DNA of 27,741 bases from a virus (Duplodnaviria; Caudoviricetes): IMG/VR virus record IMGVR_UViG_3300012352_000233, positions 1 through 27,741 of that record; one strand, 5' to 3'. Made by a program: the position numbers and the translations under genes. This document shows, piece by piece, positions 1-27,741 of this stretch. Under the pieces are notes generated by a model. It was not told the DNA's origin. It ran no database searches and saw nothing but the letters and a program-made list of their open reading frames with translations. Numbering within the stretch: the first letter of the stretch is position 1; each line of letters starts with the position of its first letter.

Positions 1-1020
1 GCCAACACCTTTAATGACATCCTGAACAGTGATTGATGTTGGATCTGTTGGGTTAGCGTACAGTACAATGTGACGACGACAGAAAATAACTAAGAATCCG
101 TTATGTGATACAAGAGCTACAATACCGTCACCTGTAGGAATAACTTGACTAATGTCTAAGTAACCTGCTGTGCCGGTTGTGAAGTTCTTTGGGTCTTGTA
201 GATCGCTGAAGTAAACAGTCTGATCATCAGTACCGATATTAGCAACCCATAAACGACCAAAAGCTGTTAAAGAGCAAGAAGGTTTAAAGTTATCTGCAGT
301 GTAGCCAGTCGGTAAAGAAGCAATGTCAGCTAAACGCTGAAAACCATACTCATCTGTATGTCCAGTACCATAACGATGATAGATTAAAGGAGTATGATTA
401 CGCTGAACACCAATGATATGAGCAGAGCTATTGATGCCGCCAAGATAAGGCATACCAGTAAACTGCCAGTTGTTGTCAGTAATCGCATAAGGTAATACGT
501 TAATTAGTGAGGCTGAACCGCTGGTTGTTGCAGAAGCTGCTGCAGTAACAGTAAAGGTATCTGTTGTAGGTGCAATTACAGCGTAATCGCCATCAGGAAG
601 CGTACCAGAAGATACGTTAAAATGTACAATCTGTCCAGCTACATATCCATGAGCTGTTTTAGTTACAGTAACGGTTGTACCTGTTTGTGTGTATGTAGCG
701 CCTGACTTGTAGTTAGTACCGTAGATAGATTGCTCTACAGGAGCTGTTGTACCGACATAGACGTGGTTATTAGCTGCGCTAACGACAATGTTACCGTCAT
801 TCTTAACTAACTCAAAGATAGCTCTAAAGTTACCTGTTTCGACTGCTGTTGTGTTTACCTTGTTCCAGCCTTTACGAGCACCAATACGACCGTACTTGTC
901 GATAACACAGTTGTAAGCTTCAAGAGCAAATCCACTGGTAAGCTGTACCGTGGAGTCTTGGATGTTTAATCCAGAGAACCCCGGAGCTTGTATAGCACCT
1001 GTTAGTAACTGTTCAGCCAT
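1..1020 (-). CDS. Tail/DNA-stabilisation (nozzle-type, P22 gp10 / tail tubular B-like) protein, 3' end outside the window
   Basis: Not in the ORF track. ATG at 1020 overlaps the upstream TAA (TAATG); translated by hand as MAEQLLTGAIQAPGFSGLNIQDSTVQLTSGFALEAYNCVIDKYGRIGARKGW...; beta-rich; directly follows the adaptor-like gene, the usual podovirus order. Confidence 0.7.
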   Translation of the reverse strand, partial: MAEQLLTGAIQAPGFSGLNIQDSTVQLTSGFALEAYNCVIDKYGRIGARKGWNKVNTTAVETGNFRAIFELVKNDGNIVVSAANNHVYVGTTAPVEQSIYGTNYKSGATYTQTGTTVTVTKTAHGYVAGQIVHFNVSSGTLPDGDYAVIAPTTDTFTVTAAASATTSGSASLINVLPYAITDNNWQFTGMPYLGGINSSAHIIGVQRNHTPLIYHRYGTGHTDEYGFQRLADIASLPTGYTADNFKPSCSLTAFGRLWVANIGTDDQTVYFSDLQDPKNFTTGTAGYLDISQVIPTGDGIVALVSHNGFLVIFCRRHIVLYANPTDPTSITVQDVIKGVG

Positions 1021-1673
1021 TAGACGTTAACCCAAGCTGACTCTTCAATATAACGTCCAGACTCTAGACCGATAGCATCACCAAGTGATTGTTGATACAA
1101 TGCATACATCGCATTAGAATCTAAACCACCATCTTCGCCACGCTCTGCCATTGCACGAGCTACAGCACCAAAGATGACTGGCTCATGTGGAATTAACAAC
1201 ACATCGCTATTTAAACTTAGCGGAGGCTGTGGACGAATTATGTTAAAACGTAGATTATAAACAGTATCAGGAATAGGATATACATCGACTTGCGTGTCAC
1301 CATTGGTATTAGTTCCGTTGAAGTTATAATAACGAGGCTCACCACGGTCAGAAGAGGTTGTCAAGAATAGACGGTCCATCTCTGAAGTAGGGATGTTCTT
1401 TAAGATATAATCGGAGCTATCGTTGATAACGTCGATCATGCGGAATCGCTGTCCAGAACCTTCTAACACATAGTTAAAGATTCCCGGAACAGTATCTGCT
1501 GTAAGAGTTGTGCTTAAAGCATTCCAGTTGTATGCATCTTCGGCTTGACGTTTAGCGTCATTAACAAACTTACCGATTAACTTGGAATATGCTGTATCAT
1601 TAACGGAAGTAACTTCACGCTCACGTAAGCGGATAAGGACTTCATTAACTAATTGGATATAAGAGTAGGACAT
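1020..1673 (-). CDS. Head-tail adaptor / tail tubular protein A-like
   Basis: 217 aa; N-terminal helical 'YIQLVNEVLIRLRE...FVNDAKRQAEDAYNWNAL', 'GEPRYY', 'VYPIPD' and C-terminal 'LIPHEPVIFGAVARA' pattern typical of podophage adaptors; RBS AAGGA upstream. Confidence 0.7.
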   Translation of the reverse strand: MSYSYIQLVNEVLIRLREREVTSVNDTAYSKLIGKFVNDAKRQAEDAYNWNALSTTLTADTVPGIFNYVLEGSGQRFRMIDVINDSSDYILKNIPTSEMDRLFLTTSSDRGEPRYYNFNGTNTNGDTQVDVYPIPDTVYNLRFNIIRPQPPLSLNSDVLLIPHEPVIFGAVARAMAERGEDGGLDSNAMYALYQQSLGDAIGLESGRYIEESAWVNV

Positions 1674-1694
1674 GGTTTCCTTATAGGTGCTAAT

Positions 1695-1723
1695 ATTTTA
1701 CCACAAAAGAGGTGAAAAGTCAA
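1695..1723 (-). promoter_or_regulatory. sigma70-type promoter upstream of the adaptor gene
   Basis: Minus strand TTGACT-17 nt-TAAAAT with an extended -10 TG, in the 55-bp intergenic gap. Confidence 0.75.
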
Positions 1724-1728
1724 GCATT

Positions 1729-2205
1729 TTATTTGCTATTTGCTGACTTTAGTGCATCTATTTGGGCGGCTGCTTCTCTGTACTTCCCGTGGTTTTCGAT
1801 GTCGGTGGAGAGTACGGTAGCAAGGTCAACGGGGGCAATGAGGTTGTCAGTGCTTTGGGGATCTGAGGAGCTACCTGTGGCGGAGTCGTTGTACAGCCTG
1901 ATAAAGCCATAAGTGACGTTACAGTTAGGACTGCCCAAAGAATAGAGATTCTTGATTTGACGTTGGTAGTATGCATTCTTAGCCTGTTCTTGTCTTATTT
2001 GTTGAAAATATTCAGCCGCAGCAAGGTCAAATTTAGCCTTGTTTTCCGCCAGAGCTTGTTGATATACTTCTTTATCTTTAGCAATCTTTGCTTCATAGTA
2101 ATTAGTCCTGTATTTAGATCCGACATAAGCTCCGCCGCCAAAGGCGATAGTAACCGCTGCAAATAACGCAATCAAACCATTAAAGCCACTTAGTAACCAA
2201 CCCAT
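1729..2205 (-). CDS. Inner-membrane spanin (Rz-like)
   Basis: 158 aa; N-terminal TM helix then a predicted coiled-coil periplasmic region; immediately downstream of the endolysin; contains an embedded lipoprotein ORF. Confidence 0.8.
   Translation of the reverse strand: MGWLLSGFNGLIALFAAVTIAFGGGAYVGSKYRTNYYEAKIAKDKEVYQQALAENKAKFDLAAAEYFQQIRQEQAKNAYYQRQIKNLYSLGSPNCNVTYGFIRLYNDSATGSSSDPQSTDNLIAPVDLATVLSTDIENHGKYREAAAQIDALKSANSK
1758..1976 (-). CDS. Outer-membrane lipoprotein spanin (Rz1-like), embedded in the +1 frame of the i-spanin
   Basis: 72 aa; signal peptide ending in lipobox LSGC, then a Pro/Thr-rich mature region; fully nested in the +1 frame, as for lambda Rz/Rz1. Confidence 0.8.
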   Translation of the reverse strand: MHTTNVKSRISILWAVLTVTSLMALSGCTTTPPQVAPQIPKALTTSLPPLTLLPYSPPTSKTTGSTEKQPPK

Positions 2206-2667
2206 TTAGTCTCCAATACAGGTGTTATATTCTTGTTGTCTACGTTTAACTAATCCGGGGTAGACCTTACCGCCTGCTTGAGTCCACTTCAGAAGCTCTT
2301 TACAGGCTCCGTCATAATCTTTGTTATTTAGCTTCTTGACCAATGTTGATCTACAGAAAGCTCCTACACCTACGTTATAAGTAAAACTTGTGTATGCGTC
2401 GTACTCGCCTTGGGTGATTGGAACCTTAATGCACTGCACCATTCCCTTAGCGTGTTCTCCAGCACTTATTTCAAGCCTCTGTAGAGCCTCTAAACGGGTC
2501 ACAGTTGAGTCCATTGTAACTCCCTTGGTCTCCCCGTAGCCTACTGTAGGAACTCCTGTAACGTCTCGATAAGCCTTCTCACGGAACCCTTCATGTGAGG
2601 CGATACTAACGACTGTTAACGCACTGACTGTAAGGATTGCTGCATTACGTCTTATCTTCTCGTTCAT
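2206..2667 (-). CDS. Endolysin, GH24 phage lysozyme with probable N-terminal SAR domain
   Basis: Catalytic triad E-x8-D-x5-T (HEGFREKAYRDVTGVPTVGYG), 'FTYNVGVGAFCRSTL', 'GLVKRRQQE'; weakly hydrophobic Ala/Val/Ser-rich N-terminal segment. Confidence 0.93.
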   Translation of the reverse strand: MNEKIRRNAAILTVSALTVVSIASHEGFREKAYRDVTGVPTVGYGETKGVTMDSTVTRLEALQRLEISAGEHAKGMVQCIKVPITQGEYDAYTSFTYNVGVGAFCRSTLVKKLNNKDYDGACKELLKWTQAGGKVYPGLVKRRQQEYNTCIGD

Positions 2668-2867
2668 ATATCTTTTTGAGCTATTAAACGAGCTATAGAA
2701 GCTGCAATAATAGTAACGAAGGTTAAGGTAGCAAACGTATCTCTAGGGAACGAATCCCAGTACAGCGGGAGAACTGCTTCACAAGCCGTTAGAATAGCCG
2801 CTAAGAATATAAACTTTAGAGACCAAGACTTGCGAAGAATCTCTTTCCAATTCTCGTACAGCTTCAC
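2664..2867 (-). CDS. Holin/pinholin candidate
   Basis: 67 aa with two hydrophobic segments and a basic N-terminus; overlaps the endolysin start (ATGA). Confidence 0.7.
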   Translation of the reverse strand: MKLYENWKEILRKSWSLKFIFLAAILTACEAVLPLYWDSFPRDTFATLTFVTIIAASIARLIAQKDI

Positions 2868-2868
2868 T

Positions 2869-3198
2869 TTAAGCTTTTTCTAGAAGCACCGTACAGATAA
2901 CACTGAATGCAGAGCCTGCTTCAGGAGTCATCTTGATTTGGTCACGTTCTTGTAGAACAACACCGGAACCGTACCCAGTAAACTGGAAGTATTCTTTTGA
3001 TGCAAAAGTTTTTGCGTCTAAAATACTGATGTCAATAGAGTCTTTGGTGTTTTGCCACTCAATAGTCAAAGATTTAGTGCTTCCGCTTGAGTTGTGAATA
3101 TACATCAGATTCCAAGTAGCTTGATAGCCTTCTGGAACTGTATATACAACCGTCTCAGTGCCTGCTGTGAGGTTCTTACCGATTGATAATAGTTTCAT
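2869..3198 (-). CDS. Hypothetical beta-sandwich virion-associated protein
   Basis: 109 aa, beta-strand rich ('TVVYTVP', 'MYIHNSSGSTKSLTIEW'); coupled to the upstream gene by an ATGA overlap. Confidence 0.6.
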   Translation of the reverse strand: MKLLSIGKNLTAGTETVVYTVPEGYQATWNLMYIHNSSGSTKSLTIEWQNTKDSIDISILDAKTFASKEYFQFTGYGSGVVLQERDQIKMTPEAGSAFSVICTVLLEKA

Positions 3199-3401
3199 AG
3201 GTGTTTGACAATCCAGTCTTTAAATAATGTTAGGAAGACGACCACACCGGAAGTCAAGAAAGCAATACCGCCTAAGAAGCCTTTGTAACGAGTCATTTCA
3301 TCCTTGATCTCGTGCATCAACTTTAGCAACTCTTTGTGGTTGTCCTCTAAAGTCTCCACTTTGGATTCTATGACGGCTAGTCGTTCGATGTGGTCTGCCA
3401 T
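3195..3401 (-). CDS. Small membrane protein (coiled coil plus C-terminal TM; XhlA/holin-antiholin-like architecture)
   Basis: 68 aa; heptad-like 'ERLAVIESKVETLEDNHKELLKLMHEIKDEM' followed by one TM helix; next to the lysis genes. Confidence 0.6.
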   Translation of the reverse strand: MADHIERLAVIESKVETLEDNHKELLKLMHEIKDEMTRYKGFLGGIAFLTSGVVVFLTLFKDWIVKHL

Positions 3402-3403
3402 GA

Positions 3404-4348
3404 TTATGCTGTAAATGTACCGGATGAAGTGAATACGTGAATAGTGTTACCACCAGCAGATGTAATAGTACCGCCTGTACCACGTTGCGAGCCTGCGTAA
3501 GAAATAATAATTATTCCTGATCCACCTGCGCCTGATGTACCTGCGTTTCCAGAACCACCACCGCCTGATCCAGTGTTTACAACACCACTACCAGCGGTTC
3601 CTGCTGCATTACCAGTTCCGCCAATTCCTGAGCCACCTGCACCTGATGCTCCTCCTGCTGCTTGAGACGCAGATCCTCCACCGCCTCCAGCATAAGTTAC
3701 AGATGCTCCAGAAATAGTGGAAGTATATCCAACACCACCTGCCCCTCCGTTCACACCAGAAGCATAAACACCTGCACCGCCTCCGCCGCCACCGCCTCCT
3801 CCAGCAGAGCTTCCTGCATTACTTGTTCCGTTTCCTCCGGCATAGCCTTGACCTGATGTTCCTGCTAATCCAGTGGTATAGACATAACCACTACCGCCGC
3901 CTCCGGAGCCACCGATTGAGCCTGCTTGGTCATTTCCGCCGCCAGCTCCCCCGCCAACCGCTGCTGTGACTCCTGTAAAACTGCTGCTTGATCCCTGACT
4001 TCCGGGTGCGCTGTTTTTAGCAGGTGCTCCAGCGCCTACCGTAACAGTGTAAGATGTACTACCAGTAACTGTAGTTGTTCCAGTGACAACACCACCTGCT
4101 CCACCGCCTCCACCTACTTGCCACCATCCTGTTTGACCAGCACCACCTGATCCGCCACCAGCAACGATTAGATAAGAAATAGAATATGTTTGACTTGTAA
4201 GTGCAACCCAAACAAGACCACTCCATACTTCCCATTGATTAGTGGTAGTATTATAACCAGATTGTCCTAATGCAGGCGAAGAAGGTCTTCCAGCAGTAGT
4301 CCACTGAGCCGGTGTAATACCGTATGATCCGTCAATAATTACCGACAT
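3404..4348 (-). CDS. Glycine-rich tail adhesin-like protein, paralogue 3
   Basis: 314 aa; N-terminal 'TTAGRPSSP..G..GYN' module, 'YLIVAGGG', many GGGG runs, C-terminal 'GGSGIIIISY...HVFTSSGTFTA'. Confidence 0.75.
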   Translation of the reverse strand: MSVIIDGSYGITPAQWTTAGRPSSPALGQSGYNTTTNQWEVWSGLVWVALTSQTYSISYLIVAGGGSGGAGQTGWWQVGGGGGAGGVVTGTTTVTGSTSYTVTVGAGAPAKNSAPGSQGSSSSFTGVTAAVGGGAGGGNDQAGSIGGSGGGGSGYVYTTGLAGTSGQGYAGGNGTSNAGSSAGGGGGGGGGAGVYASGVNGGAGGVGYTSTISGASVTYAGGGGGSASQAAGGASGAGGSGIGGTGNAAGTAGSGVVNTGSGGGGSGNAGTSGAGGSGIIIISYAGSQRGTGGTITSAGGNTIHVFTSSGTFTA

Positions 4349-4361
4349 GGTAATCCTTTAA

Positions 4362-4742
4362 TTAAACTGGAGTTGGAACAGAAACCCAAGACAGTGTAGC
4401 TTCGTCCCAAACATAAGGACCGCTTTCAGTTGGCATTGGTGTAGGAGCTTCCCAAGTCCATGTAGAAGTATTCAATGTCCATGATGGATAAGGTTGTGGT
4501 GCATAGAATACGTCATTCACGATGTCGTATGTGTAGCCGATACCAGCATAGTTAGCACGTAGTGCTTCACCGCCGTCAGGCTGACCATCAGCACCGTAGT
4601 GTACGTTACCACGAGTATTGTAAGAAGTTTGCTTCCACAATCCCGGTAATGTGCCGATGAAGTCAGCATCAGCAACGATGACTTCCTGTACGTAAAACTT
4701 TGTTGAATTGTCGGTTGATAAAACCTTAGCGAAATGTGCCAT
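4362..4742 (-). CDS. Putative tail-fibre-associated/assembly protein (126 aa, start MAHFAKV)
   Basis: Start corrected from the ORF track: AAAAGGAG RBS precedes ATG at 4742; Trp/Pro-rich C-terminus 'PQPYPSWTLN...WEAPTPMP...YVWDEATLSW' resembles tail-fibre assembly proteins. Confidence 0.65.
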   Translation of the reverse strand: MAHFAKVLSTDNSTKFYVQEVIVADADFIGTLPGLWKQTSYNTRGNVHYGADGQPDGGEALRANYAGIGYTYDIVNDVFYAPQPYPSWTLNTSTWTWEAPTPMPTESGPYVWDEATLSWVSVPTPV

Positions 4743-4756
4743 TGTTGTTGCTCCTT

Positions 4757-5716
4757 TTAAGCTGTAAATGTACCACCAGATGTAAATGTATGAAATGTGC
4801 TGCCACCAGAGGACGTAACAGTACCGCCTGATCCACGTTGCGAGCCCACGTATGAAATAATTACAACACCAGAACCGCCAGCAGCTCCATTGTAAACTCC
4901 ATCTTTCCAAGCTCCGCCACCGCCACCACCACCGGTGTTTGTTGATCCTGCGTTTCCGTTGCTTATTCTACCACCGTTTCCACCGCCAAAAACACCAGAA
5001 CCTGCTGATAGATCTCGATATGCTCCGCCACCGCCGCCGCCACAGACGTTGACTCCTAAATATGAAACCCCGTTACCTCCGGTTCCACCACCGCCACCAG
5101 TGTAGTTACCTCCGTTGGCAGCAGCACCTGCTCCGCCACCACCACCGTAAGGGTCTTGTCCAGCTCCACCGGTATACGAACTATTAGTTCCTGTTCCTGA
5201 ATTACCACCGCCTCGACTGTAGCCAGCACCGCCTCCAGTAGCAGTGACACCAAAACCAGATGAGCTAGAGCCAGAACCATTCCTTGCTCCGCCAGCCCCT
5301 ACAGTAATAGTAAACGTAGATGTAGGGACTACGGAAGTTGTCCCGTAACGATAACCACCACCTCCACCACCTCCTCCTTGGTCATCTCCACCACCACCGC
5401 CGCCTGCGACCACTAAATAACTAATTGAATATGAGCCAGCTTTAATCTCAACCCACGCACCACCAATGTATCCTTCTACGGCGTTTGTTGTAGTATTATA
5501 ACGAATCATTCCATTAGCAGGGCTACTAGGACGTTGCGCTGTAGTTCCTGATGGGATACCTAAGCCTTTTGTTGCAGCCGCAAACGATACGTTTTGACTA
5601 GAATCAATAGTCATTGCGGTGACACCACCTGTTTGTATTGCTAATACCCCTGACGTGTCAGGAATGACATTTAAACTTGTAGCACTTGTTGTACCAGCAT
5701 TAATAATTGTCGTCAT
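4757..5716 (-). CDS. Glycine-rich tail adhesin-like protein, paralogue 2
   Basis: 319 aa; 'PSGTTAQRPSSPANGMIRYN', 'YLVVAGGG', polyglycine runs, C-terminal 'GGSGVVIISY...HTFTSGGTFTA'. Confidence 0.75.
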   Translation of the reverse strand: MTTIINAGTTSATSLNVIPDTSGVLAIQTGGVTAMTIDSSQNVSFAAATKGLGIPSGTTAQRPSSPANGMIRYNTTTNAVEGYIGGAWVEIKAGSYSISYLVVAGGGGGGDDQGGGGGGGGYRYGTTSVVPTSTFTITVGAGGARNGSGSSSSGFGVTATGGGAGYSRGGGNSGTGTNSSYTGGAGQDPYGGGGGAGAAANGGNYTGGGGGTGGNGVSYLGVNVCGGGGGGAYRDLSAGSGVFGGGNGGRISNGNAGSTNTGGGGGGGAWKDGVYNGAAGGSGVVIISYVGSQRGSGGTVTSSGGSTFHTFTSGGTFTA

Positions 5717-6690
5717 GCTGTATAAGTTCCTGATGAAGTATATTTAATCACTGTATTACTTCCGTTTGTTGTTACTGTCGGAGACCCTGTAACGGTTCCT
5801 GTATATTTATCAGTGGGGACGGACAAGATAATTATTCCTGATCCACCTTGACCGGCTGTACTATTAACAGCTCCGCCGCCGCCTGATCCGGTATTTCCAG
5901 AAGCATTACTGCCTTGGAAATTACCACTTCCATCGTTTACGCCTCCGTTACCACCACCGTTTGAGCCGTAGCCTCTAGAAAGACCTCCACCGCCTCCACC
6001 GCCTGCGTAGGTCACTGAAGATCCTGTGATAGAGGTAGCTACTCCTCCACCACCGTTACCGCCAGTTCCTCCGGTCACGCTTTGTCCGTTTGCTCCGGCT
6101 CCAGCTCCACCGCCTCCGGCTGCGTTAGGTCCAGTTCCTCCTGTATATCCGTTGCCTGAACTACCGCCTGTTTGACCACTACCACTATTTCCTCCAACGG
6201 AAGTAATAGTTGTTATACCAAACCCTGCTACTGTACTACTGCTTCCGTTAGATCCACCTGATCCACCGGAGCCGATGGTAACGGTATAGGTAGAACTAGG
6301 ATATAACCCGACTGTACTTTCCAATACTTTACCTGCGCCGCCTCCGCCTCCGTAATTACCACCAGTAGATCCTGAGCCACCGCCACCAACCGCTACGTAT
6401 GCAATTGTATAAGTAGGTAAATTTTCTTTAACTACCGTCCAAGAACCAGCTAAATAAGTTTCTATAGCGTATATATCGCTATTATATCGAACACTGCCTT
6501 CTATAGGACTACTTGGACGCTGTGCTGTTGTTCCGCTTGGAAGCTGTAATGCGTCAGTTTTATTAAATGTTGTACTGGAATCTGCGTTAAAAGTAATTGC
6601 AGCAGTTCCGCCTGTTTGTAGCTGTAATGATCCGCTATTGTCAGGTGTGGTTACTAATCCAGTTGTATTAACATTAATGACTGATGCCAT
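5713..6690 (-). CDS. Glycine-rich tail adhesin-like protein, paralogue 1
   Basis: 325 aa; 'PSGTTAQRPSSPIEGSVRYN', 'YVAVGGGG', polyglycine runs, C-terminal 'GGSGIIILS...KYTSSGTYTA'. Confidence 0.75.
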   Translation of the reverse strand: MASVINVNTTGLVTTPDNSGSLQLQTGGTAAITFNADSSTTFNKTDALQLPSGTTAQRPSSPIEGSVRYNSDIYAIETYLAGSWTVVKENLPTYTIAYVAVGGGGSGSTGGNYGGGGGAGKVLESTVGLYPSSTYTVTIGSGGSGGSNGSSSTVAGFGITTITSVGGNSGSGQTGGSSGNGYTGGTGPNAAGGGGAGAGANGQSVTGGTGGNGGGGVATSITGSSVTYAGGGGGGGLSRGYGSNGGGNGGVNDGSGNFQGSNASGNTGSGGGGAVNSTAGQGGSGIIILSVPTDKYTGTVTGSPTVTTNGSNTVIKYTSSGTYTA

Positions 6691-7214
6691 TAAGCGCCTC
6701 TAACCATGTAACCTTGAAAATAAGTCATATCAGCGGCTGCTACAAGTCCCTGTCCTGTTGTTAATAGTCCCCATAACTCTACATAATCTGTAGATCCGTT
6801 TAAATAAACTAAACAGCTTAACGATGGAGGAGCATTACCTGATGCGTTATTGTTATAACTTCCATATTTATATGACGATCCATTCTTATAAATACCTAAT
6901 GCACCTGCTGAATATGAAGACGCTGGTTGTATTTTACCTGTTAAGGAATAATACCCTGCCACGGTTGGTTGAAAACGATAATTTGTAGTGCTATCAAACG
7001 CAGACGCTGTATCCCATTCTTCTGTTTGGAATTGAATCTTTGTAAGCGTGGCACTGCTTAGTGTTTGTGATGAGCTTTGATAAGCACTGAATGTAGGACC
7101 GTCAACAGCTATGTTACCAGTCTTAGCAGGCAGTGTAAGTGCATTAGTACCAGCTACTGCAGGAACGTCAATGGTGACTGAACCGCTTGTGGCTCCCGGA
7201 AGAACTAAACTCAT
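6690..7214 (-). CDS. C1q/TNF-like domain tail protein
   Basis: 'PTFSAY...KIQFQTEEWD...FDSTTNYRFQPTVAGYY...LVYLNGSTDYVELW...TYFQGYMV' follows the gC1q pattern; ATG at 7214 overlaps the tail-fibre TGA (ATGA). Confidence 0.7.
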   Translation of the reverse strand: MSLVLPGATSGSVTIDVPAVAGTNALTLPAKTGNIAVDGPTFSAYQSSSQTLSSATLTKIQFQTEEWDTASAFDSTTNYRFQPTVAGYYSLTGKIQPASSYSAGALGIYKNGSSYKYGSYNNNASGNAPPSLSCLVYLNGSTDYVELWGLLTTGQGLVAAADMTYFQGYMVRGA

Positions 7215-8545
7215 AGAATCACCCATCGTTTGCCAGCGTTAACCGTTACGGTATAACCTGAACTAATTGTTATAGGACCGACAGACATAGCATTCTCGGA
7301 AATTGTAATATTCTCAGCGATTGTCGAAGCGTTGTAAGCTACTGCTTTTACTGATGCTGAACCAAAGTATTGTCCACCAGCAGGAGCTGCGCCGTTAACC
7401 CAACCAGAGCCGTTATACTTCAATACTTGGTCTGTAGAAGGAGATGTAATCGCTACATCAGTTAAGCCGTCTAAGCTAGTAGTCAGTGTAGGCTGATCAG
7501 TTAAGTCATTGTAAGAACCGGTATTAGCTACAGTTGCTAAAGCATCCCAAGATGAGTTTGTACCGTCTGTAGTTAAGTATTTACCGCTATTGCCAGTCTG
7601 TGAAGGTAGTGCATCGACAGAAGACCAAGATGTGCTTGTGCCATTAGTGCTTAGAAACTTACCTGAATTACCTGTTTGACTTGGGATTACCGCAGCAGCG
7701 GCAGCGGCACTTGCAGCAGCGTCGGTTGCAGAACCTGCAGCGGCTGTTGCTGAAGAAGCAGCGTTAGTTGCGGATGTAGCAGCACTTGAAGCTGAACCAG
7801 AAGCCGCTGTAGCGGAACTAGCAGCGTTAGTCTCAGAAGTAGCTGCGTTAGAAGCAGATGTAGATGCAGCAGAAGCACTAGAAGCAGCATTAGTTGCTGA
7901 TGTAGAAGCTAGTCCTGCTTGAGTAGTTGCTGTAGTTGCTGAACCGGATGCGCTGGTAGCGGAAGCGGCTGCATTAGTCTGAGAAGTGCTGGCGCTAGAG
8001 GCTGAAGAAGCTGCTGCAGTAGCTGATCCTGAAGCGGATGTAGCGGAGTTGCTTGCATTGGTAGCAGATGTGGAAGCACTTGATGCACTGCTTGCAGCAT
8101 TGGTTGCTGAAGTGCTTGCTGCGCTTGCTGAGTTGCTTGCGTTAGTTGCTGCTGTGCTTGCTGTAGATGCTGAGGTACTTGCATTGGATGCCTGTGTAGT
8201 TGCTGTTGCCGCAGCAGTTTCTGCGTTAGTCTCGGCTGTCTCTGCGTTTGTTTCAGCCACAAGAGCAGCATCACGTGCAGCCTCAGCAGCAAACTGAGCC
8301 GCTAGAGCAGCAGCAATATCATCAGCTAAGTCAGTAGCTACGGATTCGGCAGCCGCTTGAGCAGCTTCAGCAGCGACTTCAGCAGTCTCAGCGTTTGTTT
8401 CAGCAAGTTCTGCTGCATTCTTAGCCGCAATAGCAGCATTCTTAGCCGCAATAGCTTCATCACGAGCAATGACTGTTGCAGAGGCTTCGGAAGCTGCGTC
8501 ATTGACTGCGTCTCCTACACCACCGGGACCACGATAGATTCCCAT
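7211..8545 (-). CDS. Tail fibre protein with long Ala/Ser/Thr coiled-coil shaft
   Basis: 444 aa; roughly 250 residues of AAASATSA-type heptads (lambda Stf-like), two copies of SQTGNSGK(F/Y)L(S/T)T(N/D)GT..SW, then a 'QVLKYNGSGWVN' module. Confidence 0.8.
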   Translation of the reverse strand: MGIYRGPGGVGDAVNDAASEASATVIARDEAIAAKNAAIAAKNAAELAETNAETAEVAAEAAQAAAESVATDLADDIAAALAAQFAAEAARDAALVAETNAETAETNAETAAATATTQASNASTSASTASTAATNASNSASAASTSATNAASSASSASTSATNASNSATSASGSATAAASSASSASTSQTNAAASATSASGSATTATTQAGLASTSATNAASSASAASTSASNAATSETNAASSATAASGSASSAATSATNAASSATAAAGSATDAAASAAAAAAVIPSQTGNSGKFLSTNGTSTSWSSVDALPSQTGNSGKYLTTDGTNSSWDALATVANTGSYNDLTDQPTLTTSLDGLTDVAITSPSTDQVLKYNGSGWVNGAAPAGGQYFGSASVKAVAYNASTIAENITISENAMSVGPITISSGYTVTVNAGKRWVIL

Positions 8546-8709
8546 TATTCAGCCTTAGATTTAACTGCAGGTTTCTTTACTGGTTTTTCTTCTTGTTTTA
8601 CTTCTTCAACCACTTCTTCGTAATCGGGATGTGCTTTCATCTGAATGATGTCCCATTCCAGATCAAATTCGACAGTGTTGCCTGTCTGTAAACATTTGAA
8701 TAAAGCCAT
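8545..8709 (-). CDS. Small hypothetical protein (54 aa)
   Basis: Not in the ORF track. MALFKCLQTGNTVEFDLEWDIIQMKAHPDYEEVVEEVKQEEKPVKKPAVKSKAE; strong GAGGAG RBS; TAATG overlap with the tail fibre. Confidence 0.75.
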   Translation of the reverse strand: MALFKCLQTGNTVEFDLEWDIIQMKAHPDYEEVVEEVKQEEKPVKKPAVKSKAE

Positions 8710-8730
8710 TTTGTCTCCTCAGTTTATTTA

Positions 8731-8799
8731 AAAGGTCTCGTAAGACCCCTTAAAGAAACTGCCCCACATCTACTGCAGGGCAGAACCTAGTTTCTAGGT
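8731..8799 (-). terminator. Intrinsic terminator and flanking hairpins after the major capsid gene
   Basis: Minus strand: ACCTAG-AAA-CTAGGT; CTGCCC-TGCAGTAGATGTG-GGGCAG followed by TTTCTTT; GGTCT-TACG-AGACC followed by TTTT. Confidence 0.75.
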
Positions 8800-8800
8800 A

Positions 8801-9721
8801 TTAGGCTGGAACAGCCAATGCAACAGCAGAACCGTCACGCAACTCTTTAACACCGAACAATGTGTCAGCGGTAAACAAGTTACCAAGCCACTCTTGTTTG
8901 TATTGAGTTTGTGTACGAACAGCCATTTGCTCGGCTAATACTGCGAAGTCACGATGACCCAAGAGGGCGATACGTGCAGCGCCAGAACCAGAAGTTGTGT
9001 CAGCGTTGCTAGAAACGAATACTGGAACACCGTATACGTTACCGATTTCGCCTGTACGGATTGTGTTATTGCTACCAGCATCACCAACAAAAGCTTGCTC
9101 GGTGAAACGTGCAATACCCATCAATGTGTTACGTGTTGATGGTGGAACGATCAAGAAACGACCGTCCATTGGAACATCGTTGTCATCCAAACGCTGGATA
9201 GAACGACGGATAGCTGCGTCTGTCAAAGCTGCTTCGTTGTTAGAAGCTGCAACATATGCAGTTGTACCGTTTGAACCAAGGTAAGCACCAGTGTAAGCAG
9301 CAGTACCGTCACCGCCTTGAACACCACGAGCCAATTCGATCAACTTGCTGTCAACCTTACGAGCCAATGCATAGCCAGCGTCATCTGTGTAGAACTGACG
9401 CATAGAAGCCAAAGCTTGAGCTTCTACGATGTCTTCGATCAGGATTGAATACTCCCAATGCTGGTCGATGTTAACTACAACTTCAGTAGCTGTGTCAGTG
9501 TTCAATGTTACTTGAGTAGAAGCAGCTTTTGCGTTAGCAGAGCCACGACCCGGTTTTGGAATATGCAGTGAGTCACCTTTTTTGCCTTTGAAAGACATTT
9601 TCTTGATGAGGTTTGCAAGAACCAAGTTCTTTTTGTAGGTCGCAACTACTTCGTCGGACCAAATCTCTGGGATAAACTTATCGCCAGTTGTTACTGTTTG
9701 ATGGTTAGTACCTAAAGCCAT
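8801..9721 (-). CDS. Major capsid protein (HK97 fold, podovirus type)
   Basis: 306 aa; 'FIPEIWSDEV', 'KKGDSLHIP', 'GYALARKVD', 'GEIGNVYGVPVFVS', 'ADTLFGVKELR'; follows the scaffold; AGGAG RBS; terminator downstream. Confidence 0.92.
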   Translation of the reverse strand: MALGTNHQTVTTGDKFIPEIWSDEVVATYKKNLVLANLIKKMSFKGKKGDSLHIPKPGRGSANAKAASTQVTLNTDTATEVVVNIDQHWEYSILIEDIVEAQALASMRQFYTDDAGYALARKVDSKLIELARGVQGGDGTAAYTGAYLGSNGTTAYVAASNNEAALTDAAIRRSIQRLDDNDVPMDGRFLIVPPSTRNTLMGIARFTEQAFVGDAGSNNTIRTGEIGNVYGVPVFVSSNADTTSGSGAARIALLGHRDFAVLAEQMAVRTQTQYKQEWLGNLFTADTLFGVKELRDGSAVALAVPA

Positions 9722-9746
9722 TTTTAAAATCTCCTAAATGAATAAA

Positions 9747-10553
9747 TTATTTTACTCGACCTTCGTTATACGCTGCCATAATGTCATCTTGCATGGCGTT
9801 GTATCGCTCTGGGTCTTGCATTCTTAAACGAATTAAATCGACACGTCTATAAATAGGTTTGCCTACTTCCCCTGTACCGCCCTTCTGAACAGCAGCGGCT
9901 TTTAATGTCTGTGAACGCTTAACATCTTCACCCTTTTTCAGCGTCTCATCTGCTTGTTGAGCTTTTACACCACGAAGCTGTGTATAAGTCTCGAGCAGTT
10001 CTTCTGCTGAATCGTAGTCATAGTTGTTAGCCTTAGCAAACAGTTCAAGCCTTACTTTAGAAGTTTTGATCCAATTAGCGAAATCATCAGAGGCAACAAT
10101 CTCTTGGAAATTAGGGAACTTAGTCTGAAGCTGTGCTGCAGCTTGCTGACGAGTTTGCATTTCTGCTTGCTCTCTAAGTTGCTTAACTACCGGATTGTTT
10201 TCTACTGCATGATTTACTGCCTTATCGGGGTCAGCAAAGTAATCTATCTCGTTATCTTCGGCACGTGGCTGCGTGTCTTGCTTATTGGTATTGAGTTGTT
10301 GCTTGATCAACTCGTCCGCTAACTTTCTAACTTCTCCCACTTCCTGAGCTTGACGACCAATGAGCTTTTCAGCCTCTTGATGCATCTTAACGATCTCGTC
10401 TAAGGATTTACCCTTATATTTCTCCGGAATCGCCGCTTCGTCTGCTACATTCTGAGCCGAGTTGTCTACTTCTGTAGGTTCGTTCGTTGTATTCTGTGGT
10501 AAATTATCAATGTTACCGTTGTCGTCTTGCACTTCAATGATTTCAGCCATCAT
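9747..10553 (-). CDS. Capsid scaffolding protein
   Basis: Acidic, helical; 'IPEKYKGKSLDEIVKMHQEAEKLIGRQ' motif and C-terminal 'DPERYNAMQDDIMAAYNEGRVK'; lies between portal and capsid. Confidence 0.8.
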   Translation of the reverse strand: MMAEIIEVQDDNGNIDNLPQNTTNEPTEVDNSAQNVADEAAIPEKYKGKSLDEIVKMHQEAEKLIGRQAQEVGEVRKLADELIKQQLNTNKQDTQPRAEDNEIDYFADPDKAVNHAVENNPVVKQLREQAEMQTRQQAAAQLQTKFPNFQEIVASDDFANWIKTSKVRLELFAKANNYDYDSAEELLETYTQLRGVKAQQADETLKKGEDVKRSQTLKAAAVQKGGTGEVGKPIYRRVDLIRLRMQDPERYNAMQDDIMAAYNEGRVK

Positions 10554-10612
10554 GTCTCCTGTCGTAAAGATTGTAGGATGTTTTAAAAATGGTTCGGTAG
10601 TAACGTCACTAC

Positions 10613-10858
10613 TTATGAACCGTTATCAGCGTTTCTTTTCTTCTCCAATGCCAGCTTCTCAGCTCTCACCCTTGTCCAACGGTCATAAGCACCGGGATGT
10701 TGCCCACTAAACGGCTCTAAATAGATGCCAGTGGGGGAGATGATACGGGTCGCATTCCCGTCACACTCACGACACGGAGAAGTTTTGACCGTCTCGTCGA
10801 CGAACTGCTCCGTGATATGGTTCTGTTCACACTTAAACTCAAACAAGCGACGAGGCAT
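10613..10858 (-). CDS. Zinc-ribbon protein (FmdB-like)
   Basis: MPRRLFEFKCEQNH...PCRECDGNATRIIS: Cx3H...CxxC; start probably 10858 or 10864 rather than 10900. Confidence 0.65.
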   Translation of the reverse strand: MPRRLFEFKCEQNHITEQFVDETVKTSPCRECDGNATRIISPTGIYLEPFSGQHPGAYDRWTRVRAEKLALEKKRNADNGS

Positions 10859-11099
10859 CTTCATCTTCCTCCGCTTGGAGTTGGTCGTATACTTCAGCAC
10901 TTGCGTCTCGAAGGTTCTTTAGCCAATTTAGAATTGACATCTCACCTTTTTTGAAGTACAATTGCTGTTCTGAGTCGATTCCAGCCAACGTATCTGTGGC
11001 TTTAATCATAATGTCCAAATCTTCAAGGAGGTCCTGCCATCCCTGAGTAGCCATCATTTCAAATCGTCGCTCGTAATAATCCTGTAATTCTTTTTGCAT
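10839..11099 (-). CDS. Hypothetical head-module protein (86 aa)
   Basis: 'MMATQGWQDLLEDL...LYFKKGEMSILNWL' helical pattern, directly after the portal gene. Confidence 0.7.
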   Translation of the reverse strand: MQKELQDYYERRFEMMATQGWQDLLEDLDIMIKATDTLAGIDSEQQLYFKKGEMSILNWLKNLRDASAEVYDQLQAEEDEDASSLV

Positions 11100-11108
11100 T
11101 CTTTGCCC

Positions 11109-11137
11109 TTGACGTAAGGAAGAAATTGTGTTATAAG
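11109..11137 (+). promoter_or_regulatory. Candidate antisense sigma70 promoter facing the portal gene
   Basis: TTGACG-17 nt-TATAAG with extended -10 TG; lacks the conserved last T of the -10 element. Confidence 0.45.
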
Positions 11138-11152
11138 TACCGCTATAGATAC

Positions 11153-11181
11153 ATTATAACACGTTTTCGTCACTTTGTCAA
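11153..11181 (-). promoter_or_regulatory. Consensus sigma70 promoter for the scaffold/capsid genes
   Basis: Minus strand TTGACA-17 nt-TATAAT, extended -10 TG, upstream A-tracts (UP-like). Confidence 0.9.
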
Positions 11182-11198
11182 GAGCTTTTTTTGCTTTT

Positions 11199-13193
11199 TT
11201 ACTGTTTCTGTTGTTTGCCAGCCATCTGCATTGCAGTAATACGCTCACCAGACTTGATTGATTCCTCTTTTAGTGCTAGTTCAGCTACTTTGACTCGTTT
11301 ATCGAAGTCATTAGTGTCACTAGAACCACGAGAGATGTTACCAATCATCTTAGCTTCAGCTTCTTGAGGCATAATCTGAGCTTCAACAGTCTTCTTCTGA
11401 GCATCAGCACGATTCTTCTCTGCAGAAGAGTTGTAGTACTCAATTTGTGAGCCTTTAAGCTGCATATCCATCTCAGCAGCTTGCTGTGCTGCTTGAGCTT
11501 GTGCTGGATCAGGCTGTGACATCTGCTGTAACTGAGCAACGATAGCGTCACGGTTAGATAAGCTGCTAGATTGAATGATTCCTTGGAGCAATACAGGGGT
11601 AATAGGGCTTTGAGGTCCTAAAGTCTGCATTAAACCAATCATTTGCTGCTGTTCATACTCACGTGCAACCATTCCAAGGGTAGAAATAGGCATGAATTTG
11701 AAGTCTTGAACAGGATAACGCTCAGGATCAAACTGCATAAAGCGATAAGCAGACTTGGTAATGAATGGAATCAGGAAGTCTTCTTGGAAGTTAATCAAAG
11801 CACGTTTGTTTTTCTTCATCAAACCTGACAAAGCCATAGACAAACCAGCACCAGAAGCTTCTCCGCCTGCCACTTGTGACGGCATTTGGGAGCTATCCAA
11901 TGTACCAGTTGCTTGTAATAGCATCTGTTGGAATGTCTGGGCGGTCTGCATATTACCGGTGTCGGTAGAACCGAACTTAAACGGCATCATAATCTCTGCT
12001 GGATTACCGTTCACCAAGAAATTCTTACCGGGACGTACTTCATACTTAGCGCCACGAGGTAGACGGGTTGCGTCCATAGCCATCATTGGGGCTGTAGTTA
12101 GTGCTAAAGAGTCTAAATGGCTACGCATCTGGGCATCTAGTGCCTTTTGCATGTTGTAGCCCTTCTCAGTTGTACCACGACCCCAGAAACGACCCGGCAT
12201 AGAGTCAGCTTGGTAAGCGACAATAGGACGGTCCTTCATCATGTAAGGGCTTTCCTCAGCCTTGAGGAGGTATTGGTTGTCAGCAATAACGATAACTGCC
12301 TCAACCATATCACTGTATTCTGCTGGAGCTGAGTCTTCAGGGAACAATACAGCAGGTTTTTCACCTTTAGCCAAGCCTTCAAGCATAGAACGTGGAACTT
12401 TACCGTACCAACGCAATACAGGAAGCTTATCAATACGTGAAGGAGACTCTTCCTGTGTACGCTCTAAGTCTGTAGAACGATAGCTAGGGGAGATGGCTAC
12501 TTTACGATAAATCTTATCTTCGATGCCTTCTACGATAGTGTAGTAAGACATATATTCTTCAATCGCTACTCCAAGAGAATCTTCAACAGTAGTAGCGTTA
12601 GGGTCAATCAAGAAGTTACGTGGGTTGATAGCATTCAAACCAACCATGAACTGCTTCTTCTCCATCACACCAATAGCAGCTACAGTAGCGCCGGGGATAG
12701 GTTGTGTTGCAGGAGACAATACAGTCTCTTCGTTAACAACGATCTCACCGATACCTGTACCATAGAGTTCAGCTAACAGAATAACGTCATCAACTGCTTT
12801 CTTGATGCGACTACGTTTAAAGTCTTCATGCATCTGTGTACGCACTAAGGCGACATCATTAGGGTCTTGATCTTGTACGTCGTCAGCGATGTCAAACCAC
12901 TCACCACGTCCAAATACTGCTTCTGAAATCTCAGCTTGTTTAGCTTCGATAGCTTGTTGCATAGCTGGAGTAACTAGACGTGAACGCTCTGACTCACGCA
13001 TCTTGTCTTCAGCAGCCCAGATACCACGGAACATACGCTCATACTCATCCCAGTAAGGGAGGTAGTTAGTGTCTCGGTGGTTTCTCCATTCGTCGCAGTG
13101 GGCGAGAACGAACTCGACTAAGTCTTTGTCATTAGCGGTTTCTTCCGCTTCTTCAAACTGGGATAGCTTTTGATCGATCGCTTTATCAGGCAT
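11199..13193 (-). CDS. Portal protein
   Basis: 664 aa; between terminase and scaffold; 'NFLIDPNA', 'PGRFWGRG', 'LDSLAL' motifs and a Gln/Ala-rich C-terminal helical barrel as in P22-type portals. Confidence 0.9.
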   Translation of the reverse strand: MPDKAIDQKLSQFEEAEETANDKDLVEFVLAHCDEWRNHRDTNYLPYWDEYERMFRGIWAAEDKMRESERSRLVTPAMQQAIEAKQAEISEAVFGRGEWFDIADDVQDQDPNDVALVRTQMHEDFKRSRIKKAVDDVILLAELYGTGIGEIVVNEETVLSPATQPIPGATVAAIGVMEKKQFMVGLNAINPRNFLIDPNATTVEDSLGVAIEEYMSYYTIVEGIEDKIYRKVAISPSYRSTDLERTQEESPSRIDKLPVLRWYGKVPRSMLEGLAKGEKPAVLFPEDSAPAEYSDMVEAVIVIADNQYLLKAEESPYMMKDRPIVAYQADSMPGRFWGRGTTEKGYNMQKALDAQMRSHLDSLALTTAPMMAMDATRLPRGAKYEVRPGKNFLVNGNPAEIMMPFKFGSTDTGNMQTAQTFQQMLLQATGTLDSSQMPSQVAGGEASGAGLSMALSGLMKKNKRALINFQEDFLIPFITKSAYRFMQFDPERYPVQDFKFMPISTLGMVAREYEQQQMIGLMQTLGPQSPITPVLLQGIIQSSSLSNRDAIVAQLQQMSQPDPAQAQAAQQAAEMDMQLKGSQIEYYNSSAEKNRADAQKKTVEAQIMPQEAEAKMIGNISRGSSDTNDFDKRVKVAELALKEESIKSGERITAMQMAGKQQKQ

Positions 13194-13195
13194 TC

Positions 13196-13444
13196 TTAGT
13201 CTTCCTTAGTTGTATCGTCGATAGATGTAGCAAACGGATCTGCAAATTCAATCTCTACTTTTTCTACAGCAGGCATAAAGATTTTGCTATCCTTCATACC
13301 TTGTTCTTTTGCAGCGGTAATAATCTTCATCAAGCAATCACCACTAAGATAGTTCATCTCTTCTTTGATTACTTCCCAAACTGCTTTATTCTTACTCAGT
13401 TCTTCAAAGTTCAGAGGAACAAATTCATTTTCTTTATCGTACAT
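13196..13444 (-). CDS. Hypothetical protein (82 aa)
   Basis: Fills the terL-portal gap; AAGGA RBS. Confidence 0.65.
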   Translation of the reverse strand: MYDKENEFVPLNFEELSKNKAVWEVIKEEMNYLSGDCLMKIITAAKEQGMKDSKIFMPAVEKVEIEFADPFATSIDDTTKED

Positions 13445-13451
13445 ATTTTCC

Positions 13452-14705
13452 TTAGTAGGCTGAGATGGTATCTAAAGGTTCGTACTCATCGGAGTTATCG
13501 TCACTGAAGTACGAGGTTACAGCTAATTGATCTACGTAGCTAAGAGCGTCAATCAAGTCATCATGCACTTGAGGAGTAGGGAACATCATGAACTCATCTT
13601 TAAAGTCATCCCAGTCTTCGTCTTCATTGAGGATAACCTTACCGTGCTCAAAGCGTCCCTGCAAAGCCCAGATAACACGTTCAGTTTTCTTCTTGTTACC
13701 GTGAGTTAAGTCTTGGATATGACAGTACACATTATTAGACCTCATCAGATCGCTTAAATAGGGCAACACGGCGTTTTTAAGGCTACCACGTTCTATCCCT
13801 ACTGCCAGAGGTTTAAACTCCGCTATGTTCTTTAAAATGCGTCTAGCGGTGTCTTGTACATCCCAACGACCTGTTTCTATCTTGTGAACGAACCAATCAC
13901 CGCTTTCATCCACCTTAACAACCGCAATGGCAGTTTTATCAAGGCGCTTCTTACGCTCGGCTGAGTTGTTAATATTTTCAAAGCCAGCCAAGTCAATAGC
14001 AATATAATACGAACCGTAAGTTGGTTCTTTTCCATACTTTAGCCAAGACTCCTTAAACACGTCTGTACCAGCGTTATCGAAGCTGGCTTCATATTCTTGC
14101 TTAAAGGCAAAGCTACTGAGTGTCTTTCTAGCGCCTTCAATCTCTTCAGGATCAATCAAGGGATTGTCCTTAGTTGTGAAGTGCCAAGACTTCCACTCTT
14201 TATCCTCGTCTTCTAGACCGAGGTTGTACATATCATAAAACCAGTTACGTCCCTTCGGTGTACCGATAAACAAGGCAGAACCTTTTTTATCAGACAGAGA
14301 AGCTCGAATAACCTTTTCCCATGTATCGGGCTTAATGTCAGCGACCTCGTCCAACACTGCAAACGTCAAACTCACACCACGAAGGGTATCAGGACGGTCA
14401 GAGCCTCGAACGTAAATCTTTGCACCATTGACTAAAGTAATGTCAAGGTTGTTAATGTGTGCGGACTGGATAACATCTCTTCCTAAGTCGAGTAACAAGT
14501 CCCAGATAATCTGACGAGCTTGTCCTTGAGTAGGAGCGACATACATCACCGCAGAGCCTTTAGGACATTTCAGTCCTTCAACTAATAATGCTACGGCAGA
14601 GAGTCTTGACTTACCACAACGACGACCTGCGACAATCACTTTAAATCTAGTAGAGTCCTTATAGACTTCTTGCTGCCAAGGCAGTAGTTCAAAGTTAAGG
14701 TTCAT
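13452..14705 (-). CDS. terL: Terminase large subunit
   Basis: Walker A 'AGRRCGKS', 'YVAPT..QA', Walker B 'AVLDE', 'IGTPKG', nuclease 'IAIDLA' and 'HDDLIDAL'. Confidence 0.96.
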   Translation of the reverse strand: MNLNFELLPWQQEVYKDSTRFKVIVAGRRCGKSRLSAVALLVEGLKCPKGSAVMYVAPTQGQARQIIWDLLLDLGRDVIQSAHINNLDITLVNGAKIYVRGSDRPDTLRGVSLTFAVLDEVADIKPDTWEKVIRASLSDKKGSALFIGTPKGRNWFYDMYNLGLEDEDKEWKSWHFTTKDNPLIDPEEIEGARKTLSSFAFKQEYEASFDNAGTDVFKESWLKYGKEPTYGSYYIAIDLAGFENINNSAERKKRLDKTAIAVVKVDESGDWFVHKIETGRWDVQDTARRILKNIAEFKPLAVGIERGSLKNAVLPYLSDLMRSNNVYCHIQDLTHGNKKKTERVIWALQGRFEHGKVILNEDEDWDDFKDEFMMFPTPQVHDDLIDALSYVDQLAVTSYFSDDNSDEYEPLDTISAY

Positions 14706-15087
14706 AGTCCTCGTCCATGTCTACCACATCAGCCTGCTCTGAGGACTGTTCAATCTTAGCTTCACCAATACCTGTGATATTGATTTGAATTGCGTTACGT
14801 TGTCCTTTAGCGTCTTTCTCAAACATAGACAACGGTAAGATACGGTCCATAGCCATCTTTAATGCAGCCATTTGACCGGGGTGGTCATCATCCTGTCCTA
14901 TCTGTATGATCTTCTCGATGACAGCGGAACCAGACGTACCAAGTAGTCTTTGCTTAAATTCAGCTAAACGTCCAGTATCATTCTTTGGACGACCAATAGG
15001 AGCTTTAGCTTTTTTAAGGTCTTCCTTGCGTGGACGACCCATCTTAGCTTTCTTCTTCTCTACGACAACAAGTTCTTTATCCGACAT
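14695..15087 (-). CDS. terS: Terminase small subunit (putative)
   Basis: 130 aa overlapping the terL start; two GRP (AT-hook-like) motifs, 'AALKMAMDRILP', 'IQINITG'. Confidence 0.7.
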   Translation of the reverse strand: MSDKELVVVEKKKAKMGRPRKEDLKKAKAPIGRPKNDTGRLAEFKQRLLGTSGSAVIEKIIQIGQDDDHPGQMAALKMAMDRILPLSMFEKDAKGQRNAIQINITGIGEAKIEQSSEQADVVDMDEDYEP

Positions 15088-15215
15088 AAGTCCTTTAAGG
15101 TTGTTGTGCTTTTTTGCACAGCCCTACTATACTTTAAAGTGAATTTAATTACGTATTTAATTATCGGTAATAACTAACGTCCTTAGCGCACTTACAAAAT
15201 TCCTTTTAAGTATTT

Positions 15216-15244
15216 ATTATACACTACTTTGAAAGATTTGTCAA
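15216..15244 (-). promoter_or_regulatory. Consensus sigma70 promoter for the terminase/late arm
   Basis: Minus strand TTGACA-17 nt-TATAAT. Confidence 0.88.
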
Positions 15245-15395
15245 GCTTTATTTTTACTAGGTACTGTCGACACACTTCCTTAGCCCCCGAAGGGGGAGCG
15301 CAGAAGCACTGTCTTAGCCCTCCGGGTGAGCATCTTCTACGTTATAGCTTTTACATTACTTATTACATTTAGTTATATAAGGTATTGTCTTAGGC

Positions 15396-15408
15396 TAACC
15401 TATTGATT
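15396..15408 (-). promoter_or_regulatory. IHF-binding consensus match
   Basis: AATCAATAGGTTA matches WATCAANNNNTTR, in AT-rich non-coding DNA upstream of terS. Confidence 0.5.
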
Positions 15409-15547
15409 TATAAGGCTTTCTTCTTTGTCACGTTAGAGCCTACTTTCTTGGCTTTTTAATGGCTTTAAAGTGCTGTGCTCATCTTCTTTTTTAGGTGCTT
15501 GGGAGGTATCCGTAACAGAAACTACACAGCACTACCCCCTCCCCCGT

Positions 15548-15745
15548 CTAAGCCCTTGTGAGTCCTGCTCCAGTGACTGGCTTAGTCCTTGTGAGCCACT
15601 TGTAAGCCATGGTTTGGGGTGCGTATGAGGCTTTGAAGCACCCTATTAAGCAAACCTACTAAGTAACCTACTAAGCAAGATAAGACCATAAGAATAGTAT
15701 AGGGGCTCAAAAAATACTAACAGGGCTCAAGCTTGTAAGACCTGC
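15548..15745. repeat. Cluster of short direct repeats in the divergent non-coding region
   Basis: CTTGTRAG at 15555, 15588, 15599, 15732; AACCTACTAAG at 15653 and 15665; GGGCTCAA at 15703 and 15723. Confidence 0.7.
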
Positions 15746-15751
15746 TAAGTA

Positions 15752-15767
15752 CTGTACGGATATACAT
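15752..15767. promoter_or_regulatory. LexA (SOS) box-like site, one core mismatch
   Basis: taCTGTacggatatACATta versus CTGT-N8-ACAG; upstream of the early promoter. Confidence 0.4.
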
Positions 15768-15793
15768 TAGGGAAAGTACCTAGAAAATAATTA

Positions 15794-15822
15794 TTGACAT
15801 CCACAAAACTTGTGTTTATTCT
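15794..15822 (+). promoter_or_regulatory. sigma70-type early promoter
   Basis: TTGACA-17 nt-TATTCT with AT-rich upstream element; precedes the first plus-arm gene. Confidence 0.8.
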
Positions 15823-15857
15823 GATTACATCTTAACAGTTTATTGAAAGGTTTTACA

Positions 15858-15947
15858 ATGTCAAACAATCTTAAAAGCTTTATACTTACAGGGTTTACAG
15901 TGTATTCCGTTATTGTTGCAGTAGTTTATATTGTCATCTACTTATAA
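15858..15947 (+). CDS. Small single-TM peptide (29 aa)
   Basis: Not in the ORF track. MSNNLKSFILTGFTVYSVIVAVVYIVIYL; GAAAGG RBS; first gene after the early promoter. Confidence 0.6.
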   Translation: MSNNLKSFILTGFTVYSVIVAVVYIVIYL

Positions 15948-15960
15948 GGATCTATTAGCC

Positions 15961-16689
15961 ATGTCAAATACATTTAAGCGTACATCATTACTGGGTTTTA
16001 ATACCAATGCCAAAACTGTTAAGGGTGAGAAAATCGGATACTTTACCGGTATTCTATACTTAGCACCTAGTGATATTAGCGGCTATCAAGTTTGCCCAAT
16101 GGCGAAGCTTGCGGCTTGTGAGGCGGCTTGCTTATACACTGCAGGTAGAGGCGCATTTAATAGCATTCAACGTGCACGTATTGCGAAGACTAAAAAATTC
16201 TTTGAAGACCGTCCTAATTTTATGCTTAACTTGGTGAAGGATATTGAAGCCGGTCAACGTAAAGCCGCAAAACTTGGACAAACCCTGTTAATCCGTCTTA
16301 ACGGGACAAGCGATATTAAATGGGAAAATGTAAGCTTTACGGATTTTGACGGCGTAACATATGACAATCTAATGAGCCGCTTTCCCGACGTACAATTTTA
16401 TGACTACACTAAAGTCGCAAATAGACGTGATCTTCCAGCTAATTATGATCTTACTTTCAGCTATAGCAATGTTGTAACCTTCCACAAGTTCAACGATATT
16501 GCAATTAATCAGAATATGCGCTTGGCTGCAGTCTTCCGTTATGCCAAGGATATTCCCGATACATTCAAGGGAATGCCGGTTATTGGTGGTGATAATTCCG
16601 ACGTGCGTCACGTTGAGCCGTTGGGTCATGTTGTGGCACTGTATGCCAAAGGTAAAGCAATTAAGGATCAATCCGGGTTTGTAATCTAA
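15961..16689 (+). CDS. GP88-like Cys-motif protein (possible non-canonical radical-SAM-like fold)
   Basis: ATG 15961 after AAGGA; 'LYLAP', C-x7-C-x3-C, 'RLNGTSDI', 'FPDVQFYDYTK', 'NYDLTFSYS'. Confidence 0.6.
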   Translation: MSNTFKRTSLLGFNTNAKTVKGEKIGYFTGILYLAPSDISGYQVCPMAKLAACEAACLYTAGRGAFNSIQRARIAKTKKFFEDRPNFMLNLVKDIEAGQRKAAKLGQTLLIRLNGTSDIKWENVSFTDFDGVTYDNLMSRFPDVQFYDYTKVANRRDLPANYDLTFSYSNVVTFHKFNDIAINQNMRLAAVFRYAKDIPDTFKGMPVIGGDNSDVRHVEPLGHVVALYAKGKAIKDQSGFVI

Positions 16690-16707
16690 TTTATAAGGGG
16701 TTTAAAA

Positions 16708-17037
16708 ATGTTAGTACCGTACACTGAAAAGCAAAAAAGTCTTATTGTAAATAACCTTGTGAAAGCTTGTGATGATATTGAAAAGCTTAATGGGACTGGG
16801 TATAAGTTTATTTACCTAGCCAATGGCTTTATAGCCCACTACAATATCAACGGTTTTAAGGACTATTACAGTCGTTATGACCTTATGACGGATATTTTAG
16901 GCAATTCTACCTCTAATGAGTGGAATAATTTCCACCCTAGCGATAAGGATTATGCTTACTATCAATCTAAAAAAGATATATATTCTAGGATTGTTGCTAA
17001 GCTTCGCACAAAAACTATTAACTTATGGAATACTTAA
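16708..17037 (+). CDS. Hypothetical protein (109 aa)
   Basis: AAGGGG RBS; tiles the early operon. Confidence 0.7.
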   Translation: MLVPYTEKQKSLIVNNLVKACDDIEKLNGTGYKFIYLANGFIAHYNINGFKDYYSRYDLMTDILGNSTSNEWNNFHPSDKDYAYYQSKKDIYSRIVAKLRTKTINLWNT

Positions 17038-17047
17038 GGGGATTATT

Positions 17048-17281
17048 ATGCTAAGTTTTGTAGATAGAATTTTGAATTCTAACGGGAAAATCATGACTGT
17101 AAAATTTATAAAAAAAGATGGTTCGCTCCGGGTAATGAATTGCCGCCTAGGGGTAACTAAACACTTAAAAGGGGGCAGCAGCACGTTAAACCCTGATAAG
17201 TTTATAACAGTGTACGACCTGAAAAGCGAAGGATACCGGGCAATTGATAAGGATTCTATTTTGGACGTTAAGGGGGTTTAA
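17048..17281 (+). CDS. WYL_2/DUF2693-like SH3/Sm beta-barrel protein (77 aa)
   Basis: Start corrected (AAGGGG RBS, ATG 17048); 'VKFIKKDGSLRVM' and 'VYDLKSEGYRAI' motifs. Confidence 0.6.
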   Translation: MLSFVDRILNSNGKIMTVKFIKKDGSLRVMNCRLGVTKHLKGGSSTLNPDKFITVYDLKSEGYRAIDKDSILDVKGV

Positions 17282-17282
17282 T

Positions 17283-17570
17283 ATGAGCGAACTAGTTTAT
17301 CCGGTCAAAATTGCTAAGGCAAATAAGACTTACATTATGCGAACTATTGGGGAATGCTTAAAGCTTGGCATGACGCACTTATCAATTGAGTATAGGGGTA
17401 CGTATATTGACCTAAAATTTATCGCTCCTGAGCGCCGTTATATTGGCTTCGGAGCCATTGGGGATATTACCGGGGATAGTGTTGCAAGTGAATTAAATAC
17501 AATGTATAAAGGTATGGTACAAGCTGCACAATTTATCAATAAACATTTTACATACGTGAAAGTAGGCTAA
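17283..17570 (+). CDS. Hypothetical protein (95 aa)
   Basis: ATG 17283 after AAGGGGG; tiles the operon. Confidence 0.65.
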   Translation: MSELVYPVKIAKANKTYIMRTIGECLKLGMTHLSIEYRGTYIDLKFIAPERRYIGFGAIGDITGDSVASELNTMYKGMVQAAQFINKHFTYVKVG

Positions 17571-17571
17571 T

Positions 17572-17775
17572 ATGACAAGATCGACACTTAAGCCGCTTGG
17601 CTTGCAAGATGGTTATCTTATGAGCCAGCCTGAAGTCGCAATTGAACTGGGCATTGTCCAGCAAACAGTAAGCAAGGCGGAAAAGTCTATGATTATCAAG
17701 CTAAAAGCAGGACTGTCTAAACACGGCATAGACGAGGCTACATTCGCTCAGTTTATGAAATATTCGGGGCTATGA
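17572..17775 (+). CDS. Stand-alone sigma70 region-4-like HTH protein
   Basis: 'MSQPEVAIELGIVQQTVSKAEKSMIIKLK'. Confidence 0.65.
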   Translation: MTRSTLKPLGLQDGYLMSQPEVAIELGIVQQTVSKAEKSMIIKLKAGLSKHGIDEATFAQFMKYSGL

Positions 17776-17776
17776 T

Positions 17777-17941
17777 ATGACACTAGAGGAAATTGCAAAA
17801 GAGTTAGGATGTAGCCATCAAGCCGTATGGGAAACACAAAACAAGGCGCTCAAGAAGTTTAAACACAGGTTAGAATTACTGGGTATCACTTATGAGGATT
17901 TTGAACTATACTTGCAACACAACCAACTAAAAGGGGAGTAA
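17777..17941 (+). CDS. Second stand-alone sigma70 region-4-like HTH protein (54 aa)
   Basis: Not in the ORF track. MTLEEIAKELGCSHQAVWETQNKALKKFKHRLELLGITYEDFELYLQHNQLKGE; resembles RpoD region 4.2 (TLEEV...EAKALRKLR). Confidence 0.7.
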   Translation: MTLEEIAKELGCSHQAVWETQNKALKKFKHRLELLGITYEDFELYLQHNQLKGE

Positions 17942-17943
17942 TT

Positions 17944-18225
17944 ATGGGAATGAATATGCACGATCGTTATTATGAGCCACCAGAGGATGATTATGAGGAT
18001 ATGGATGAATATATAGAGGATTATGTCGCCTTTGAGATGCGTAAAGGTGGCGATCTTGATCCGACTGAGGAATGTAACTTCGGCGAAGCCGTAAGCGAGA
18101 TGGGTTTACCTGAAGAGCTAGAAAGCTGGGAGCAAGCAACACCAGAGCAGCAAGCAAAAGTGGTAGAATACTGGGAAAGTGTCGCACGGCACTTAGGCGA
18201 AGAATCTTATTTTGCAAACTTATAA
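17944..18225 (+). CDS. Highly acidic small protein (93 aa)
   Basis: GGGGAG RBS; 27 D/E versus 5 K/R by hand count. Confidence 0.75.
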   Translation: MGMNMHDRYYEPPEDDYEDMDEYIEDYVAFEMRKGGDLDPTEECNFGEAVSEMGLPEELESWEQATPEQQAKVVEYWESVARHLGEESYFANL

Positions 18226-18237
18226 GGATTTCACATT

Positions 18238-18423
18238 ATGAAAAATGATAACAATTACTATGTCAATGGCTTTTGGTTCGATATGTATGATGAAGCCCGC
18301 CGATATGCTGATTTTATGATGGAAGCCCAAAGGCGCTATTATGCCATCTTCACAAGGGCTGAAATAGAGGCTCATAGAGACGAATTAATCAAAGGTGAGG
18401 GTGAGGGCACACCTGAGCTGTAA
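18238..18423 (+). CDS. Hypothetical protein (61 aa)
   Basis: AAGGA RBS; tiles the operon. Confidence 0.65.
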   Translation: MKNDNNYYVNGFWFDMYDEARRYADFMMEAQRRYYAIFTRAEIEAHRDELIKGEGEGTPEL

Positions 18424-18476
18424 ACGCTAGTCCAGACCCCCTAAAAAGGGCTTTAAAATCGATTTTGGAGATGTAT

Positions 18477-18704
18477 ATGAGATGCTATTGTTGCAATAAA
18501 GCGTTGTCCGACTATGAAGCGACACGCAAAAGCGTAACTACTGGTAATTTCTTGGATATGTGTAATAAGTGTTATGGTACGATTTCTAGTGATGTTTTGG
18601 CGCTAGAGCGTACCGACTTGCGACATGATGACGATGAAGAACCCGACTATGACGAAGATTCTAACTATCTCACATTGTGGAATGGAAAGGATTGTGAAGA
18701 GTAA
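18477..18704 (+). CDS. Zinc-finger protein (CxCC...CxxC) with acidic tail
   Basis: MRCYCCNKALSDYEATRK...DMCNKCY; GGAG RBS 6 nt upstream of ATG 18477. Confidence 0.7.
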   Translation: MRCYCCNKALSDYEATRKSVTTGNFLDMCNKCYGTISSDVLALERTDLRHDDDEEPDYDEDSNYLTLWNGKDCEE

Positions 18705-18720
18705 ATTTTTGGACTATAAT
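18692..18720 (+). promoter_or_regulatory. Candidate sigma70 promoter upstream of the replication genes
   Basis: TTGTGA-17 nt-TATAAT. Confidence 0.55.
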
Positions 18721-18819
18721 CTCTTTAAAGGCTTTAACGCCTTCCAAGTCTACTTTTATAATATATTTATTAAAGTAATACTTTAAAGACTTATAGTACT
18801 CTAACTTCAAGAGGACACT

Positions 18820-18978
18820 ATGAACGAAGACAGATTCACTTCACAAAATGCTTGGTATCACTTTGTCTTGGATGACATTGTCGATGCTATCCGCTTACAT
18901 GGCTATGATCAAGTCCAAAAGGACATCATAGAGCGTTACCATCAAACACTTGCCAGCGTGGAGCATATTTATGACTAA
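18820..18978 (+). CDS. Small hypothetical protein (52 aa)
   Basis: Not in the ORF track. MNEDRFTSQNAWYHFVLDDIVDAIRLHGYDQV...; GAGGA RBS. Confidence 0.65.
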   Translation: MNEDRFTSQNAWYHFVLDDIVDAIRLHGYDQVQKDIIERYHQTLASVEHIYD

Positions 18979-19144
18979 ATTTATGGTCTATGACGAAACA
19001 GGCGACCTTATCCGCATTGTAGGACGCAGGGAAGAGGCTATCTACATGGTGTCGTTACGCCTTGGGTGGACTTTTAAGCGTCAATTAGTAGTTAAGCGTG
19101 ACGGATATAGCGAAGCGTTACTGCTTGGAGATGCTTTGATATGA
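18971..19144 (+). CDS. Small hypothetical protein (57 aa)
   Basis: ATG 18971 after GGAG; ATGA overlap with the primase-helicase start. Confidence 0.6.
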   Translation: MTKFMVYDETGDLIRIVGRREEAIYMVSLRLGWTFKRQLVVKRDGYSEALLLGDALI

Positions 19145-20724
19145 GTAGTCAATTCATCAAGCATATTCCATGCGATAAGTGCGGATCAAGCGATGGTAAC
19201 TCCATCTACACCGATAACCATCAATACTGCCATGTGTGCAATAACTACATTGACGGAGATGGTATCGAAACTAAACAGAAAGTATCACCAATGAGGAATT
19301 TTACACACTATGACAATCTTCTTAGCAACTCTCTCCCTGATCGTGGTATTACTGCGTCTACTTGCGTAGCCTATGGAGTCAAAACAGATGATACGAAGCA
19401 TTATTACCCTTACTATGACGCTGATAATAGCCTTGCTGGTCTTAAAGTTCGTACTTGTGCAGACAAGTCCTTTTCTATACAAGGTGATTGGAAAGCAACA
19501 ACTTTATTTGGACAAAACAAGTTCGCCAAAGGCGGTAGGAATGTCACCATCCATGAGGGCGAATTAGACGCTCTAGCAGGCTTTCAGATGGCTGGTAGTA
19601 AGTATCCCCATGTGAGCGTTAAAAACGGCGCCAGTGCTGCTCTAAAGGACTGTAAAGCTGCTTATGAATGGTTAGATAGCTTTGAGTCAATTGTCATCTC
19701 TTTTGATGGCGATGAAGTAGGTCAAAAAGCTGCAAATGATGTTGCTGAGTTGTTCGGTAGCAAGTGTAAGATTATTAAGCATATGGAAGGTTTTAAGGAT
19801 GCCTGCGATTATCTCAAGTACGGAAAGCAAGCGGAATATACTTCTTTATGGTGGAATGCTGAACAATGGACTCCAGATGGAATTATTGCTGGTTCAACCT
19901 TGTGGGAGGAAGTTACCAAGCCTGTCGAGAAAAGTTTGGCTCTCTATCCTTGGGATGGTGTTAATGAACTTACCTATGGCATCAGACCCGGTGAGCTCAT
20001 CACAGTTACTGCTGGATCTGGACTAGGAAAGTCTCAATTCTTGCGTGAGATCCTTTGGCATCTTCTCAAGACTGCAGACGGCAATGTCGGATGTATGTTT
20101 ATGGAAGAGTCCGTGAGCAAGACTGCTAAGTCGATTATGTCGCTATATGCCAACAAGCCATTACACTTACCAACAACTCAGGTATCACAGGAGGAATTAA
20201 AAGATGCGTTCGATAATACTTTGGGCAGCGATAGGCTTTTCTTCTGGGATAACTTCGGCTCTACTGATATTGATAATGTCATTAACCGTATCCGGTATTT
20301 TGCCAAAGCTGCTGATTGCAAGTATATCTTTCTCGATCATATTTCCATGGTGGTTAGTTCTCAAGCTAATGGTGACGAACGTAAAGCAATCGATGAGTTA
20401 ATGACTAAGTTACGTATGCTTGTACAGGAGACTGGTGTTTGCTTGATCGCTGTATCGCACCTCAAGCGTCCTGAATCTAAAGGACATGAGGAAGGCGCTG
20501 CAACATCACTGAGTCAGTTACGTGGTTCAGGCTCTATTGCCCAGCTATCGGATATTGTTATTGGACTGGTTCGTAATGCTCAGGCTGATGACGCTATCGA
20601 ACGTAACACCACTAGGGTTAGTATTCTAAAGAATCGCTTTGCTGGACTTACAAGCCCACACTGTGCTTCACTTTTGTATAACAAGGATACAGGTCGTATG
20701 ATGGAGATTCGTGATGAACTTTAA
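19141..20724 (+). CDS. T7 gp4-like DNA primase-helicase
   Basis: Zn finger CDKC...CHVC, TOPRIM 'IHEGELDA' and 'FDGD', Walker A 'AGSGLGKS', 'FLDH', 'LRGSGSIAQLSD', 'LKNR'. Confidence 0.96.
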   Translation: MSSQFIKHIPCDKCGSSDGNSIYTDNHQYCHVCNNYIDGDGIETKQKVSPMRNFTHYDNLLSNSLPDRGITASTCVAYGVKTDDTKHYYPYYDADNSLAGLKVRTCADKSFSIQGDWKATTLFGQNKFAKGGRNVTIHEGELDALAGFQMAGSKYPHVSVKNGASAALKDCKAAYEWLDSFESIVISFDGDEVGQKAANDVAELFGSKCKIIKHMEGFKDACDYLKYGKQAEYTSLWWNAEQWTPDGIIAGSTLWEEVTKPVEKSLALYPWDGVNELTYGIRPGELITVTAGSGLGKSQFLREILWHLLKTADGNVGCMFMEESVSKTAKSIMSLYANKPLHLPTTQVSQEELKDAFDNTLGSDRLFFWDNFGSTDIDNVINRIRYFAKAADCKYIFLDHISMVVSSQANGDERKAIDELMTKLRMLVQETGVCLIAVSHLKRPESKGHEEGAATSLSQLRGSGSIAQLSDIVIGLVRNAQADDAIERNTTRVSILKNRFAGLTSPHCASLLYNKDTGRMMEIRDEL

Positions 20725-20935
20725 AACTATACTATGCGTAGGCTTTTGTGTCTTTATCGGAGCAATGGGAATGCGTGTGTACTATGACATTCAATTCCTA
20801 GACTGCCACGACTTTAGCACCAAGCACACTATCTGGAAAGGTTTTCTCGCTAAAGACAATGACGGTGAAGTACGATGCTTTTGGCTTGAACAAGCTTATC
20901 CCAATCGAATTAGACAAGGAGTCCCAGTATTATGA
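20714..20935 (+). CDS. Small membrane-anchored hypothetical protein
   Basis: N-terminal hydrophobic helix; GGAG RBS inside the helicase 3' end; start 20711 (GTG) or 20714 (ATG). Confidence 0.6.
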   Translation: MNFKTILCVGFCVFIGAMGMRVYYDIQFLDCHDFSTKHTIWKGFLAKDNDGEVRCFWLEQAYPNRIRQGVPVL

Positions 20936-21072
20936 GTAAGCAGTTTGAATTTTTAGATGTGATTGAGCAGTATGTGAAGATGGAGCAGTATTTTAAACAA
21001 CACGCTCCAATGGAGTATATGGCTTACAGGAATACTTATGGTTTGGAAATGCCCACCACTGCACCTGCCTAA
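20932..21072 (+). CDS. Small hypothetical protein (46 aa)
   Basis: Not in the ORF track. MSKQFEFLDVIEQYVKMEQYFKQHAPME...; AAGGAG upstream; ATGA overlap. Confidence 0.55.
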   Translation: MSKQFEFLDVIEQYVKMEQYFKQHAPMEYMAYRNTYGLEMPTTAPA

Positions 21073-21262
21073 CTGGAATAACTTATGGAAATGGAAAACA
21101 GATATGGTAAAGTCTCCGTGTGTTGGAAAGTGTAACTATAATCCTGCACTTGAAGTATGCAACGATTGCAGTAGAACTAAAGAAGAAATCAGTAAATGGT
21201 ATGTTATGACTGATGATGAGAAACTCGATGTACTAGAAAGATTATTAAAGGAAAAACTATGA
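21038..21262 (+). CDS. DUF1289/YdhL-like four-cysteine protein
   Basis: 'SPCVGKC...VCNDCSRTKEEISKW..M...EK..VL'; start may be the later Met (MVKSP). Confidence 0.75.
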   Translation: MVWKCPPLHLPNWNNLWKWKTDMVKSPCVGKCNYNPALEVCNDCSRTKEEISKWYVMTDDEKLDVLERLLKEKL

Positions 21263-21420
21263 CACTATCAGATTTAATTGAAGCTCTTGACCAGCGTTAC
21301 GGTAATCCGTACGCAGCTAAAGAATACGGCTTGGTTCAAGAAGCTATTTCTAAACTAAAACAATATGAAGCGGTACTTGACTTGAAAGGATCTAAAGATG
21401 AAGATTGCAACGGTAAGTAG
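21259..21420 (+). CDS. Small hypothetical protein (53 aa)
   Basis: Not in the ORF track. MTLSDLIEALDQRYGNPYAAKEYGLVQEAISKLKQYE...; AAGGA RBS; ATGA overlap. Confidence 0.6.
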   Translation: MTLSDLIEALDQRYGNPYAAKEYGLVQEAISKLKQYEAVLDLKGSKDEDCNGK

Positions 21421-21703
21421 TTTATTGTTTTTAGTAGCTGGAGTAGCTAATGCTCAAGTGCCTTATGCAGATAGCGTCTACAACTATAAGAACAGTGCTG
21501 CAAATTACGCTAACTCGTCAGCTAATTACGACAACAGTCCTTATAATTACAAGAACTCCCAGTACAACTACAACAGCACTAACGGAGTGTATGACAGTAA
21601 CGGGAATCGTGTAGGTTATAAAACACGTACTGATGAAGGTGTAACGAATTATTACGATAACTATGGAACTAGAAAAGGATATAGCACAAATGGACAAGAC
21701 TGA
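21398..21703 (+). CDS. Secreted Asn/Tyr-rich repeat protein
   Basis: Sec signal peptide ending ANA-Q; tandem NYxNSxx heptads; AAGGA RBS. Confidence 0.75.
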   Translation: MKIATVSSLLFLVAGVANAQVPYADSVYNYKNSAANYANSSANYDNSPYNYKNSQYNYNSTNGVYDSNGNRVGYKTRTDEGVTNYYDNYGTRKGYSTNGQD

Positions 21704-21857
21704 GATTGCAGTACAGATTTTTAAACTCATGATTGAGAAAGACTGGAACTTTCCATTCGATGCAGAACTAGCTGAGTCACAAGCAGACCAGTGGGACTTT
21801 GCTGCAACGCAACGTGCATTGAAACTCGCAGCTATGTTGATGGAACAGAAGCAGTGA
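21690..21857 (+). CDS. Hypothetical protein (55 aa)
   Basis: ATG 21690 after AAGGA; stop overlaps the next GTG start. Confidence 0.55.
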   Translation: MDKTEIAVQIFKLMIEKDWNFPFDAELAESQADQWDFAATQRALKLAAMLMEQKQ

Positions 21858-22051
21858 AGTGGACAGGTACAATCCTTTGTTTGATTGGTATTGGATTAAC
21901 CAGTCTAAACATCTACCCGATGAACATCTTCTTTGGGTTTGTCGGTAGTTTGTTGTGGTCTATTGCCGGACTGCGTCAAAAGGATTATGCCTTGTTCGTT
22001 GTCGAGTTTGTAGCAGTCTTGATGTATTTATATGGTATAATGATTCTATGA
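21854..22051 (+). CDS. Small three-TM membrane protein (half-PnuC/SemiSWEET-like architecture)
   Basis: GTG start overlapping the previous TGA; three hydrophobic helices in 65 aa. Confidence 0.6.
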   Translation: MKWTGTILCLIGIGLTSLNIYPMNIFFGFVGSLLWSIAGLRQKDYALFVVEFVAVLMYLYGIMIL

Positions 22052-23697
22052 AAATCGTTCTTGACATCGAAACCAACAGCACACACGATAAGATTTGGAT
22101 GTGTGTTACACGTAATATTGAAACAGATGAGGTAGTTGTATGGAAAGCAGCAAGTGGATTACAAAAGTATTTGGAAAGTTGCGATTTGATTATCATGCAC
22201 AACGGAATAAATTTCGATGCACCGGTACTGCGGAAGAACTGGAACGTCACGATGAAGTTGAGCCAAGTGTACGATACGCTGATCGCAAGCCGTCTACTGA
22301 ATCCAAGTCTAGAAGGCGGTCATAGCCTAGACGCATGGGGTCAACGATTAGGTTATCCTAAAGGTGACTTCAGCGACTGGGACGGTGGTTATTCTAAAGA
22401 GATGGAAGAATACTGCATACAAGACACCAAAGTAACTAGAGAAGTGTATATACATCTCATAACAGCATTTTGTATTAATAACTTTTCACAAAGGAGTATT
22501 GACCTTGAGCACAATGTACAAGCGATCATCACAAAGCAAGAAGAAAACGGCTTCAAACTCGATGAGCCTAAAGCTCTACAGTTATTGGCTGAACTTAAAA
22601 CTAAGCTGGACGTTATTCAAACTGAAATGCAAAGCATATTTCCTGCCAAAGTTGAATCAGGACGTATCAGCAAGCTCGGTAAGCCCCTCAAAGACATCGT
22701 CACGCCGTTCAACCCCGGCAGCCGTCAGCAAATCGCCGAGCGACTCATCGAAAAAGGCTGGAAGCCAACCAAGCACACGGAAAAAGGCAGCGTCATCGTC
22801 GACGAAGCAGTCCTCGCCACGCTCGACTTCCCGGAAGCCAAAACCTTAGCCGAGTACATGATGCTGCAAAAGCGGATTGGACAGATTGAGAGCTGGTTAG
22901 ACAGTCTTAAATCCGATGGACGTGTCCACGGTAGGGTTATCACAAACGGCGCTGTAACAGGTCGTATGACGCACATGAGTCCTAACATGGCTCAAGTACC
23001 TAATAGTGGTAGCCCTTACGGACATGAGTGTAGAGAACTTTGGACAGTAGAGAAAGGCAATGCGTTAGTTGGTATCGATGCTTCAGGGTTAGAACTTCGT
23101 ATGCTGGCTCACTACATGAACGATAATGCGTATACAAATGAAGTCGTATCGGGCGACATACACACGGCAAATCAAAAAGCTGCTGGACTCGAAACTAGGA
23201 ACCAAGCGAAGACGTTTATTTATGCATTCCTCTATGGCGCAGGAAGTGCCAAAATCGGGTCGATTGTCGGTGGCTCTGCGAAAGAAGGACAGAAACTTAT
23301 TGATTCTTTTCTACGCAACACACCCAAGCTCAAAGCACTACGAGAAAAGGTTGGTAGAATCTATCTGGAGAAGGGAAAACTACCGGGTCTTGATGGAAGG
23401 CAGCTACTCGTTCGCTCCGAGCATTCGGCACTCAACACGCTCCTCCAAGGTGCAGGTGCTATTGTCATGAAGCAAGCTTTAGTCATCCTCGATAAGAAGA
23501 TGAAGCTACAGAAGATTCCATTCAAGTTCGTGGCTAATGTACACGATGAGTGGCAGATTGAAGTACCTCAAGAGTTTGCTGAGAAGGTTGGTAATCTCGG
23601 TGTTAGATCGATTGAGGAAGCAGGTAAGGTGTTAGAGATGCGTTGTCCTCTAACTGGTGAATTTAAATGTGGTAACAATTGGAAGGAAACACACTAA
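22048..23697 (+). CDS. Family A DNA polymerase, T7 gp5-like (3'-5' exonuclease plus polymerase, 549 aa)
   Basis: Start corrected to MKIVLDIET (ExoI); 'HNGINFD', 'YCIQD', motif A 'DASGLELR', motif B 'RNQAKTFIYAFLYG', motif C 'NVHDE'. Confidence 0.97.
   Translation: MKIVLDIETNSTHDKIWMCVTRNIETDEVVVWKAASGLQKYLESCDLIIMHNGINFDAPVLRKNWNVTMKLSQVYDTLIASRLLNPSLEGGHSLDAWGQRLGYPKGDFSDWDGGYSKEMEEYCIQDTKVTREVYIHLITAFCINNFSQRSIDLEHNVQAIITKQEENGFKLDEPKALQLLAELKTKLDVIQTEMQSIFPAKVESGRISKLGKPLKDIVTPFNPGSRQQIAERLIEKGWKPTKHTEKGSVIVDEAVLATLDFPEAKTLAEYMMLQKRIGQIESWLDSLKSDGRVHGRVITNGAVTGRMTHMSPNMAQVPNSGSPYGHECRELWTVEKGNALVGIDASGLELRMLAHYMNDNAYTNEVVSGDIHTANQKAAGLETRNQAKTFIYAFLYGAGSAKIGSIVGGSAKEGQKLIDSFLRNTPKLKALREKVGRIYLEKGKLPGLDGRQLLVRSEHSALNTLLQGAGAIVMKQALVILDKKMKLQKIPFKFVANVHDEWQIEVPQEFAEKVGNLGVRSIEEAGKVLEMRCPLTGEFKCGNNWKETH
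22505..22849 (+). CDS. Candidate overprinted Ser/Lys-rich protein in the +1 frame of the polymerase (114 aa)
   Basis: AAGGAG (22491-22496) 8 nt before an in-frame TTG; open to TAG 22847; coincides with strongly skewed polymerase codon usage. Confidence 0.5.
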   Translation: MSTMYKRSSQSKKKTASNSMSLKLYSYWLNLKLSWTLFKLKCKAYFLPKLNQDVSASSVSPSKTSSRRSTPAAVSKSPSDSSKKAGSQPSTRKKAASSSTKQSSPRSTSRKPKP

Positions 23698-23846
23698 TGC
23701 ATGAATTACAACAAGTAGTATTTTCCTTGTTACGTCAAGGTGACAGCACTGCTGAGATTCTTATGTGGCTTGAGCAGATTTCTAGCGAATTGGTTATTAC
23801 AAATCAATACTTAAAACCAATCAAAGAACATGAAATGCGCCCATGA
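23697..23846 (+). CDS. Small hypothetical protein (49 aa)
   Basis: Not in the ORF track. MHELQQVVFSLLRQGDSTAEILMWLEQ...; TAATG overlap with the polymerase; AAGGA RBS. Confidence 0.6.
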   Translation: MHELQQVVFSLLRQGDSTAEILMWLEQISSELVITNQYLKPIKEHEMRP

Positions 23847-24016
23847 ACGATAAATCTATCCCAGCAGACTTTGTTCCGTTAATTACCATTGGTGAGATAG
23901 ATGGATATTTAATGGTGTATACTTCAGAGCCACATGAAGACGTATTAGAGATACTTGAGCGTACTCTCGATGTGTTGGAAAATGGCGACAAAGATCAAGA
24001 AATGACGTTGCAGTAG
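23843..24016 (+). CDS. Small acidic hypothetical protein (57 aa)
   Basis: Not in the ORF track. MNDKSIPADFVPLITIGEIDGYLMVYTS...; ATGA overlap. Confidence 0.6.
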   Translation: MNDKSIPADFVPLITIGEIDGYLMVYTSEPHEDVLEILERTLDVLENGDKDQEMTLQ

Positions 24017-24023
24017 ATGTAAA

Positions 24024-24034
24024 TGTGGTATAAT
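24024..24034 (+). promoter_or_regulatory. Extended -10 promoter upstream of the SSB-like gene
   Basis: TGTGG-TATAAT in the intergenic gap; -35 weak. Confidence 0.6.
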
Positions 24035-24073
24035 GTAAAAGCAGTATTTCACTAACCTAGTAAAGGATATAAT

Positions 24074-24526
24074 ATGTTTAAGAAGATCACAACCCCTGTA
24101 GCTATCAAGGGAGAATTGTTTTGGGCAAGATGGATGGGTGAGATTAACCACACCTTTGACGTTCCCGGACGTGAGAACAACAAGTACGAGTGTGTAATCG
24201 GTAATATCAGCGAAGAAGACTGCGCCAAGCTAAAGTCTTTGCTTCAGATTGAGCCGAAGTTTAAAGAGTCTCAAGGTCATTTCATTTTAGCCAAGAGTAT
24301 CTTTCCACACATCCCAGTAGACACTAAAGGTAATCCAGTTCCTTTGGAAGCTATCGGTAACGGTACAAAAGTTAATGTTGAATTGACTTCCTACGAGACA
24401 ATGATGTCGAAGAAGCATGGCTTCTCACCTTCTATCGTTGCTCCTAAAGGCAAGCCTTCATCATTAGTTGTGACAGAAGTTGTTACATACGTTGCTCCTG
24501 AAGAAGCTTTGGACGACGTTCTGTAA
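24074..24526 (+). CDS. Single-stranded DNA-binding protein (T7 gp2.5-like OB fold, putative)
   Basis: 'IKGELFWA', 'KYEC', 'IGNGTKVNV', acidic C-terminus EEALDDVL; between polymerase and exonuclease. Confidence 0.7.
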   Translation: MFKKITTPVAIKGELFWARWMGEINHTFDVPGRENNKYECVIGNISEEDCAKLKSLLQIEPKFKESQGHFILAKSIFPHIPVDTKGNPVPLEAIGNGTKVNVELTSYETMMSKKHGFSPSIVAPKGKPSSLVVTEVVTYVAPEEALDDVL

Positions 24527-25206
24527 TGAGAGCTTTAATCGACGCTGACTCACTCGTCTATGCTATTGGCTTCTCCAGTGAAGACATTGAAGAGCCTTTA
24601 GCTAAATGGAGGATGAATGAAGCTGTCGATACGATTCTTTCTGATGTAGGAGCAGATACTTACTTTGGTTGGTTAACGGGTAAAGGAAACTTCCGTAACG
24701 ACATAGCTAAGACTGCTCCTTACAAAGGAACTCGTGTGGCTCCTAAACCGGCTCATTATACTGCCTTACGTGAACACTTACAGGTCAAGTACGGCTTTAT
24801 GATGACGCACGGAATAGAAGCAGACGATGCTGTTGCAATAGCTTGTTATGCTATCCCTGAAGATGAAATGATTATGGTACATATTGATAAAGACCTTAAT
24901 CAACTTCGTGGGTGGCATTACAACTACCGCAAGAAAGAAAAGTATCATGTAACGGAGTTTGAAGGCTTACTAAGCTTTTATACTCAAATACTTACTGGAG
25001 ATCGAATTGACAACATCATTGGTCTTAAAGGGATTGGTCCCGTCAAAGCACAAAGGATTCTTAAAGAATGCAAAACAGAAAACGAAATGTATCTTGCTTG
25101 CCTCGAAGCCTACCAAGGAAACGAGGAGCGAGTCTTGGAGAACGGGCAGCTATTATGGCTCCAAAGAGATCACGGTCAGCTCTGGACACCGCCAAGCTTG
25201 TCCTAG
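24526..25206 (+). CDS. 5'-3' exonuclease (T7 gp6-like)
   Basis: 'LIDADSLVY', 'NFR', 'YKGTR', 'IEADD', 'DKDLNQ', 'GDRIDNIIGLKGIGPVKA'. Confidence 0.93.
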   Translation: MRALIDADSLVYAIGFSSEDIEEPLAKWRMNEAVDTILSDVGADTYFGWLTGKGNFRNDIAKTAPYKGTRVAPKPAHYTALREHLQVKYGFMMTHGIEADDAVAIACYAIPEDEMIMVHIDKDLNQLRGWHYNYRKKEKYHVTEFEGLLSFYTQILTGDRIDNIIGLKGIGPVKAQRILKECKTENEMYLACLEAYQGNEERVLENGQLLWLQRDHGQLWTPPSLS

Positions 25207-25493
25207 TTGAATGGTTAGACGCTTTAGCACAAGGTGAATGGCATGAAGCAAAAAGAGAAGACTTACGTTGTAAATCGGTTGGATTTATTGTTTATGAAGA
25301 CGATGAGCAAATCGAGCTTGCAGGGACTATCACCGATGGAATGTGCAATAACAGCATCACAATCCCGAAAAAAATGCTTACGAAAAGGAAGGAAGTTAAA
25401 CTTGAAACCGCAAAGCGCAAAAGCAAAGGGAAGAAAGTTACAACAGTGGGTGAGGGATCAGATACTCCAACGGTTCCCTACGCTGACCACTGA
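25155..25493 (+). CDS. Hypothetical phage protein (VEWxDA...SVG...IP pattern)
   Basis: 'LVLVEWLDA...CKSVGFIVYEDDEQIEL...ITIPKKM'; start uncertain; overlaps both neighbours. Confidence 0.55.
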   Translation: MAPKRSRSALDTAKLVLVEWLDALAQGEWHEAKREDLRCKSVGFIVYEDDEQIELAGTITDGMCNNSITIPKKMLTKRKEVKLETAKRKSKGKKVTTVGEGSDTPTVPYADH

Positions 25494-25788
25494 TGATGTA
25501 CGCAGCACTAGCATGGGTGCAGGGGGTGAGGATGTTCAATTGTCTACTGCAGCTCGTGAGTTGGTCACTTACACAATCGAATGCAAAAACAGAAAAGCAA
25601 TCGCAGTGTACAAGGACTACGAACAAGCAAAGACTCATGGACTGATTGAACCTTTAGTTATTTTGAAACAGAATCTAAGCAAGCCTCTGGCGCTAGTAGA
25701 CGCAGAACACTTCTTAGACATGGTTCAAAAGATTAAAGACTTACAGCATCAAATAGATGTATTACTACTTGTGAAAGGCACGAAATGA
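25402..25788 (+). CDS. PD-(D/E)XK nuclease, Holliday junction resolvase-like
   Basis: TTG start after AGGAAG; 'SAKAKGRKLQQWVRD', 'GED', 'IECKN'. Confidence 0.75.
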   Translation: MKPQSAKAKGRKLQQWVRDQILQRFPTLTTDDVRSTSMGAGGEDVQLSTAARELVTYTIECKNRKAIAVYKDYEQAKTHGLIEPLVILKQNLSKPLALVDAEHFLDMVQKIKDLQHQIDVLLLVKGTK

Positions 25789-26087
25789 CTGTCGAATACC
25801 CACGCAAGGTAACGATTACAATTGAAGAAGAAAACAACGTCTTCAGTAATGTATTCGTCACCGAAGATTCCGACACATGGCAAAACTTAGTGTTAAAGCT
25901 TCTCAACACTGTTAACGCTGTGTACGGATATGATGTGAAGGAGTCTATAGCATTTATCAGTGGACATGACTTTGTCGACTACTGGACTGAGGAAGGTGAG
26001 CGTACAATCACACGCAGTGCTTTTGCAGTTGCTAAAGGCTTTGATAAAGAACGTAACGAAGTATCAGACTGGGGTGATGACGAATGA
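25785..26087 (+). CDS. Hypothetical protein (100 aa)
   Basis: ATGA overlaps at both ends. Confidence 0.65.
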   Translation: MTVEYPRKVTITIEEENNVFSNVFVTEDSDTWQNLVLKLLNTVNAVYGYDVKESIAFISGHDFVDYWTEEGERTITRSAFAVAKGFDKERNEVSDWGDDE

Positions 26088-26821
26088 AGATTTTATTACT
26101 AGATATTGAGTCAAGTCCTAATACGGCGCATGTTTGGGGATTATGGCAGCAAAACGTCAGTATCAATCAGTTAATGGAATCTTCCTATGTGCTTTGCTAT
26201 GCAGCGAAGTGGCTCGGAGAAGACGACATCTACTTTGATTCTGTACACCAATCTAAACCTAAAGCAATGTTGAAAGGTATTCATGTACTATTGGATGAAG
26301 CTGACGCTGTGGTGCATTATAACGGTACTAAGTTTGACATTCCTACGCTTAACAAGGAATTCCTCTTACATCGTTACAATCCACCATCGCCTTATAAACA
26401 GATTGACCTACTTCGTGTGGTTCGTAGTAACTTTAGATTTCCTTCTAATAAGTTGGATTATGTATCCCAACGGCTCGGTCTAGGATCTAAAGAGTCTCAC
26501 GAAGGACACGACCTTTGGGTTAAGTGTATGAACGGAGATAAAGATGCTTGGAAGCGTATGGAATCGTATAACATTCAGGATGTCGTTTTGCTTGAATCTC
26601 TTTATAGCACTCTTCTTCCATGGATCAAATCTCATCCTAATCATAATCTTTATACCAGTGATACTGTTTGCCCCACCTGTTCTGGGCATCGATTACAAAA
26701 GCGTGGCACTGCTGTCTCGATTACTGGCACTTATCAACGGTATCAGTGCAAGGATTGCGGAAGCTGGTCTCAGGGTGCAAAAACAACGAAGAAACCGGTA
26801 GAGGTGAAACACTATGCCTGA
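26084..26821 (+). CDS. DnaQ/RNase H-like 3'-5' exonuclease-fold protein with C-terminal zinc ribbon
   Basis: 'LLDIES', 'YNGTKFDIP', 'SNKLD', 'YNIQDV'; CPTC...CKDC. Confidence 0.85.
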   Translation: MKILLLDIESSPNTAHVWGLWQQNVSINQLMESSYVLCYAAKWLGEDDIYFDSVHQSKPKAMLKGIHVLLDEADAVVHYNGTKFDIPTLNKEFLLHRYNPPSPYKQIDLLRVVRSNFRFPSNKLDYVSQRLGLGSKESHEGHDLWVKCMNGDKDAWKRMESYNIQDVVLLESLYSTLLPWIKSHPNHNLYTSDTVCPTCSGHRLQKRGTAVSITGTYQRYQCKDCGSWSQGAKTTKKPVEVKHYA

Positions 26822-27221
26822 TATTAATCAAATTAATAGGGCTTATGCTGAAGCATGGTATAAAGAACAAAATAACATTCCAGTAGCTATGCCAGCACCT
26901 TACGGATACTCTTCTGAGGACTTTACCTTGGAGGAGTATTTCAAGGGGTTACAGAAGTTTCATCCAGTAGAAGATGAAGTATCTCATGTAAAGTCTACAC
27001 AAGTTGGTGGAGATCATTACCAAAAAGGTGCATTACAGCCTTGGGATATTTTTTTAGCATGGAAGCTTGACCCTTGGGCAGCAAATGTGGTAAAATATAT
27101 ACTAAGATTTCCTTTTAAGAATGGCATTGAAGACTTACGCAAAGCCAGACATTACATTGATTTCTTAATTAGCCACTATGATGAAGTAAAAGAGACGTAT
27201 TACACGAAGGACAAGAAATAA
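26814..27221 (+). CDS. DUF3310-family protein (T7 gp1.7 nucleotide kinase-related)
   Basis: 'QVGGDHY', 'NVVKYILR...KNGIEDLRKARHYIDFL'. Confidence 0.8.
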   Translation: MPDINQINRAYAEAWYKEQNNIPVAMPAPYGYSSEDFTLEEYFKGLQKFHPVEDEVSHVKSTQVGGDHYQKGALQPWDIFLAWKLDPWAANVVKYILRFPFKNGIEDLRKARHYIDFLISHYDEVKETYYTKDKK

Positions 27222-27392
27222 ATGTTTCCCCTGACGCTAGTAGAACTTCGAGAGCGTCTAAAAAGCCTTGATGAGGTAAGCTTACTGGAGTTGTTAAATA
27301 TCAACTCAGAAGACCTTGTCAAGGCTTTTGCTGACTTAATCGAAGAGAATTTTGAAAACCTTATAACCGAAGTAGACTGGGAAGAAGAATGA
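27222..27392 (+). CDS. Small acidic hypothetical protein (56 aa)
   Basis: Not in the ORF track. MFPLTLVELRERLKSLDEVSLLELLNINSEDLVKAFAD...; ATGA overlap with the RNR start. Confidence 0.65.
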   Translation: MFPLTLVELRERLKSLDEVSLLELLNINSEDLVKAFADLIEENFENLITEVDWEEE

Positions 27393-27741
27393 CAGAAAAA
27401 TACCAAATGACCCCGTACAACACCTTCATCGCTAAGAGCCGCTATAGCCGGTATCTCGATGACAAGGGACGTAGAGAACACTGGGGAGAGACAGTAGCTC
27501 GTTACTTTGACTTTATGGAGAAGCACCTAGAGACAAAACAAAACTACAAGTTAACACCTGAGTTACGTAATGAGTTACAAACAGCAGTTACTCAATTAGA
27601 TGTAGTCCCATCTATGCGAGCAATCATGACAGCAGGACCTGCCTTAGAGCGTCAGAACGTGGCAGCATTCAATTGTTCATATCTACCTATTGACGACCCT
27701 AAAGCCTTTGACGAAGCGATGTATATCCTTCTCTGTGGCAC
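27389..27741 (+). CDS. nrdJ: Ribonucleotide reductase, probably class II (adenosylcobalamin-dependent), N-terminal part only
   Basis: Translated by hand: 'FIAKSRYSRY...RREHWGETVARY...PSMRAIMTAG...FNCSYLPID...FDEAMYILLCG'; runs off the window end. Confidence 0.8.
   Translation, partial: MTEKYQMTPYNTFIAKSRYSRYLDDKGRREHWGETVARYFDFMEKHLETKQNYKLTPELRNELQTAVTQLDVVPSMRAIMTAGPALERQNVAAFNCSYLPIDDPKAFDEAMYILLCG

Follow-up and report, generated by a model that had tools for sequence, protein, structure and literature searches.

The window analysed here, 27,741 nucleotides long, comes from the genome of a podovirus-like phage. Its minus-strand arm carries structural and lysis genes, and its plus-strand arm is devoted to replication, with genes for a primase-helicase, a family A polymerase and nucleases. 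The lysis cassette (1729–2867, minus strand) is complete; it comprises a holin (2664–2867), an endolysin with a hydrophobic N-terminus (2206–2667), an Rz-like gene (1729–2205) and, nested in the latter, an ORF for an Rz1-like lipoprotein (1758–1976). A tandem run of three similar Gly-rich tail-type genes lies at 3404–6690 on the same strand. The close relatives of the phage are uncultured contigs, and no credible host emerged from genome contigs.

The DNA polymerase gene (22048–23697, plus strand) encodes a 549 aa protein of the T7-like family A, as identified by Pfam families PF00476 (DNA_pol_A) and PF01612 (3′–5′ exonuclease). T7 DNA polymerase is its top PDB match (E 1e-84); the nearest polymerases of cultured phages, those of Pelagibacter phages HTVC104P, HTVC115P and HTVC103P, are 51–52% identical to it. 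In T7 polymerase, the thumb insertion binds the processivity factor thioredoxin. The thumb insertion of the window polymerase (22615–22705) is about 50 residues shorter than that of T7 polymerase, so most of the thioredoxin-binding region seems to be absent. The polymerase frame is the ancestral frame and is host to the nested ORFs described below. For comparison, polymerase genes from IMG/VR and metagenome contigs were codon-aligned; after 124 duplicate, partial or broken hits had been dropped, the final set contained 265 unique genes. The ORF1 clade is defined as the sequences at least 65.5% identical to the window polymerase, a threshold set after a first look at the data. Relatives used in the stop tallies (44 representatives, 64 loci or 94 sequences) were chosen by identity and share ancestry, so that the tallies do not represent independent events. 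Quick or FastTree reconstructions were used for the trees, and support for the deep branches is weak.

Over the thumb region of the polymerase, the 60 codons at 22666–22845 (plus strand) form a C-rich, T-poor patch. A recount gave 34 codons ending in C, 12 in G, 12 in A and 2 in T, reproducing the C and T figures of the first-pass annotation, and all 14 Leu, Ile and Val codons are indeed CTC, ATC or GTC. T-ending codons are abundant in the window, as had been stated (2476 of 6788 codons across 28 genes); none of these genes shows a stronger trough of T-ending codons than the patch, and every 60-codon stretch of the other 27 has at least nine. The first-pass annotation held that the C-ending Leu, Ile and Val codons keep the +1 frame open. 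This does not follow, since CTT, ATT and GTT would be equally stop-free, and avoidance of T is thus not responsible for the open frame. What it does is exclude hydrophobic residues from the +1 product. The patch is the coding footprint of the tail of ORF1, which is rich in Ser, Lys, Pro and Thr and is predicted to be disordered (low pLDDT, no secondary structure).

ORF1 (22505–22849, plus strand) is a very probable +1-frame gene nested over the polymerase thumb; its product has 114 aa, a pI of 10.9, 25 Lys/Arg and 31 Ser residues. The positions reported for its AAGGAG motif, 8 nt before the TTG at 22505, and for its TAG stop codon at 22847 were confirmed. Of 20,000 synonymous shuffles made with the gene’s own codon usage, 0.09% contained a stop-free +1 run of at least 114 codons (P ~0.0009). 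Stop codons in the +1 frame are not scattered among the relatives, a check that the first-pass annotation had proposed: across polymerase codons 160–250, the frame is stop-free in 91 of 94 unique sequences and in 63 of 64 loci, both at 65.5% polymerase identity or more, and it is open in 34 of 36 metagenome sequences fetched after this threshold had been fixed. About 4–8 +1 stops per genome are expected across the ORF1 region; at codons 161–240, the 44 representatives contain 5 stops, compared with 181 expected. The avoidance in this region is specific to stops: xTA codons occur in 0 of 575 cases before A or G, where they would make a stop, and in 96 of 233 before C or T, as against 591 of 1293 and 193 of 507, respectively, in the rest of the gene. 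Likewise, xTG occurs before A in 0 of 157 cases in the ORF1 region versus 85 of 326 elsewhere in the gene. The three exceptions among the 94 sequences represent one lineage without ORF1, at 68–69% polymerase identity (L034/L195, L362 and L363); ORF1 is therefore either dispensable or younger than that split. The polymerase is present in all 127 representatives, and ORF1 with its Shine–Dalgarno (SD) sequence is confined to the lineage at 65.5% identity or above.

The SD sequence of ORF1, AAGGAG (22491–22496, plus strand), makes use of an AGG Arg codon of the polymerase. The SD sequence and a start codon are conserved in 90 of the 91 open relatives. The start is TTG at codon 153 in 52 of these, ATG at codon 144 in 24 and ATG at codon 155 in 14; the three types track three subtrees, and the spacing between the SD sequence and the start is 7–8 nt in the 63 loci listed. 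Among 26 dereplicated relatives with the start type of the window, the Arg codon is always AGG (background 14%) and the Leu codon always CTT (background 17%). The ATG at codon 144 is kept despite varying polymerase residues (ND in 7, HD in 3, DD in 2). When the pattern of an SD sequence plus a start codon was sought in 43 representatives, the three sites accounted for 39 occurrences and the whole remainder of the +1 frame for 10. The window’s own ORF1 start is a weak TTG.

Synonymous choices in the polymerase gene track the +1 protein, giving Ser in the tail and aromatic or aliphatic residues in the helix. Where the polymerase has a Leu, Ile, Val or Phe codon, Ser makes up 83% of the +1 residues in the tail (577 cases) but 11% in the helix (447 cases). 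Relative to a stop-free synonymous null, the observed and expected hydrophobic fractions are 0.19 and 0.39 in the N-terminus, 0.53 and 0.47 in the helix, and 0.14 and 0.38 in the tail; several core positions are fixed as hydrophobic. The hydrophobic fraction is as expected in 13 relatives without ORF1 and in three control regions. This selection on the type of the +1 residue explains the C-rich patch and its sharp edge. Synonymous variation, which the first-pass annotation had suggested examining for suppression, is lowered strongly in the helix and weakly in the tail. Synonymous divergence, measured over 26 independent pairs, amounts to 0.101 in the helix (64/636, against 741/3865 in controls), 0.144 in the whole of ORF1, 0.176 in the tail and 0.192 in the control, the tail lying below the control in 17 of the 26 pairs. 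Since the sequence of the tail is only weakly constrained, selection there acts on composition; the core is constrained in sequence and the tail mainly in composition. The Lys/Arg fraction of the tail (0.23, with 0.22 expected) is nearly what the polymerase frame forces, and basic charge is therefore weak evidence of selection. The conserved open frame, the conserved SD sequence and start, and the codon choice that follows the +1 protein support the nested gene proposed in the first-pass annotation; on this comparative evidence, ORF1 is very likely a separately translated gene, its product being made alongside the polymerase.

The core of the ORF1 product (residues 21–46, 22565–22642, plus strand) is an aromatic/aliphatic-basic segment, rich in Trp, Tyr, Phe and Leu with interspersed Lys, and is the most constrained part of the protein in both synonymous divergence and residue choice. 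It is also the sole confidently predicted helix; an AlphaFold2 model built with 49 sequences has one helix at residues 5–45, confident at residues 21–40 (pLDDT ~90), and the remainder is disordered. The description of this segment as amphipathic was not borne out, the helical moment being low (median 0.14) and the helix hydrophobic nearly all round. The core is too polar to span a membrane (19-residue Kyte–Doolittle maximum, median 0.79), and no segment of transmembrane (TM) grade is predicted in ORF1. It scores well for the membrane interface, its interfacial hydrophobicity being more favourable than the stop-free synonymous null in 38 of 46 relatives, significantly in 17 of 46. The net charge of the protein ranges from +19 to +25, which is suggestive of DNA binding. 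The tail had been called histone-H1-like, which holds as a likeness in composition and is not matched by any Pfam or PHROG family. A Pfam search with 49 ORF1 members gave no convincing family (best E 0.005, in one member), low-complexity sequences of this kind matching profiles poorly. ORF1 had no match in Pfam, PHROG or cultured phages and no usable match in the ESM Atlas, and its profile gave one match among PDB sequences, at E 0.8.

The earlier guess of a DNA-condensing or membrane-tethering protein fits the composition and the predicted structure. Very probably, ribosomes on the mRNA of the replication module initiate internally at the ORF1 SD sequence and produce the 114 aa protein beside the polymerase. 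The hydrophobic helix of this protein would grip the surface of the host inner membrane, the basic disordered tail would bind nucleic acid, and the protein would thereby hold phage DNA at the membrane, or compact it, during replication. The C-rich patch is the footprint of selection for a hydrophilic tail. Our preferred reading of the function, though at less than an even chance, is that ORF1 encodes such a monotopic membrane anchor with a nucleic-acid-binding tail, holding or compacting replicating phage DNA. Phage φ29 has a membrane-anchored, DNA-binding organiser of replication, p16.7. Protein p16.7 resembles the role proposed for ORF1 in combining a membrane anchor with a DNA-binding part and in being expressed with replication genes; it differs in its true TM anchor, its folded DNA-binding domain and its free-standing gene, and no homology between the two was found.

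Nearly as likely as the membrane anchor is a real gene whose helix docks on a protein, either of the phage replisome or a host target, with the tail adding affinity for DNA; the product could then be a processivity or accessory factor translated from the polymerase mRNA, or could be directed at a host defence, division or transcription protein. Being hydrophobic on most faces, the helix could equally be buried in a protein partner. A lone conserved helix within a disordered chain is a typical binding motif, and ORF1 resembles such motifs; the polymerase, moreover, is shortened by about 50 residues at the very insertion that holds the thioredoxin site of T7 polymerase. However, the sister lineage with a 68–69% identical polymerase has no ORF1, so the polymerase does not always need it. 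The sequence of the helix is also highly variable between subclades and yet keeps its aromatic and basic character, a pattern easier to reconcile with binding to lipid than with docking at a specific interface. Prediction of a complex between the polymerase and ORF1 residues 12–56 gave a score of 0.01 (mark 0.32), favouring neither binding nor non-binding.

A lysis or lysis-timing protein, comparable to the single-gene lysis (sgl) proteins that RNA phages encode in the +1 frame of their replicase genes, is an improbable identity for ORF1. The genetic layout is that of leviviral sgl: of 33 active candidates, 21 are embedded in the +1 frame of rep (Chamakura et al. 2020, PMC7693330). In addition, the hydrophobic segment of ORF1 has basic flanks, and in a sister lineage the polymerase gene harbours an overprinted ORF for a two-TM membrane protein. 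According to the same paper, leviviral sgl genes share further features with the present ORFs: they are small de novo genes with their own SD sequences, they lie wholly within a phage polymerase gene and in its +1 frame, and they have repeated independent origins, sometimes with more than one per gene in one genome. The host gene here is, in contrast, the family A DNA polymerase gene of a dsDNA phage, and the ORFs also cover its conserved thumb and fingers. The window already contains a holin, an endolysin and an Rz/Rz1-like spanin pair, and this full cassette makes a lysis role less likely; ORF1, moreover, is located in the replication module and, by the leviviral type of test, which looks for an SD sequence and a predicted TM domain, has the former but not the latter.

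Still less probable, and by a wide measure doubtful, is that the +1 frame is reached by ribosomal frameshifting, which would attach a basic tail to the exonuclease domain. The layout of influenza PA-X is comparable to an exonuclease domain with a frameshifted tail, and, as in prfB, SD-like motifs can stimulate +1 shifts. The open +1 frame does start right after the exonuclease domain, and the type-A site includes a CTT codon. However, a +1 stop lies one codon 5′ of the start codon in 19 of 46 representatives, and there is no slippery motif common to the three lineages, each of which has a start 7–8 nt past an SD sequence; a conserved shift-prone site of the PA-X/prfB type is absent at ORF1. 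In 38 of 46 relatives, the start region belongs to the quarter of the gene where folding is weakest; together with the upstream +1 stop, this favours initiation over frameshifting, and the frameshift-tail variant offered by the first-pass annotation is thus unlikely.

The absence of any second protein, with the patch being a graft from a higher-GC phage or an RNA or DNA signal, is barely credible: the patch has 58% GC in a window of 43% and leaves other frames open in the window too, yet T-ending codons are fewer and C-ending codons more numerous at this position in 46 of 46 relatives while G-ending codons fall (0.173, compared with 0.216) and Lys, Glu and Gln codons move to A (585:240, compared with 877:822), so the patch is not a high-GC graft and the recombination alternative fails; in addition, the codon bias reverses to T-rich under the hydrophobic helix, the RNA of the patch is no more stably folded than shuffled sequences (z +0.94), and an Rfam search gave no match. 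A scan of the plus strand at 21900–23100 found no promoter-like site, and readings of the patch as an RNA structure, promoter or terminator are rejected or unsupported by the folding, Rfam and promoter results. The +2 frame at 22683–22886 and an in-register antisense ORF at 22725–22988, both open in the window, are by-products, open in just 5 and 3 of 46 relatives, respectively.

Beyond ORF1, a scan of alternative frames found ORF2 and ORF3 in the same polymerase gene. ORF2 (23126–23470, plus strand) lies in the +1 frame over the polymerase fingers and encodes 114 aa with a pI of 11.2. Two stops are seen in 44 representatives, compared with about 200 expected; the frame is open in 46 of 47 clade representatives, and its ATG at polymerase codon 360 is present in 43 of 44. 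Synonymous divergence is 0.124 and falls below the control in 23 of 26 pairs. No SD sequence was found before ORF2 in the window’s clade. At 50.5–65.5% identity, the frame is open in 30 of 66 representatives, 20 with an SD sequence before an ATG at codon 364, and below 50.5% it is open in 1 of 13; the profile scores of distant ORF2 frames overlap those of closed relatives. The cultured pelagiphages HTVC104P and HTVC115P have the frame open, with an SD sequence, and unannotated in both. In the clade member L065, two stops break ORF2 (polymerase codons 400–430) and ORF1 and ORF3 are intact, a natural loss. The ORF2 product is predicted to adopt a compact α/β domain (pLDDT 77, pTM 0.68), a confidence that covariation in the polymerase frame could inflate. 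Foldseek comparison of the model with the PDB and BFVD gave nothing at E 0.001 or better, which does not prove a new fold; the best VIA Z was 4.3 (rmsd 4.5, 62 aligned), and the ESM Atlas gave no usable match. The best Pfam candidate, DUF3793, matched 8 of 41 members with E values no better than 0.002 and was not accepted.

ORF3 (22140–22325, plus strand) is a 61 aa ORF in the +2 frame over the exonuclease domain and is kept in part of the clade, being open in 44 of 64 covered loci. An SD-like GAGGT (22129–22133, plus strand) lies 6 nt before its ATG, and GAGG or GGAG is found upstream in the 27 representatives that keep ORF3; the synonymous signal is weak (15 of 26 pairs). The ORF3 frame is also open in some more distant relatives (L034, L055 and L095). 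ORF2 and ORF3 are likely to be further overprinted genes like ORF1. Together, the three nested ORFs occupy two frames and overlap 289 of the 549 codons of the polymerase, an essential enzyme of replication. No comparably long stop-free block was found in 13 other gene families, most with 3–22 representatives and two genes with too few relatives. The primase-helicase (19800–20340) shows mild +1 stop depletion at codons 221–300 (37 vs 97) and 361–400 (4 vs 31) in 20 representatives, with no clean open block.

Clade D, whose polymerases are 52–56% identical to that of the window, has a chain of three +1 ORFs at codons ~165–270, 289–363 and 364 to beyond 480. Clade D sequences, with these open frames of their own, are also among the outgroup of the 64-locus comparison and dilute it. 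The middle ORF (+1 frame; L203:2369–2587, L246:2366–2584, L146:3129–3347 and other clade D loci) covers the polymerase palm and encodes 69–74 aa with two TM-grade segments; its stop abuts the ATG of the next ORF in 16 of 16 representatives. Four of these two-TM proteins gave no convincing PHROG match; the protein is holin-like in shape. Homology between ORF1 and the thumb frame of clade D was not supported, this frame scoring 19–49 bits, like closed relatives (20–54 bits); members of the ORF1 clade score 132–168 bits, partly by construction. A joint clade of the ORF1 lineage and clade D was rejected on a quick tree (p-AU 0.0002). The absence of any likeness to ORF1 beyond what the polymerase imposes and the rejection of a joint clade suggest that the clade D thumb ORF and ORF1 arose independently over the same place. 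Five single distant polymerases (L240, L338, L331, L173 and L337) have unusually long open +1 or +2 runs, which may be overprints.

Influenza PB1-F2 is encoded by an overprinted frame within a viral polymerase gene. Rz1 in Rz and φX174 E in D are fully embedded, out-of-frame phage genes with their own starts. Unlike the present ORFs, these two are lysis genes inside lysis or scaffolding genes. In hepadnaviruses, the surface gene overlaps the polymerase gene (PMC8227390). The hepadnavirus and PB1-F2 cases resemble the present one in that a second frame of the polymerase gene specifies a protein that is unrelated to the polymerase and is membrane-associated or basic, and in that products of de novo genes tend to be disordered; they differ in belonging to small eukaryotic virus genomes and have no sequence relation to it. 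Annotated overlaps in dsDNA viruses are mostly 1–4 nt long (PMC8903798). De novo overprinted genes are described as lineage-restricted and often disordered (PMC3494269 and PMC8227390).

Searches with ORF1 profiles returned 4 and 10 proteins, of which, by inspection, most look like calls of this overlapping frame in other assemblies; two were chimeric-looking calls and one a weak match. No stand-alone homologue was found within the sensitivity of the search, so ORF1 probably arose de novo and is restricted to one lineage. Features by which PMC3494269 recognises de novo overprints are present here: the ancestral gene occurs in all representatives, ORF1 is restricted to a subclade, there is selection in the second frame, and no homologue outside the overlap was found within search sensitivity. 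No report of ORF1–ORF3 was found in the literature searched, which consisted of titles and abstract openings and included few subscription papers; the words ‘overlap’ and ‘nested’ are absent from the main text of the preprint on HTVC103P-type phages (10.1101/2019.12.14.876532). Nested genes in viral polymerases are known; the present families, their density and their repeated origin in dsDNA phages are undescribed in the literature searched. We lean slightly towards the view that polA is a gene nursery in this widespread group of aquatic phages, with a hidden accessory operon spread over the exonuclease, thumb, palm and fingers. Lineages would have independently gained ORF1, ORF3, the two-TM protein and a second thumb ORF, with starts rebuilt several times; ORF2 would be the oldest, of de novo origin and with a new globular fold.

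Although this polymerase is abundant and serves as a marker gene, the nested proteins are nearly absent from databases (4–10 matches among billions), because gene callers discard nested frames. ORF2 is testable in cultured HTVC104P and HTVC115P. If the nested ORFs are translated, an essential DNA polymerase gene would be double-coding over about half of its length, and synonymous-rate and codon-usage analyses of these polA genes would be biased. Translation would also point to unknown phage accessory proteins and would provide a large natural series for the study of de novo protein birth in dsDNA phages, with sister lineages in which a gene is present or absent, start sites rebuilt in three ways and, for ORF2, a product predicted to fold.
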